From NCBI GenBank assembly GCA_964291295.2, contig OZ219754.1, positions 3,392,001 through 3,456,000 of the forward strand: a DNA stretch of 64,000 nucleotides, given 5' to 3'. A program made the translations under genes and the position numbers. Positions 1 to 64,000 of this stretch are shown piece by piece. Under the pieces are notes generated by a model. That model ran no database searches and was not told the DNA's origin. It saw nothing but the letters and a program-made list of their open reading frames with translations. Source of the stretch: an uncultured Candidatus Binatia bacterium (lineage in GTDB: Bacteria; Desulfobacterota; Binatia; UBA9968; JAJDTQ01). How positions within the stretch are numbered: position 1 is the first letter of the stretch; every line of letters begins with the position of its first letter.

Positions 1-1380
1 ATGGACTTTCCCGCACTGACCCGCACCGGAGCCATGGCGTTCTTCTCCGAGTTCGGGAAAAGGATCGACAACCCCCAGGGAATCCTCTACTGGACCCGCA
101 AGGCCAGGGCCAAGGCCCGGATCAACGCCACTATCGGCTCGGCCCGGGGACCGGAGAGCGCGGCGTACCCCGACGGCGGAGAGCGCGAGATCACGCTTTG
201 CGCCCCACTGATCCATTCGTTCTTCAACGGGCTGGAAACCGAGGACATCTTTCCCTACACGCCGGAAACCGGCACCCCCGCCTTCCGTTCCGCATGGAGA
301 AAGTGGATCCTGGCGCGGGCGGGCGATGCGTCCGAGCGGCTCGAACGACAACTGCATCAGCCGATCCTCACCCCGGGTATCACCGCCGCCATCAGCATCG
401 CCGCGCGGCTGTTCGTGGACCCCGGGCGGTCCATCATCGTGGCCGACCGGCGCTGGGAGAACTACGACCACGTGCTCGGCGAGAACCTCGACCTCGACAT
501 CGTCGATTTCCCGCTGTGCGACCGGGGCGAACTGAACATCGCCGGCCTCGTCTCGGTGATACGACGAGTGTGGCTCGAACAGGACACCGCCGTGGTGCTG
601 CTCAACTTCCCCAACAACCCCACCGGCTTTTGCCCTTCCGCCGCGGCCGGCCACCGGTTCGCGGAGTCGCTGGATCGACTCGCGGCCGGGAGCGGGAAGC
701 GGCTGGTGGTGCTGTTCGACGATGCCTACGAAAGCTACGTCTACGAACCCGCCGCCATGCAGTCGTCGCTGTTCTATCTGTGCCGGCCGCGGCCGAACCT
801 TCTGCCGGTCAAGCTGGACGGCGTCACCAAGGAGCTTCTCTGGTACGGCGCGCGCGTCGGCACCATCACCCTCGCCTGCCCGGACGAATGGCGGGCCGGG
901 GATGGCGCGGAGACCCTGGCTTCGGAGATCGACCGCAAGTTCGGCGGCGTCAACCGGGGCCTTTTCTCCAGCAGCTCGACGGTGACCCAGGCGGTGGCCA
1001 CCCGGGCCGTGGAGCAGATGGAGCGGCTGATGGAAGAACGGCGCCGAACCTTCGAGGTTCTGAAGGGACGATACCGGACCCTGAAGCACGAACTCGGCAA
1101 GATGGATACCGAAGGCGTGACCGTGGAGCCCTTTCAGGGCGGCTTCTTCTGTTTTGTCACCCTGAAGCCGGAGTCGGGGCTGCGGGCGACGGACGTCGCC
1201 AACCATTTGCTCGACGCGCACGGCATCGGCACCGTGCCGTTCGACGGAGACCGCATGAACGGCATCCGGATCGCGTTCTGCAGCGTGGACAGAACCGATC
1301 TGCCTGAACTGTGCCGGAGGCTGGCGCAGACGGTGAACGAACTGGCGGAGACCACGAAGCAGGCTCATGGGGAGGCTTGA
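1..1380 (+). CDS. PLP-dependent aminotransferase class I/II (may be 5'-truncated at window edge)
   Basis: NATIG, LNFPNNPTG, DDAY, DGVTKE (PLP lysine) and C-terminal IRIAFCS motifs. Confidence 0.85.
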   Translation: MDFPALTRTGAMAFFSEFGKRIDNPQGILYWTRKARAKARINATIGSARGPESAAYPDGGEREITLCAPLIHSFFNGLETEDIFPYTPETGTPAFRSAWRKWILARAGDASERLERQLHQPILTPGITAAISIAARLFVDPGRSIIVADRRWENYDHVLGENLDLDIVDFPLCDRGELNIAGLVSVIRRVWLEQDTAVVLLNFPNNPTGFCPSAAAGHRFAESLDRLAAGSGKRLVVLFDDAYESYVYEPAAMQSSLFYLCRPRPNLLPVKLDGVTKELLWYGARVGTITLACPDEWRAGDGAETLASEIDRKFGGVNRGLFSSSSTVTQAVATRAVEQMERLMEERRRTFEVLKGRYRTLKHELGKMDTEGVTVEPFQGGFFCFVTLKPESGLRATDVANHLLDAHGIGTVPFDGDRMNGIRIAFCSVDRTDLPELCRRLAQTVNELAETTKQAHGEA

Positions 1381-2098
1381 GGGAAAGGTCGCCGTGGTCA
1401 CCGGCGCCAGCCGCGGCATCGGGCGGGCGGTGGCCTTGGCCTTCGCCCGGGAGGGTGCGACCCTGGCCGTTGTCGGCGTCCGGGACCACGCCGCCCTCGA
1501 GTCGGTACGGAATGAACTGACGGCCCAGGGCGCCGAGAGCATCGCGCGGAGGGTGGACGTCGGCCGGCGGGCGGAGGTGGACGGATTGATGCGGGAGGTC
1601 GAGGAACGCTGGGGCCGCATCGACATTCTCGTCAACAACGCGGGGATCCTCACGCTCAGACGGTTCGAGGATATTGCCGAGGAGCAATGGGATGAGACCA
1701 TGCGGGTCCATCTCAAGGGCACCTTCAACGGCATGCAGGCGGTGCTGCCCCTCATGAAGCGGCAACGGTCGGGCAAGATCATCAACGTGACCGGCCCGGC
1801 GGCGCTGCGGCCCTCCCACGGCGTAGCCGACTACGCCAGCGCCAAGGGCGGCATCATCACGCTGACCTTCAATGTCGCCAACGAGATGAAGCCGCACAAC
1901 ATCCAGATCAACTGCATCTCGCCGGTAGCGGACACGCGCATGACCGACGCCATCGTCGAGTTCCGCCAACGCCAGGGGATTGCCGCCGCCCGGCCTGCAC
2001 CGGCACCCGCCGACGTCGTGGCACCCGCGTTCGTCTTCTTCGCGTCCGGCGACAGCGACTACATTACCGGAGAGGTGCTCGGGTTTCAGCGCAAGTGA
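1367..2098 (+). CDS. SDR family NAD(P)-dependent oxidoreductase (FabG-like)
   Basis: TGASRGIG, NNAG, YASAK motifs. Confidence 0.9.
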   Translation: MGRLEGKVAVVTGASRGIGRAVALAFAREGATLAVVGVRDHAALESVRNELTAQGAESIARRVDVGRRAEVDGLMREVEERWGRIDILVNNAGILTLRRFEDIAEEQWDETMRVHLKGTFNGMQAVLPLMKRQRSGKIINVTGPAALRPSHGVADYASAKGGIITLTFNVANEMKPHNIQINCISPVADTRMTDAIVEFRQRQGIAAARPAPAPADVVAPAFVFFASGDSDYITGEVLGFQRK

Positions 2099-2184
2099 CC
2101 CCTGTGGTTTCGAGCGACAGGGGTGGACAGACGTGGACAAGGGTTGCAGGATTGTTGAACCCGCACGGGAAACGAGGTGAACCC

Positions 2185-3174
2185 ATGCTCCGAAAATCAG
2201 CGGCGCTCTCAATGGCCGTCACCATGCTGACTGCGCTCACCGCGCTGGCGGCCGCGGCCCCGCCCATCGGCTTCCAGGCGGTGCCGCGGGACGCCTTCCC
2301 GGTCTTCGACGACCCCGGGATGCTCAGCGCCGCGGAAGCGGAGAAGCAGGCGGTCATCTTCGACCGGGACGTGGTCATCGGCGTGGCGCACAACGGCGAG
2401 GCCAAGGCGTATCCGATCACGATCATGGGCGTCCACGAACTCGGCAACGACACCATCGGAGGGGTGCCCATCGCCGTCTCCTGGTGACCGCTGTGCCAGA
2501 CGTCTATCGTGTATAGACGCCAACTCGACGACAGGGTGTTGCGCTTCGGGCACGCCGGGATTCTCTACGAGAATTCGTTCATCATGTACGACCGGCAGAC
2601 CGAGTCGCTCTGGGTCCATGTCACCGGCGAGGCCGCGTTCGGTCCGCTCAAGGGGAAACGGCTGGAGTTCATGCCCTCCACGGTGACGACCTGGGTCCAC
2701 TGGAAGAAGAACTATCCCCATACCAGGGTCTTGCCGGGCTACCGGCGCGGCGGTTTCATGGGAACCTACATGGGCCCCTTCCAGAGCAACCTCCTGGGCC
2801 TGGCTGTGGTGATCCGGCTCAAGGCCAAGCTCTATCCATACGAGGCGCTCAAGGAGCGGAACGTGGTCAACGACGAGTTCAACGAGGCGAAGGTCGTGGT
2901 GTACTATTCGCCGGGCGACTCCACGGCAACGGCGTGGCGCCGGGAATTCGACGACCGCGTCCTCACCTTCACGCAGTCGGAACGCAAGGATGCGCAAGGC
3001 AACGCGCTGTTGCACGACAAGGAGACGGGGAGCCTGTGGTCATGGCTGCGTGGAGAAGCCGTGGAGGGACCCCTCAAGGGGCGCCAGTTGCGGCAACTCC
3101 TGTACAACCCGATCCTGAACGACCGGTTTGCCGCCTTCTATCCGGGGGCGCCCGTGTTCGAGGCCGTGCCGTAA
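2185..3174 (+). CDS. DUF3179 domain selenoprotein, secreted; TGA 2485-2487 read as Sec
   Basis: ATG 2185 with GAGGTG RBS and signal peptide. ORFs 2095-2487 and 2509-3174 are in the same frame; the join reads VSW-TGA-PLCQTS where the family has CPLC. Also YP..IM..HE..ND, MYDRQTESLW and WKKNYPHT motifs. Confidence 0.85.
2501..2519 (+). promoter_or_regulatory. Putative bacterial SECIS hairpin
   Basis: Perfect stem CGTCTAT/ATAGACG with loop CGTGT, starting 13 nt after the in-frame TGA. Confidence 0.7.
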
Positions 3175-3310
3175 TTGGCGGATCCCTCAGAAATCCGCTA
3201 AACATGCGGAATCCCCGGCGGTCGGCGCGGGATCCCGCGACTGCGGGGCGAAGAGCGATGCAAGGTTGAAAGTCGGTGCGAGAGCCGGTTCGAAGGTCGG
3301 TTCGAGATAC

Positions 3311-4387
3311 GTGAGCGGAACTGCCGAATATCTCCGGGAAGCTCGGGAGCAAAAGGGGCTGACCCTGGAACAGGTGGAGGAGGCAACGCGGATTCCGCGT
3401 TACTACCTCGAGATCCTGGAGGGTGGCGGAGACGACCGTCTGGTTTCGGACCGTCTCTACATGGTCCATTTTCTCCGCAACTATGCCGCTTTCCTCGAGG
3501 TCCAGGAGGAGACCCTGGCGGCTCGGTTCCTTCACGAGAACCGGCAACCGAAAACCACTCCGATCATCCCCACCCGGAAGCCCCGGTCATGGAAGGCCGT
3601 CCTCACGGCCACGCCGACCCTGTTGCTCGCCATCGGTATCGGCGCCTATCTGTACGATCCGGTGCTCCTCAGCCTGGTCGGCAAGCCGACGCAGCATCTC
3701 GTGACGAGGTCCGACCGCGCACCGACGCGGCCGGAAACAACGCAGCCGCCGGCCCCGGCCGCTCCATCCCGGGCCGACGATGCCGAGAGCTCGGTCCTGC
3801 AACCCGAGGCCAACGAAACGGATCCATCGACACCCAGGCTGGTGGCGAACCCGCCGGGTTCGGAGCCGGAGCCGGCGTCTGAAGCCGCAGCCGCCGGATC
3901 AGGGTCGGCTCCAACGGACTTGGGCGTATCGTCGCCCACCTCGTCCCTCAACCCGGCTGCTCCGCTCCCACCCGCACTGGAGACGACCGCAACCGACGCT
4001 GCCACCTCACGCGCCCCCGCGTCCACCACGGCCCCTGATGTTGCGGCGTTGCAAGGCGGCGAAACGGCGACGGAGACCACGGCCCCCGGCGGGCCGCAGT
4101 CGCCGCGGGAATCACTCGCGACCACCGCTGCCGAGCCTTCGGCGGGCCATCGCCTTACCATCTTTGCCGAGGAAAAGGCCTGGCTGAGGGTGTGGGTCGA
4201 CGACGAGGGGTTCAAGGACATGATGCTGGACCCGGAAGAAACCCTGACGCTGTCCGCGCAGACCCACTTCGTCATCACCTTCGGCAACGCCGGCGGCGTG
4301 CGTCTCGTGTTGAACGGGGAGGAGCTTCCCCCGGCAGGCAGGTCCGGACAGGTGGTGCGCAATTTCAGGATTCCGCCGGACTCCTAG
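3311..4387 (+). CDS. rodZ: RodZ-like protein (N-terminal HTH, TM helix, C-terminal DUF4115)
   Basis: LREAREQKGLTLEQVEEATRI HTH, one TM, Pro/Ala/Thr linker, C-terminal WLRV...FGNAGGV. Confidence 0.8.
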   Translation: MSGTAEYLREAREQKGLTLEQVEEATRIPRYYLEILEGGGDDRLVSDRLYMVHFLRNYAAFLEVQEETLAARFLHENRQPKTTPIIPTRKPRSWKAVLTATPTLLLAIGIGAYLYDPVLLSLVGKPTQHLVTRSDRAPTRPETTQPPAPAAPSRADDAESSVLQPEANETDPSTPRLVANPPGSEPEPASEAAAAGSGSAPTDLGVSSPTSSLNPAAPLPPALETTATDAATSRAPASTTAPDVAALQGGETATETTAPGGPQSPRESLATTAAEPSAGHRLTIFAEEKAWLRVWVDDEGFKDMMLDPEETLTLSAQTHFVITFGNAGGVRLVLNGEELPPAGRSGQVVRNFRIPPDS

Positions 4388-4558
4388 GAGTCTGCGCCGC
4401 AGAAAATTTTCGTGGGACAGAGATCCACCAGAATCCCACTTGGCGCCCGATTAATGTCCAATAATGGGACAAGGCTACACGTTTCTGGCATTCTGGACGA
4501 AAATCTGGTCATGCTATGCCACCGGTCACATCCCGAAGCGTCCTGCGGCACAGGCTCC
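4387..4558. mobile_element. MITE-like element, copy 1
   Basis: Terminal inverted repeats GGAGTCTGCGCCGCAG / CTGCGGCACAGGCTCC, CTAG on both flanks, similar copy at 29053-29213. Confidence 0.7.
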
Positions 4559-4571
4559 TAGACAGGCCCGC

Positions 4572-5606
4572 ATGATCGACCTGCGTTCCGACACCGTGAC
4601 CACGCCGACGCCGGAGATGCTCCAGGCGATGGCGGCGGCCGAAGTGGGCGACGACGTCTACGGCGAAGACCCCAGCATCAACCGGCTTGAGGAAGAGGTG
4701 GCGGGGCTGCTGGGCAAGGAGGCCGCGGTCTTCACCCCGTCCGGGTCCATGGCGAACCAGATCGCCATCCGGCTCCATACCCGGCCGGGCGACTCGGTGC
4801 TTTGTGAGGAAGGATCGCACACTTTCGCCTACGAAGCCGGTGCCGGGGCGGCGCTTGCGGGCGTGCAGTTCGACCTGATCCCGTTCGGCGACGCGCTTTC
4901 CGATGAAGCCATACGGGAGCGCTTCCGACCCGATGGCCTGCACGAATCGCCATCCACCCTGATCGTGGTGGAGAATACCCACAACCGCGGCCGTGGTCGC
5001 GCCCTGGCGCGGCAGGAGACGGGACGAATCGTCGCCACTGCCCACGGTCTGGGCCTCAAGGCGCACTGCGACGGTGCCCGGCTGTGGAACGCGGCGGCCG
5101 CCACGGGCCACTCGGAAAGCGACCTTGCCGCCGGGTTCGACACGGTTTCGGTCTGTTTTTCCAAGGGACTGGGCGCTCCCGTGGGCTCGGCCCTGGCCGG
5201 CAGCCACGCGGATGCCGCCAGGGCGCGCAAGATCCGCAAGCGGCTGGGCGGCGGCATGCGCCAGGCGGGGTTCCTGGCCGCGGCGGCACTCTACGGTGTA
5301 CGGCAACACCGCGGTCGCCTTGCGGAAGACCACCGGCGCGCCGTGGCCCTGGCCCGAGGCCTTCGGGAACTGGCCCATGACGGGCGTCCGCTCGAGGTCG
5401 ACATTCCGGATCCGCCCACCAACATGGTCTATTGGCGCGCCGGCAACGGCCCGCAGGTGGTGGAAGCGTTGCGCCGCAAGGGCGTGCTCATGAACCACGT
5501 TGGCAGCGGCTGGATCCGGGCCGTCACGCATCTCCAGCTTTCCGACTCGGACATCCACGACGCGGTTCGGCGCATTCGCGAGGCGCTGCCGGCATCCGTG
5601 GACTGA
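4572..5606 (+). CDS. ltaE: Low-specificity L-threonine aldolase
   Basis: [52 protein letters not shown]. Confidence 0.93.
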
Positions 5607-5632
5607 GGCGGGAGGAGCGCGGCGCGCAGGCC

Positions 5633-6775
5633 ATGCCACGCGAGACCACGCGATATGTCATCATAGGCGCCGGTTTCGCCGGCGCCGCCACCGCCTGCCA
5701 CCTGGCTTTCCAGGGAAAGCGGCAGATCGTCATCCTGGAGCAGGAACCCGTACCCGGCTTCCATTCCTCGGGCCGCAACGCCGGCTTCATACGTCAGGTC
5801 CTGGCGGAGCCCTCGGTGGCCGACCTGGCCGCGGAATCGGCCCGGTTCATCCGCAAGCCCCCGCCCGCTTGGCCCGTGCCGGTCTCGTACGACCCCATTG
5901 GCTGCCTGATCCTCGGACGCGGTGAAAAGTGGCAAGCCCTGCAGGAGGACGCGGACCTGGCGCGCCGGCGCGGCATCGAGGTCGAGTGCTGGTCGCCGGA
6001 GAGGACTCGTGCAGCCGTGCCCCTCATCCGGGACGCCGCCCTGGACGGAGCCCTGTGGTGCGTCTCGGACGGCGTCATCGACATCCACGCGCTGCTGTCG
6101 GGCTATCTCAAGACGGCCCAGGGCGCCGGCGCCGTCATCCGGTACGGCGCGACCGTGAACGAGGTGCGGGTACGACACGGGCGGGTACAGGGGGTCGCCA
6201 CCGCCCAGGGCTTTTTCGCAGCCGACGTGGTGGTCAACGCCGCAGGCCCCTGGGCCGGCCCGGTGGGCGTCATGGCCGGGGCCGCGCCCATTGCTTTTCA
6301 TCCACGTCGCCGGCACCTGTTCGTCACGCCGCCGCTGGACTGGGTCCAGCCGGACTGGCCCTTCGTCCTCAACGTCTCCGACGAGGTCTACTTCCAACCG
6401 AGTTCCGGCGGGCTGATGCTGTGCCCTTGCGATGAAGACGATGTGCCGCCGTGCGACCCGCCGACGCAACCGGAGGCCCTGGAGCTTCTGGCCGAGAAGC
6501 TGGCGGCCGCCTACCCCCATTTCCCCGACGTTCCCGTCGGGCGCTGCTGGGCCGGGCTGCGGACATTCACGGACGACAATCGGTTCGTCATCGGCTGGGA
6601 TCCCGGGGTGGAGGGGTTCTTCTGGGTCGCCGGACTCGCGGGCCACGGCGTCACCACCAGCGCCGCTGTGGGCTCCCTGGCCGCCCGGCTGCTTCTCGGA
6701 GCGGACGCGGACCCGAACTTCTCACCCGCGCGTTTCGGTTACGAAGGTCCGAACAAGGCGATGGCGCGACATTGA
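5633..6775 (+). CDS. FAD-dependent oxidoreductase (DAO / sarcosine oxidase beta-like)
   Basis: IIGAGFAG, HSSGRNAG, NAAGPWA, WAGLRTFT, AGLAGHG. Confidence 0.85.
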   Translation: MPRETTRYVIIGAGFAGAATACHLAFQGKRQIVILEQEPVPGFHSSGRNAGFIRQVLAEPSVADLAAESARFIRKPPPAWPVPVSYDPIGCLILGRGEKWQALQEDADLARRRGIEVECWSPERTRAAVPLIRDAALDGALWCVSDGVIDIHALLSGYLKTAQGAGAVIRYGATVNEVRVRHGRVQGVATAQGFFAADVVVNAAGPWAGPVGVMAGAAPIAFHPRRRHLFVTPPLDWVQPDWPFVLNVSDEVYFQPSSGGLMLCPCDEDDVPPCDPPTQPEALELLAEKLAAAYPHFPDVPVGRCWAGLRTFTDDNRFVIGWDPGVEGFFWVAGLAGHGVTTSAAVGSLAARLLLGADADPNFSPARFGYEGPNKAMARH

Positions 6776-7079
6776 GCCACTCGCAACCTGCGGATTGTAT
6801 TGATTCAGCCCCAGCGAATTGGGGGTTGTTCAGACCTTCCTTGGCGACCCCGGTGTCGCGGCAGCCTTCCGCGACGGCGGTGCGAGTTCCACCGATCCGG
6901 TCAGTCCGGCCGGTACACCATCGCCGCTCCTTCCTGCGGGCACACGCCGGTGCCTTCGGCACCGCCCCGGCCACGACCATCGGCGCCAACCCCGCCCTCG
7001 ACGGCAACGTCGCAGCCTGCTCGGCGCCGAATCCGCATCTCCAGAGCGTGGGATGATCCGGTGCGCCCGGCGGCAGGCC

Positions 7080-7108
7080 TTGACTACCACAAGAACGTGT
7101 AGTAGGTA
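7080..7108 (+). promoter_or_regulatory. Putative sigma70 promoter with overlapping inverted repeat (leaderless XRE transcript)
   Basis: TTGACT-17 nt-TAGGTA ending 6 nt before ATG 7115; imperfect inverted repeat ACTACCAC...GTGTAGT in the spacer. Confidence 0.4.
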
Positions 7109-7114
7109 TGACAC

Positions 7115-7468
7115 ATGACTCATTTTGGCTCCACCATCCGCGCCATCCGCGAACGCCTGCGCGAGGACGACCGGCGCTATTCCGTGCGCCAGGTCGCCGG
7201 GCGCGTCGGCATCGAGCCGGCGTATCTGAGCAAGATCGAACGCGGGGAGGTGGCGCCGCCCTCGGAGGCGACCACGGTGAGGCTCGCGAAGGAGCTCGGC
7301 CAGGATCCCGATGTCATGCTGGCACTCACGGGAAAGGTGTCCGCCGATCTGCAGGCCATCATCCGCAAGCGACCGCGCCTGTTCGCGGATCTGATCCGTC
7401 AGTTGAAGGAAGCGCCGGACGAGGCGGTCCTGCAGGTGGTGCGCAAAGTGCGCGAAGGCAACTGGTAA
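7115..7468 (+). CDS. XRE family HTH transcriptional regulator
   Basis: SVRQVAGRVGIEPAYLSKIERGEVAPP. Confidence 0.9.
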   Translation: MTHFGSTIRAIRERLREDDRRYSVRQVAGRVGIEPAYLSKIERGEVAPPSEATTVRLAKELGQDPDVMLALTGKVSADLQAIIRKRPRLFADLIRQLKEAPDEAVLQVVRKVREGNW

Positions 7469-7520
7469 GCAGAACGATGGGTGGGAAGGAACGTCCGTCC
7501 ACGGACAAGGAGGAACGACC

Positions 7521-8513
7521 ATGATCATGCTCGAAGACGACTGTCTGGAGTTCCGTTTTCCGGAGGTGCATGAGGCCGCGCGCTGCGGCATCGGATTCCA
7601 GCGCACCCTGCGTATCCCGGACGACGGGGGCGATTATCCGCTGTCGCCGGGCCTGGGTTCGTTTCCGCTGCGGCATCTGGACGACTACGCCGTGCGCCTG
7701 CCGGAGTCGTGGCGGGTGCGGGGCGGCGTGATCGCGCCGATGCACCAGGCCGAGGCGCTGTGGATCAACTTCCATTCGGACTATCCCTTCGCCGTGAAGG
7801 TGGCCACCGGGAAGATCTGCGCGATCACCGGCGATTCCTGGGTCGACCGGCTGAACCGGGACCCGCAGGACTACGCGATGCTGCCCAGGCAGCCCTGGCT
7901 CGGCGGCTATTGCGTCGAGAAAGGCGTCGTCCGCCAGTTTGTTGCCATGCCGCTTGGCGAGGGATACACGGTTGAAGAACAGTTGACCGGGGCCGCGGTC
8001 CACGGCGGGGTGCAGATCGTGGCCTACCCCATGAAGGCCGAACGCCATGAGGCGCTCCAATCGAAGCGGCACGTGGCCAGACACCTCTCCGTGAGACGGT
8101 ATTCGGCCGCCATGGAGGCACCCATGGGTCTGGCACCGGGCGGCCGGATGAAGCAGGAGATCTACGACGACCCCTACGGGCTGGATGTCTGGGACCAGCG
8201 GCACGGCAGCCGCTGCTTCGTCTCACTGCTCAACTCCGCCCAGTGGATGGCGGTGACCGGAGAGCGGCCTCCCACCGAGCCGCCCACGGCGCAGGACTAC
8301 ACCGCCTGCGGCCTGCCTTGGTTCGGCTACTATGGCGGCGATACGCGCGCCGTGGCCGGCAGCGACAAGCTGCGGGGGCTCAAGAGCGTCGCCCAGCAAA
8401 CCGCGGCCACCGGGCAAGGGCCGCTTCCGGACAACGAGACGATTGCCACCCCGCATGTGATCGGGCTCGGGAAAGCCCGCCCGGTGCGGGAAAGTGCCGG
8501 CGATCAGGCTTGA
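7521..8513 (+). CDS. Conserved hypothetical protein (FQRTLRIPDD family)
   Basis: AAGGAGG RBS; conserved-looking blocks FQRTLRIPDD, PMHQAEALW, QPWL, RQFVAMPLG, YTACGLPWF. Confidence 0.75.
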   Translation: MIMLEDDCLEFRFPEVHEAARCGIGFQRTLRIPDDGGDYPLSPGLGSFPLRHLDDYAVRLPESWRVRGGVIAPMHQAEALWINFHSDYPFAVKVATGKICAITGDSWVDRLNRDPQDYAMLPRQPWLGGYCVEKGVVRQFVAMPLGEGYTVEEQLTGAAVHGGVQIVAYPMKAERHEALQSKRHVARHLSVRRYSAAMEAPMGLAPGGRMKQEIYDDPYGLDVWDQRHGSRCFVSLLNSAQWMAVTGERPPTEPPTAQDYTACGLPWFGYYGGDTRAVAGSDKLRGLKSVAQQTAATGQGPLPDNETIATPHVIGLGKARPVRESAGDQA

Positions 8514-8541
8514 ACCTGAAGGAACCTGGCACACGGGCCTG

Positions 8542-8874
8542 TCATCGCCGGACCGATTGCCGCCGAGGGAGAGCGACATGACGACGGAACAGCTGCTTCC
8601 GAACGTCGATTCGATCTTCGCGGCTGCGGACCTGTGCGAGATCGTAGCTCGTCTGGCGGCGGAGCCAGAACTCCGCATTGGAACAGCCCGCCTTTTCCAG
8701 GCGGATCGCCATTTCCGGAGAAATACCCGCGTGGCCATTGAGAACCCGAGACAGCGTATGCCGGGCGACGCCCAGCATGCGCGCCGCTTCGGTCACGCTC
8801 AATCCGAGCGGCTCCAGGCAGTTCTCTCGGATACTGCGCCCAGGATGCGGGGGATTCATCATCGCCATGTTCAT
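8542..8874 (-). CDS. higA: HigA family antitoxin
   Basis: NPPHPG...[14 protein letters not shown]...ISPEMAIRL...[11 protein letters not shown]. Confidence 0.9.
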
Positions 8875-8882
8875 GCCTTCTG

Positions 8883-9161
8883 TTAGTGGTAGTCGGTCAG
8901 ATCGACATCGTAAACGTCGCCTTCCTCAAGACGAAATACCACTCGCCAGTTTCCGGAAACTGAAATGCTCCAGTACCCCTTGAGACCGCCTTTCAGCGGG
9001 TGAAGCCGGTAGCCCGGCAAATCGAGGTCCGAGAGCCTGCAGGCATCGTCGAGGTCGGCCAGCACCAGAGCGACACGATCCCGCAAGTCGGATCCCACCC
9101 TGCTCGTATCTCCGCATTCGTACATCCGCCTGAGACCTCGATGACGAAAGCTCCGAATCAT
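8883..9161 (-). CDS. higB: HigB/RelE family toxin
   Basis: [10 protein letters not shown]...[11 protein letters not shown]...[14 protein letters not shown]...DYH, upstream of higA. Confidence 0.92.
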
Positions 9162-9166
9162 CACGG

Positions 9167-9195
9167 ACTGTACCGCATACCGGCACGCATGGCAA
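9167..9195 (-). promoter_or_regulatory. higBA promoter/operator (leaderless)
   Basis: Minus strand TTGCCA-17 nt-TACAGT, 5 nt before the ATG; imperfect palindrome GTACCG-CATAC-CGGCAC over the spacer. Confidence 0.55.
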
Positions 9196-9326
9196 TCTGA
9201 GCCGCAGGACAATCCCGCGCGGTGGGTTTGTCCTTCCCTGTCGGGTCTTGCAGGTGTGACTTTGCGAGTGTGATGTTCTATAAACGGAACCTCCCGGTGA
9301 TTCGGGACTGACTTTTGCGTCAAGTG

Positions 9327-9686
9327 ACTCCGGTGTTTCACGACACCGCCCCGCGGGTCCGCGCCCATGTGCTGCTGTGCATGCTGGCCTGTTACGTGGA
9401 ATGACACATGCGACAGAAACTGGCCCCGCTGCTGTTCGAGGAAGACGATCCAGACGCTGCCGGTTTCCATCGTGGCACCGGCGCAAGTGCCGGAATCGCG
9501 CGGGCCAAGGCCCGCGGCAAGCGCAGCGACTCGCCGCACAGCTTCCGCACCCTGCTTGACGACCTGGCGACACTCACCCTGAATACGGTCCAGCCCCGCT
9601 TGCCTGACGCCAGGCCGTTCGAGGCCACCACCCGGCCCACCCCCCTGCAAGGCAAGGCCCACGATTTGTTCGGCGTGCGCCCGTAG
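9327..9686 (+). pseudogene. IS1634-family transposase C-terminal remnant
   Basis: LRPVFH..RVRAHVLLCMLACYVE*HMRQKLAPLLFEEDD...HSFRTLLDDLATL...PTPLQ; internal stop and no N-terminus. Confidence 0.75.
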
Positions 9687-10243
9687 CGTTCCCGACAGCG
9701 ATTCGCGGATTCTTCCATTACCTCCGGGAAACCAGTGCCTCGGATCAACTCAGCTCTGGAAGTTCCGTATGATTGGCGTTGTGCAGACGGCGAGGTTGGT
9801 GGAGCTGGACAGGGGGTGTGCGGAGTTGGCGCGCCGTGTGGAGTCGCGGGCAGTGTCGGCGAAGGCGGCGTGCAGGCCAGGGTCTCGGCACGTGCCGGGC
9901 AGTCTGGCCCGAGCAGGGAGAAGCGGATCAAGCCGCCCTGTGAGAAGCCTCGGACGAGCGGTCCCATCATTCGGGCCGGGCTCCCGCTTCCCGTGCCGAC
10001 GTCCGGGCCAACGACAAACCCCCGCCCGGACACGGTGAACGCACCCGGATGGGCGAATGAAATCGACCCGGGAATTCCCAAAGCCCCACAGGCTGCCGGC
10101 CCCACGCCTTCGCGACGAACACCCCGCCCTTCAGGCGAAGAACTCCGGCCATGCCGCAGGTGGGGCGTACGGAACAGGGTGACCTTTGATCGAGGCCTTG
10201 CCGCCGCCGGTTCCGGGTCGATTCGAACAAGCGGCCGTCCGCG

Positions 10244-11200
10244 ATGGGAAACTTCATGATCTATCTGCAACTGATCGGCGGCTTCGTGCTTCTTCTGGGC
10301 GGAGCGGAATTCCTGGTGCGGGGCGCGGTGCAGCTTGCGGCGCGGCTCGGCATTTCGCCGCTCGTCGTCGGGCTTACCGTGGTCGCCTACTGCACCACCG
10401 TACCGGAGCTGTTCGTCAGCCTGGAGGCGGCGTTCCGGGGCGCGCCCGGAATCGCCATCGGCAATATCGTTGGCAGCAATATCTGCAACCTGCTCCTGAT
10501 CCTGGGCTCGGCGGCCTGCGTGTATCCCATCGCCATCGAACCGCGCGAAGTACGCTTCGAGGGCGCGGCGGTCATGGGCGTGACGCTCCTGTTCCTCGCG
10601 CTCGCCTTGAACGGCAGCCTCAGCCTGTTCGATGGCGTGCTGCTGCTGATCTGCCTTGCAGCCTTCACCGTGCTCTCCTACCGCCGCGCCCGAAGCGGCC
10701 ACGGCGCCCCCGAGGTGGAAGGGACGGAGACGGACCGGGCGCTCTGGATGATGCTCGGCGCCCTAGCCCTGGGCCTCGGCTGCGTCATCGGCGGGTCCAA
10801 CCTGCTGGTCGAGGGAGCCATCGGCCTCGCCCGCGCCATCAACGTCTCGGAGACGGTGATCGGCATCACGGTGGTGGCGGTTGGCACCTCGCTGCCGGAG
10901 CTCGCCACGGCGGTCGTCTCGGCCTATCGACGCCATCCGGAAGTGGCCATGGGCAATGTGCTGGGCGCCAATATCTTCAACCTGCTGGCCATCGGCGGCG
11001 TGGTGGCGACCATCCACCCGCTCGACATTCCGGGGCATCTGCTCGACCTCGCCGTGTGGGTGATGCTGGCCGCGACGGTGGCGCTCGTCTCCTGGCTGAT
11101 GTTCCGAGGCCGGTTCGGGCGTCCGGCAGGCCTGTTGTTCCTCGTCGTCTATGGCGTTTTCGTTGCCGTGGAGTATGGACCCGCGACGGGTGCGGGATAG
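10244..11200 (+). CDS. Calcium/sodium antiporter (YrbG/CaCA family)
   Basis: Two alpha-repeats (CTTVPE...GNIVGSNICN; GTSLPE...GNVLGANIFN), multiple TM helices. Confidence 0.92.
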   Translation: MGNFMIYLQLIGGFVLLLGGAEFLVRGAVQLAARLGISPLVVGLTVVAYCTTVPELFVSLEAAFRGAPGIAIGNIVGSNICNLLLILGSAACVYPIAIEPREVRFEGAAVMGVTLLFLALALNGSLSLFDGVLLLICLAAFTVLSYRRARSGHGAPEVEGTETDRALWMMLGALALGLGCVIGGSNLLVEGAIGLARAINVSETVIGITVVAVGTSLPELATAVVSAYRRHPEVAMGNVLGANIFNLLAIGGVVATIHPLDIPGHLLDLAVWVMLAATVALVSWLMFRGRFGRPAGLLFLVVYGVFVAVEYGPATGAG

Positions 11201-11302
11201 GCGCATGGCGAAAGAACCGGCCGGACTGGAAACGCCGCGGCGCCTGGCCGGGTAGGTGCAGGCGGCCCGCCGGCCGCCGCGCGTCATGCCGGTGCTCCCC
11301 GC

Positions 11303-11947
11303 CTACGCGGACTCCCGCTTGACCAGGATCTTGTCGATGATGTGGTAGTCCAGGGCCATGGAAGCGGTCATGCAGCGGTCCCGCTCCGTATCCCGTTCGA
11401 TGGTCGGGATGGGCTGCCCGGTGTGTTTCGCGAGGATACCGTTGACTTCCTTGCGAACCCGAAGGATCTCCCGCGCGTGGATGTCGATGTCCGCCGCCGA
11501 TCCATGACAGCCCCCAAGGGGCTGGTGAACCATGACCCGGGCGTGAGGCAGCGAGAACCGCTTGCCTGCCTGGCCGGCGGCCAACAGCAAGGCTCCCATG
11601 CTCGCCGCCTCGCCGATGCACACGGTGGCGGCCTCGGGCCGGATGTACTGCATGGTGTCGTAGATGGCCAGGCCGGCCGTCACCTCGCCACCGGGCGAGT
11701 TGATGTAGAGGAAGATGTCCTGCTGGGGGTCTTCGGATTCCAGGTACAGCAACTGGGCCGCGATGCTGTTGGCCACCGGGTCGTCGATCTCTCCCACCAG
11801 GAATACGATACGATCCCGCAGCATGCGCGAGTAGAGGTCGTAGACCCGCTCTCCGCGTCCGCTCTCCTCCACCACCGTGGGGATTTCCCCGCTGACTTCG
11901 CATTGCCGTGAGCTTTTCGCCGGCTGTCGGGCATGCGCACCCGGCAT
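11303..11947 (-). CDS. clpP: ATP-dependent Clp protease proteolytic subunit (start uncertain)
   Basis: [27 protein letters not shown] (Ser), HQP (His), RD (Asp). Confidence 0.9.
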
Positions 11948-12256
11948 CGTCGTTGTCCCGGCTTGGTCGTCCTGGCCCGCCAGACTCACGAACTCGCACG
12001 CCGGTCCGGGAACGTCCGCAGCAGAGACCCTCCGCACACCCGGCTCTCCGGTTCCCCGGGCTGAAGCAGCCGTGTCGTCCCGGGCGCGAGCACCTTCTCG
12101 GCCATTCAGAACAGGACACGCGTCCGGCATCGGCAAGCAGCAGCGGGGCGCGGTCGGGCCGGTGCCGATGACCTTCCCGCCGCCCGCTCGCCGGATTCCA
12201 CCGGTGCCTGTCCTGCTGTCGCAACCGGGAATTTGTCGTTACAGTGGGACGATCCC

Positions 12257-13018
12257 ATGCCCGCCGGGAAATCCACTGTGACGGAGACGAAAGAGATGCC
12301 GGAGGACTACAATCTCGAAGGTGCGCCGGAGTCCATGCGCGCGCCCTTGAGGCGCTATGCCGAGACCCTCGGCCAGCTCGCCGGGGACCGCGCCCGGTCG
12401 CTGACCCTGTACGGCGCCATCGCCGTCGGCACCTTCCGTCCCCGGTCTCACACCGCGCGCAGCGTCTTCGTGGTGGACACGGTGGATCTGGACATGCTGC
12501 GGCAGTTGGCGCGCCAAGGCCCCCGCCTGGGGAAGGCGCGCATCGCCGCACCCCTGATCATGACGCCGGAGTATATCAAAGCCTCCCTGGATACCTTTCC
12601 GCTCGAGTTCCTGGAGATCGCCCGGCACCGCATCTGCGTGTTCGGCGACGACTACTTCCGGGAACTGCCGCTGCAGGCCGCCGACGTGAGACACCAGTGC
12701 GAGCGCGAGTTCAAGACCATCCAGATCGGCATGCGGCAGGCGCTGCTGGCGGCGGCGGGGCGGGACAGAACCCTCGGCACCGTGGAAGGGGACGTGGGAG
12801 AACGTCTGTTGCGGTCCTTGGGCGGACTGCTGTGGCTGCGCGGCGATGCTCCGCCCGGGGCGGCGCTGGACATGGTGGCGGCCGTCGAGGAGGGGCTTCG
12901 CCGTTCGCTGCCCGGGGTTCGCAGCGCGGTCGATGACCGCAGTCACCACGGATGGGAAGAGTTCAAGGCCCTCTACGCGGACGTGGATGCCCTGAGGAAT
13001 CACCTTGACGCCTGGTAG
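12257..13018 (+). CDS. Nucleotidyltransferase-like hypothetical protein
   Basis: LTLYGAIAVG (degenerate LYGS), SLDTFPLEFLEI, RHQCERE; co-oriented with TPM and LemA genes. Confidence 0.6.
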   Translation: MPAGKSTVTETKEMPEDYNLEGAPESMRAPLRRYAETLGQLAGDRARSLTLYGAIAVGTFRPRSHTARSVFVVDTVDLDMLRQLARQGPRLGKARIAAPLIMTPEYIKASLDTFPLEFLEIARHRICVFGDDYFRELPLQAADVRHQCEREFKTIQIGMRQALLAAAGRDRTLGTVEGDVGERLLRSLGGLLWLRGDAPPGAALDMVAAVEEGLRRSLPGVRSAVDDRSHHGWEEFKALYADVDALRNHLDAW

Positions 13019-13829
13019 GCCGATTCTTTCCGTAACCGCACTGACGCTGTGCCTTGCCGCAGCGGGCGCGGCCGCCGTCACGATCAGGGACCCGGGAACG
13101 TACGTCGTGGACACCGCCGGCCTCATCGATCCGGCAACCGAACGCAGGATGGAGGGATGGCTGCGTGAACTGGAGCGCAAGACCACGGCCCAAGTCAAGG
13201 TGCTGACCGTGCCCACCACCGGAGAAGAGGACTTCTTTGGCTTCGTGCAGCGTCATGCGGAGGCCTGGAAGCTCGGCCGCGCGGGCAAGGACAACGGCGC
13301 CCTCATCGCTCTGACCCTCAAGGAACGGAGGGTGCGAATCCATACCGGGTACGGCCTGGAGGGCGTGCTGCCCGACTCCTGGGCGGGTACCGCATCCCGG
13401 CGCGTGGCCGCGGATTTCTTCCGGACCGGGAAATACGCCGAAGGGTTGATGGCCCTCACCATTGCCACGGCCAACCGTGTGGCGGAGGCGGCGCGCGTGA
13501 AGCTCACCGGCGCGCCCGAATACCGGCCCCTCGGCGGCCGGCAGCGCGTGACCGGCACCGGCATCGGCGGCGCGCTGATACCGCTGCTGATATTGCTGTT
13601 CTTCCTGAGCTCTCTGAGGCGGCGCCGCCATCGCACGGCCTGGGGCGGCCGGGGGGTCGTCTCCGGCATTCTGTTGGGCGCGGTTCTCGGGAGCCTGCTG
13701 GGGGGAGGAACGCGATCCTGGGGCGCCTCCATGGGCGGTGGCCTGGGCGGTGGTTTCGGGGGCGGCTTCGGGGGATCCTTTGGCGGCGGCGGCGGTTTTG
13801 GCGGCGGCGGGGGCGGAGCCGGGTGGTGA
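13005..13829 (+). CDS. TPM domain (YgcG family) membrane protein
   Basis: YVVDTAGLI, WKLGRAGKDNG, IHTGYGLEGVLPD, Gly-rich FGGGG...GAGW tail. Confidence 0.9.
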   Translation: MTPGRPILSVTALTLCLAAAGAAAVTIRDPGTYVVDTAGLIDPATERRMEGWLRELERKTTAQVKVLTVPTTGEEDFFGFVQRHAEAWKLGRAGKDNGALIALTLKERRVRIHTGYGLEGVLPDSWAGTASRRVAADFFRTGKYAEGLMALTIATANRVAEAARVKLTGAPEYRPLGGRQRVTGTGIGGALIPLLILLFFLSSLRRRRHRTAWGGRGVVSGILLGAVLGSLLGGGTRSWGASMGGGLGGGFGGGFGGSFGGGGGFGGGGGGAGW

Positions 13830-13839
13830 GGCCAAGGCC

Positions 13840-13862
13840 AGGGCGGGTTTGAAAACCGCCCC
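13840..13862. repeat. REP-like palindrome
   Basis: GGGCGGGTTTGAAAACCGCCCC intergenic hairpin. Confidence 0.4.
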
Positions 13863-13911
13863 GGCATGACCGATAATCACGGATGATGGCGGACGCGCAA
13901 GGAGAACAGGC

Positions 13912-14484
13912 TTGAGTGCATCGAGGATTCTTCTGGTGGTGCTGGCGGCGGCCGCGGGCCTGGTCCTGCTGGCGGGAGGCTGCGTCCTCAACGGATACAA
14001 CCGCGCCATCACGCTGGACGAAGGGGTCCGGAACCAGTGGGCGCAGGTGGAAAACCAGCTCCAGCGCCGCTTCGAACTGATCCCCAACCTGGTGGAGACG
14101 GTCAAGGGCGTCGCCGGGCAGGAAGAGAAGATCTTCCTGGGAGTGGCCAACGCCCGCAAGGCCTATTTCCAGGCCTCCACCGTCAACCAGAAGGCCCAGG
14201 CCGCCGTCGGCTTCGAGCGCGCGCTGTCCCGCCTGCTGGTATTGCAGGAGCGGTATCCGCAACTCAAGTCCAACCAGTCCTTCCTGAAACTCCAGGACCA
14301 GATCGAAGGCACCGAGAACCGCCTGGCGGTGGAGCGGAAGCGGTTCAACGACCGGGTGACCGCGGTCAACACCTTCGTCCGCAAACTGCCGGGGCGCTTC
14401 TACGCAGGGCTCGCGGGAGTGGAAAAAGCCGAATATTTCGCGGTGGAGGAAGCGGCCCGGGAAACGCCGAGAGTCAGCTTCTGA
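13912..14484 (+). CDS. lemA: LemA family protein
   Basis: YN...WAQVENQLQRRFELIPNLVETVKG, ERYPQLKSNQSFLKLQDQIEGTENR. Confidence 0.95.
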   Translation: MSASRILLVVLAAAAGLVLLAGGCVLNGYNRAITLDEGVRNQWAQVENQLQRRFELIPNLVETVKGVAGQEEKIFLGVANARKAYFQASTVNQKAQAAVGFERALSRLLVLQERYPQLKSNQSFLKLQDQIEGTENRLAVERKRFNDRVTAVNTFVRKLPGRFYAGLAGVEKAEYFAVEEAARETPRVSF

Positions 14485-14643
14485 TCCGCCGACCCGAGTG
14501 AAACGACCCTGCAGCCGGTCCGACTCCCAAGACCGGCCCGCCGAACAGGTTACAGCACCCCCGGACTCGCGATTTGCCGCGTGGCTCGAATACGGAGGCG
14601 CTCCGCGGACGGTTTCGAGACCTGCGCCCTCGCGCGTACGCCG

Positions 14644-17412
14644 TCAGCGGTTCGAGGGCCGCCGCGAGAGCGGCTCCACCCTTGCCGCGCAGAGCTTGTA
14701 CTCGGGAATCTTGCCGTAGGGATCCAGGGCCGGGTTGGTCAGAAGGTTGACCGCCGCCTCGGCAAAACAGAACGGAATGAAGACGCAGCCGTCGGGGACG
14801 GCGCTGTCGGCCCGCGACTTGATCTCGATGACGCCGCGGCGGGTGGAGACGCGCACCGGCTCCCCGGGAGTCACGCCCAGCCCGCGCAGTTCCTTGGGAG
14901 ACAGGCTGGCCACCGCCTCCGGCTCGAGTTCGTCCAGCACCGCCGCGCGGCGGGTGATGGCGCCCGTGTGCCAGTGCTCCAACTGGCGCCCGGTGGTCAG
15001 GATCATCGGGAATGCGTCGTCGGGCTGCTCGTCCGGCGGTATGATGTCCGCGGGCACGAGCCGGCCCCTTCCCGTATCCGTGGGAAAGCCGTCGCCGAAC
15101 ACCACCTCGGTGCCCGGCTGATCCGGGCCCGGGCACGGATAGGTCACCGAGCTGTCCCGTTGCAGCCGTTCCCAGGTTATGTGGTCCAGGGACGGCATGA
15201 TCTGCTTCATCTCGGCGAACACGTCGGCCGGCCCGGCGTAGTCCCAATCAAGGCCCATGCGGCGCGCCAGCTCCTGGATGATCCACCAGTCCTGCCGGAC
15301 TCCGGCCGGCGGCCGCAAGGCGGCCCGCCCCATCTGCACCTGGCGGTTGCTGTTGGTGACGGTGCCGGTCTTTTCCGGCCATGCCGAAGCCGGCAGCACC
15401 ACGTCCGCATGAAACGCCGTTTCGGTCAGGAAGATCTCCTGCACCACCAGGTGTTCCAGCCTGGCCAGTCCTTCCCGCGCGTGTTGGACATCGGGGTCCG
15501 ACATGGCCGGGTTCTCCCCCATGATGTAGATGCCCTTGATGCGGCCGGCGTGCACGGCGTCCATGATCTCCATCACCGTAAGCCCTTGCCGCGGGTCCAG
15601 GGCCATGTCCCAGACTTCCTCGAAACGCCGGCGCGTCTCCACCACCTCCACGGAGCGGTAGTCCGGATAGAACATCGGGATGAGGCCCGCGTCGGAGGCG
15701 CCCTGCACGTTGTTCTGGCCGCGCAACGGGTGGAGCCCGGTGCCGCGGCGGCCCACCTGGCCCGTGATCAACGCCAGGGCGATGAGGCAGCGGGCGTTGT
15801 CGGTGCCGTGGACGTGCTGGGAGATGCCCATGCCCCAGAAGATCATCGCCGCCCTGGCGCGCGCATAGAGACGCGCCACCGAACGGAGGGTGCCCGGGTC
15901 GATGCCGCAGACTTCCGACATGGCCTCGGGAGTGAACGCCGCCACGTGTCGTCTCAGCTCCTCGAAACCTTCCGTGTGGGCGGCCACGTAGTCGTGGTCG
16001 TAGAGCGCTTCGTCCACGATGACGTGGAGCAGCGCGTTGAGCAGGGCCACGTCGGTGCCCGGCGTGAACCGAAGCATCCAGTCGGCGTGCCGGTGCAGGG
16101 CATGACCCCGGGGATCCATCACGATGAGCGTCGCACCGCGCCGGGCGGCCTGCTTGAAATAGGTGGCCGCCACCGGATGGTTCTCCGTCGGATTGGCGCC
16201 GATGACGACGATGACATCCGAGTCCTCGCAGGCGGTGAAGGGCGCGGTCACCGCGGCGGAGCCGATCCCTTCCATCAGCGCCGCCACCGAGGAGGCATGG
16301 CAGAGGCGGGTGCAATGGTCCACGTTGTTGGTGCCGAAGCCCGTGCGCACGAGCTTCTGAACGAGGTAGGCCTCCTCGTTGGAGCCCTTGGCGGACCCGT
16401 AGCCCGCCAGGGCGTTGCCGCCGTCCCGGTCCCGTATCCGCCGGAATCCCGCAGCCGCGGCGTCCAATGCCTCTTCCCAGGTCGCCTCGCGGAAGTGGTC
16501 GCGGGGATCCGCCGGGTCCACGTCGGCCAAGGCATCCTTGGGCGCGTCGCGGCGTCGAATCAGCGGGACGGTGAGCCGGTGGCGGTGGCGGACGTAGTCG
16601 AAGCCGAACCGACCCTTGACGCACAGGCGGCCACGGTTGGACGGTCCGTCGCGTCCCTCCACCGCCACGATGGCGTTGTCCTTGACGCGATAGCCGATCT
16701 GGCAACCCACACCACAATAGGGGCAGACGCTGGGAACCTCGGCGAGGACCTCCCTCTTGTCCACCCCGGCCTCATCCACCAGCGCCGCGGGCATCAGGGC
16801 GCCGGTGGGACACGCCTGCACGCACTCGCCACAGGCCACGCAGGTGCTCTCGCCCATGGGATCGTCGAAGTCGAACACCACCTTGGCGTCACTGCCGCGC
16901 CCGGCCATGCCCATGACATCGTTCACCTGTACCTCGCGGCAGGCGCGCACGCACAGGGTGCAGTGAATGCAGGCGTCCAGCGCCACCCGCATGGCCGGGT
17001 GGCTGGCGTCGGCGGCGGGAGCCGGACGAGCCGGGAAGCGGCTGGCGGTCACCTCCAGCCGCTCGGCCCACTGCCACAGGCGGGACCGTGCATCGTGGGC
17101 CGCCTCGCGTCCGGGCTGGTCCGTCACCAAAAGCTCCAGCACCATCCGGCGCGCCCTCCGGGCGCGTTCGCTGTCCGTGCGCACCATCATGCCGGCGGTG
17201 GGGCGCCGGATGCACGAAGCCGCCAACACCCGCTCCCCTTCCACTTCCACCATGCACGCCCGGCAGTTTCCGTCGGGCCTGTAGCCGGACCGCGGGTCGT
17301 GGCACAGGTGCGGCAGCCGGGTGCCGTTCCGTTCCGCCACCTGCCAGAGGGTCTCGCCGCCGGCCGCCTCCACTTCCCGGTCGTCGAGAGTGAACCGCAC
17401 ACGCCCGCTCAC
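14644..17412 (-). CDS. fdhF: NAD-dependent formate dehydrogenase alpha subunit (Cys-type, Mo/W-bisPGD)
   Basis: N-terminal 2Fe-2S and 4Fe-4S motifs, CPYCGVGC, LCVKGRFG, HCTRLCHASS, LRGQNNVQG; GTGA overlap with the upstream gene. Confidence 0.92.
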   Translation of the reverse strand: MSGRVRFTLDDREVEAAGGETLWQVAERNGTRLPHLCHDPRSGYRPDGNCRACMVEVEGERVLAASCIRRPTAGMMVRTDSERARRARRMVLELLVTDQPGREAAHDARSRLWQWAERLEVTASRFPARPAPAADASHPAMRVALDACIHCTLCVRACREVQVNDVMGMAGRGSDAKVVFDFDDPMGESTCVACGECVQACPTGALMPAALVDEAGVDKREVLAEVPSVCPYCGVGCQIGYRVKDNAIVAVEGRDGPSNRGRLCVKGRFGFDYVRHRHRLTVPLIRRRDAPKDALADVDPADPRDHFREATWEEALDAAAAGFRRIRDRDGGNALAGYGSAKGSNEEAYLVQKLVRTGFGTNNVDHCTRLCHASSVAALMEGIGSAAVTAPFTACEDSDVIVVIGANPTENHPVAATYFKQAARRGATLIVMDPRGHALHRHADWMLRFTPGTDVALLNALLHVIVDEALYDHDYVAAHTEGFEELRRHVAAFTPEAMSEVCGIDPGTLRSVARLYARARAAMIFWGMGISQHVHGTDNARCLIALALITGQVGRRGTGLHPLRGQNNVQGASDAGLIPMFYPDYRSVEVVETRRRFEEVWDMALDPRQGLTVMEIMDAVHAGRIKGIYIMGENPAMSDPDVQHAREGLARLEHLVVQEIFLTETAFHADVVLPASAWPEKTGTVTNSNRQVQMGRAALRPPAGVRQDWWIIQELARRMGLDWDYAGPADVFAEMKQIMPSLDHITWERLQRDSSVTYPCPGPDQPGTEVVFGDGFPTDTGRGRLVPADIIPPDEQPDDAFPMILTTGRQLEHWHTGAITRRAAVLDELEPEAVASLSPKELRGLGVTPGEPVRVSTRRGVIEIKSRADSAVPDGCVFIPFCFAEAAVNLLTNPALDPYGKIPEYKLCAARVEPLSRRPSNR

Positions 17413-19112
17413 GACAGCTCCTCCCGGAAGTAGCGGAATGCGCAACGCACCGAGTTGGGAGCGGCCTGGCCGAGGCCGCAGATGGATGCGTCCGCCATCA
17501 CCTCGCCCAGCGCCTCCAGCAACGGCTCATCCCACGAAGGCCGTTCCAGGAGCGCCACCGCCTTCTCCGTGCCGGTACGGCACGGGGTGCACTGCCCGCA
17601 GCTCTCGTGTCGGAAGAACCGCATCAGATTGCGCACCACGGCCCGGACGTCGTCCTGGTCGCTCAACACCACCACGCCGTGGGAACCCACGAAACAGCCG
17701 TGCGGCTCCAGAGAGCCGAACCGGAGCGGAAGGTCGGCCATGGAGGCGGGCAGCATCCCGCCCGAGGCGCCGCCGGGAAGGTAGCCCTTCAAGCGGTGGC
17801 CGGGCCGCATGCCGCCGCAGTACGCCTCCACCAGGTCACGCAGCGTGATCCCGGCGGGAGCAATCTTCACGCCCGGTTGTGCCACCCGGCCCGATACCGA
17901 CCAGGCATGCAGGCCGACGCCGCCGTTGCGGCCCTGGGCCGCGAACCATTCCGGTCCCCGCTCGACGATATCCCGGATCCAGTAAAGGGTCTCGACGTTC
18001 TGCACCAGGGTGGGGCGCCCGAACAGGCCGGTCTCGGCGACATAGGGCGGCCGGTGCCGCGGCAGCCCGCGCTTGCCCTCGATGCTCTCGATCATGGCCG
18101 ACTCTTCGCCGCAGATATAGGCTCCGGCGCCCCGGCGCAGATGGAACGCCACGTGGGCGTCGAGTCCCGCTTGCCGCAGCCGGGGCCACTCCCGCGACAG
18201 GATCTCCCGAATCTCGGCGTACTCGTCCCGCAGATAGATGTAGACGGCTTCCGCTTCCACCGTCCAGGCCGCCACCAGCGCGCCTTCCAGGAACCGGTGC
18301 GGATCGCTCTCCATGAAATAGCGGTCCTTGAAGGTGCCCGGCTCGCCCTCGTCCGCGTTCACGGTCATGAGCCTGGGGCCGGGATGGCCGCGCACGGTCT
18401 GCCACTTGCGGCCGGTGGGGAAGCCGGCGCCACCCAAGCCGCGCAGGCCCGACGCCACGACCTTGTCCAGCACCTCCTCCCGCGTGCGTCCGTCTCCGAG
18501 ACACGCCTTCAGCAACGCATAACCACCCTCCGCCGCGTACGCGTCATAGTCCTTGTACGGCGGCGGCGCCGCCTCGGTCTGCCGCCGCCGGACCGCCGCC
18601 GCCACCCGGTCCGCGGTGGCTTCGAACAGCGTGTGCCGCTCCACCCGGGCCACCGGGGCGCGGTCGCAACCGCCCATGCACGGCCCCGGCGTCACCCGGA
18701 CGCCCTTCCCCAGCGCACCGGGAAGCTCCGCCAGCAGCCCGGGCGCCCCCATCATCTCGCACACGAGCCCGTCGCACACCCTCACGGTCATGTCGGGCAC
18801 CGGCGCCGCCGCCTCCCGGGCGACCTCGAAGTGGGCATAGAAAGTCGCCACCTCGTAGACCTCCGCCAGGGCCAGGCGCATCTCCTCCGCCAACGCCGCC
18901 AGGTGAGCCGCGGTCAACACATGGTAGCGGTCCTGGAGAAGGTGAAGGTGCTCGATCAGGAGGTCACGGCGCCGCGGCCGATCCCCCAGCAAGGCCCGCA
19001 CCTGCTCCAACGCCTCGGGTTCGACCTGGCGCCCTCTCGGGCGGTTGCGCCCGCGGCCGCGCCCGGAGCCGGGATGCCGGCGCCGCGGTGTCGTCGACTG
19101 CGGGTCCGCCAT
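17409..19112 (-). CDS. Formate dehydrogenase diaphorase subunit (NuoE+NuoF-like fusion)
   Basis: EVATFYAHF, GLRGLGGAGFPTGRKW, NADEGEPGTFKDR, YICGEES, ESCGQCTPCR, ICGLG. Confidence 0.92.
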   Translation of the reverse strand: MADPQSTTPRRRHPGSGRGRGRNRPRGRQVEPEALEQVRALLGDRPRRRDLLIEHLHLLQDRYHVLTAAHLAALAEEMRLALAEVYEVATFYAHFEVAREAAAPVPDMTVRVCDGLVCEMMGAPGLLAELPGALGKGVRVTPGPCMGGCDRAPVARVERHTLFEATADRVAAAVRRRQTEAAPPPYKDYDAYAAEGGYALLKACLGDGRTREEVLDKVVASGLRGLGGAGFPTGRKWQTVRGHPGPRLMTVNADEGEPGTFKDRYFMESDPHRFLEGALVAAWTVEAEAVYIYLRDEYAEIREILSREWPRLRQAGLDAHVAFHLRRGAGAYICGEESAMIESIEGKRGLPRHRPPYVAETGLFGRPTLVQNVETLYWIRDIVERGPEWFAAQGRNGGVGLHAWSVSGRVAQPGVKIAPAGITLRDLVEAYCGGMRPGHRLKGYLPGGASGGMLPASMADLPLRFGSLEPHGCFVGSHGVVVLSDQDDVRAVVRNLMRFFRHESCGQCTPCRTGTEKAVALLERPSWDEPLLEALGEVMADASICGLGQAAPNSVRCAFRYFREELS

Positions 19113-19116
19113 CGCC

Positions 19117-20940
19117 TTACGCCTCTCCATGGCCGGCGGGCAGACCCAGCTCCCTGAGCCGCGCCTCGGGGATGTGCCCGCGCACGTCCCACCGCCGGGT
19201 TTCGTAGTAGTCCCGAATCATCTCCCGGAGCTCCGAGCCGGTGAGGCGCGTCCCCCGGGCCACGCCCGTGGCCAGGGACTCCGTGAGCAGCCGGGGCGGC
19301 AGGCCGTCGTCCTCCGGACGCCAGCCTTCGCGCTGGTTGAACCAGCGTTTGAGCGTATGGATGCGCTCTGCGGTACGCCGCAGCTCGTCCGCGGTGTAGT
19401 CCCAGCCCGTGACCTTCGCCAGCAGGTCTGCCGCTTCGGCGTAGAAGTCGTCGAAGCAGCGCCGCAGGAACTTGCACACGATGAGGGAATCCTGCGCGGC
19501 GGCCAGATCTTCCGAAGCCGCCACCAGCGCGCCGCGGCCCGGACCGGACCTCAGCCGGTCCACCTGACCGGAAAAGTCCGCCTCGTAGGCGCCCGAGCGA
19601 TTGTGGCAGGCGCCTCGGGGGCTCACCGCCAGACCCAGCGCCAGGGTCTTGAGGCTGCGGGGCTCGTATCCGGGCAGCTCCAGCCCCTTGACCTGCATGG
19701 CCCAGTCCAGGGAACCGTGGCCCAGCGCCAGCGCCGCCCGCCGGGATCCTTCGGCCAGAAGGTCGCCCACGCCCTGGCGCTCCGCAATGGCCGGTATCGC
19801 CGCCAACACCGCCTCCGTCGCACCGAAGCGCAGGTCGCCGGCCTCCGGCAGAAGGCCCCGCTCCACGCACTCCATGGCCCAGGCCAGGGTGCCGCCGGTG
19901 CTGATGCTGTCAAGCCCGTACGCGTCGCAAAGGCGTGCCGCTTCCAGCACCGCCTCCGGCTCCTCAAGGCCGCACAGCGGCCCCAGGGCGAACAGCGTCT
20001 CGTACTCCATGCGCTGCTCGGTGCCGGACAACGACTTGAAAAGCCGTTCGCAACGGATCGTGCAGGAGGCGCAGCCGTGCCGGCGGCTGAAGCTGTTCTC
20101 CATCAGGCTCTCGCCGCTGAGCGCTTCGGCGCCCTCGAAGGTCGGCTGCCGGAAGTTGCGCGTGGGCAGCGCGCCGAGCCGGTCGAAAACGGCCAGATTG
20201 GCCACGGTGCCGATCTCCCGATACTTGGCGGTATGCTCCCCCAGGCTCCGCTTCCGCAGGTCGGCGGCCGCGGCCGCCACTCCTCGGGGATCCGCCACCG
20301 TCACCCGGGCGTTGCCCGACAATGCCACGGCCTTGAGGTTCTTGGACCCCATGACCGCTCCCACGCCGCCCCGGCCCGCATGCCGGCCCTCGTTGCTGAT
20401 GGTGGCGAAACGCACGCCGTTCTCGCCGGCGACGCCGACCGCGGCCACCCGCGCCGCGTCGTTGCCGGCCTCCGCACAGACCGCGGTCTCGGTGTCGGCG
20501 GCGCTTCGTCCCCGGAGATGGCGCGCGTCCCGCAACTCCACGGCGCCGTTGCCGATGAACAGCCAGGACGGGCTCCGGGCCCTGCCCGTGATGACCAGCG
20601 CGTCCACGCCCACGGCCTTGAGCTCCAGCGCGAAGTGGCTGGAGGACAGCGAATCGGCAATGAAGCCGGTGAGGGGCGACTTGGTCACCACCGCGTACTT
20701 GGCGGTGGTGGTGAGTCCGGTTCCCGCCAACGGCGCGCTGGTGAAGATCAGCGGATTTTCCGGCGCCAGGGGCTCCACGCCGGGAAGCGCCAGGTCGTAA
20801 AGCAGGCTCGTGCCGAGACCGATGCCGCCGAGAAAGGCCCGAAGGCGGTGCTCTCCGGTCTCCCGCCAGCGGTGGCGGCCGGTATCCAGGTCCACGTGCA
20901 GCCACCTGTCGTGAAACCCGTGCACATCATCCTCCGGCAT
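19117..20940 (-). CDS. aor: Aldehyde:ferredoxin oxidoreductase family (tungstoenzyme)
   Basis: KSPLTG, GRGGVGAVMGSKNLKA, GCASCTIRC, EYET, DAYGLDSIS, VKGLELPGYEPR, RGACH. Confidence 0.92.
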   Translation of the reverse strand: MPEDDVHGFHDRWLHVDLDTGRHRWRETGEHRLRAFLGGIGLGTSLLYDLALPGVEPLAPENPLIFTSAPLAGTGLTTTAKYAVVTKSPLTGFIADSLSSSHFALELKAVGVDALVITGRARSPSWLFIGNGAVELRDARHLRGRSAADTETAVCAEAGNDAARVAAVGVAGENGVRFATISNEGRHAGRGGVGAVMGSKNLKAVALSGNARVTVADPRGVAAAAADLRKRSLGEHTAKYREIGTVANLAVFDRLGALPTRNFRQPTFEGAEALSGESLMENSFSRRHGCASCTIRCERLFKSLSGTEQRMEYETLFALGPLCGLEEPEAVLEAARLCDAYGLDSISTGGTLAWAMECVERGLLPEAGDLRFGATEAVLAAIPAIAERQGVGDLLAEGSRRAALALGHGSLDWAMQVKGLELPGYEPRSLKTLALGLAVSPRGACHNRSGAYEADFSGQVDRLRSGPGRGALVAASEDLAAAQDSLIVCKFLRRCFDDFYAEAADLLAKVTGWDYTADELRRTAERIHTLKRWFNQREGWRPEDDGLPPRLLTESLATGVARGTRLTGSELREMIRDYYETRRWDVRGHIPEARLRELGLPAGHGEA

Positions 20941-21820
20941 CGCTGGACATGATGAGAAGCCGATCTCCGGGTTTCACCGGCCGGCTGGTATCCCGCACGA
21001 AGTCGCGCCCGTTGAGGTTGCAGACGTTGCCTTGGGTGAGGCTGTCCCCGCCTGCGGTGATGACCGGACCCACCAGCGCCGGAAGCTTGAGAGCCAGCGC
21101 CGACAGTACCCGCGCCAGCGTCGCCGGTGCCGGCAACTCCAGCGAGACACGGGCCGTCCTGGCCCTCATCCGGGCCACGCCGAAGAGCTCCACCACACAG
21201 CGCGTCCCCTGGGGCGCCTCCCGCCAGCGGACCAGGGCGGCCTCGTAGTCCTCCGGGGTGTTCATGTTGAAGAAGCTCGACCCGTCCGGATCGCAGGTGC
21301 GCACCTCGTCCTCCTCCACCCTCAGGGTGCGGACCCGGTCGTACAGAAAGACCGGCCGCAATTCGCCGCGCTCGAGCTGTCCCTCCAGCAACGGCAGCAC
21401 CGAGCGCCGGTACACCGCGTGCAGCGGCTGGAAGCGCCCCTCCCAGCGCGGCACCACCACGTCGTGCTCCGGAAGCCGGGAAACCAGATGAGAGACCAGC
21501 GGAAGGCTGAGAAACGGCACGTCGCAGGAGGTGACGAAGGCCGCCCCGCTGTCGCATGCTCCGAGCCCGTACACGATGCCGCCCACCGGACCCTGATGGG
21601 CCACCGTGTCGCGCACCAGCGTGCCGGGCAACTCCGGCAGATCCTGTCCGGGCGCGGCCACCACCACGATGTGCGGAAACAGCAACTCCAGCTTCCGGAC
21701 CACCTGCACGATCAGCGGGTCTCCCCCGAAGGGAAGCATGGCCTTGGCCCGGCCCATGCGGCTGCTCTTGCCGCCGGCCAGAATGATGGCCGAGTCGGCC
21801 TTGTCCGATGCGACGGTCAT
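20927..21820 (-). CDS. mobA: MobA (Mo cofactor guanylyltransferase) fused to a C-terminal MoaD/ThiS domain
   Basis: LAGGKSSRMG, GPVGGI, CDVPF, FFNMNTPEDY, then a beta-grasp domain ending in SSDAGG. Confidence 0.88.
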   Translation of the reverse strand: MTVASDKADSAIILAGGKSSRMGRAKAMLPFGGDPLIVQVVRKLELLFPHIVVVAAPGQDLPELPGTLVRDTVAHQGPVGGIVYGLGACDSGAAFVTSCDVPFLSLPLVSHLVSRLPEHDVVVPRWEGRFQPLHAVYRRSVLPLLEGQLERGELRPVFLYDRVRTLRVEEDEVRTCDPDGSSFFNMNTPEDYEAALVRWREAPQGTRCVVELFGVARMRARTARVSLELPAPATLARVLSALALKLPALVGPVITAGGDSLTQGNVCNLNGRDFVRDTSRPVKPGDRLLIMSSDAGG

Positions 21821-21934
21821 GCGTCAACCCGCCCGAAAGTCCGGCGGCGGCTCCACACGCCGCAGCCCTTGCCTGAAATGATCCCACAGCGGTTGCATCG
21901 ACACAACGCCTTCCGCATGCGAAGCCGATGAAGC

Positions 21935-22333
21935 TCAGCCGGCCCGAGCCTGGTTGAGGCCGGCTCCGGCAAGGTAGCCGAGCCAGACGGCAATCAGGCA
22001 GACCGCCACCGAAAGAACGATGTTACCCAGCGCGTGCAGCACCTGACCCTCGCGCAGAAGCTGGAGTGTCTGCAGGCTGAAAGCCGAGAAGGTCGTGTAG
22101 CCGCCGCAGAAACCGACCATGATGAAAGCCCGCGCCTCGGGTCCGGGCGCCCACGGAGGGCCCAAGGGTCCGCTCAACGGTGCCACCATGCCGATGATGA
22201 ACGAGCCCGCCACATTCACGAGCAGCGTGCCCCAAGGGAAGGCGGCGCCAAGATGCTCCGAAACCAGGCCGGTGCACCAATAACGTCCAACCCCGCCGAG
22301 GGCACTGCCGAGCGCAATCCACAGCCAGATCAT
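21935..22333 (-). CDS. crcB: Fluoride efflux channel FluC/CrcB
   Basis: GSALGGVGRY, FPWGTLLVN, GFCGGYTTFSAF. Confidence 0.95.
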   Translation of the reverse strand: MIWLWIALGSALGGVGRYWCTGLVSEHLGAAFPWGTLLVNVAGSFIIGMVAPLSGPLGPPWAPGPEARAFIMVGFCGGYTTFSAFSLQTLQLLREGQVLHALGNIVLSVAVCLIAVWLGYLAGAGLNQARAG

Positions 22334-22592
22334 TTCCGCGTTGGCTCCGCCAGGCAACAGGATGCCGCTGGTCTGGCGGGAACGGCCCGGTGCCCCGGTG
22401 AATCACGTGAATCACTTGCCGGGCCGCCCGCCATCCGCCGGGGGTACGACTGCGAACCGATAACGGCAAGTCGTCTCACGGGAGCCGGGGGATGCGATCG
22501 TCGACACGTCCGCAGAAGGCTGGAACACGCCCCGGCATCTCACTGCGCACCCGCGGCGGCGGGCCGGGACGTGCGCGAGTCCGCGATCCGGG

Positions 22593-22868
22593 TCAGTGTC
22601 CGATCGCCCAGGGGCGGCGTGCGCGCAGGCGGGCCGGGGCATGCCCGGATGGCTTTCCGGACACCACCTTGGGTTCATGCGCGCTTTTCTCGTTCCGCTG
22701 ATGCGCGATCCGGTTGCTCGGGTCCATGTCGGCGATGAACGGCGCGGTGAAGATGCGCCGGGCCGCGTTCCCGCAAGTCGTGCAGGGCACCGGATCCGAC
22801 GATCGGCTCATGCTGCGCCATTCGGTAAACGGGCCGCACGCATCGCAGCCATAGTCATATAATGGCAT
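22593..22868 (-). CDS. fmdB: FmdB family zinc-ribbon protein
   Basis: MPLYDYGCDACG...CTTCG...NEKSAHEP...RPWAIGH, downstream of formamidase. Confidence 0.9.
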   Translation of the reverse strand: MPLYDYGCDACGPFTEWRSMSRSSDPVPCTTCGNAARRIFTAPFIADMDPSNRIAHQRNEKSAHEPKVVSGKPSGHAPARLRARRPWAIGH

Positions 22869-22905
22869 GGCACTGTCCTTTCCCCACCATCACGACAGCG
22901 TGGCG

Positions 22906-22943
22906 GGATGCCGTCCGCCCCAAGGGAGAGGCGGACGGCATCC
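22906..22943. terminator. Perfect 14-bp stem-loop between ureI-like gene and fmdB
   Basis: GGATGCCGTCCGCC / GGCGGACGGCATCC; no U-tract, so possibly an mRNA stabiliser. Confidence 0.45.
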
Positions 22944-22948
22944 GCGGT

Positions 22949-23464
22949 TCATGCCAGAACGCCTTCCAGCAGCAGATAACCCGGAAGCCAGCCGGTAAGG
23001 ATACCCTGGATCGTGGTGACCGCACCGGTCACCTTCGCGATCGGCTTCTGCATCGCGAGCAGCAGGAAGAACATGAACCACAATACGGCCCATGCCGCCC
23101 AGCACAGCCCGAACCAGTATCCCCACAGCGTGGTGGCGTTGATCAGCGTGTCCAGCGCCACCGGCACGACCGTGATGGCAACGAACAGGCTGTACCAGCC
23201 CAGACCACGGCCGTCGACATCGTTGAATCGATTGTAGGCCACCCACAGGTAGGTGAAGGTGAAAAGAAGCGTCAGCGCCGCGCCCTTGATCGACGCCGCA
23301 TCCGCACCCGGCCCGAAGGCCATGAACGCCGCCACCAGCGCCGTGAGACCACCGACAAAGAAATTGATGATGGCGATCTCCCGATCGGCGATGCGGCCCA
23401 TGAGCCAGATGCCGTTCAGGAAGAGAACGGACCCGACATACAACAGTGCAAGTCCCAGGAGCAT
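22949..23464 (-). CDS. AmiS/UreI family amide/urea channel
   Basis: LLYVGSVLFLNG, LLFTFTYLW, GLGWYSLFVA, WAVLW. Confidence 0.92.
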   Translation of the reverse strand: MLLGLALLYVGSVLFLNGIWLMGRIADREIAIINFFVGGLTALVAAFMAFGPGADAASIKGAALTLLFTFTYLWVAYNRFNDVDGRGLGWYSLFVAITVVPVALDTLINATTLWGYWFGLCWAAWAVLWFMFFLLLAMQKPIAKVTGAVTTIQGILTGWLPGYLLLEGVLA

Positions 23465-23625
23465 GGTTCAAGCCCTCCGTGTGTCGCACGTTGTCAGTTT
23501 GGCTGGTACGGGAACGCCCGCTCAACGGGGTGAGCCGGGAGCGGGCGCTCGCCGTCCGTCACCCAGGCAGCGCGATGGCGAGGCGGAGACGAGGCGAATG
23601 GCGCCCCTTCTCCGCCATGCATCCA

Positions 23626-24864
23626 TCAGCTGCAGGATGCCGCGTCCACACCGCTGACCTGAAGCGTCGGTCCGGAAGCGCTCGGCCGGATATCGAAATC
23701 GAAGATTTCGGTTGGAACCGCGACCGTACAACAGGCGTTGGGGATATCGACGATGCCGCTTACCCGACCCTCTACCGGAGCCGTCCCCAGTATCATGTAG
23801 GCCTGCTCGCCCGAATAGCCGAACTTCTTGAGGTATTCGACCGCGTTCAGGCAGGCGCGCCGGTATGCCACCGTCGCATCCAGGTACTTCTGGGATCCGT
23901 CATGCTCGTCCACGCAGACCCCTTCGAAGATCAGGTACTCGGAATAATGCGGCTCGACCGGGCTCGGCTTGAATACCGGATTGGTGATCCCGTACTTCTC
24001 GATGCCGCCCTTGATGACATTCACGCCGATGTCGATCCACCCGGCCATCTCGATGGCGCCACAGAAGGTGATTTCACCGTCCCCCTGCGACCAGTGGATG
24101 TCGCCCATCGACAGCCCGCCGCCGGGCCTGTAGACCGGGAAGTAGCAAGTAGAGCCACGCGACAGGTTCTTGATGTCGCAGTTGCCCCCGTGCTCCCGCC
24201 CCGGAACCGTCCGCGCACCCTCCTGACCCGCGGCCTGGGCGGCCGCGCCGGTCATCTGCCCCATGAGCGCCGTGGTCGTGCCGGCGAGTCCGTCCGGCAG
24301 CGTGCACAGCGGCGGCACGCGATCCGGATCGGTTCTGAACAGAGCCGATTCCCTGTCGTTCCACCGCTTCAGCAGATCCGCCGAAGGCAGGGTGCCGATG
24401 AGCCCCGGATGGATGAGCCCGGGGAAGCGCACGCCGGGAATATGGCGAGAGGAGGTGTAGATGCCGTGGAAGTCCCAGCAGGCCTTGCGCGCCTCGGGAA
24501 AATGCTTGTCGAGGAAACCGCCGCCGTTTTCCAGCGCGAAGATCCCGGTGAAGCCCCACTGTGAGTCTTCAAGCCAGCCGATGTCGTTGATGTCCACCAC
24601 TAGAAGGTCGCCGGGCTCGGCCCCTTCGACGCCGAACGGACCGCTCAGGTAATGAACTTTCGAAAGGTCGACATCACGGATGTCGTTGGCTGAATTGTCG
24701 TTGTGAATCTGGCCCCCGGTCCAATCGTAGCATTCGACACGAAACTCGTCGCCGGGCTTGAACTGTTCGACTATCGGGATGTCAGGATGCCACCGATTAT
24801 GGGTCTTGACGGCTTGGTCCTCGGGCCACTTGTCCATTTCCGCCCGAAAAACGGTTCTTGCCAT
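23626..24864 (-). CDS. fmdA: Formamidase (acetamidase/formamidase family)
   Basis: HNRWHPDIP, DWTGGQI, HYLSGP, EHGGNCDIKNL, SQGDGEITFCGAIE, GIVDIPNAC. Confidence 0.95.
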   Translation of the reverse strand: MARTVFRAEMDKWPEDQAVKTHNRWHPDIPIVEQFKPGDEFRVECYDWTGGQIHNDNSANDIRDVDLSKVHYLSGPFGVEGAEPGDLLVVDINDIGWLEDSQWGFTGIFALENGGGFLDKHFPEARKACWDFHGIYTSSRHIPGVRFPGLIHPGLIGTLPSADLLKRWNDRESALFRTDPDRVPPLCTLPDGLAGTTTALMGQMTGAAAQAAGQEGARTVPGREHGGNCDIKNLSRGSTCYFPVYRPGGGLSMGDIHWSQGDGEITFCGAIEMAGWIDIGVNVIKGGIEKYGITNPVFKPSPVEPHYSEYLIFEGVCVDEHDGSQKYLDATVAYRRACLNAVEYLKKFGYSGEQAYMILGTAPVEGRVSGIVDIPNACCTVAVPTEIFDFDIRPSASGPTLQVSGVDAASCS

Positions 24865-25051
24865 TGTCGTTCTCCCTTGCTTGCCTTCCCTCGAGTCGAG
24901 GCAAGGCATTCGATGCGCCTGTTACAGACAGATCCACAAGTCCATGTTACCGCTGTTCGTCCTCCTTTCCGTGTGAACGGCCTGTGTCCGCGACCCCTGC
25001 TCCCGCCTGAAGGCAGGGACAAGAGCCGACATCCTGCGAAAAAGAGCCCCG

Positions 25052-25080
25052 TCTGTAGCACAACCAAAAGGCCGGTGCAA
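25052..25080 (-). promoter_or_regulatory. Putative sigma70 promoter of the fmdA operon
   Basis: Minus strand TTGCAC-17 nt-TACAGA with TGn extension and an AT-rich upstream tract. Confidence 0.5.
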
Positions 25081-25222
25081 GAAAAATTTATCAAGAAGAA
25101 TTTTCCCCGAAGGTCGCATCAGGGAACGCGCCCCCGGGAACCCGGCCGCCAAAGCCCACGAACCTCAAGCCCCCGTCCTCCTCCCTTCAGGATCATCGCC
25201 CTGCCGGAGAACACCGGGGAGA

Positions 25223-25678
25223 TCAGGAACACAGCCGCTGCCGCATCTCCCGCAATGCCTGTTGGAAGAGTTCGGGGTCCTTGGACAGGGCGGTCTTGTA
25301 GAGCGCGTATCGTTCATGTCCCGCCCAGCGGCCCCACTCGGAGACCGTCACGGCGACGCCCTCCCCTTCGCTTCGCACCGCCACCGACTCCGGCACCGCG
25401 GCCGCCGCCCACGCGCCCGGGTCCAGTGCCGGGCAATGCTCGGCTGCCACACCCGCGCGCGACGATGCCAGCGCGGCGACGAATGCGGCGAATACCCCTT
25501 TCTCCTCGTCGAGGTCCGCCGGCAGGTGGCACAGCGCCAGGCGCTCTTCGAGACTGAACGCGCGCCAGGTGTCCAGTGACACCCGGACCCCCGCGACATC
25601 GAGCTTCATCCGCACGTGGAACGGTACCCGATCCAGCGTGGGGTAGAATGCGTCCTCGAATTCGAACCGGTAGAACAT
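25223..25678 (-). CDS. Nitrate reductase-associated protein (NarM / Nitr_red_assoc-like)
   Basis: FEFED.F..TL..VP..VRMKLD..G...SL..W....EER..L; C-terminal W......RYAL.K. Confidence 0.75.
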   Translation of the reverse strand: MFYRFEFEDAFYPTLDRVPFHVRMKLDVAGVRVSLDTWRAFSLEERLALCHLPADLDEEKGVFAAFVAALASSRAGVAAEHCPALDPGAWAAAAVPESVAVRSEGEGVAVTVSEWGRWAGHERYALYKTALSKDPELFQQALREMRQRLCS

Positions 25679-25726
25679 TCCATCAGCGCCTGGAGATCCA
25701 CGCCGTCCCGGGTCCGCGACGTCGCC

Positions 25727-26962
25727 TCATTGGAATGCCTGCTCCCTCGTCCCCTTCAGGAAGCGAATGCCCCACACCATCAGTATGGAGACCATGAAGT
25801 TGCCGAAAGCGATCATGAAAGGGACCGTGTAGTTGCCGAAGACATCGTGCAGGAAGCCCCCCAGCCATATCCCCACGGCACCGCCGATGCCGATGCTCAT
25901 GGTGAAATAGCCGTAGATGGCACCGAAGTTGCGCCCCAGGAAGACATCGGCGGAGATGGCTGACAGCACCAGCGCCCTGGATCCCTGACCAAGCCCGTAG
26001 CAGACGGCATAGACATAGAGCAGCAGAGCCGGATGGGTGGGGCTGTCGGCCCACACCAGCGCCAGGATCCCTGCCGACGAGACCACCTGCACCAGCGTAT
26101 ACACCATCTGGTGGCTCAGGACATCCGTCAGATATCCGAAGAGAACCCGCCCGAAGATGCTGAACAGACCCATGAGGCCCAGGACGGAAGCGGCGAACAA
26201 CGGCGTGTAGCCGATATCCACCGCATGCGCGACCTGGTGGTTGGTGATGATCTGGTTGCCCATGCTGGCGACGATGCGCGAGACGAAGAGCAACCAGAAC
26301 ATCGTGCTGGTCAACGCCTCCAGGACAGTCCAGTCGCCGGCCGCCGCCGCGTTTCGCGCATCGGTCTTCGGCGGCGCGGGCCTGTCCCGGGGCATGAGAA
26401 CAACCGAGGGCACCACCACCAGCAGGAATGCCAGGACTCCCATGCCGACGTAGGCCAACCGCCAACCCCAGACGTCCACCAACAGTTGCGCCACCGGGAG
26501 CAGCGCGGCAATGCCGAGGCCGCCGCCGCTCCAGGCCAGCCCCATGGCCAGGCCCCGGCGCTTGCTGAATTCCCGCGCGATGATGGCCACATGGGGCACC
26601 ATGCCCATGAATCCCAAGCCCAGCGCCGTGACCACGCCGACCCACAGATAGAGCTGCCAGAGCGATGAAACCGTGCCGCTGCACGCCAGTCCCGCGGCGA
26701 GCAGGAGACCTCCCGAAACCAGCGTCTTGCGCGATCCCCAACGATCCACCAGCAAGCCCGCCAGCGGCATGGAAACCCCTTCCACCAACACCGAGATGGA
26801 CAGCGCCGTGGCGGTGACGCCGCGAGACCATCCGAAGGCCTGGAACAGGGCGACATAGAAAACCGCATAGACGCCGCGAATGCCGCGGTTGCAGCCCATG
26901 TGCAGAAAACCCAGAGCGACCTGGCCGATACGCCGCGCGTTGTCGGTTCTTGAACCTTGAAT
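25727..26962 (-). CDS. MFS transporter (OFA/MCT-like), probable ATT start
   Basis: About 12 TM helices, FGWSR, GLLVDRWGSR, KRRGLAMG; first helix lies upstream of the first ATG (26899); AGGAGG 9 nt before in-frame ATT 26962. Confidence 0.85.
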   Translation of the reverse strand: MQGSRTDNARRIGQVALGFLHMGCNRGIRGVYAVFYVALFQAFGWSRGVTATALSISVLVEGVSMPLAGLLVDRWGSRKTLVSGGLLLAAGLACSGTVSSLWQLYLWVGVVTALGLGFMGMVPHVAIIAREFSKRRGLAMGLAWSGGGLGIAALLPVAQLLVDVWGWRLAYVGMGVLAFLLVVVPSVVLMPRDRPAPPKTDARNAAAAGDWTVLEALTSTMFWLLFVSRIVASMGNQIITNHQVAHAVDIGYTPLFAASVLGLMGLFSIFGRVLFGYLTDVLSHQMVYTLVQVVSSAGILALVWADSPTHPALLLYVYAVCYGLGQGSRALVLSAISADVFLGRNFGAIYGYFTMSIGIGGAVGIWLGGFLHDVFGNYTVPFMIAFGNFMVSILMVWGIRFLKGTREQAFQ

Positions 26963-27073
26963 GGGAAACGACCTCCTGGCGCGAGATGGGTGGAGACGGG
27001 TGCAGATGGGGGCGGCCCCGGTCCGGCCTCGCCAGCGGTGCGCATGCCGGCGCGCGCCGCCTGGTGGAACGGC

Positions 27074-27931
27074 CTACAGGAACTCGTCGGTCCAGGCGTC
27101 GTACCGGTCCTGGCCCAGCACGCGCTTCATCAACCCGGACGACGCCGCCTGGTCCTTGAGCCCGGCTGGCGGCTGCCCCTCCCGCAAGTGGGCGTAGGAC
27201 CGTTGCAGCGCCCGCACCGCCACCTGGAACGGCATGTGGCCCTGCAGAGCGACGCGGACGCCGTTGGCGGCGAGAAACTCCCGATCATGGAGCTCGGGCG
27301 GCGTCGTGCCCATCACCACCGGCAGGCGGGTCATGGCATGGATGGCCGCGACCTGTTCACGCGACCGCACTCCGGTGAAGAAGACGCCATCGGCGCCGGC
27401 CTTCTCGCAGGCCTTCACGCGCTCGGACAGCGCATCCTCGCCCTGGGTCGGCAACACGCCGGTGCGGCCCAGGACCACGGTTTCCCGATCCGACCGCGCC
27501 GCCACCGCCGCGCGAATCTTGCCCGCGAATTCCTCCAACGAGATGAACTCCTCCCTCTTCGTGCCGAAGCCCCTGGGCAGACGCGTGTCCTCGATGGTCA
27601 GAGCCGCCACCCCCACCGCCTCCAGCTCCTGCACCGTCCTCATGACGCTCAGGGCATTGCCGTAACCGTGGTCCGCATCCACCATCAGCGGCAGCCCGGC
27701 GGCCCGGACAATGCGGCGCGCCTGCTCGGCAAGTTCCGTCAGCGTGAGAACGACGATGTCCGGCGCCCCCAGCACCGTGGCCGAGGCAATGGAGCCCGCC
27801 AGCATGCCGATCTCGAAACCCGCCGCTTCGGCGAGCCGCGCCGACACCGGATCGAATACGGAAGCCGGATGATGACAGCCGTTGCCCTGCAGCAGGCCGC
27901 GATACCGGCGGCGACGTTCGACAGCCGTCAC
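27074..27931 (-). CDS. Isocitrate lyase/PEP mutase family enzyme (oxaloacetate decarboxylase-like)
   Basis: SVFDPVSAR, GAPD, VDADHGYGNA, TIEDT. Confidence 0.85.
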   Translation of the reverse strand: MTAVERRRRYRGLLQGNGCHHPASVFDPVSARLAEAAGFEIGMLAGSIASATVLGAPDIVVLTLTELAEQARRIVRAAGLPLMVDADHGYGNALSVMRTVQELEAVGVAALTIEDTRLPRGFGTKREEFISLEEFAGKIRAAVAARSDRETVVLGRTGVLPTQGEDALSERVKACEKAGADGVFFTGVRSREQVAAIHAMTRLPVVMGTTPPELHDREFLAANGVRVALQGHMPFQVAVRALQRSYAHLREGQPPAGLKDQAASSGLMKRVLGQDRYDAWTDEFL

Positions 27932-27998
27932 GGTTCCTCCTCAATGCCTCCGGGACGGCGTCCGGGATGTTCCCGGCTCCCGGACCCCGCGCCGCGCC

Positions 27999-29033
27999 CT
28001 ATTGGCCCGGGTTCAATCGCAGATAGTCGTAGCGGTCGCCGGACACCACCCGCACCTCGTCGATTCGAACGCCCTTCAGGATATTGAGCGGGACGGCCAC
28101 TCCGGGCGACCCCAGAGCCCAGACCTTGCGGTAGAGGTCGGAAAGTCCCTCCACCGGACTTCCTCCGACGCCTGCAATGAGGTCACCCGGACGGAGGCCG
28201 GCCTGCGCGGCCGGCCCTCCTCTGGATACACGACGAATGATCACGTGTCCACCGGCCTCTTCCATCCGCGCACCGAGCCACGGCCTCGGTGCGGCTCCGG
28301 ACCTCCCTGTCCGGGCGAGGTCCGGCAGGATCGGCTTCAGCAGGTCGATGGGAACGAACATGTTGCCCGGGACGGGTTGGCCGGCAATCGCCTCCGGCAC
28401 CTGAAGCGAGCCGATTCCCAGCAGTTCGCCGCTCCTGTCCACCAGGGCCGCCCCGCCGAAGTTGGCGTGATGCGGCGCGGTGAAGATGGCCCGCTCCAGC
28501 AGATACTCCCAGTAGCCGGCGAACTCGCGGCGCGACACCACGTAGGCTCCCTGTCCCGAGGGGCCGTTTGCCGCGTAGCTGAGGATCAGGACCTCCGCGC
28601 CCCGGTTCACGTCCGACGACGCGCCCAGCGGCAAGGGTGCGGCATCGGTCACCGTGGCAAGGGCGCGGAGCAGGCCGAAGCCCGTGGCGTGATCGTAACC
28701 CAGGACCGTCGCCGGCACCGTTCTTCCGGTGAAGTCGGTGACCTGCACCCGCGACGCCTCGAGAATCACGTAACCGATGGTCAGGATGAGGCCGTCGGGA
28801 TCGATGATCACGCCGCTGCCTTCCCGCAACGGCCCCAGGGAAGCCGCAGTACGCGCGTCCGCCGGCACTTCCGCCCGGACCTTCACCACCGCGTTGAGGG
28901 TTTCGGCGGTAAACTCCCGGGCGCCGACGTGCGCGGGAAGGGCCGGCACAAGGGCCAGCACAAGGACCGGCGCGAGGGCCGGCGCGAGGGCCGGCGCGAG
29001 GTCAAGGCGGGCAAGGAGACCTCCCTTTTCCAC
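27999..29033 (-). CDS. S1C (HtrA-like) trypsin-fold + PDZ protein, catalytic residues substituted
   Basis: GSGVII, LTIGYV (vs TNxHV), NFGGAAL (vs GNSGGPL), C-terminal PDZ; AGGAGG RBS and signal peptide. Confidence 0.8.
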   Translation of the reverse strand: MEKGGLLARLDLAPALAPALAPVLVLALVPALPAHVGAREFTAETLNAVVKVRAEVPADARTAASLGPLREGSGVIIDPDGLILTIGYVILEASRVQVTDFTGRTVPATVLGYDHATGFGLLRALATVTDAAPLPLGASSDVNRGAEVLILSYAANGPSGQGAYVVSRREFAGYWEYLLERAIFTAPHHANFGGAALVDRSGELLGIGSLQVPEAIAGQPVPGNMFVPIDLLKPILPDLARTGRSGAAPRPWLGARMEEAGGHVIIRRVSRGGPAAQAGLRPGDLIAGVGGSPVEGLSDLYRKVWALGSPGVAVPLNILKGVRIDEVRVVSGDRYDYLRLNPGQ

Positions 29034-29052
29034 AAGACACCTCCTGTATCCG

Positions 29053-29213
29053 GGAGCCTGCACCGCGGAAAATCCTCGTGGGACAGATATCCACCAGAGT
29101 CCCACTTGGTGCCCAACGATGGGACAAGACTACACGTTTCCAGCATTCTGGACGAGAATCCGGACATGCTCTCCCACCCGCCACCTGCCGAAGCGTCCTG
29201 CGGCGCAGACCCC
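29053..29213. mobile_element. MITE-like element, copy 2
   Basis: Colinear similarity to 4387-4558; ends GGAGCCTGCACCGCGG / CTGCGGCGCAGACCCC. Confidence 0.7.
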
Positions 29214-29250
29214 TGCTCTGCGGGACACGACACGCTATAATCCATACGTC

Positions 29251-30177
29251 ATGGCGGCAAGGCCTCGCATCGGCGTCAGCAGTTGTCTTCTGGGGAACCC
29301 GGTTCGCCACGACGGCGGACACAGGCGCCATCGCGCCGTGACCGAAACACTGTCGCGCGTCTTCGACATCGTCGCCGTCTGCCCGGAGATGGAAGCGGGC
29401 ATGGGGGTGCCTCGGGAACCCGTGGCCCTGGTCGGAGACCCGCGGGCACCGCGGATGGTCGCCCGGCGGTCGGGCAGGGACTGGAGCGGGATCATGCGAC
29501 GCTACGGGCGACAGCGGGCGGACGAACTCGAGAAGCTGGAAGTGTCCGGGTTCGTTCTGAAGACGGGCTCCCCGAGCTGCGGGCCGGACCGGGTTCCCGT
29601 GTCCGGCGAAGCGCGCCGCCCGGGCAGCGGGCTGTTCGCCCGGGCGCTGCGGGACGCCATGCCGCTGCTGCCGGTGGAGTCCGAAGAGGGCCTTGACGAT
29701 GCGCCGCTGTGCGCGAATTTCGTCGAGCGCGTCCACGCCTACCGGGAATGGCGCGCCTGCACCCGGGAAGGGCCGTCGCTGTCATCGCTCATGGACTTTC
29801 ACGCCTCCCACAAGCTGACCCTTCTGGCCCACAGCGAAAAGCACATGCGCCGGCTCGGGCGGCTCCTGGCCGAGGCCGGGGGCATGTCCCCGGACGCCGT
29901 GACGACCCGATACGGCGCCGCCTTCATGGAGGCCATGAAGCAGCCCGCAACCCGGAGAACCAACACCAACGCGCTGCAGCACCTGGCGGGCTTCCTGTCG
30001 GCCCGGCTGGACCCGGACAGCCGGCAACGGCTCGCCGCGCTGGTGGAGGCCTATCGCCTGGGACGGGCAAGCCTGTCCGCACCCCTGGCCCTGATCCGCC
30101 GCCAGGCGGCCCGGCATCAGGCCCGGCAGGTCCTGTGCCAGAGCTTTCTCGACACCCATCGGATCCCCGAGCCGTGA
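29251..30177 (+). CDS. DUF523/DUF1722 protein (2-thiouracil desulfurase-like + YbgA)
   Basis: IGVSSCLLG, VCPE, SPSCG, FHASHKL.LLAH, NALQHLAG; TATAAT at 29236-29241. Confidence 0.9.
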   Translation: MAARPRIGVSSCLLGNPVRHDGGHRRHRAVTETLSRVFDIVAVCPEMEAGMGVPREPVALVGDPRAPRMVARRSGRDWSGIMRRYGRQRADELEKLEVSGFVLKTGSPSCGPDRVPVSGEARRPGSGLFARALRDAMPLLPVESEEGLDDAPLCANFVERVHAYREWRACTREGPSLSSLMDFHASHKLTLLAHSEKHMRRLGRLLAEAGGMSPDAVTTRYGAAFMEAMKQPATRRTNTNALQHLAGFLSARLDPDSRQRLAALVEAYRLGRASLSAPLALIRRQAARHQARQVLCQSFLDTHRIPEP

Positions 30178-30198
30178 CCGCAAAGACGACCCTGCAGA

Positions 30199-31047
30199 CT
30201 ACCGGACGATCAGGATCGGACAGGCGACGGAGTCCAGAACCCGCTGCCGGTCAGGCTCCTTGAGCGCGGGACAGTCGGCCGCCATCACCAGCACGCCGGT
30301 GCCGGCGTCGCGGGCAAGGCGGCACACTTCCCGGGCCTCGGGACGCGCGCCATGGAGGAACCGGAACTCCACCCCGAGGGGCGCCAACCGCTCCTCCACC
30401 TGCCGTCGCAACGTCTCGGCGCCGGCGTCGGTGTCGGCAAGGACCAGCACGGCGAGCTTCCCCTCGTGGAGGCCGAAGAGATGCAGCCCCGCCTCAAGGG
30501 CGCGGAGGGAACCGGCGCTCCCGTCGCAGCATATCAGCGGAACCCCGGCGGCCCGCACCCCGGGCTTCGATATCAGAACCGAGCGCGGCGCGCTTTCGGC
30601 CGCGGCCCGGGCCGTACGTCCGAGCCGGCCCCTGCCCCACGGGACGGGTTTCCCGGCACCCAGAATCAGCAGGTCGCCGCCGCCCGCCGAGCTGACGACC
30701 TCCGCATCCACCTGGCCCCGGGCAGTGCGGAACGCAAAGGCCACGCGTGCGCTTGCCGCCGCGGCGGCCACGGCCCGGCGGGCGGCGAACTCCTGAACCC
30801 GGGTTTCATCCTCCAGTGCGTCGGCGGTGAAGTCCCGGCCTTTTCCCGTAAGGAAGTGAATCTCCCGGCCCACGGGAAGCCCCGCCAGCCGCACCAGGTT
30901 GACGTCCTGGACAAAGACCCCTTCCAGTTCCGCGTGCAGCCGCGCGGCCAGGCGCGCCGCCTCCTCCAGGGCCGTCCCGGCGTCGGACGGCCCCTCGACG
31001 GCCACCACGATCCGACGCACCTCGAAACCTCCGGGCGGCGGGCTCAC
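30199..31047 (-). CDS. Universal stress protein family
   Basis: RRIVVAVEG, DLLILG, second domain ending ACPILIVR. Confidence 0.8.
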   Translation of the reverse strand: MSPPPGGFEVRRIVVAVEGPSDAGTALEEAARLAARLHAELEGVFVQDVNLVRLAGLPVGREIHFLTGKGRDFTADALEDETRVQEFAARRAVAAAAASARVAFAFRTARGQVDAEVVSSAGGGDLLILGAGKPVPWGRGRLGRTARAAAESAPRSVLISKPGVRAAGVPLICCDGSAGSLRALEAGLHLFGLHEGKLAVLVLADTDAGAETLRRQVEERLAPLGVEFRFLHGARPEAREVCRLARDAGTGVLVMAADCPALKEPDRQRVLDSVACPILIVR

Positions 31048-33494
31048 GGGATCGTCTCCGGCTCGGCGTCGCCGCCCGAGGCCAATGGCCCGGAGGAGCG
31101 GGCAAACTCACGGGAGTGGCGGGCGAACTCCAGCAGTGTGGCCTGGACCTTGCCGTTTACCGTGCCGGCCGGAAAAGTCCCCTGCGGATCCGGCTCCCCC
31201 GCGCTCATGCCGGTGAGGATCTCGATCCCCTGGTCGATGGTCTCCACCGGATGGACATGGAACTCTCCCCGGGCGGCGGCCTCCACCACGTCCCGGCGCA
31301 GCATCAGGTGCTTCACGTTGGACGCGGGAATCAGAACGCCCTGCCGCCCGCTGAGCCCACGGGCCGCACAGATGTCGAAGAACCCCTCAATTTTCTCGTT
31401 GACGCCGCCGATGGCCTGGACCTGGCCGCGCTGGTTGACCGATCCGGTGACCGCCAGGGATTGGCGGATGGGTACCCCGGACAGGGCGGACAGGAGCGCG
31501 TAGAGCTCGGCGGAGGAGGCGCTGTCGCCGTCTACCCCGCCGTAGGACTGTTCGAAGACCAGGCTGGCAGACAGCGCCAGGGGATGGCGGCGGGCGAACC
31601 GCGCGCCGAGAAAGCCCGAGAGGATCAGCACACCCTTGGAGTGGAGCGGCCCCCCCATCTCCACCTCCCGCTCTATGTCCAGCACCTCGCCACGGCCCAG
31701 CCGCACCCGGGCGGTAATGCGGCTGGGCTTGCCGAAGGAGAACTCCCCGAGTTGCAGCACGGAAAGCCCGTTGACCTGGCCCACCGCCTCGCCGCCGGTG
31801 TCGATGAGCAGGGTCTCGCGCAGTATCTGTTCCTGGCTGCGCTCTCGGACACGGTCGGACCGGCGGTTGCGGGCGTCGATGGCCTGCTCCACGTCCCGTG
31901 CCTGGGTCTCGGTGTGGCCGGCCTGGCCAGCCCAGTAGTCGGCCTCGTACAACAGGTCTTCGATGGACCGCAGGCACAGGGTCAGGCGCTCCGCGTCGGC
32001 GGCCAGCCGGGACGCCTGCTCCACCACCCGGGCGGTGGCCTCCCTGGAAACCGGCCGCAGCCCCTCGCGGCGGGCGGTGTCGGCGATCATCCGCGCATAG
32101 CGCGCGGTGTTGCCGCGATCCCTGGGCACCCGATCGTCGAAGTCCGCCGCCACCTTGAAGAGAACCGGGAAATCGGGGTCCAACTGGCTCAGCAGCCAGT
32201 AGATCATGGAATCGCCCAGCAGCACCACCTTGACGTCGAGGGGAATGGGCTGGGGCTGCAAGGTGATGGTGTGAGCGAAGCCCAAGGCCTCGACCAACCC
32301 GTGTATGCGGATCTCGTTGGCCTGGAGCGCACGCTTCATCTCTTCCCAGATGATGGGCTGCATCAACATCTTGCGCGCGTCCACCATCAGGTAACCGCCG
32401 TTGGCGGTGTGGAGCGCGCCGGGCTTGATGAGGGTGAAATCGGTGGTGAGGGCGCCAAACTCGGCCATCTGCTCGATGCGGCCGATGACGTTGCCATAGG
32501 TGGGCAGGTCCTCGTAGACCACGGGCGCGCCCTGCAATCCGCTGTTGTCCACCACGACGTTCACCTGGTAGCGGCGAAAGGATGGCTCGCGCACGCCGCC
32601 CCGCACGCCCGGCGGCAGCGCCCGGCCCTCCGCCGCCCGGAAATCGGGTGCCCGGAAATCGTCGGCGTTCTCCAGCAGGTCCGCGCGCACCTGCCCGATG
32701 TAGTCGAGAACTTCGGGCAGGTCGCCGTAGTCCTTGCTCAACTCCTCGATGAACTGGCCCACCGCGTGGCTCACCACCTCCTGGTTCAGGGTGCGCAGCT
32801 GCTCGCGCCGTTCGCGGTCCCACTGCGGCATCTTCTTGAGGATTTCCTGGAGTTCCTTCTCGAGCCCGGCGATGTCGGTGCGGGCGGCCGCCTGCGCGTC
32901 CTCGGGCCACTGGCGGAATGCCTCGGGGCTGACCACTTCGCCCTTGGCGAGAGGCGCCAGGGCGAGGCCCGCGGGAGTACGGATCAGGCCGACGTTCCGC
33001 GTCTTGGCGCGTTCCTGCAAATCGTTGAACGCGGCTTCCTGGCGTTGGCTGAAGCGGGCCTGGAGGGCCTGTGCCCGGGCCTGGTAGTCCTCGCTCTCGA
33101 ATGCCGCTGGAATGGCGGCGCGGAGTTCCCGGAGGAGTTTCTCCATGTCGCGCCGCAGCGCGCAGCCGCGGCCCGCCGGGAGCCGCAGCGCCCTGGGCTT
33201 GTGGGTCTCCTGGAAGTTGTGGACGTAGCACCAGTCGGGCGGCGCCGGCATGGCTGCCGCCGCCTGTTCGATCTGCCGCCGGGCAAGCGGATACTTGCCC
33301 GTGCCCGGGACGCCGTGGACGAAGATGTTGTAGCCGTGGCGCCGGATGCCGACGCCGAACCGCACCGCGTCGAGGGCCCGCTCCTGGCCGAGGGCATCCG
33401 CCGCCTCGTCGGTCTCGCCGGCGGGAGGCAGGTGGTCGGGATCGCACTTCGTGTAAAGCCGCTCCGGCGGCAAAGGCTCCGGTATGCGCATCAC
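31044..33494 (-). CDS. Lon-like (LonB/AAA_32) protease
   Basis: LGQERA, GVPGTGK, GALHTANGGYL, GQVNGL, VDGDSAS (Ser), GGVNEKIEGF (Lys). Confidence 0.92.
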   Translation of the reverse strand: MMRIPEPLPPERLYTKCDPDHLPPAGETDEAADALGQERALDAVRFGVGIRRHGYNIFVHGVPGTGKYPLARRQIEQAAAAMPAPPDWCYVHNFQETHKPRALRLPAGRGCALRRDMEKLLRELRAAIPAAFESEDYQARAQALQARFSQRQEAAFNDLQERAKTRNVGLIRTPAGLALAPLAKGEVVSPEAFRQWPEDAQAAARTDIAGLEKELQEILKKMPQWDRERREQLRTLNQEVVSHAVGQFIEELSKDYGDLPEVLDYIGQVRADLLENADDFRAPDFRAAEGRALPPGVRGGVREPSFRRYQVNVVVDNSGLQGAPVVYEDLPTYGNVIGRIEQMAEFGALTTDFTLIKPGALHTANGGYLMVDARKMLMQPIIWEEMKRALQANEIRIHGLVEALGFAHTITLQPQPIPLDVKVVLLGDSMIYWLLSQLDPDFPVLFKVAADFDDRVPRDRGNTARYARMIADTARREGLRPVSREATARVVEQASRLAADAERLTLCLRSIEDLLYEADYWAGQAGHTETQARDVEQAIDARNRRSDRVRERSQEQILRETLLIDTGGEAVGQVNGLSVLQLGEFSFGKPSRITARVRLGRGEVLDIEREVEMGGPLHSKGVLILSGFLGARFARRHPLALSASLVFEQSYGGVDGDSASSAELYALLSALSGVPIRQSLAVTGSVNQRGQVQAIGGVNEKIEGFFDICAARGLSGRQGVLIPASNVKHLMLRRDVVEAAARGEFHVHPVETIDQGIEILTGMSAGEPDPQGTFPAGTVNGKVQATLLEFARHSREFARSSGPLASGGDAEPETIP

Positions 33495-33530
33495 GGGTTC
33501 ACGAAGCGGCGCGGCGGGCGCCGCGGTCGC

Positions 33531-34358
33531 TCAGGCCATCCCCTGGCCCATGATTCCATAGTGATACAGGCCCAACTGGGGAATGTTCTCCGGAAAATCG
33601 GGCGTCACCCTCTTGCCGAAGTCCAGCAGGCTGCCGAACTCCACCGACTTCAGGCCGGTACGCTGCCCCAACGCCGAAAGATCGTCGAAACCGGTCAGCC
33701 ATTTCACCTGGAGGGTGTCCTGGAACGCGTCGGTGGTGGCGGTAATCTTGTCGTCGCCCGTGGTGCGGTCGATGATGCTCCTGGCGAAGAAATCGAAGGC
33801 GATCCTGAAGGACCGCACACCCCCGCACAGCCGGTCGAGAAACGCGTAGATCCGCTCCTCCGGAAGGTACATGGTGTTGCCTTCCCAGACCATGAGCATG
33901 GGCGCGTCGAGATCGAACCCCGCCTCCGCCAGCCTGGCCGGCAGATCGACTTCGAGATAGTTGCAGGGTATGCCCGCGCAAGGCGTCACGCCGCGGCCTT
34001 CCAGCACCTTCTCCTTGAAAGCCAGCACCGCGGGCTGGTCCACGTCGCAGAAACGCACGCCCTCGGCCCGAAACACATGCGGCCGCATGTCGAACCCGGA
34101 GCCGAGAATGACCACCTGCCGCATGCCGTCGCCGACCGCGCGGCGGATGATGTCGTCGAACAGCGCCGACCGATAACGGACCAGCTCCAGGCCTTCAGGA
34201 AGCAGCTTGAACACCTGGCCGACCTTCTGCCGAACATCGTCATTGACGAACCACTCTGCGTAGGGATCCTCGAACAGGGGATGCTCCCGACCCTTCTCCT
34301 GCTCCCGGATGCCCGCGATGAAAAATGCGGTGGCACCGACTTCGTTGATGTTCGACAT
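33531..34358 (-). CDS. SAM-dependent methyltransferase (LCM/TIGR00027-like)
   Basis: LFEDPYA, QVVILGSGFDMR, DVDQP, WEG..MYL. Confidence 0.88.
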   Translation of the reverse strand: MSNINEVGATAFFIAGIREQEKGREHPLFEDPYAEWFVNDDVRQKVGQVFKLLPEGLELVRYRSALFDDIIRRAVGDGMRQVVILGSGFDMRPHVFRAEGVRFCDVDQPAVLAFKEKVLEGRGVTPCAGIPCNYLEVDLPARLAEAGFDLDAPMLMVWEGNTMYLPEERIYAFLDRLCGGVRSFRIAFDFFARSIIDRTTGDDKITATTDAFQDTLQVKWLTGFDDLSALGQRTGLKSVEFGSLLDFGKRVTPDFPENIPQLGLYHYGIMGQGMA

Positions 34359-34511
34359 GACCGGCCCTCCCCCTCCTTGATGATAGACGAAAATCGCCGC
34401 CGTTCAACCACGTCGCCGGGCGCTCGCGAAACCGGCCCTGACCGGCACCTCGCCGGCGGTCGGCCGCTCCGGCGCGTCCCCGTCGGGGAATGGGCCGTTA
34501 GCCGTCCGGGG

Positions 34512-35645
34512 TCAGATGGGCGGGCGGCTGTTCTCGCCGTACCCGGTGAGTTCGACGTATCCCTGGCCAAGGCGCGCGCCGCTCCCGGACTCGACCCGGA
34601 CCGAGCCTTCCCAATAGAAAAGGTTCGGGAGCAGCGCGCTGCGGTTCTCCTGATCGGCGAGCCTGGGGGTGATGACCGCGTGGATGCCGGCGCCCGGGAT
34701 ATCGAGTGTCCAGCCGGCGGGATAGGATGCGCCGGTAACGGTACTGGTCCATCGGCCGGTGGACTTCAACCTCCATTCGTCCGGGCGCAGATAGCGGACC
34801 GCACCCGAGGCCTCCACCAGGGTGGCACCGGCGTCCCGGGCATCACCGGCGCGGTTGCGGAGAAGATAGAGCATCACCTCGCGGCCGTCGTCGATCTGCA
34901 GGCTGAACCAGTCCCAGCCGCTGGTGTCCTCGCCAAGCTGGTCGGAGCCGAACTCCTTGTCCATCCAGCTCGTCCCATGGACGGCCAACTCCTTTCCCTC
35001 CAGCCGCACCGTGCCGGTGGTCGCCATGCGGGTGAAGCTGTAGTAGTGGCTCGCCTCGGTGGCACCCGGCCCCTTTCGGCTCAGACCTCCGGGCCCCTGG
35101 AACACCATGGGTTTGAGCGGGCGGGTGGACAGGGTGAAGCCGAAGGATTCCCCGGCGTCGGCCATGGTGAAGTCGAAGCCGCTGCCGTTCCAGTGGAGCT
35201 CCCATGGCTCCGGGGTGCCCGGAGGGCCGACGCTCCAGGCCAGACGGGGGTCCGGGTGGCGACCGAAGCCGGCCAGGAGCGGGGCCGCCCGCACCAGCAG
35301 TTCACTGAATCGGTGACGGCCGGTGTCCAGATCCGTCAACGCGGCATGACCCATGATGACGTCCCTGGCGGCCCAGCCGGAGCCGCCCGGCGGCCTGTCC
35401 TGCGACACCCCGATCCGGAAGAAGGTAAACTGAAACCCGAAACGCCGCACAGGCTCCCCGGCGGTGCGCAGGTGTCCGGTCAGGTACCACCACTCGGTCC
35501 TGTAACCGTCACGGGCCCAGTGGTCCCGGGGAAACGACCACGGGTAGCCGGGTTGGGCCGGGGTCCAGGCCGGGGCGGCGAAGCCGGCCCCTGGCATGAC
35601 CGCGGCCAGCGCGAGGATGCAGGCGATGTTCCTAAGCGTCCGCAT
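34512..35645 (-). CDS. AttH-like / CrtC lipocalin-fold secreted protein
   Basis: FPRDH, EWWYLTG, FGFQFTFFR, YYSF, WMDKE, GWDW, YWEG, GYVELTGY. Confidence 0.9.
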   Translation of the reverse strand: MRTLRNIACILALAAVMPGAGFAAPAWTPAQPGYPWSFPRDHWARDGYRTEWWYLTGHLRTAGEPVRRFGFQFTFFRIGVSQDRPPGGSGWAARDVIMGHAALTDLDTGRHRFSELLVRAAPLLAGFGRHPDPRLAWSVGPPGTPEPWELHWNGSGFDFTMADAGESFGFTLSTRPLKPMVFQGPGGLSRKGPGATEASHYYSFTRMATTGTVRLEGKELAVHGTSWMDKEFGSDQLGEDTSGWDWFSLQIDDGREVMLYLLRNRAGDARDAGATLVEASGAVRYLRPDEWRLKSTGRWTSTVTGASYPAGWTLDIPGAGIHAVITPRLADQENRSALLPNLFYWEGSVRVESGSGARLGQGYVELTGYGENSRPPI

Positions 35646-38162
35646 GACACAGTTCGTTGGCCGGCGTACGACTGGCCTTGAAGGCCGGGTAGAGGCTCGC
35701 CAGCACCGCGGCGCAGACGATGGCCAGAGTTTCCCAGGCCAGCGGCAGCCACGGCCAGCTCCACTCGATGCTCCAGCCGAAGTAGCTCTTCTGGATCACG
35801 AAGATCAGCACCACGCCCACGCCGGCACCGCCGGCGAAACCCAGCGCCAGACCCAGGAACGCCATGGCGGTGCCCTTGCTCACGAACAGCAGGAACACCT
35901 GCCGCCGGAAGGCCCCCAGGGTGCGGTAGAGGGCGATCTCGCCGGCCTTCTCCTGGGCCACCACCAGCAGCGTCAGGGTGATGGCACAGGCGGCGATGAT
36001 CAGACTCATGACCTGAAGAATCCGCGTCACCGCGAAGGTCTGGTCGAAGACGTGGAGCACGTCGGACTTCAGGCCCCGGTTGCTCCGCACCCGCAGGGAA
36101 CCCGGCGGGTGGCGGCTCTCGATGCCGGCTGTCACCGCTTCGGCATCGGCGCCGGGCCTCAGGTGAAGCGCGAGGCTGGTGAGAGGTCCGGCCCCGAGGG
36201 TTGCGGCCATGAGGCCGAGGTCCATGGTCACCGAGCCGCCTTCGGTATAGTCGCGGTAGATGCCGGACACCGGCAGCCGCACCGGCCCTTCCGGGCCCCC
36301 GATCTCCACCGTGTCTCCCACCTTGAGGCCGGCGTTCCGGGACAACGGCTCGCCGATGAGGACGCCCCGGTCCCGGAGTGCGCGCTCCACGGAATCGCGG
36401 CCGGAAAGGAGACCCAGGCGCCGCTGCTCCGCCGAACGTTTCAGGTCCACTCCCACCACCGCCACGCGCCGGCTGCCCACGCGCAGGAACAGCCGGCGCA
36501 GCGGATCGACCCCCCGCACCTCCGGCGCCCGCGCCAGCCGCTCCACGAGCCGCGCGCTCAGGGTGGCCTCCGGCCCGGTCCGGGCGCCGACGGCGGCGGT
36601 GATGTACACGTCGGCGCGCAGCGTGCGGTTCACCCAGCGCACCAGAGTTCCGCGAAAGCTCTCCACCAGCAGCGTGATGCTCACCAGCAGACACACGGCC
36701 ATGGCCAAGGACGAGACCGAGAACGAGGTGTTGGCCAGGGTCGCGCCAAGGCTCCGGACACCGTAGCGGAAACCGAAGTCCGGTATCCGCACCCCACCGG
36801 TGAGGCGCTGCACCAGCCAGGGGGCGAGCAAGGGCAGACTCACCATGATGGCGGTGGAAAGGACGAACCCCGCGGGCCGCCAGCGCCAGCCCGCGAGCCA
36901 GTACCACGCCACCGCCCCGGCCACCAGCACCAGGCCGGCACGGAACAGCACGCCGGCGCGGACGATGTCCGCGGACTGCGCCGGAAACGTGTCCAGCAGT
37001 GCCCGGGTGTCCCGGCGCCAGACGTCCAGCGCGGGCAGCAGCGTGCCGCCGAGGGCGCCGCCGAGACCGGCGCAAACCGCCAGCGCCAAGGTGCCGGCCG
37101 ACACCTCCAGCGACTCGATCTCCCGGAGCATGTAGATGTTCGTCAGGGTCGAACTCACCGCATCCAGATTCCAGATGGCGGTCCAGTAGCCCGCGGCGAT
37201 GCCGATGACCACACCCAGAACCCCCAGCAACGCGGCCTCGCCGAGGATGAGCGCCAGCACCTGGGCCGGGGTGGCGCCCAGGGAGCGCAGCACGCCGAAC
37301 TCCCGGCGCTGCCACACCAGGCAGGCGCGCATGCTGCTGAACACCAGGAATGTGCCCACCAGGAGACTGACCATGCTCAGCGCGGTAAGATTCAGACGGA
37401 AGGCGCCCAGGAGCTGCCGTGCCTGCCCGGTGCGCTCCGACGGCGTGACCGCGTCCACCCGCCCGCCGAGACCGGCTTCAAGGCGCGCCGCCAGCGCCGC
37501 GACCGGGGTGCCTTCGGCCGCCTTGACGCCGATGCGGCGGAGTTTGCCCGCCCCGTCGAAAAGAGACTGGGCCTCGGCGATGTCCATGACAAGGGCGCGG
37601 CGGCTCCCGCCCGCCCCCCAGCGCTGGAAGTCCACCAGGGCGCCGACCTGCAGTGTCCGCACGCGGACGCCGTCACGAACCTCGATGCGGTCCCCCACGG
37701 TCCAACCCATGGCGGCGGCCAGTTCCGGGGTGGCCGCCGCCCAACCGCGCCGGCGGGCGGCGAAACCGGGCTCCGTCTCCGGCGGGAGCCCCGAGAGGGC
37801 GTCCCGGAAGTCGCCGGAAGGTGCCAGCAGATCGATACCCAGCAGCCGCACGAACGTGGCGGTCCGATCCCCAGCGCCACGGTAGTCTCGAAGACCGGCC
37901 AGGCCGCGGCCACCCCCGGCGTGCCACGGACACGCGGGTAGAATTCGTCCCGCAGGGTTCCGCCCTTGCCGGTGACGACGATGTCGGCAGCACCGCCGAC
38001 CGTGCGCACGCCCGCGGCGAACGACGCAACGGCGCTCTGGTTGAGAATGCGGATACTGGTGACCGAGGCCACACCCAAGGCCACGCCCAGAACGGTAAGC
38101 GCGTAGAGCACGGGATTGGTGCGCCAGTGCGCCGACACGGTCCTGTAGAAGTAGCGTCGCAT
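35632..38162 (-). pseudogene. FtsX-like ABC transporter permease (AttF/G-like) with 1-nt frameshift near 37870
   Basis: N-terminus MRRYFY...GVALGVA is in one frame and the body VRLLGIDL... in another; one extra G in the GGGG run (plus-strand CCCC 37869-37872) restores a single ORF. Confidence 0.8.
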
Positions 38163-38172
38163 GATGCCAGGC

Positions 38173-38862
38173 TCAATCCGACTCCGCCTCCAGAATGCCG
38201 CTGTGGAGCCGGAGGGTGCGGTCCGCCAGCGCCGCCAGTTCGCGGCTGTGGGTGGCATAGACCAGGGTGGCGTCCTCTTCCGCCACCATCCCCAGCATGA
38301 GTTCCATCACCGTCTGGCCGCTGGCATCGTCGAGGCTGCCGGTGGGCTCGTCCGCCAGCAACAGGCGGGGTCGCCGCAGCAATGCCCGGCAGATGGCCAC
38401 CCGCTGCATCTCGCCGCCGCTCAGCCCGGCCACCGGATCATCGGCCCGGTCCCCCAGCCCCACCCGCTCCAGCAGCGCCGCCACGCGCTCGCGATAGTCC
38501 CGCAGCCGTACCCCCGCGATGAGGTCCGGCAACGCGACGTTGTCACGCACCGTCAGATGGGGCAGCAGGTGGAACAGTTGGAAGACAAAGCCGATCCGGT
38601 CCCGGCGCAGGCGGGTGCGCGCGGTCTCGCCGAGACCGTCGAGGGGCGTGCCGTGCACCGCCACCGACCCGCGGGAAGGCACATCGATGCCGGCGGCCAG
38701 GTGCAGCAGCGTGGACTTGCCGCTGCCGCTCCGGCCCACGATGGCCACGGTCCCGCCCGGCGGGATATCGAACGAGACGTCGCGCAGCGCGTAGCGCTCC
38801 ACGGAGCCCGCACCGTCGTATACCTTCGAGACGTTGGCGAAGGTGAGCGCCGCCGCGTCCAT
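38173..38862 (-). CDS. ABC transporter ATP-binding protein (LolD/AttE-like)
   Basis: [25 protein letters not shown]. Confidence 0.93.
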
Positions 38863-39770
38863 CAGCGCGCGCCGAGCACGTGGCGCAGGCCGTCTTCCAG
38901 CGAACCGTGGCGAAACGTGTAGCCGGAGTCCAGCAGACCGGCGGGCTTGACCCGGGTACTGGCCAGGAGCAGCGCGTCGGCCATCTCGCCGAACGCCAGT
39001 CGGGCGGCGAAACCGGGCAGGGGAAACAGCGTGGGACGCCGCAATACCCGGCCCAGGGTCCTGGTGAACTCGCGGTTGGTGACCGCGGCGGGCGCCACCA
39101 CGTTCACCGGTCCGGTCGCCGATCCGGTCTCCAGGAGATGGCCGACGGCCGCGACGGTATCGTCCAGGGTGACCCAGCTCATGTACTGCCGGCCGTTGCC
39201 GACGATGCCGCCGGCACCGAGCCTGAACGGCGTCAGCATCTTGGCCAGCGCACCGCCGTGCTGGCTGAGCACCACGCCCAGGCGCGCATGCACCACCCGT
39301 ATGCCTTTCTCCGCCGCCGCTTCGGTGGCAGCCTCCCACTCGCGGCACACCTCGGAAAGAAAACCCGTGCCCGGCGCGCTCGCCTCGGTGAGCGTTTCCT
39401 CGCCGCGGTCGCCGTAGATGCCGATGGCCGAGGCGGAGACCAGGACCCGCGGCGGGCGCTGGAGCCCGGCGACGGTCCGGGCCAGCAGGCGTGTTCCGTC
39501 CACGCGGCTGCCCCGGATGCGGCGCTTCTTCTCCGCGTTCCAGCGTCCGGCGGCGATGTTCTCGCCGGCCAGGTGGACCACGCCGTCGAACCCCTCCAGC
39601 GCATCCGCGTCCAGGACGCCTGCGCCCGGGTCCCAGCGGATGTCACCGGCCCCAGGCGCGGACCGCCCAGCGGACCGCCCGATACGCACCACCTCATGAC
39701 CGGCGGCGGCGAGAAACGGCACCAAGGCGCCGCCCACCAGCCCTGACGCTCCCGTGACCAACAACTTCAT
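38862..39770 (-). CDS. TIGR01777 family NAD-dependent epimerase-like oxidoreductase
   Basis: TGASGLVG, HLAGENI, SASAIGIYG, CREWE, GRQYMSW, GPVN. Confidence 0.92.
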   Translation of the reverse strand: MKLLVTGASGLVGGALVPFLAAAGHEVVRIGRSAGRSAPGAGDIRWDPGAGVLDADALEGFDGVVHLAGENIAAGRWNAEKKRRIRGSRVDGTRLLARTVAGLQRPPRVLVSASAIGIYGDRGEETLTEASAPGTGFLSEVCREWEAATEAAAEKGIRVVHARLGVVLSQHGGALAKMLTPFRLGAGGIVGNGRQYMSWVTLDDTVAAVGHLLETGSATGPVNVVAPAAVTNREFTRTLGRVLRRPTLFPLPGFAARLAFGEMADALLLASTRVKPAGLLDSGYTFRHGSLEDGLRHVLGAR

Positions 39771-39801
39771 CAGCGGGCCTCCCTTCGCCTGCGGCGCCCA
39801 C

Positions 39802-39898
39802 GGTTCATCCCCGGGAATTCACCCTTGATGATTCACCCGTGGCACGTCACCCGTGGCCATTCACCTTGGCCATACAACCTTGGCTCCTCACCCAGGGC
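39802..39898. repeat. Degenerate ~14-bp tandem repeat, about 7 units
   Basis: Units such as GATTCACCCGTGGC, ACGTCACCCGTGGC, CATTCACCTTGGC, CATACAACCTTGGC. Confidence 0.75.
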
Positions 39899-40154
39899 GC
39901 TTGCCCCGTCGTTGCCGCCTTCGCGGAAACGACGGATTCGGAAACGACGGATGCGGCGAGCCGCGCCTGCCCCGGTCCGGAGCCAACAACGGAGCCAACC
40001 AGAGTCGTCCGGCACACCCTTTGCATGTTCATTCATGATAGCACTTCCACCCGGTCCGCACAGCGCCGACATGCGATTTGACTTGGCTGCCCCGTCTCCT
40101 TAAACCTTGAGAGGCGAGGATGAAACCATCCTGGCGTTCGTTCCGGGTCCATGC

Positions 40155-40235
40155 CGGACGATTCGCAACGGACCCTTTGTGATGAACGATTTGTAATGGA
40201 CCCTTCGTAATTGGACCCTTTGTAATGGACCCTTC

Positions 40236-40253
<18 letters not shown>
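40155..40253 (+). repeat. ~14-bp tandem repeat (TGGACCCTTYGTAA), about 7 units, running into the trpB start
   Basis: CGGACCCTTTGTGA, TGAACGATTTGTAA, TGGACCCTTCGTAAT, TGGACCCTTTGTAA, TGGACCCTTCGTGC, TGGACCATTTGCTG. Confidence 0.85.
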
Positions 40254-41479
<1,226 letters not shown>

Positions 41480-41483
<4 letters not shown>

Positions 41484-42256
41484 ACCTCCGCGCCTACATA
41501 CGGAACCGGCTGGGCGCGCGGAAGATCCTGCTCATGACCCACGTCATCGTGGGCTATCCGTCACTGGACGTGAACTGGCGCATGCTCGAGCGAATGGAGC
41601 GCGCGGACGTGGATCTGGTGGAGCTTCAGATGCCCTTCAGCGAGCCCATTGCCGACGGGCCGGTCTTCGCCCGGGCCAACCAGGAGGCCCTGGCGCACGG
41701 GCTTTCCATCGACCAGTACTTCGACTTCGTGGCCCGGGCCGCCCGGCGGTTCGGATTCCCGCACATCATGATGGGCTACTACAACACGGTGTTCCGGCTC
41801 ACCCACCGCACCTTCTGCGAGCGGCTGAGCACGGCCGGGGGCGCGGGGTTCATCGTCCCCGACCTTCCCATCGAGGAGTACCACGACCTCTTTCCCCTGA
41901 GCGAGGCCCACGGGTTGACCCCCGTGGCGCTGTTCACGCCCACCAACACCGATGCCCGGCTGGCCGAGATCGGCCGCCACGGCCGCGGTTTCGTCTACGG
42001 CGTGACGCGGCGCGGCGTCACCGGCAGGCCCACGGACCTGAAGGCCGGCATCGACGCGCTCGCGGCCCGCTACCGGGCGGCCACGGACATGCCCCTGGCC
42101 CTGGGCTTCGGCATCGCCGGCGGCAACGACGTCCGGGGACTCCACGGCCGCTGCGAAATCGCCATCGTCGGCTCGAGTCTGCTGGAACACTGGGAGAGCG
42201 GCGGCGAAGGAGCGTATGCGGATTTCCTCCAGGAACTTCACGAGGCGCGCTTCTGA
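41480..42256 (+). CDS. trpA: Tryptophan synthase alpha chain
   Basis: TTG overlapping the trpB stop; GYP, ELQMPFSEPIADGP, MGYYN, VPDLP, GVTG, GFGI, IVGS. Confidence 0.93.
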
Positions 42257-42280
42257 GCACCGCCCGGGCCGAGCAACCGG

Positions 42281-42484
42281 TCACCGCTGGCCATCTGCGG
42301 CGAACGCGAGGCAGGCACGGATGTCTTCGCGGGTCAGGTCGGGGAAGTCCCCGAGCAGTTCGTCCTCGGACATGCCGGACGCCAGGTAGTCAAGCACGTC
42401 CGAGACGGTCATGCGCAGGCCACGGATGCAGGGCTTGCCGCTGCGTTTTCCGGGCTCCGTCGTGATCCGGTCCAAGGGAGCCAT
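42281..42484 (-). CDS. DUF433 domain protein (antitoxin-like)
   Basis: RITTEPGKRSGKPCIRGLRMTV...GMSEDELLGDFPDLTREDIRACL. Confidence 0.92.
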   Translation of the reverse strand: MAPLDRITTEPGKRSGKPCIRGLRMTVSDVLDYLASGMSEDELLGDFPDLTREDIRACLAFAADGQR

Positions 42485-42628
42485 GGGATTCAGAGTATGC
42501 AACAGCCCGCGACCGGTCAAGCGGCCAGCACGTCCAGCCCGTTCCGGCACCGAACGGCGCGCTGATACGGGCCTTCCGTGTCCGCAGGCGTTTCTCTCGA
42601 TTCCAGGTAACCGGTACTACCATCCAGC

Positions 42629-42761
42629 CATGAGCATCTTCGGACAGCGCCTGCGCACCGCCGGTACTCCGCGCACCGCCACGCAGGGCCACCTCGCCGC
42701 CCGCGCCCACCCGCTGCCGGAACGGAGCGGGGTCTCCGGCGGGGTCGTGCGGGTTCCCTGA
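42629..42761 (+). pseudogene. Possible degenerate XRE HTH gene remnant
   Basis: MSIFGQRLRTA...TQGHLAARA resembles an XRE N-terminus, then decays. Confidence 0.35.
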
Positions 42762-42768
42762 GGGAAGC

Positions 42769-43716
42769 ATGCGGTTCGGCATCATGGGGACAGGCGGAGT
42801 CGGAGGTTACTTCGGCGGCCTGCTGGCCCGGGCAGGCTTTCCGGTCTGCTTCATCGCCAGGGGGCCTCACCTCCGGGCGTTGAGGGCGGACGGCCTCACC
42901 GTGAACTCGGTGGAGCCCGGCGACTTCAACGTGCGCAACGCTCTTTTCACCCACGACGCGGCGGCGGCCGGTCCTTGCGACGTGGTCCTGTACTGCGTCA
43001 AGACCCCTTCCAACGACGACGTGATCCCGTTCATTCGGCCCATGATGGGACCCGGGTCCGTGGTCCTGTCGCTGCAGAACGGCGTGGACAACGGCGCGTT
43101 GCTGGCACGCGAGTACGGGGAAGATCGGGTCATGGAGGGCGCGGCCTACATCTTCAGCACCATCGCGGCGCCGGGCAGGATCCATCAGACCGGCGGGCCG
43201 CGCCGGATCGTGTTCGGCCAACCGGGCGGGGGAGCCAGCCCGAGAGGCGAGGAGATCGTGGCCGCCATGGGCCGCGCCCGGATCGACGCCCGTCTTTCCC
43301 CGGACATCCGCATCGAACTGTGGAACAAGTTCATCTTGATCTGCGCGGTGAGCGGCATGACGGCGCTGACCCGGCGTTCCCTGGGCGAGGTTCTCGGCTA
43401 CGAGGGAACCGCGCGCATGGCCCGAGGGGTCATGCGGGAGGTCTTTCAACTGGCCCTGGCCATGGGGATTCCGCTGGAACCGGAGGCCGACGCCGCCAAC
43501 TACGGCCTGATGGCGCAACAGCACTCGTCCAGCAAGGGCAGCATGTGCCACGATCTGGAAGCCGGGCGGCGGCTCGAGATCGACGCGCTGTGCGGCTACG
43601 TCTCGCGCATGGCCCGGGTCCACGGCGTGGCCGCGCCCCTCAACGACTATCTCTACGACACCCTGAAGCTGGAAGACCTCCAGGCCGCCCGGCGGCTCGG
43701 GGAACCCATGGCGTGA
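42769..43716 (+). CDS. panE: 2-dehydropantoate 2-reductase
   Basis: GTGGVGGYFG, SLQNG, LWNKF, SMCHDL..GRRLEID. Confidence 0.9.
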   Translation: MRFGIMGTGGVGGYFGGLLARAGFPVCFIARGPHLRALRADGLTVNSVEPGDFNVRNALFTHDAAAAGPCDVVLYCVKTPSNDDVIPFIRPMMGPGSVVLSLQNGVDNGALLAREYGEDRVMEGAAYIFSTIAAPGRIHQTGGPRRIVFGQPGGGASPRGEEIVAAMGRARIDARLSPDIRIELWNKFILICAVSGMTALTRRSLGEVLGYEGTARMARGVMREVFQLALAMGIPLEPEADAANYGLMAQQHSSSKGSMCHDLEAGRRLEIDALCGYVSRMARVHGVAAPLNDYLYDTLKLEDLQAARRLGEPMA

Positions 43717-43720
43717 GCCC

Positions 43721-43758
43721 TCGGCCCATGGCGCACCGAAAGGAGCGCCATGGGCCGA
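43721..43758. terminator. Perfect 14-bp stem-loop between convergent panE and cyclophilin genes
   Basis: TCGGCCCATGGCGC / GCGCCATGGGCCGA. Confidence 0.6.
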
Positions 43759-43765
43759 ACGCCGG

Positions 43766-44362
43766 CTACTGCGCGGCCTCTTTCCGACGGGCGGTTCGGG
43801 TGACCACGGGCACCGTCGGCACGTCGCTGTGGGGACCGCGATTGCCGGTCTGCACGCCGGCGATCCCGTCCACCACGTCCATGCCCTCCACGACCTTGCC
43901 GAACACCGCATAACCGAAGTCCCGGGAGCCGTGGTCGAGGAATGCGTTGTCCTTCAGATTGATGAAGAACTGGGAGGTGGCGCTGTTGATGTCCGACGTG
44001 CGCGCCATGGACAGCGTTCCCCGAAGATTCCGAACCCCGTTGTCGGCCTCGTTCCTGATGGCCGCCCGGGTCTGCTTCTGGTTCATGTCCTCGGTAAATC
44101 CGCCGCCCTGAATCACGAAACCGGGAATCACCCGATGAAAGATGGTGCCGTCAAAGAATCCGGCATCCACGTAATCGAGAAAGTTCTTCGCCGTGACCGG
44201 GGCTTTCTCGGACATGAGTTCGATCGTGATGTCCCCCATGGACGTCGAAAAAATAACCACAGGTCTGTCCCCTCCCTCCGCTGCCGGATCGAAAGCCGCA
44301 ATGCCGGCCACCAGGCCGACTGCCCCTGCAAGGCACCGGAGTGCCGCACCCCACTGTTTCAA
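43766..44362 (-). CDS. ppiA: Cyclophilin-type peptidyl-prolyl isomerase, exported
   Basis: [36 protein letters not shown]; signal-like N-terminus. Confidence 0.93.
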
Positions 44363-44390
44363 GGTCTACCTCCTGGAACGGGTTTTTCGT

Positions 44391-45209
44391 TCATGCCTCA
44401 CCCGGGCCGGCCGCGATGCGGTCGAGTATCCAGTCCACCACCCGGGGCTTGCCCAACACGACGTCGAATCGCCGTTCGCACAGCTCCTTGCCGGCCCTCC
44501 GGGAGCATACGTAACGGCCGCCGGCCTCCTCCATCAGCACCTTGCTGGCCATGGCGTCCCACAGCCGGAGATCGAAGTCCACCATGGCGCCCACCGCACC
44601 CTCCACGGCCAGGGCATGGCCGAAACAGTCCGTGTAGGTGCGCACGGCCGGGTGCGCCCGCATCAGCGTGTCGAACACGCCGGAGCGGCCGGCGCCGACG
44701 AACTGTTGCCGATCGCCGATGCCGAGGATCTCCCCCTCCACCGCCTCATCGCCGGGGAGATCCTCCAGGGTCACGGACCGGCCGTTGCAGCGGGCCCCCA
44801 GCCCTCTGGCGGCGCTGTAGGTCCGGTCCAGGCCCGGCAGGTCGATGATCCCCAGGAGCGGCTCGTCGCCGTCAAGCAGCGCCAGCAGCGTGCCGTACAG
44901 GGGCACCCGGTGCCGGAAGCTCCGGGTGCCGTCGATGGGATCGATGACCCACGTCAGAGCGTGGCCGCCATCGGTTCCGGGCAACTCCTCGCCGATGACG
45001 CGGTGCGTGGGAAAACGAGAGGCCAGCAGCATCCGGGCCTTCTCCTCCACCGCGATATCGACATCCGTCACGAAGCTCCCGTCGGCCTTGCAGCCATGGG
45101 CAAAGCCCGTTTCCAGCGCATCGTCGATGAGCGTGCGCGTCTGCCGAACGATGTCGCAGGCCTGGGACAGCATTCCCCGCAGTTCCTCTGTCCCGGGCGC
45201 ACCGCTCAC
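44391..45209 (-). CDS. Inositol monophosphatase family (HisN-like histidinol-phosphatase)
   Basis: KADGSFVTDVD, GEE, WVIDPIDGT, WD. Confidence 0.85.
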   Translation of the reverse strand: MSGAPGTEELRGMLSQACDIVRQTRTLIDDALETGFAHGCKADGSFVTDVDIAVEEKARMLLASRFPTHRVIGEELPGTDGGHALTWVIDPIDGTRSFRHRVPLYGTLLALLDGDEPLLGIIDLPGLDRTYSAARGLGARCNGRSVTLEDLPGDEAVEGEILGIGDRQQFVGAGRSGVFDTLMRAHPAVRTYTDCFGHALAVEGAVGAMVDFDLRLWDAMASKVLMEEAGGRYVCSRRAGKELCERRFDVVLGKPRVVDWILDRIAAGPGEA

Positions 45210-45433
45210 CGGAAACTCCTTCCCGACCGGACATCCCTTCCCGGACCCCTTGCCGGACCCCCTTCCGGACGCGCCGCCATGACCCTCCCGCCACCCATGG
45301 GCGGAGTATACACGCTGCCGCGGATACTAGAAAACGAGAGCACGGAAGCACGCCGGTCGGAACCGGACGGTGGACTGGCACAGGCGCGGCTGTTAGGCTG
45401 TTCCGCTACCGCCCTGGAGCGAGGAAACCTCTC

Positions 45434-46204
45434 GTGAACCAATCCACTCATCACTCCATTTTCGCCATGACCGTCGGCATCGCCGAGAACTGGCGCCCGT
45501 CGGGCATCATGCCGTGCATCCGCAGCGACGCGGAGCGGGACCAGCCGGTTCCCTATATCATCTGGTGCATCGAGACCCCGGACGGCCCGGTGGTGGTGGA
45601 CACCGCCTACCACCCCGACTACGTCACCGCGGAGTGGGCTCAGGGAAACCGCTTCAGGGAGCCCGCGCAACTGCTGGGCGAACTGGGAATGCGCCCGGAG
45701 GATGTCGCCACGGTCATCGTCACCCACTTCCACGTGGACCACTTCACCGGCTTCGACTTCTTTCCCAAGGCGAACTTCATCATCCAGCAGGACGAGTACG
45801 ATTTCTGGACCGGCCCGATGATGCGTTTCGACTACCTCGACAAACTGATCCGGCCCAAGGTGCGCCCCGCCCTGCAACGACTGGTGGACGATGGCCGCGT
45901 CACCCTGGTGGACGGAGACCACGAGCTGGTCCCCGGGGTGGAGTTGCTGAAGGCCGGCGGCCACACCCCCGGCTCCCAGATGGTGGCGGTGGAGACGGTC
46001 CGGGGCAGGGCGGTGCTGTGCGGCGACATCGCCTATACCTACCGGAACCTTCGGGAACGAATTCCGGTGGGCTGGTACTTCAACCTGCCGGACTCGGTGA
46101 TGGCGCTGGACCGGGCGCTTCGGACCGCGGCGCGGCCCGAGTTGTCGTTTCCCAACCACGACCCCGAACTCATGCAGGGGAAACGGGTGAGACGGGTGGC
46201 CTGA
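45434..46204 (+). CDS. MBL-fold hydrolase (N-acyl homoserine lactonase family)
   Basis: THFHVDH, GGHTPGSQ, CGD, NHD. Confidence 0.85.
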   Translation: MNQSTHHSIFAMTVGIAENWRPSGIMPCIRSDAERDQPVPYIIWCIETPDGPVVVDTAYHPDYVTAEWAQGNRFREPAQLLGELGMRPEDVATVIVTHFHVDHFTGFDFFPKANFIIQQDEYDFWTGPMMRFDYLDKLIRPKVRPALQRLVDDGRVTLVDGDHELVPGVELLKAGGHTPGSQMVAVETVRGRAVLCGDIAYTYRNLRERIPVGWYFNLPDSVMALDRALRTAARPELSFPNHDPELMQGKRVRRVA

Positions 46205-46234
46205 CGGGATGCGGGCGGCCTGACGGAAACGGAC

Positions 46235-46711
46235 ATGGCGTTCCAAGGCCCGGAGTCCCGGCGCATCGGCGTTGTCTCGGATACCCACGGTCTGGTGCGG
46301 CCCCAGGTGCTGGACGCGTTGCGAGGCTCGGACCTGATCATCCACGCCGGCGACGTGGGCGGACCCGGCGTGCTGGAGCGGCTTGCCTCGCTGGCGCCGG
46401 TGACCGCGGTCCGGGGCAATGTCGATGGGGAGGCCTGGGCCGAAGACCTGCCCGAGGAACGAACCGTCGAGGCAGGCGGCGCCCGCATCCACGTGATCCA
46501 CGACCTGCGGGCCTTGGCCGTGCCGCCGGAGGGTTGCCGCATGGTCATAAGCGGCCACTCCCACCGACCCTCGGTCGAGGAGCGCGGCGGCATCCTCTAC
46601 CTGAACCCGGGCAGCGCCGGACCGAGGCGCTTCACGCTGCCGGTGGCGCTGGCGACCGTGCGGGTGGGCCGGCGGGGCCTGCGCCCGCAGCTGCTGGAAC
46701 TCGCCGTCTGA
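46235..46711 (+). CDS. Metallophosphoesterase (YfcE family)
   Basis: SDTH, HAGD, RGNVD, GHSH, NPGS. Confidence 0.92.
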   Translation: MAFQGPESRRIGVVSDTHGLVRPQVLDALRGSDLIIHAGDVGGPGVLERLASLAPVTAVRGNVDGEAWAEDLPEERTVEAGGARIHVIHDLRALAVPPEGCRMVISGHSHRPSVEERGGILYLNPGSAGPRRFTLPVALATVRVGRRGLRPQLLELAV

Positions 46712-46769
46712 CACGCCGCGGGGATGCCGAGCACAGACCCTTCACGGAACCCGGGGAGACCACGACGTC

Positions 46770-47558
46770 ATGGACCTCCAGCACGCACTCAAGACAGCCC
46801 GGGAAGCCGTACTCCAGGCGGGCGAGGAACTCCTCTCCCGCTTCACGTCGTCGCGCTACACGATTCAACACAAGAGCGCGGGCCACCCCGTGACAAGCGC
46901 CGACATCAAGGCCAACCAGGTGTTGCGGGAGACGCTGCTCGACGCGTTTCCGGAGGCCGGCTGGCTCTCGGAAGAATCATTCGACAACCCCGAACGGTTG
47001 ACGAAGCCGTGGGTGTGGATCGTCGATCCGCTGGACGGCACGAAGGAGTTCATCGAGGGGATCAAGGAGTTCGCCGTGTCCGTGGGGCTGGTGCGGGACA
47101 CGGCACCGGTGCTGGCCGTGACCTACAACCCGGCCACCGGGTGCATGAGCCATTGCCTGCGCGGCTCCGGTGTCTTCTCCAACGGACTGCCGGTTCGGGT
47201 GACGGACCGTTCGCGGCTGAACGGCGCCTCGGTGGTGGCCAGCCGGCGTGAAACCCGCAGAGGACTGTTCGCGGGCCTGGAGGACCGTCTCCGGATCACG
47301 CCCACGGGCAGCATCGCCCACAAGCTCGCGGAGGTCGCCGGCGGACGCGCCGACCTCACCGTGAGCCTGGCGCCAAAGAACGAATGGGACGTGTGCGCGG
47401 GAGTGCTGCTGGCGGAGGAAGCCGGCGCCACGGTCACGGACCTGGACGGAAGAGGGTTCTCTTTCAATCAACCCGACACATTGCGCAACGGCGTCATCGC
47501 CTGCAACCCGTCGCTCTACCCGGAGTTGTCCCGCCTGGTCGCGGCGCACCGGCGCTAG
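46770..47558 (+). CDS. CysQ / inositol monophosphatase family phosphatase
   Basis: PVTSAD, LSEE, WIVDPLDGTKEF, EWDVCAG. Confidence 0.88.
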   Translation: MDLQHALKTAREAVLQAGEELLSRFTSSRYTIQHKSAGHPVTSADIKANQVLRETLLDAFPEAGWLSEESFDNPERLTKPWVWIVDPLDGTKEFIEGIKEFAVSVGLVRDTAPVLAVTYNPATGCMSHCLRGSGVFSNGLPVRVTDRSRLNGASVVASRRETRRGLFAGLEDRLRITPTGSIAHKLAEVAGGRADLTVSLAPKNEWDVCAGVLLAEEAGATVTDLDGRGFSFNQPDTLRNGVIACNPSLYPELSRLVAAHRR

Positions 47559-47990
47559 CGGCGTGTCTCATGGATGGCATTGCAGTCTGCGATTTTACGT
47601 AGAATGGAGTTGACGGAGGTGGTCCGGACAAAAGGCTTGGGATTGGCATTGTGGCAAGCCAAGGAGTGCTTGATGGCGGCAATCCGTTCCGGGACGCTGC
47701 GAAAGACACTGCCGCGCAGACGCTGGTGAGTCAGCTTTGCGAACCCACTCTCGACGAGATTGAGCCAGGAGGTGCGGGTGGGCATGAAATGGAATCGGAA
47801 TCGCGGCTGAGCAGCCAGCCACCGGCGCAGCGCTTCATGCTTGTGGGTTCCGTAGTTGTCCAGGATGTTCCATGGTTGTCCAGAATGATGTGCCGGGTCG
47901 GGTCGCGCGGGAAGGCACGGTGGAGGCGCCGCAGGAACTTCAGGAACTCCGGATGCCGATACGGACCGATGAAGGCGCTTCGTCCAGGTA
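47555..47990 (-). mobile_element. IS630-family transposase 3' remnant (frameshifted)
   Basis: HPEFLKFLRRL...HIILDN...HKH...RFRFHFMPTRTSWLNLVE..F...NANPKPF; ends at CTAG. Confidence 0.85.
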
Positions 47991-48037
47991 CGACCGACCC
48001 CGACCGTGCAGCGGCCGGCCCGCTGGCGGCTACGGTC

Positions 48038-48289
48038 TCAGCGCCCGGGCCTGGCGGCCAGCACCTCGTCGAGGCTCGCCGCCACCAGCACGGCCTCCGC
48101 CCAAGCCTCCAGTTCGGAGGCCGACGCACCGCGAACCCGCTCGCCCACCGCATCCGGCACATCACCGAAGCGCAACGCCAGTTGACGAAGAAGAAGTTCC
48201 GCCAAGGCCTGTATCCGGCCTCGTTCGATTCCCTTCTCCATTCCCTCGGCTCTTCCCTGTTCGATCCAGGCTTGCGCGACTGTTCCCAT
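48038..48289 (-). CDS. Putative internally initiated small Rpn protein (RpnS-like antitoxin)
   Basis: In-frame ATG 48289 with GGGAGG 5 nt upstream inside rpn; MGTVAQAWIEQGRAEG..., 83 aa. Confidence 0.6.
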   Translation of the reverse strand: MGTVAQAWIEQGRAEGMEKGIERGRIQALAELLLRQLALRFGDVPDAVGERVRGASASELEAWAEAVLVAASLDEVLAARPGR

Positions 48290-49007
48290 CAGCGCCTCCC
48301 AACGGTCCGGCTTCGTCCGGCGCAGCGACGCCTCCAGCAAGGGCGGCGTCAGGTTCATGCACTCGGCCATGCAACGCACAATATGACGCTCGAACGCGCT
48401 CCCCGCAACCGGCCCGCCCGTCATCTGGTCCAGAAGATCCGTCGGTATGTCCTCGGCATATACCACCTTGAGCGCCAGAAGCCCGGCCCGCACTTCGGGC
48501 GAGACCGACAACCGCCCTGGCGCAATCTCGCCAAGGTCATGCAGCACATAGGCGAACTCCCTGACGAAAGGCTCCAGCTCCCCGGGCGCGTCGATCATCC
48601 CCGGCACCGAGGGCGCCGCAGTCCAGCGGCCCCGACCGTGGTAGAAAACCAGCGGAATGATCGCCGGCAGCCGGTCCCCCGCGGCGCCATTCTCGACCTC
48701 GCGGCGCCAGATGTTGACCATGTATTTCAGGAGTTGGAGCGGGGTGTCCGCGTCGACGCGGCTCTTGTGTTCGAGCAGCACGCGCATCGTGGCCGCTTCT
48801 CAGTCTCACCCGGAACAGCGCATCGCACTGGGTCCGCGCGGCATCCTCGTCCACGAAGTGGCCCTCCACCGCCTCGGGCGGGGCCTCGGGGTCGAGAAGA
48901 GCGGCGACTTCTTGCGGCAGGTATTGCGCCAGCAGCGCGGCGGCGCGGGCCGGCTCGGAGACCAGTGCCCGGAACAGCGCATCGTGGGGCGTCGTCGGAA
49001 GGCTCAC
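48038..49007 (-). pseudogene. rpn: Rpn family (YhgA-like) nuclease with DUF4351-like tail, frameshifted near 48785
   Basis: TPHDALFR...QCDALFRV in one frame, VLLEHKS...IIPLVFYHG...EQGRAEG...RFG in another. Confidence 0.85.
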
Positions 49008-49024
49008 CGGGCAGGTTCCCCGGC

Positions 49025-49192
49025 GTCTTTCGCAGCGTCCCGGAACGGATTGCCGCCATCAAGCACTACTTGGCTTGCCACAATGCCAATCCCAAGCCTT
49101 TCGTCCGGAACACATCCGTCCACTCCATCCTGCGCAAAACCATCCTGCGCGAAATCGCGGACTGCAAGGCCACTCATGAGACGTATCACTAG
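49025..49192 (+). mobile_element. IS630-family 3' end remnant, inverted relative to 47555-47707
   Basis: VFRSVPERIAAIKHYLACHNANPKPF, near-identical to the reverse complement of the left copy; ends at CTAG. Confidence 0.85.
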
Positions 49193-49452
49193 CCGCCGTC
49201 CTCCGGATCCGCGCCCTCCGGGTCGCCCACCTCCCGGAGCAGTTCCAGCGCCTCCTCGGCCTCTTCTTCCGGCACCTGTATGACGGCGGCCGCGCCGGCG
49301 GAACCGAAACCGCTCCACAGCGCCGCCACCGGCAGCAGGGTCAGCGCCGATTCGCCCTGTACCACGTAGGTGATGCCGGCGCTGTCCAGGACGGACTTGA
49401 CGACGGCCAGGGTCGCGACATCCACCGTCCGAAAAACAGCGACATGGCTCAC
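49189..49452 (-). CDS. DUF2007-like small protein
   Basis: VKSVLDSAGI.YVVQGE...IQVPEEEAEEALELL; GAGG RBS. Confidence 0.75.
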   Translation of the reverse strand: MSHVAVFRTVDVATLAVVKSVLDSAGITYVVQGESALTLLPVAALWSGFGSAGAAAVIQVPEEEAEEALELLREVGDPEGADPEDGG

Positions 49453-49510
49453 GGCTCGACCTCGGTGTCTTCCCGGGAGCCGGCGCGGGTCAGCCAATCC
49501 TCGAGGTCAT

Positions 49511-50257
49511 TCATGGCAGCCGTCCTTCCGCCAGCCCGAAAGCGCCGGGGTTCACCGCCGGTCCGGCAATGTCCAGAACCAGCTTCGTCACCGCCACCCG
49601 CCCGCCAAGGCATATTTCCACGTCTCTTCCCGGCTGTCTGGGGCGCTTGCGATACTCCGCCTGGTAGATGAACGCACCGTCTTCCCTGCGATAGCCGACG
49701 CCAAGCGGACCGGTGTCCAGGGCGCAGGCCACTACGCCCGCCTTGTCGCCGTTGGGCGGGTGCGGCAGATTCACGTTCCAGAACTCGCCCCGGGCCAGTC
49801 CGGGCTCGGAACGGAGCAGCCGTTCGAGCAAAGGCATCGCCCGGCCATGGGTGACCTCCCAGTCCAACGGCCGTCCCTTGGCGACATACTGGGAAATGGC
49901 CAAGGAACGGCAGCCGAGCAGCGCACCCTCCCGGGCCGCCGCCACCGTGCCCGAGATATAGATGTCGGCGCCGAGATTGGCCCCGCGGTTCACCCCCGCC
50001 AGCACCCAGGAGGCATCCGGGGCGATCTCCGTGAGCCCTATCCGGACGCAGTCCACCGGGGTGCCCTGGACGCTGTACCGCGCCGGGCCGACCCGCTCCA
50101 CCGCGATGGGCCGGTCCGTCGTCACCTGATGGCCCACGCCGGACCGTTCCCGGGCCGGTGCGACCACGACGACGTCGCTCAGGTCGCGCGCGATCCGCTC
50201 CAGCACCTCCAGGCCCTGGGCATCAATGCCGTCGTCATTGGTCAGCAAGGTTCTCAA
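49511..50257 (-). CDS. surE: 5'/3'-nucleotidase SurE
   Basis: LLTNDDG, VVAP...SG, GTPVDCV, GVNRGANLG, SGTVAAA. Confidence 0.95.
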   Translation of the reverse strand: MRTLLTNDDGIDAQGLEVLERIARDLSDVVVVAPARERSGVGHQVTTDRPIAVERVGPARYSVQGTPVDCVRIGLTEIAPDASWVLAGVNRGANLGADIYISGTVAAAREGALLGCRSLAISQYVAKGRPLDWEVTHGRAMPLLERLLRSEPGLARGEFWNVNLPHPPNGDKAGVVACALDTGPLGVGYRREDGAFIYQAEYRKRPRQPGRDVEICLGGRVAVTKLVLDIAGPAVNPGAFGLAEGRLP

Positions 50258-50260
50258 CGG

Positions 50261-51964
50261 CTACATCCGCTCCAGGGGCTGGATGCCGAGGATGCGCAGG
50301 CCGCTCCGGAGCACCTGCTTGACCGCCGTGAAGAGCAGCAGCCGGGCCTGCGCCTTCCCGCTCTCCTCACCCTTGACCCGCAGCACCGCGTAGCTGGCGT
50401 GCAGTCCTCGGGCCAGCTCCAGCAGGTAGTTGGCCAGCACCGAGGGCTCATAAAGCCGTCCGGCCTCGCGAAGCACATCCGGGTAGCGGGCCACCAGGCT
50501 CACCAGCCGGTGGGCTTCGGGTTCCACCAGCGGGCTCACATCGGCCTCCGGATTCGGCTCAAGGCCGCAGTTCCGCAGGATGCCGGCGATACGGGCGTGG
50601 GCGCTCATCAGGTAGGGGCCGGTGTCGCCTTCGAACGAGATGGCCAGATCCCAGTCGAAACGGTAGTCCTTGATCCGTTGCTTGGAAAGGTCCGCGAAGA
50701 AGATGGCGGCGATGCCCACGGCCTCCGCCACGCTCTCTTCGTCCTCGAGCTCCAGCCTCTTCTCGATCTGCCCGCGCATGTACACCAGCGCCCGGTCCCG
50801 CGCCTCGTCCAGCAGTTCCTCCAGGTAGATGACATTGCCCTTGCGCGTGGACATCCCCTGGACCAGCCCGAAATTCACGTGCGCGCAGCCCTCCGCCCAC
50901 GGGTGTCCGAGCAGCTTCAACACCGTGAAGAGTTGCCGGAAATGCAGCGACTGGCCGCTGGCCACGACATACAGGATGCGGTCGCAGCCGTAGGTGTCGC
51001 GGCGGTACCGGGCGGCGGCCACGTCCCGGGTGAGATAGAGCGTCGTGCCGTCGGCCTTCTCCAGCAGGGCCGGCGTGTCGATGCCTTCGGCCGAAAGGTC
51101 GATGATGAGGGCCTCGTCGGAGACCGTGGTCAGGCCCCTGGCCCGGGCCTCCTCGATGACGACGTCCATCTTGTCGTTGAAGAACGACTCGCCCGTGTAG
51201 GCGTCGAAGCGTACCCCGAGCCGCTCGTAGATCCGCTTGAAGTAGTCGAGGCTGGTGTCGCGGATGCGGCGCCAGAGCGCCAGCGCCGCCGGATCTCCGG
51301 CTTCCTGCCGGCGGAACCACTCCCGTGCCTCGTCCACCAGTTCCGGGGCGCTTTCCGCCACCTCGTGGAACTGGACGTACAGGCGGTTGAGCCTCATCAG
51401 GTCGTCGGCGTCCTCGGGCTTTCCGAACCGCTTGAGACCCGCGATCTGCCGGCCGAACTGGGTGCCCCAGTCGCCTACGTGGTTGATGCCGACGACCTCG
51501 TAACCCAGGGCCTCGAAGATCCGCACCAGCGCGCCGCCGATGATGGTGGATCGAAGATGGCCCACATGGAAAGGCTTGGCGATGTTGGGCGAGGAATAGT
51601 CGATGACGAGGGTCTGACCGGCTCCGTCCCGGCGGGTGCCATAGGTCTCGCCCGCGGACACGGCCTCGTGCAGCACCGCCGCGGCGAAGCGCGCCCGGTC
51701 CACGGAGAGGTTCACGTAGCCGCCCATGGCCCGGGCATCGCACAGCAGGTTCAGGTCTCCCGCAGCCTTGTCCGCGATCTCCCTGGCAATCACCGGCGGG
51801 GCCTTGCGCCGCGTCCGGGCCAAGGTGAAGCACGGGAACGCGAAGTCGCCCATGTCCGGCCTTGGCGGCACCGTCAGCATGCGCTCCACCGCCTGGTGAT
51901 CCAGTTCGGCGTGTCTGGCGATCACCTGCGCCGCCTCGCCGCGGAAGTCGGCGGCCGTCGTCAT
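50261..51964 (-). CDS. argS: Arginine--tRNA ligase
   Basis: DYSSPNIAKPFHVGHLRSTIIG, GDWGTQFG, MSTRKG, FEGDTGPYL, LERM C-terminus. Confidence 0.97.
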   Translation of the reverse strand: MTTAADFRGEAAQVIARHAELDHQAVERMLTVPPRPDMGDFAFPCFTLARTRRKAPPVIAREIADKAAGDLNLLCDARAMGGYVNLSVDRARFAAAVLHEAVSAGETYGTRRDGAGQTLVIDYSSPNIAKPFHVGHLRSTIIGGALVRIFEALGYEVVGINHVGDWGTQFGRQIAGLKRFGKPEDADDLMRLNRLYVQFHEVAESAPELVDEAREWFRRQEAGDPAALALWRRIRDTSLDYFKRIYERLGVRFDAYTGESFFNDKMDVVIEEARARGLTTVSDEALIIDLSAEGIDTPALLEKADGTTLYLTRDVAAARYRRDTYGCDRILYVVASGQSLHFRQLFTVLKLLGHPWAEGCAHVNFGLVQGMSTRKGNVIYLEELLDEARDRALVYMRGQIEKRLELEDEESVAEAVGIAAIFFADLSKQRIKDYRFDWDLAISFEGDTGPYLMSAHARIAGILRNCGLEPNPEADVSPLVEPEAHRLVSLVARYPDVLREAGRLYEPSVLANYLLELARGLHASYAVLRVKGEESGKAQARLLLFTAVKQVLRSGLRILGIQPLERM

Positions 51965-52249
51965 CCGTGGCGCTGTATCGGCCGTGGGCATAAGGTCATC
52001 CAGTCTAGCACATCACGCGCGCGAGCCGGGAACACGTCCGCCCCGGCAGGAACCGTTCCCTGTCGCCATCGGCGACCGCTGCGGCGTCGCGTCCGGGTGG
52101 CGGCCCATCAAGGCCGAACCCCGCGCACCGGCAACGCAATCGGCTCCGGCTCCCGGTATCAACTTCCCGATATCGACTCCCAAAGGACCGCTGGACCTGC
52201 CCGCGTCGTCCCTGGCCGGACGCGAGCCCTGGCCGCCCCGGGCATTCCC

Positions 52250-52274
52250 GATCCCCGCATTCGCGGGAATGACG
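52250..52274. repeat. REP-like palindrome
   Basis: Minus strand CGTCATTCCCGCGAATGCGGGGATC. Confidence 0.5.
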
Positions 52275-52288
52275 CACCGCGGGCGGGG

Positions 52289-53347
52289 TTACGGGGACGG
52301 CGCGCCGGCGGGTCGGAACGCGGGGGCCACGTGCCGGCTGAAGCGTTCCATGGAGGCGAGAACCTGCGGCTGACTCAGACCGCCGAAGTGGAAACAGAGG
52401 CCGATATGCGTGGGGCCGACCACGTCCCGGATGAGCTTCAGGTGCTCGATACAGGTTCCGGGTTCCCCGAAGACGCCGCGGCTGTCCCGCACCATGGCGT
52501 CGTAGGACAGGCGCTCGAAAACCTTGTCCACCATCGGCGCCCGGGCAGGATCCAGACGAACCTCGTCCAGGGCGAACGCGCGCCAGCGGTGCCACGCCTC
52601 CTCCACCTCGGCGCGGGTCCGGCGGTCGTCCTCGCCGACGTAGGCCGGGTACATGACGAAGATGTCGTGGTCGTCCGCCGAGAACCCCGCCTCCCGCAGG
52701 CTCTCGAGATAGACCTCGATGCGGGGACGCTGCTCGGGATTGCCGCCGATCCACGGCAGCGTCATCAGGTGGTAGCCGTGGCGCCCGATCATGCGGAAGT
52801 TGTCCAGATCCCGGTTGGCGGGCACGTAGATGGGTGGATGCGGCTGCTGGTGCGGCCTGGGCCGGACGGTCATGCCGTGGTAGCTGAAGTACTCCCCGTC
52901 CCACTCCACGGGTTCCCCGGTCCAGGCCATGCGAATGACGTCCAAAGCTTCCACCAGGCGCGGCTGCGCGGTGCTCCAGTCGTGTCCGTACACCTCGTAC
53001 TCGTGAGAGCTCATGCCGCGGCCTGCACCGAACAGCAGGCGGCCGCCGCACAGAAGGTCCAGCATGGCGTAGTCCTCGGCGATCCGGAGCGGGTGGTGCA
53101 TGGGCACCAGCGACACCGCCGAGCCGAGTTGAAGCCGCCGGGTACGCTGGGAGGCGGCCGACAGGAGCAGCTGGGGACTGGGCATCATGCCGCCGAAGAG
53201 GCGGAAGTGGTGCTCGGTAACCCAGAGGCTGTCGAAGCGCATCGCCTCGGCGGCGTCGATTTGCTCCAGCCAGCGGGAGTAGAGCGCGCGCGCATCCCCG
53301 TCCAGCTCCGGAACATAGGTATTGAGCATATAGTATCCGAACTTCAT
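52289..53347 (-). CDS. LLM class flavin-dependent oxidoreductase
   Basis: WVTEHHF, HPLRIAEDYAMLD, GRLLFGAGRG, PRPHQQPHPP. Confidence 0.92.
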   Translation of the reverse strand: MKFGYYMLNTYVPELDGDARALYSRWLEQIDAAEAMRFDSLWVTEHHFRLFGGMMPSPQLLLSAASQRTRRLQLGSAVSLVPMHHPLRIAEDYAMLDLLCGGRLLFGAGRGMSSHEYEVYGHDWSTAQPRLVEALDVIRMAWTGEPVEWDGEYFSYHGMTVRPRPHQQPHPPIYVPANRDLDNFRMIGRHGYHLMTLPWIGGNPEQRPRIEVYLESLREAGFSADDHDIFVMYPAYVGEDDRRTRAEVEEAWHRWRAFALDEVRLDPARAPMVDKVFERLSYDAMVRDSRGVFGEPGTCIEHLKLIRDVVGPTHIGLCFHFGGLSQPQVLASMERFSRHVAPAFRPAGAPSP

Positions 53348-54621
53348 GAAGGCCCTTCGCGTTCCGGCTCCCGCGATTCCGCGGTCCGGAGGCGGACTGC
53401 CAGTCGTTCCTTCAGCACCGCCAGTTCCGGCTTCACGGGTTCGAGCAGTTCCGGCGGCACGGTGACGCTGGCGACCTGCTTGAGGCCGTGGCCGGTGACG
53501 TTGCAAACGACCATGTCGTCGGCCCCGATGACCCCCTGCCGGCGGAGCCGCGCCGCCGCGGCCACGGATGCGGCGGCCGCAGGTTCGGCGAAGATGCCGG
53601 CCAGACGGCCGAGCAGGCCCTGGGCCTCGAGGATCTCCCGGTCCGCCAGCACCACGCCGGTACCGTTGCTGGCCCGTACCGCACGCACCGCGCGCAGCCC
53701 CATGGCCCTGGGGTTGCCCACCCGGATGCTCTCCGCCGCGGTGGCCCCTGCCACCACCGGCTCCACCGTGGCGTGGCCGCTCTTCAACGCCGCGGCGATG
53801 GGGGCCGCGGCCTCGCTCTGGGCCGCCACGAGCTTGGGCATCCGGTGCACCCAGCCAAGGCCGTACAGTTCCTGGTAGCCCTTCCACATGGCCGCCAGCC
53901 CCACGCCGCCGGCGGTGGGGTGGATGATCCAGTGCGGCACATGCTCGTCCAGTTGATCGAACAACTCGAAGGCGTAGGACTTCTTGCCCTCGTTGCGGTA
54001 GGGGTTGGTGGAGAGGCAATCGTACCAGCCGAACTCCTTGACCGCCGCGCGGTAGAACTTGCCCATGCCGTCGAGACCGGCCTCGTCCACCACCACCACG
54101 GCGGCGCCGCAGGCATGGGCCTGGGTGACCTTGGCGCCGTCCGTGCCGGCCGGCACCAGGACGACGCTGCGCAAGCCCGCGGCCGCCGCGTAGGCGGCCA
54201 CCGACGCGGCGGCGTTGCCGGTGGACGGCACCGCCACGGTGTCGAAGCCCAGCTCCACGGCGCGGGAGATGCCTACGCTGTTGCTGCGGTCCTTGAGGGA
54301 GCCCGTCGGCAGCAGCGTGTCGTTCTTGACGTAGAGCCGTTCCATCCCCAGGTATTGGCCCAGACGCCGGCAACGCATGAGCGGCGTGTAGCCTTCGCCC
54401 AGGGAAACCACCGAGCCGCGGCCCCGGACCGGAAGGAAATCGAACCAACGCCACAGGGTGGGGTCGGTGCTGGCGCGGATGACGCGCACGTCGGAGCGGG
54501 TCAGGTGCCCCAGGTCCATGCGGACATCCAGCACCGCGCCGCAGGAGCCGCACGCGAAGGTATCGTCGGTGACCGCCTCCCAGCCGCACTGCGGACATCG
54601 CAACGCCGCGATCCTGCCCAT
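53344..54621 (-). CDS. Threonine synthase-like PLP enzyme
   Basis: N-terminal CxxC/CxxC, SLGEGYTPL, PTGSLKDR, STGNAAAS, EGKKS, FAEPA, TGHGLK. Confidence 0.85.
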   Translation of the reverse strand: MGRIAALRCPQCGWEAVTDDTFACGSCGAVLDVRMDLGHLTRSDVRVIRASTDPTLWRWFDFLPVRGRGSVVSLGEGYTPLMRCRRLGQYLGMERLYVKNDTLLPTGSLKDRSNSVGISRAVELGFDTVAVPSTGNAAASVAAYAAAAGLRSVVLVPAGTDGAKVTQAHACGAAVVVVDEAGLDGMGKFYRAAVKEFGWYDCLSTNPYRNEGKKSYAFELFDQLDEHVPHWIIHPTAGGVGLAAMWKGYQELYGLGWVHRMPKLVAAQSEAAAPIAAALKSGHATVEPVVAGATAAESIRVGNPRAMGLRAVRAVRASNGTGVVLADREILEAQGLLGRLAGIFAEPAAAASVAAAARLRRQGVIGADDMVVCNVTGHGLKQVASVTVPPELLEPVKPELAVLKERLAVRLRTAESREPEREGPS

Positions 54622-54628
54622 GACCGCC

Positions 54629-57523
54629 TCAGGCCCCGGTTTCCCGGACGTCCTCCCACAGAACCTCCGCGGGATGAAGCGCCCGGCGCCCGGTGAGATG
54701 CTCGATCTGCTGCCGGCAGGAGATTCCCGAGGCCACCACGCGCGCGTCCCCGGGCGCGGCCACCACCGCCGGCACCAGACGCCGGTTGGCGATGGCCACG
54801 GACACATCGTAGTGCTCCTTCTCGAAACCGAAGGAGCCGGCCATGCCGCAGCAGCCGGAATCCACCTCGCGGACCGCGTGGCCCGCCTCCCGCAGCACCG
54901 AGACCGTCGGCGCCATGCCCACCAGCGCCTTCTGGTGACAGTGGCCGTGCAGCACCACCGGCGCCCTGGAAGCGGCGCCGTTCCGCAACGTCCCCGCCAC
55001 CTCGTCGCGCATCAGCAACTCCTCCATGAGCAGCGTCCGGCCCGCCACCAGGCGCGCCGTCTCGTTGCGCAGGAGGTCGGGGTACTCGTCCCGGAGCGTC
55101 AGGATGCAGGACGGCTCCAGACCCACCACCCGCACCCCCTGCTCCACGTGGGGCAGCAGCCGGGCGACGTTCCAGGCGGCGTGGTCCCGGGCCTCCCGCA
55201 GCATGCCCTTGGAGATCATCGGCCGGCCGCAGCAACGCCGGGGCACGGTCATCACGCGATAGCCGAGATGCTCCAGCAGGCGGGTGGCCGCCACCGCCAC
55301 CTCGGGCGTGTTGTAGGTGTTGAAGGTGTCGTGGAACAGGATCACCGAGCCGCGGGCGCCGGTGCCCGCGGCGTCGTGCTTCTTCCACCAGGCTTCGAAG
55401 TTGTGGTGCGCGAAGGCCGGCAGCGGGCGCCGGCGGTCGATGCCCAGGAAACGGTCCAGAAGCCAGCGGTTGACAAGGCTGCCGCTCACCCGGTTGGCCA
55501 GCGGCGCCGACCGCGAGCCCCAGCGGCTCAGGGCGCCGATGCGGCCGAACAGCCGGCTGCGGAGCGAAACTCCGTGGACCTGCTGGTAGTGATGCAGGAA
55601 CTCGTACTTGAGCTTGGCCATGTCCACGTTGGAGGGGCACTCGGCCTTGCAGCCCTTGCACTCCAGGCAAAGATCCAGAACCTCGTGGAGCCGCTCGCCG
55701 GTGAACTCCGAGCGCGGCACCTTGCCCGACAACACCGCGCGAAAGGCGGTGGCGCGCCCCCGGGTGGAGTGCTGCTCTTCCAGGGTGGCCATGTAGGACG
55801 GGCACATGGTGCCGCCCAGCGTCTTGCGGCAGGCGCCGGTGCCGTTGCACATCTCCACCGCGGCCACGAAGCCCCCCTGGACGCTGAAATCCAGCAGGGT
55901 ATCGGGCTGCCAAGTCTTGTAGGTGGTGCCGTAGCGGAGCGAATCGGTCATGGGCGGCGCATCCACGATCTTGCCGGGATTCAGCAGGTTGTTCGGGTCG
56001 AACAGGCGCTTGACCTTGCGGAACTCCTGGTAAAGCTCGGGTCCGAAGAGCTTCTCGTTCAGGTGGCTCCGGGCCAGGCCGTCGCCGTGCTCCCCGGACA
56101 TGGCGCCGCCGAACTCCATCACCAGATCGGAGATCTCCCGGGAGATCTCCGTCATCATCGCCACCTCCCCCGCCTCCTTGAGGTTGATGAACGGGCGGAT
56201 GTGCATGCAGCCCACGGAGCAATGGCCATAGTAGCCGGCCCGGACGCCGTGGCTGTCGAGAATGGCTCGGAACCGCTTGATGAACTCCGGCAGCCGGACC
56301 GGGTCCACCGCCGTATCCTCGACAAAGGCGATGGGCTTCTTCTCTCCCTTGACGCCCAGCAGGAGACCCAGGCCCGCCTTGCGCACGCCCCAGATCTGCT
56401 GGACCTCACGCGGCTCGCAGGCCAGGGAGGCGGCATAGCCCATGTGCTCGCGCTGCCGGAGCACCTCCAGCCTGTCGATCTTGTCCCGGACCTCCTCGGC
56501 GGTCTCGCCGTCGTACTCCACCATGAGGATGGCGTCGGGGTCGCCCTGGACGAAGCCCAGCCGCTTGGACTGCTCGATGTTGTTGCGGGCCAGGTCGAGG
56601 ATGGGCTTGTCGGTGAGCTCCATGGCGTAGGGACGGGTGGCGAGAATGGCCTCCGACACCTCCAGCGCTTCCTGGATGTCGTGGAAATGGATGACGTCCA
56701 GGGCCGTGTGCCTGGGCTTGGGCACCAGGCGCATCTTCGCCTCCACCACGCAGGCGAGGGTACCCTCGGAACCCACGATCAGGCGTGACAGATTGAAGGG
56801 CTGGTCTTTGGTGAACTCGTCCAGATTGTAGCCCGAGACCCGCCGCATGAGCCCGGGATAGCGCTCGGCGATGAGTCCACGGGCCGCATCCACCAGCGGC
56901 AGGAACTGCTGGTGGATGCGGCCCTCCAGTCCGCCGCCCGCCTGCATGGTCGCCAGCGCGTCCGGGGAAAGGTCGCTCAGGACCGCCTCGCTGCCGTCGG
57001 CCAGGATCACCGTGAGCGCCAGCACGTGGTCCAGCGTCTTGCCGTAGACGATGGAGTGGGCACCGGCCGAGTTGTTGCCGATCATGCCGCCGATGGTGGC
57101 CCGGTTCGAGGTGGAGGTGTCCGGGCCGAAGAGCAGGCCCTGGGGCGACACGCGGGAGTTGAGGGCGTCCTGAACCAGCCCCGGCTGAACCCGGCACCAG
57201 AGCTCCTCCCGGTTCACTTCCAGTACCTGGTTCATGTACTTGGAAAAGTCCAGGACGATGGCGTGGCCCACGGTCTGACCGGCCAGCGATGTGCCCCCGC
57301 CACGGGCCAGCACCGGCACCCGGTGCCGGTTGGCCACCTCGATGACCGCCTGGACGTCGCCCTTGTGGCGGGGAATCACCACGCCCACGGGCTCCACCTG
57401 GTAGATGGAGGCGTCCGTGGCGTAAAGCAGCCGCGACCAGGGGTCGAACCGGACCTCGCCCTCCACGCGCTTGCGGAGCTCGGCCTCGCTTTCCCGGTAG
57501 TCCTGCAAGCCTTCACGCACCAT
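54629..57523 (-). CDS. FAD-binding/Fe-S oxidoreductase (YdiJ / GlcD-GlcF fusion)
   Basis: YATDASIY, RGGGTSLAGQ, GSEGTL, SGEHGDG, CLECKGC, CCG domains. Confidence 0.92.
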   Translation of the reverse strand: MVREGLQDYRESEAELRKRVEGEVRFDPWSRLLYATDASIYQVEPVGVVIPRHKGDVQAVIEVANRHRVPVLARGGGTSLAGQTVGHAIVLDFSKYMNQVLEVNREELWCRVQPGLVQDALNSRVSPQGLLFGPDTSTSNRATIGGMIGNNSAGAHSIVYGKTLDHVLALTVILADGSEAVLSDLSPDALATMQAGGGLEGRIHQQFLPLVDAARGLIAERYPGLMRRVSGYNLDEFTKDQPFNLSRLIVGSEGTLACVVEAKMRLVPKPRHTALDVIHFHDIQEALEVSEAILATRPYAMELTDKPILDLARNNIEQSKRLGFVQGDPDAILMVEYDGETAEEVRDKIDRLEVLRQREHMGYAASLACEPREVQQIWGVRKAGLGLLLGVKGEKKPIAFVEDTAVDPVRLPEFIKRFRAILDSHGVRAGYYGHCSVGCMHIRPFINLKEAGEVAMMTEISREISDLVMEFGGAMSGEHGDGLARSHLNEKLFGPELYQEFRKVKRLFDPNNLLNPGKIVDAPPMTDSLRYGTTYKTWQPDTLLDFSVQGGFVAAVEMCNGTGACRKTLGGTMCPSYMATLEEQHSTRGRATAFRAVLSGKVPRSEFTGERLHEVLDLCLECKGCKAECPSNVDMAKLKYEFLHHYQQVHGVSLRSRLFGRIGALSRWGSRSAPLANRVSGSLVNRWLLDRFLGIDRRRPLPAFAHHNFEAWWKKHDAAGTGARGSVILFHDTFNTYNTPEVAVAATRLLEHLGYRVMTVPRRCCGRPMISKGMLREARDHAAWNVARLLPHVEQGVRVVGLEPSCILTLRDEYPDLLRNETARLVAGRTLLMEELLMRDEVAGTLRNGAASRAPVVLHGHCHQKALVGMAPTVSVLREAGHAVREVDSGCCGMAGSFGFEKEHYDVSVAIANRRLVPAVVAAPGDARVVASGISCRQQIEHLTGRRALHPAEVLWEDVRETGA

Positions 57524-57608
57524 GGGAATCACTCCTCGCCGCCACCTTGCACCAACCGGTGGCAATGGCCCGGAGGTGCCTGCCTCCGCAGGAAGGCCCG
57601 GTCGATGC

Positions 57609-57902
57609 TCAGTCGATGGACTGGTATCGCCGGACCACGGCGCGGGCGCCCTGAAGCCCGCGTGCATGCGTCTGGATCACCTGGTGGTCCTGGCTCTCGC
57701 GGTAGCGGTCGATGTCTTCCTGACTCTCCCACTCGGCGTAGGAGATATACTCGCCCGGAGAATCGATGCACTTCAGCAACTGCTCGGACCGGCAGCCCGC
57801 CTGAGCACGCATGCGCGGACCGCAATCCTCTTTCCAGATACGCTCCGCCTCTTCGGCCTGGCCGGGGTCGACATTCACGTGGATCAGCCGAACAATGGAC
57901 AT
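57609..57902 (-). CDS. ABM (antibiotic biosynthesis monooxygenase) family protein
   Basis: 97 aa, AGC...YAEWES.E....Y..S..H pattern; GGGAGGG RBS. Confidence 0.75.
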   Translation of the reverse strand: MSIVRLIHVNVDPGQAEEAERIWKEDCGPRMRAQAGCRSEQLLKCIDSPGEYISYAEWESQEDIDRYRESQDHQVIQTHARGLQGARAVVRRYQSID

Positions 57903-57963
57903 GTGGATCCTCCCTCCCGGATTTTGTCGGTTACCTTTCGTCGGTTACCGTGTTCGTTACCGT

Positions 57964-58731
57964 TTATGGCAATTCGTTCCCGTATCGCAAGCGTTTCGGA
58001 CGCGGCGCCACGATGCCGGGGCGCGCCGGGGTCGGTTCGCGTTCGCCGGCCAGCAGCTCCCGGGCGGTGCGGAAGACGCTGTGGAACATGGGCGCCGTCA
58101 GCCGGCCGGTGAAGGTGTTCTGCTGGCTGGGATGGTAGGAACCCAGCAGGGTCAGGCCGCCGGCGAGTTCGCGGCAGACGCCGTGCCCGAAACCGGGGCG
58201 GGGCCGGGGCACTGGCCGGCCGGTCTCCGCCGCCACCTTGAGGAAGGAGTCGAAAGCCATCTTTCCCAGCGCCAGGACCACCTGGAGGCGCCGGAGCAGC
58301 GCGAGCTCCCGGATCAGATAACCGCGGCAGTTGTCGAATTCGTCGCGGGCCGGCTTGTTGGCAGGGGGAGCGCAACGGACGGCGGCGGAGATGTAGCAGT
58401 CCGTGAGCTCCAGACCGTCGTCCCGGCAGGTGGACTCGGCCTGGTTGGCGAAACCGTGCTCGAACAGGGCGCGATAGAGCCAGTCGCCGCTGCGGTCTCC
58501 GGTGAACATCCGGCCCGTGCGGTTGCCGCCATGGGCCGCGGGCGCCAGGCCGACGATGAGAAACCGCGCGGCAGTGTCGCCGAAACCGGGCAGGGGCCGG
58601 CTCCAATACCCGTACCCGTGATACCGGCGTGGCGGTCGGGCCGCCGCGTCGGCCCGCCAGGCCACCAGACGGGGACACTTGCGGCATCCGATGACCGCCC
58701 GGTGGACACGCATCCAGGAGTCCTTCTCCAT
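57964..58731 (-). CDS. udgB: Uracil-DNA glycosylase family 5 (UdgB)
   Basis: CRKCPRL, GLAPAAHGGNRTGRMFTGDRSG, RCAPPANKP, YHPSQQN. Confidence 0.92.
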   Translation of the reverse strand: MEKDSWMRVHRAVIGCRKCPRLVAWRADAAARPPRRYHGYGYWSRPLPGFGDTAARFLIVGLAPAAHGGNRTGRMFTGDRSGDWLYRALFEHGFANQAESTCRDDGLELTDCYISAAVRCAPPANKPARDEFDNCRGYLIRELALLRRLQVVLALGKMAFDSFLKVAAETGRPVPRPRPGFGHGVCRELAGGLTLLGSYHPSQQNTFTGRLTAPMFHSVFRTARELLAGEREPTPARPGIVAPRPKRLRYGNELP

Positions 58732-58835
58732 ACGCCTCCGGCATAGCGCATCGGTCGCCCGCGTGCCACCGGAAAAGGCCTTCCACGGCCTGGACCGAGG
58801 CGTTGGAACGCACCCAAGACGCCCGGGAACCCACC

Positions 58836-58865
58836 TTGACGGGTCCGAGCGGGTTTTGCTATATC
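58836..58865 (+). promoter_or_regulatory. Putative sigma70 promoter of the sdh/frd operon
   Basis: TTGACG-18 nt-TATATC with TGn extension. Confidence 0.5.
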
Positions 58866-58918
58866 GCTCGCAAACGCAAGTATCTCCAGCCCACTCGCCG
58901 AAGAAAAGGGGATTGCCC

Positions 58919-60532
58919 GTGCCGCAATTCGACGTTCTCGTTATTGGTGGCGGTGCTTCCGGTCTGCGCGCGGCCATCGCCGCCAAGCGCGCCGGCGCGT
59001 CGGTCGCGGTACTGAGCAAGGTCCATCCGCTGCGAACCAACTCGGCGCTGTCGCCGGGCGGGCTGAACGCGCCGCTGGGAAACGACGACTCCGCGGACAA
59101 GTTCGCCCAGGACATCCGGCAGGCCGGCGACGGCCTGTGCGACACCGAGGCCGTGAACATCCTGGCGGCGGACGCGGCCCGTGAGGTGGTCTGGCTCGAA
59201 CAGGTCGGCGTGCCGTTCAACCGCAATGCCGAGGGGCGCATCGACTGCCGCCCGCTGGGCTCCAGCAGCGTTCGTCGAGCCGCCTACGCGGACGACCGCA
59301 CGGGACACATGGTCCTTCACGTGCTGCACGAACAGTTCCAGCGCGAGGACATCCCCTGCTTCCAGGAGTGGTTCGTCACCTCGCTGGTCCAGGACGACGG
59401 GGCGTGCACCGGAGCGGTGGCCCTGGGGCACAGAAGCGGCCAGCTAGAGACCTTCAGCGCCGGCGCGGTGGTCCTCGCCACCGGCGGCGCCACCCGGCTG
59501 TACAGCCCCTGCACCTCGGCCATGGGAACCACGGGGGACGGACTGATGCTGGCCTTCGACCTGGGCGTCGGCCTGGTGAACCTCGAGATGGTGCAGTTCC
59601 ATCCGACAGTCTACAGCGCCACCCGAACGGCGCTCATCAGCGAGGCGGCCCTGAGCGAAGGCGCGAAGCTGGTGAACGCCCGGGGAGAGACGCTGGTGAA
59701 CACCGGGGGGCTTTCCCGGGCCCGGCTCGCGGCGGAGGTCCACGCGGCGGGCCAGAACGGCGGCGGGCCGGTGTCCCTCGACCTCAGGCCCATCAAGAAC
59801 CTGAAGGCGCGCTTCCCGGGCGCGGCCGAGGTCGTCAAGTTCATGGCCGGCATCGACGCCGCCACGGACCCGGTCCCGGTGCAGCCGGTGGCGCACCGGT
59901 CCATGGGCGGCATCGGCACCAATGCCGCCGGAGAAACCGCGGTGGACGGGCTTTTCGCCGTCGGCGAATGCGCCCACAACGGCCTCAACGGTGCCGGACG
60001 CCTTCCGGGCAACACCCTCACCGAAGCGGTGGTGTTCGGCAGGCGGGTGGGAGAAGCGGCGGCGGCCCACGCCAGGTCGGCGGGCGCCAGGACCGCGGAC
60101 CGTTCCCGGGCCTCGGCGGACAACGAACGGCTCGCGGAGATCACCTCGGGAGGCACCTCCGGCGACACCCCGGGCGCCGTCCAGCGCGAGCTCGGCGAAC
60201 TCATGAGCGCCAGCCTCGGGGTGACGCGCACCGACGCGGGGCTGGCCGAGGCCCAGGACAGGATCCGCGGCCTGCAGCAGCGGCATGCCGCGCTTCGGAT
60301 CCACAACCGATCCCGCATCTACAACTATGCGCTGGTGGGCTACATGGAGTTGGGCAACCTGTTGAAGCTGGCCGAATTCACCGCCTTGGCGGCGCGGAGC
60401 CGCACCGAGAGCCGCGGTGCCCATCTCAGGAGCGACCATCCGCAGAAGGACGATTCGACCTGGAGGGCGCACACCGTCGTACGCTCGCAGGACGGCTCGC
60501 CGAAGCTCGATACCCGGGCGGTATCGTCATAA
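58919..60532 (+). CDS. SdhA/FrdA-like flavoprotein, divergent (no covalent-FAD His)
   Basis: IGGGASG, DRTGH, QFHPT, HRSMGG, GRLPGN, TESRGAH; RTNSALSPGG in place of RSHxxxAQGG. Confidence 0.88.
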   Translation: MPQFDVLVIGGGASGLRAAIAAKRAGASVAVLSKVHPLRTNSALSPGGLNAPLGNDDSADKFAQDIRQAGDGLCDTEAVNILAADAAREVVWLEQVGVPFNRNAEGRIDCRPLGSSSVRRAAYADDRTGHMVLHVLHEQFQREDIPCFQEWFVTSLVQDDGACTGAVALGHRSGQLETFSAGAVVLATGGATRLYSPCTSAMGTTGDGLMLAFDLGVGLVNLEMVQFHPTVYSATRTALISEAALSEGAKLVNARGETLVNTGGLSRARLAAEVHAAGQNGGGPVSLDLRPIKNLKARFPGAAEVVKFMAGIDAATDPVPVQPVAHRSMGGIGTNAAGETAVDGLFAVGECAHNGLNGAGRLPGNTLTEAVVFGRRVGEAAAAHARSAGARTADRSRASADNERLAEITSGGTSGDTPGAVQRELGELMSASLGVTRTDAGLAEAQDRIRGLQQRHAALRIHNRSRIYNYALVGYMELGNLLKLAEFTALAARSRTESRGAHLRSDHPQKDDSTWRAHTVVRSQDGSPKLDTRAVSS

Positions 60533-60589
60533 GGGCCGACGCCCCGTCCCGCGCCGGCACGGGCGGGAGGCGCCAGCCAGGGAGAACCC

Positions 60590-61546
60590 ATGGAAGTCAC
60601 CTACAAGGTTCATCGCAAGGATCCGGAGAAAGGCGGCGAATCGAGCTACTCCACCTACCAGGTGGACCTGCCCGAGGACGCCACGGTCCTGGACGGGCTC
60701 CAGAAGATCCGGGACGAACAGGATGACTCCCTGGCCTTCCGGGCATCCTGCTGCCAGGGCACCTGCGGCGAGTGCGCGGTGCGGATCAACTACAAGGCGC
60801 AGTTCACCTGCACCGCCAGGATCGCCGACCTCACCCGGAAGGCTCCGGAGATCCTGCTGGACCCGGTGCGCAACATCCCCGTGATCAAGGATCTGGTCTT
60901 CGACATGGACCGCTTCACCTGGGACAAGATGGCCGCCATGAAGCCGTGGATGGAGCCGGACGACGAGTTCGCTCCGACGGAGAACCTGGTTCCCGAGTCG
61001 GCCATGGCCGAGGTGCGCAAGACCATGAGTTGCCACCAGTGCGGCCTGTGCGACGAGGGCTGCGCGGTGTTGCCGGTGAACTTCGACTTCCTCGGCCCCG
61101 CCACCATGGTCAAGGGCTACCGCTTCGTGAAGGATCCGCGGGAGAGCGGAGCCAGGATGGACGCCCGCATGAAGCTGGTGGAGCAGCCCCAGGGGCTGTG
61201 GGACTGCGTCCACTGCTACGAGGCGGACGGCAAGTGCCCGCGCGGGCTGGCGCCGTCCAGCAAGATCATGGCGATGCGCGACGTGGCCTTCGATGAGGGC
61301 ATCAAGCACGAAAAGGTGGGCCGGCATCACGCGAGCTTCATCAACTCGGTGAAACAGACCGGCTGGCTTGATGAGCGCAAGCTGGCCATGGAGACCGAAG
61401 GCATGACCAACGTGGCCGGACTGGTGAAGCTTCTGCCCACCGCGGTGCGCGCCCTGCGGCGAGGGAAGATGCCCGGCCGTCACGAGAAACGCCCGGGGGC
61501 CGACCAGATCAAGCGCATTCTCGAGAAAGCGGAGGACTCCAGGTGA
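60590..61546 (+). CDS. sdhB: SdhB/FrdB iron-sulfur subunit
   Basis: FRASCCQGTCGEC, CHQCGLCDEGC, LWDCVHC...CP. Confidence 0.9.
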   Translation: MEVTYKVHRKDPEKGGESSYSTYQVDLPEDATVLDGLQKIRDEQDDSLAFRASCCQGTCGECAVRINYKAQFTCTARIADLTRKAPEILLDPVRNIPVIKDLVFDMDRFTWDKMAAMKPWMEPDDEFAPTENLVPESAMAEVRKTMSCHQCGLCDEGCAVLPVNFDFLGPATMVKGYRFVKDPRESGARMDARMKLVEQPQGLWDCVHCYEADGKCPRGLAPSSKIMAMRDVAFDEGIKHEKVGRHHASFINSVKQTGWLDERKLAMETEGMTNVAGLVKLLPTAVRALRRGKMPGRHEKRPGADQIKRILEKAEDSR

Positions 61547-62421
61547 AATATGCGTTCTATCCCGGATGTGTGGCCAAGGGCGGTTGTCCCGAGCTCTACA
61601 CCGCGGCCGTCAAGGTCGCCGGGAAACTCGACCTCGAACTCGAGGAGATGACCGACGTGGCGTGCACCGGCGCCGGCTGCATGCCCACGCAACTGTCCGA
61701 CCCCATCAACGCGCGGACCTTCGCCAAGGCGGAGCAGATGGGCCTCCCGGTCATGACCATCTGCAGCACCTGCCAGGGCGTTTTCAGCCAGGCCAACCGC
61801 AGGCTCCAGGACGCCGAGTACCGGGAAGCGGTCAACCGCGAGTACCTGGCCGAGGAAGGGCTCTCGTACCAGGGCACCACCGAGGTCAAGCACATGCTGT
61901 GGGTGCTGTTCGAGGACTACGGCATCGAGAAGCTCAAGCCGCTGATCGAGCGCCCCCTCCACGGCCTCAAGGTGTCCCCGTTCTATGGCTGCTTCCTGCG
62001 TCGGCCCGGAAACATCATGGTGCCCACCAAGGAGGTGGGTGGGCGCCGGACCTATCTGGAGGACCTCATCGGCACGCTGGGTGCCGAGAACGTCAACATC
62101 AGCGGCAAGACCAAGTGCTGCGGCTTCCCGATTCTCGCCGCCAACGAGGAGGCCTCTCTGGGCATGGTGGCCAAGCACGCCGGCGAGTCCAGGGAGAACG
62201 GTGCCGACTGCATGGTGACCCCCTGTCCGCTGTGCCATCTGAACCTCGACGGGAACCAGCCGCGAGCCGAGGGCCGAAAGGGTGCGAAGATCGACCTGCC
62301 GATCATCCACCTGCCGCAGCTCGTCGGCCTGGCGCTCGGCTTCGACACGGACGAGATGCAACTCGGCCGGCACATCGTATCCACCAGGGCCGTCAACGAC
62401 AAGGTCGACATGCTCACGTAG
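61543..62421 (+). CDS. CCG-domain subunit (HdrB/SdhE-like)
   Basis: YAFYPGC, CSTC, FYGC..RP, CCGF, TPCPLCHLNLD, HLPQL. Confidence 0.9.
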   Translation: MKYAFYPGCVAKGGCPELYTAAVKVAGKLDLELEEMTDVACTGAGCMPTQLSDPINARTFAKAEQMGLPVMTICSTCQGVFSQANRRLQDAEYREAVNREYLAEEGLSYQGTTEVKHMLWVLFEDYGIEKLKPLIERPLHGLKVSPFYGCFLRRPGNIMVPTKEVGGRRTYLEDLIGTLGAENVNISGKTKCCGFPILAANEEASLGMVAKHAGESRENGADCMVTPCPLCHLNLDGNQPRAEGRKGAKIDLPIIHLPQLVGLALGFDTDEMQLGRHIVSTRAVNDKVDMLT

Positions 62422-62425
62422 CGGG

Positions 62426-62629
62426 ATGGGCAAGGACGCATACAAGCCCAATCCCGTCAACCTGGCGCGGGAACTCTTCAAGTTCCGCAAGGCGCAACGT
62501 CCCTTCGGCTACTACTATGCCGTGAAGGTCCGGCTCGGCCATGCGTGGGTCGAGGACGAGACGGCGCTGGCGGAGATCCTGTCGGGCATCGACGAACTGG
62601 GTTACGAGGTGGTGAAGAAGCGGCAGTGA
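62426..62629 (+). CDS. Small hypothetical protein (67 aa) in the sdh/frd operon
   Basis: ATG 4 nt after the previous stop, host-like codon usage: MGKDAYKPNPVNLARELFK... Confidence 0.6.
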   Translation: MGKDAYKPNPVNLARELFKFRKAQRPFGYYYAVKVRLGHAWVEDETALAEILSGIDELGYEVVKKRQ

Positions 62630-62730
62630 CGGACTGACGGAGCCACTGCCGGTCACCGGCCCGCCGCCGGCGCCCGCAGGGTTCAGGCGGCAGCAGCACA
62701 CACGAGAGAAGGAGCGCGAAGCACCGTATC

Positions 62731-63489
62731 ATGAGCAGCATAGCAATCGACAGCAAGAGAACCCTGCGGCAGGATGCCTGGTGGCTTGAGCCGATGCTGG
62801 TGGTACTGGGTCTGGGCTGCTTTGCCGTCTACGCCACCTGGGCCGCGCTTCAGAACGGCAACTACTACGCGGCACCGTACCTTTCGCCCTTCTACTCGCC
62901 GTGCCTCGCCGTCAACTGCGCCCACGTGAGCGTGCCGCTCTTCGGCGAATGGTACCGCTGGTCGCCGGCGATCCTGATCCTGTGGATTCCGGGCGGCTTC
63001 CGGCTTACCTGCTACTACTACCGCAAGGCCTATTACCGCTCCTTCTTCTGGTCGCCTCCGGCCTGCGCGGTGCGGGATGCGCCCCGCGGCTACTCGGGAG
63101 AGACCCGCTTCCCCTTCATCCTGCAGAACATCCACCGGTATTTCTTCTGGGCGTCGTTGCCGGTCCTGGCATTCCTGTGGTGGGATGCGCTCATCGCGTT
63201 CAACTTCGACGGCAGCTTCGGCATCGGCCTGGGTACGCTGGTGCTGATGGCCAACGCGGCACTGCTGTCGCTCTACAGCTTTTCCTGCCACTCCTGCCGG
63301 CACCTGTGCGGCGGCGGCCTCAACAGCTTCAAGGCCGCGCCCGGACGCTTGAGGATCTGGGGCCTGGTGACCCGGCTCAACGAGAAGCACATGCAGATCG
63401 CTTGGGTGAGCCTCGTGTGGGTCGCCGTGACCGACGCCTACGTTCGACTGCTGGCCACCGGCGTCATACAGGATCCGAGGTTCATCTGA
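62731..63489 (+). CDS. Succinate dehydrogenase membrane anchor (actinobacterial Sdh1 / Rv0249c-like)
   Basis: YLSPFYSPC, FRLTCYYYRKAYYRSF, QNIHRYF, SCHSCRH. Confidence 0.85.
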   Translation: MSSIAIDSKRTLRQDAWWLEPMLVVLGLGCFAVYATWAALQNGNYYAAPYLSPFYSPCLAVNCAHVSVPLFGEWYRWSPAILILWIPGGFRLTCYYYRKAYYRSFFWSPPACAVRDAPRGYSGETRFPFILQNIHRYFFWASLPVLAFLWWDALIAFNFDGSFGIGLGTLVLMANAALLSLYSFSCHSCRHLCGGGLNSFKAAPGRLRIWGLVTRLNEKHMQIAWVSLVWVAVTDAYVRLLATGVIQDPRFI

Positions 63490-64000
63490 TGGCCCGCGAG
63501 AGCTGCGAGACTCACGAGTACGACGTGGTGGTGGTGGGGGCCGGGGGCGCGGGCCTGCGCGCCGGCATCGAAGCCCACGACAAGGGCGCCCGGACAGCCA
63601 TCGTCTGCAAGTCGCTGCTGGGCAAGGCCCACACGGTGATGGCCGAGGGCGGCATCGCCGCCGCCATGGGCAACGTCTGGCCCGAGGACAACTGGAAGGT
63701 GCACTTCCGCGACACCATGCGCGGCGGCAAGCTTCTGAACAACTGGCGCATGGCGCAGATTCACGCACAACAAGCTCCGGACCGGGTGCTGGAGCTGGAG
63801 GAATGGGGAGCGCTGTTCGACCGCACCGAGGAGGGCCTGATCCTGCAGCGTGATTTCGGCGGCCACCGCTACGCGCGTCTGGCGCACGTGGGCGACCGCA
63901 CCGGACTGGAGATGATCCGGACCCTGCAGCAACGGGCGGTGGCACTCGGCATCGACGTCTACATGGAGTGCAACATCCAGCACCTGCTGATGGACGGCGG
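63489..64000 (+). CDS. sdhA: Succinate dehydrogenase flavoprotein (Sdh1/Rv0248c-like), truncated by window end
   Basis: TGATG-coupled start; YDVVVVGAGGAGLRA, KSLLGKAHTVMAEGG (covalent His present), RDFGGH, DRTGLE. Confidence 0.93.
   Translation, partial: MARESCETHEYDVVVVGAGGAGLRAGIEAHDKGARTAIVCKSLLGKAHTVMAEGGIAAAMGNVWPEDNWKVHFRDTMRGGKLLNNWRMAQIHAQQAPDRVLELEEWGALFDRTEEGLILQRDFGGHRYARLAHVGDRTGLEMIRTLQQRAVALGIDVYMECNIQHLLMDG

Follow-up and report, generated by a model that had tools for sequence, protein, structure and literature searches.

The window, a 64,000-nucleotide stretch of DNA from a Candidatus Binatia bacterium, includes on its forward strand, at positions 2185-3174, a single frame of 329 codons that ends with TAA and is interrupted once, by a TGA at 2485-2487 (codon 101; residue context IAVSW-U-PLCQTS). 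A Shine-Dalgarno-like GAGGTG (2174-2179, forward strand) is located 5 nt before the ATG. The product matches the Pfam family DUF3179 (PF11376) over residues 35-185, i.e. across the TGA, with 237.4 bits against a cut-off of 27 (E 3.1e-70). Thus, the two ORFs that the original prediction had joined across this codon form one gene, and the assignment of its product to DUF3179 stands. No NCBIfam model matches the 329-aa protein, and no other DUF3179 gene was found in the genome. In place of the whole gene, gene callers report a 221-aa piece (2509-3174, forward strand), which is an annotation artefact. All 120 of the best database matches listed are 201-242 aa long and cover 61-68% of the query; in the databases, the closest relatives appear as ~220-residue pieces without the active-site motif, and recoding would correct their annotation. 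Within 1900-3400, no sigma-70 promoter was found, and two terminator-like sites are at chance level, one of them (2017-2029) upstream of the gene.

The TGA is followed by a perfect hairpin, CGTCTAT-CGTGT-ATAGACG, with 7 Watson-Crick pairs (2501-2519, forward strand; stem 2501-2507 with 2513-2519, loop CGUGU at 2508-2512), which starts 13 nt past the TGA, where it had been predicted, and has its loop 20 nt past it. The published model of the bacterial SECIS has an apical loop of 3-9 nt, an upper stem of 4-16 bp, a G in the first two loop positions and a loop 16-37 nt from the UGA (legend to Fig 2A of PMC13188914), and the hairpin fits this geometry with a loop of 5 nt, a stem of 7 bp, G at position 2 and a spacing of 20 nt. 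Its energy is borderline relative to the model limit of -7.5 kcal/mol, being -6.9 kcal/mol for the hairpin alone and -14.8 kcal/mol for 2485-2545 with the hairpin formed; a fold of 2485-2530 at -7.5 kcal/mol is an alternative pairing and not the SECIS hairpin. The hairpin alone has a z-score of -1.84, with 9 of 200 shuffles as stable, and four longer folded windows around it showed no significant stability. Of 21,989 TGA triplets sampled in this genome, 1.2% have downstream, at 16-37 nt, a perfect stem of 7 bp whose first two loop bases include a G; under a loose rule (at least 4 bp, GU allowed), the figure is 69%. Searched against Rfam, 2000-3400 matched no SECIS family, and its two matches are ascribed to chance. 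By itself, the hairpin is modest evidence for a SECIS.

It is the comparative evidence, namely conservation, covariation and absence in the Cys forms, that takes the hairpin beyond chance. Codons 106-112 do not vary among the 27 genus sequences compared; they form the longest invariant run of the gene and include codons that are rare in this 66% GC genome (TCT 3.4%, AGA 2.6%). Among 21 distinct TGA homologues, 93.9% of the cells pair and 30 cells are changed on both sides (0 of 500 shuffles; 25-45% paired in slid controls), with the structure defined on the window sequence and the relatives not independent of one another. In the same register, 21 Cys homologues are 38.8% paired, like their own slid controls. 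At least 6 of the 7 pairs are present in 40 of 41 TGA loci versus none of 35 Cys loci; the loop G occurs also in 33 of the 35 Cys copies. Maintained by compensatory changes in the TGA loci, the hairpin behaves, as judged by these alignments, as a bacterial SECIS.

A GTDB scan gave 77 related loci, of which 76 align at codon 101. This codon is TGA in 41, TGT in 19 and TGC in 16 loci, and nothing else; in a wider set of 106 rows, duplicates included, the numbers are 71, 19 and 16, respectively. As anticipated, the TGA falls on the first Cys of the CPLC motif of the family. Twenty-five of the 41 TGA loci belong to close relatives titled Candidatus Binatia or similar, and the remaining 16 include SAR324, Entotheonella, Planctomycetota, Chloroflexota and Acidimicrobiales; the TGA form occurs in at least six phylum-level groups. 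Within the genus, 26 of 27 other genomes carry the gene at 80-85% identity with one TGA each, and no PF11376 match was found in genus genome G013 (2.7 Mb, 98% complete). Neither TGC nor TGT, which the original prediction had named as refuting it, replaces the TGA in two near-identical public assemblies, one of which is possibly the same DNA as the window. Contigs of relatives (85-97% alike) from two RNA libraries also span the TGA with no change among 40 of 116 rows listed, though such contigs cannot show transcription. In 22 of 24 sequencing runs listed, fewer than half of the query words are contained, and no habitat was inferred. In the same-order genomes G034 and G036, DUF3179 is present as several paralogues; most contain the TGA, and one is free of stops.

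The first motif position is Cys in 94 of 98 full-length rows (the row of the window itself counted as C) and Ser in three. The second Cys is substituted in 7 of the 76 loci, by Val or Ala in five TGA loci and by Thr in two Cys loci. Hence, the first position of the motif is near invariant while the second is replaceable.

In an unrooted tree of 80 rows, built with the Sec/Cys column masked, the window protein clusters with Binatia rows and belongs, together with SAR324 and Entotheonella sequences, to a Sec clade with good support (100/99). On this tree, the Sec label must change 6 times, with strong branches forcing at least 2 of these changes; the reservations are that "C" on protein-library rows could hide Sec and that row P0124 is a mis-cut fragment. 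The only claim made from it is that it does not show the Sec forms to be a single clade. The Planctomycetota sequences (L065, L066, L068, L073 and L098) make up a Sec clade of their own with strong support; their motif is U-P-L-V or U-P-L-A, without the second Cys, and four of these five are short single-repeat forms. In the accessible text of the reviews PMC13188914 and PMC9312934, in contrast, the DUF3179 motif is given solely as UxxC/T.

Genes for selenocysteine synthesis and insertion, which the original prediction placed elsewhere in the genome, were found there by profile search. On contig C1, selA, selB and selD form a cluster (687502-688836, 688924-690810 and 690884-691807, respectively), and tRNA-Sec with a UCA anticodon lies apart from it at 3122135-3122225; all are over their cut-offs. 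SelD itself carries an in-frame TGA (AG-U-AAK). In the genus, selA is over the cut-off in all 27 other genomes. Farther away, it is present in 16 of 16 distant TGA genomes versus 1 of 34 Cys genomes; these 34 stem from the 35 Cys loci, two of which are in one assembly, and include many Bacteroidota kin. Nine of 10 same-order genomes with a TGA-bearing paralogue have selA. In the tenth, G029, none of selA, selB, selD and tRNA-Sec was found, though its DUF3179 paralogue (L173:1040-1160, reverse strand, on the 6.5-kb contig G029:C192) has the TGA and an intact hairpin. An assembly gap, a mis-binned contig or a recent loss of the Sec genes could each explain this exception.

Conservation, alignment and co-occurrence with selA all indicate that the internal UGA of the DUF3179 gene almost certainly encodes selenocysteine 101. 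Cys104 (2494-2496, forward strand), the only Cys of the protein, is the likely resolving residue of the UxxC motif.

This genome appears to be rich in Sec genes, as judged from its reading frames. A loose genome-wide TGA scan gave 112 candidates out of 41,205 and overlooked SelD and one peroxiredoxin that a search by family recovered. Among 13 candidates checked, 10 are in known Sec-bearing families and three are junctions of two genes; five of nine redoxin matches in the genome contain TGA. At least 12 further genes are likely to encode selenoproteins, with TGA codons in C1 at 811321(-), 1445608(+), 1531554(-), 1898265(-), 2133288(-), 2237299(-), 2335327(+), 2549519(+), 2912462(-), 3006484(+), 3108529(+) and 3204387(-). 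Their products include an exported TlpA/ResA-like protein, two OsmC-like, a deiodinase-like, two GrdB-like, a PrdB-like, a rhodanese, three peroxiredoxin-like and a UGSC protein.

DUF3179 (UxxC/T) already figures among the selenoprotein families "predicted with high confidence" in Table 1 of PMC13188914 and in PMC9312934, both of which credit Zhang and Gladyshev 2007 (PMC1976440). The accessible text of the latter does not use the name DUF3179; the families there are OS_HP1-3 and others, and a correspondence to DUF3179 is not apparent from it. In that of PMC9230427, a DUF3179 gene is tabulated only. The gene is hence a new member of an already listed selenoprotein family and not a new family. 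Like the listed proteins, it has the same Pfam domain, UxxC at the first Cys of CPLC, one Sec and a SECIS just downstream, with no difference at the family level; the window copy is without a lipoprotein Cys.

The export of the protein that had been predicted is supported by inspection and hydropathy of its N-terminus. It has a basic start, a hydrophobic core and an Ala-rich end, without a lipoprotein Cys or a twin-arginine motif, consistent with a cleavable signal peptide of about residues 1-24 (2185-2256, forward strand). Residues 5-21 are modelled as a helix at low pLDDT.

Downstream of this segment, the protein is predicted to consist of two Rieske-like repeats, as suggested by hhalign, the structural model, fold search and conservation. 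Repeat 1 (residues 61-183; 2365-2733, forward strand) carries UxxC, His84 and Glu85, and repeat 2 (residues 202-325; 2788-3159, forward strand) has no Cys. The repeats align to each other with an hhalign probability of 99.96%. His84 and Glu85 (2434-2439, forward strand), which occur in 72 and 90 of 98 full-length rows, respectively, are conserved in repeat 1 only and are candidate active-site or metal-ligand residues. In the fold search, the model of each repeat showed the three-sheet Rieske topology over 91-97 residues, with 2.4-3.8 A rmsd and 6-16% identity. The Rieske matches were dioxygenase ferredoxins (3gce, 3dqy, 2qpz, 1vm9), PetC3 (5cxm) and a NirD-like nitrite reductase small subunit (3c0d). 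Comparison by hhalign with Rieske alignments, which are shallow (7-30 rows), gave 0.55-4.2%. A PDB sequence search with the protein gave no matches, and one with a 127-row profile gave three lectin matches with E about 1 and nothing meaningful. In a fold search of BFVD with the whole model, an uncharacterised giant-virus protein of Indivirus ILV1 (A0A1V0SD44) was matched with E 8e-08, TM 0.52 by target length and 13% identity; the second match was A0A1V0SF28 (probability 1.00, E 0.06). Among the same-order genomes, G028 has 93 Rieske (PF00355) matches in 4.5 Mb versus 9-19 in the others searched.

The repeats resemble Rieske domains in their modelled topology and differ from them in the cofactor site. 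The C-x-H and C-x-x-H motifs that bind [2Fe-2S] are absent from the protein, in which U101 and C104 are the only S/Se donors. Asp and Thr stand where the second ligand box maps, and none of 120-127 rows has Cys or His there. The tail D-x-x-T-x-S-x-W...G-x-A-x-x-G-P-L of DUF3179 echoes C-P-x-H-G-x-x-F...G-x-x-x-x-P-P of Rieske proteins. The tandem arrangement, added helices, the location of UxxC on another hairpin and an export signal without twin arginine also set DUF3179 apart. An assignment of U-P-L-C to Rieske ligand box 1 was dropped, as strand order and a weak alignment place this box near R112-L114 and UxxC on the preceding hairpin. In the model, which is mostly beta, UxxC occupies the turn between strands 94-101 and 106-111, unlike the CxxC of thioredoxin folds, which lies at the start of a helix. 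No thioredoxin-fold chains were noticed among the fold-search matches listed, which is not proof of their absence. The product would thus very probably consist of two Rieske-like domains, neither of them carrying an iron-sulfur cluster; NirD is a precedent for such a cluster-less Rieske fold. The fold would be a property of the whole DUF3179 family, which comprises more than 9,000 clusters at 50% identity, and not of one locus, and it was not found stated elsewhere. In mainly open text, no description of the fold or function of DUF3179, including a Rieske link, was found, and InterPro, ECOD or TED may already record the fold. It offers a starting point for understanding the mode of action of this unstudied family, names residues to mutate (the Sec hairpin and His84/Glu85) and argues against an iron-sulfur cofactor.

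Fusions were sought in 24 long DUF3179 homologues, picked by length from 150 listed. Five carry redoxin domains; in P0122, P0164, P0167, P0168, P0169 and P0260, DUF3179 is fused to fn3, vWA, ChitinaseA_N or FlgD-Ig stalks or to an ArsP_1 permease domain. CcdA and exported redoxins are encoded in the genome. Because of these fusions, this gene content and a first motif position that is near invariant while the second is replaceable, the product is likely to be a periplasmic selenol/thiol redox catalyst. Following established SelB-SECIS biology, SelB with Sec-tRNA would, with near certainty, bind the hairpin and insert Sec at residue 101. The chain is predicted to be exported unfolded via the general secretion pathway and the signal peptide to be cleaved, leaving a soluble protein. 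It would fold without a cluster, with U-P-L-C on a beta-hairpin turn of repeat 1 away from the old cluster site. The selenolate of Sec101 would then attack an oxidised sulfur (a disulfide, sulfenic acid or sulfoxide) of an envelope protein or small molecule. Resolution by Cys104 would yield a selenenylsulfide, which would be re-reduced by an exported thioredoxin of the TlpA/ResA type that is itself supplied by CcdA. The chances that catalysis proceeds by this nucleophilic attack, resolution and re-reduction are about even.

Such a protein would resemble clients of the relay from CcdA/DsbD through TlpA/ResA/DsbE, for instance MsrAB, in being exported with C/UxxC, in its redoxin fusions and in the presence of CcdA and exported redoxins in the genome. 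Unlike these clients, DUF3179 has no operon link at the locus, and the searches made revealed no thioredoxin or Msr fold in it; its putative place in the relay rests on fusions and co-occurrence. Against the relay, no such gene neighbours the locus, and synteny is confined to the genus. Neighbourhood clustering of 78 loci revealed no neighbour common beyond close kin, save an SDR gene in one Planctomycetota locus. An exported Sec-TlpA was found in 24 of 28 genus genomes and not in three that have DUF3179. Taken as a whole, the reading of the gene product as an exported redox selenoprotein with a cluster-less Rieske-like fold is given a probability of about 0.5. More tentatively, and at somewhat less than even odds, DUF3179 may be a duplicated Rieske scaffold that dropped its cluster and gained a new Cys/Sec catalytic hairpin, and so represent an unrecognised class of cofactor-free, non-thioredoxin envelope oxidoreductases that has swapped Cys and Sec repeatedly. 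If the redox role holds, a non-thioredoxin fold would be added to the bacterial selenoproteins working outside the cytoplasm.

Other explanations were weighed against this one. The TGA might be a real stop, in a pseudogene, between two genes or through a sequencing error, or might encode Trp or Gly under another code. The splitting of the gene by gene callers, the short database entries and the TGA form in G029 without detectable Sec genes fit a stop, which, however, would halve repeat 1 and would have to recur in 41 loci of at least six phylum-level groups, alternating only with Cys, tracking selA and followed by a covarying hairpin. Another code is contradicted by the use of TGA as an ordinary stop elsewhere in the genome, e.g. 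to terminate the SDR gene located upstream (2096-2098). These readings are hardly credible and are already largely refuted. Retention by the Rieske-like repeats of an iron-sulfur or other metal cluster, with Sec101 and Cys104 as ligands in an electron carrier, is very improbable. The modelled Rieske fold of both repeats favours it, but no Cys or His occupies the mapped second box, and the two S/Se donors align to a different hairpin. Rieske proteins are exported loaded with their cluster by Tat, and the signal peptide here is without twin arginine.

The two other alternatives accept a true selenoprotein. Sec101 and Cys104 with His84 and Glu85 may be ligands for a soft metal or metalloid (Cu, Zn, Hg or As) in a periplasmic chaperone, sink or sensor. 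Placed on a hairpin turn, C-P-x-C is reminiscent of the knuckles that bind metals, and both His84 and Glu85 are conserved in the Cys-bearing repeat only. One of the long homologues carries a fused ArsP_1 permease domain (E 1.5e-9, below the cut-off by match size), and exported Sec proteins proposed as heavy-metal binders exist in the SAO system, according to the accessible text of 10.1101/2022.07.06.499078. Yet a chain would offer just two S/Se donors, one of which is replaced by Val, Ala or Thr in the seven loci noted above, and redoxin fusions (5 of 24) outnumber metal-related ones (1 of 24). Metal binding is rather unlikely. It is likewise unlikely that the product serves in the cell envelope for binding or as a scaffold, with the Sec101-Cys104 bond as a structural or regulatory switch and not a catalytic centre. 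Repeat 2 does retain the fold without Cys, Ser is tolerated at the first motif position in a few rows, and fn3, vWA, FlgD or ChitinaseA_N stalks are present on 6 of the 24 long homologues, as with surface-binding domains. A structural disulfide, however, would not predict a first position more conserved than the second, and Sec is costly and, from established knowledge and the accessible text of PMC13188914, nearly always catalytic in characterised proteins.

Elsewhere in the window, genus synteny stops within 7100-9700, after a conserved six-gene block. This region contains small HTH genes, what we take to be a HigA/HigB-type pair and an apparent transposase remnant, and a 330-aa ORF (7521-8513) without a strong NCBIfam match. 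On the reverse strand, 14644-21820 includes a formate dehydrogenase alpha gene with a NuoF-like partner, an aldehyde ferredoxin oxidoreductase-like gene and a MobA-like gene. Free of internal stops, the formate dehydrogenase (14644-17445) scores as a member of TIGR01591 and has the sequence ...DHCTRLCHASS, in agreement with its earlier description as Cys-type; a Cys-type formate dehydrogenase hence occurs in a genome that makes Sec.
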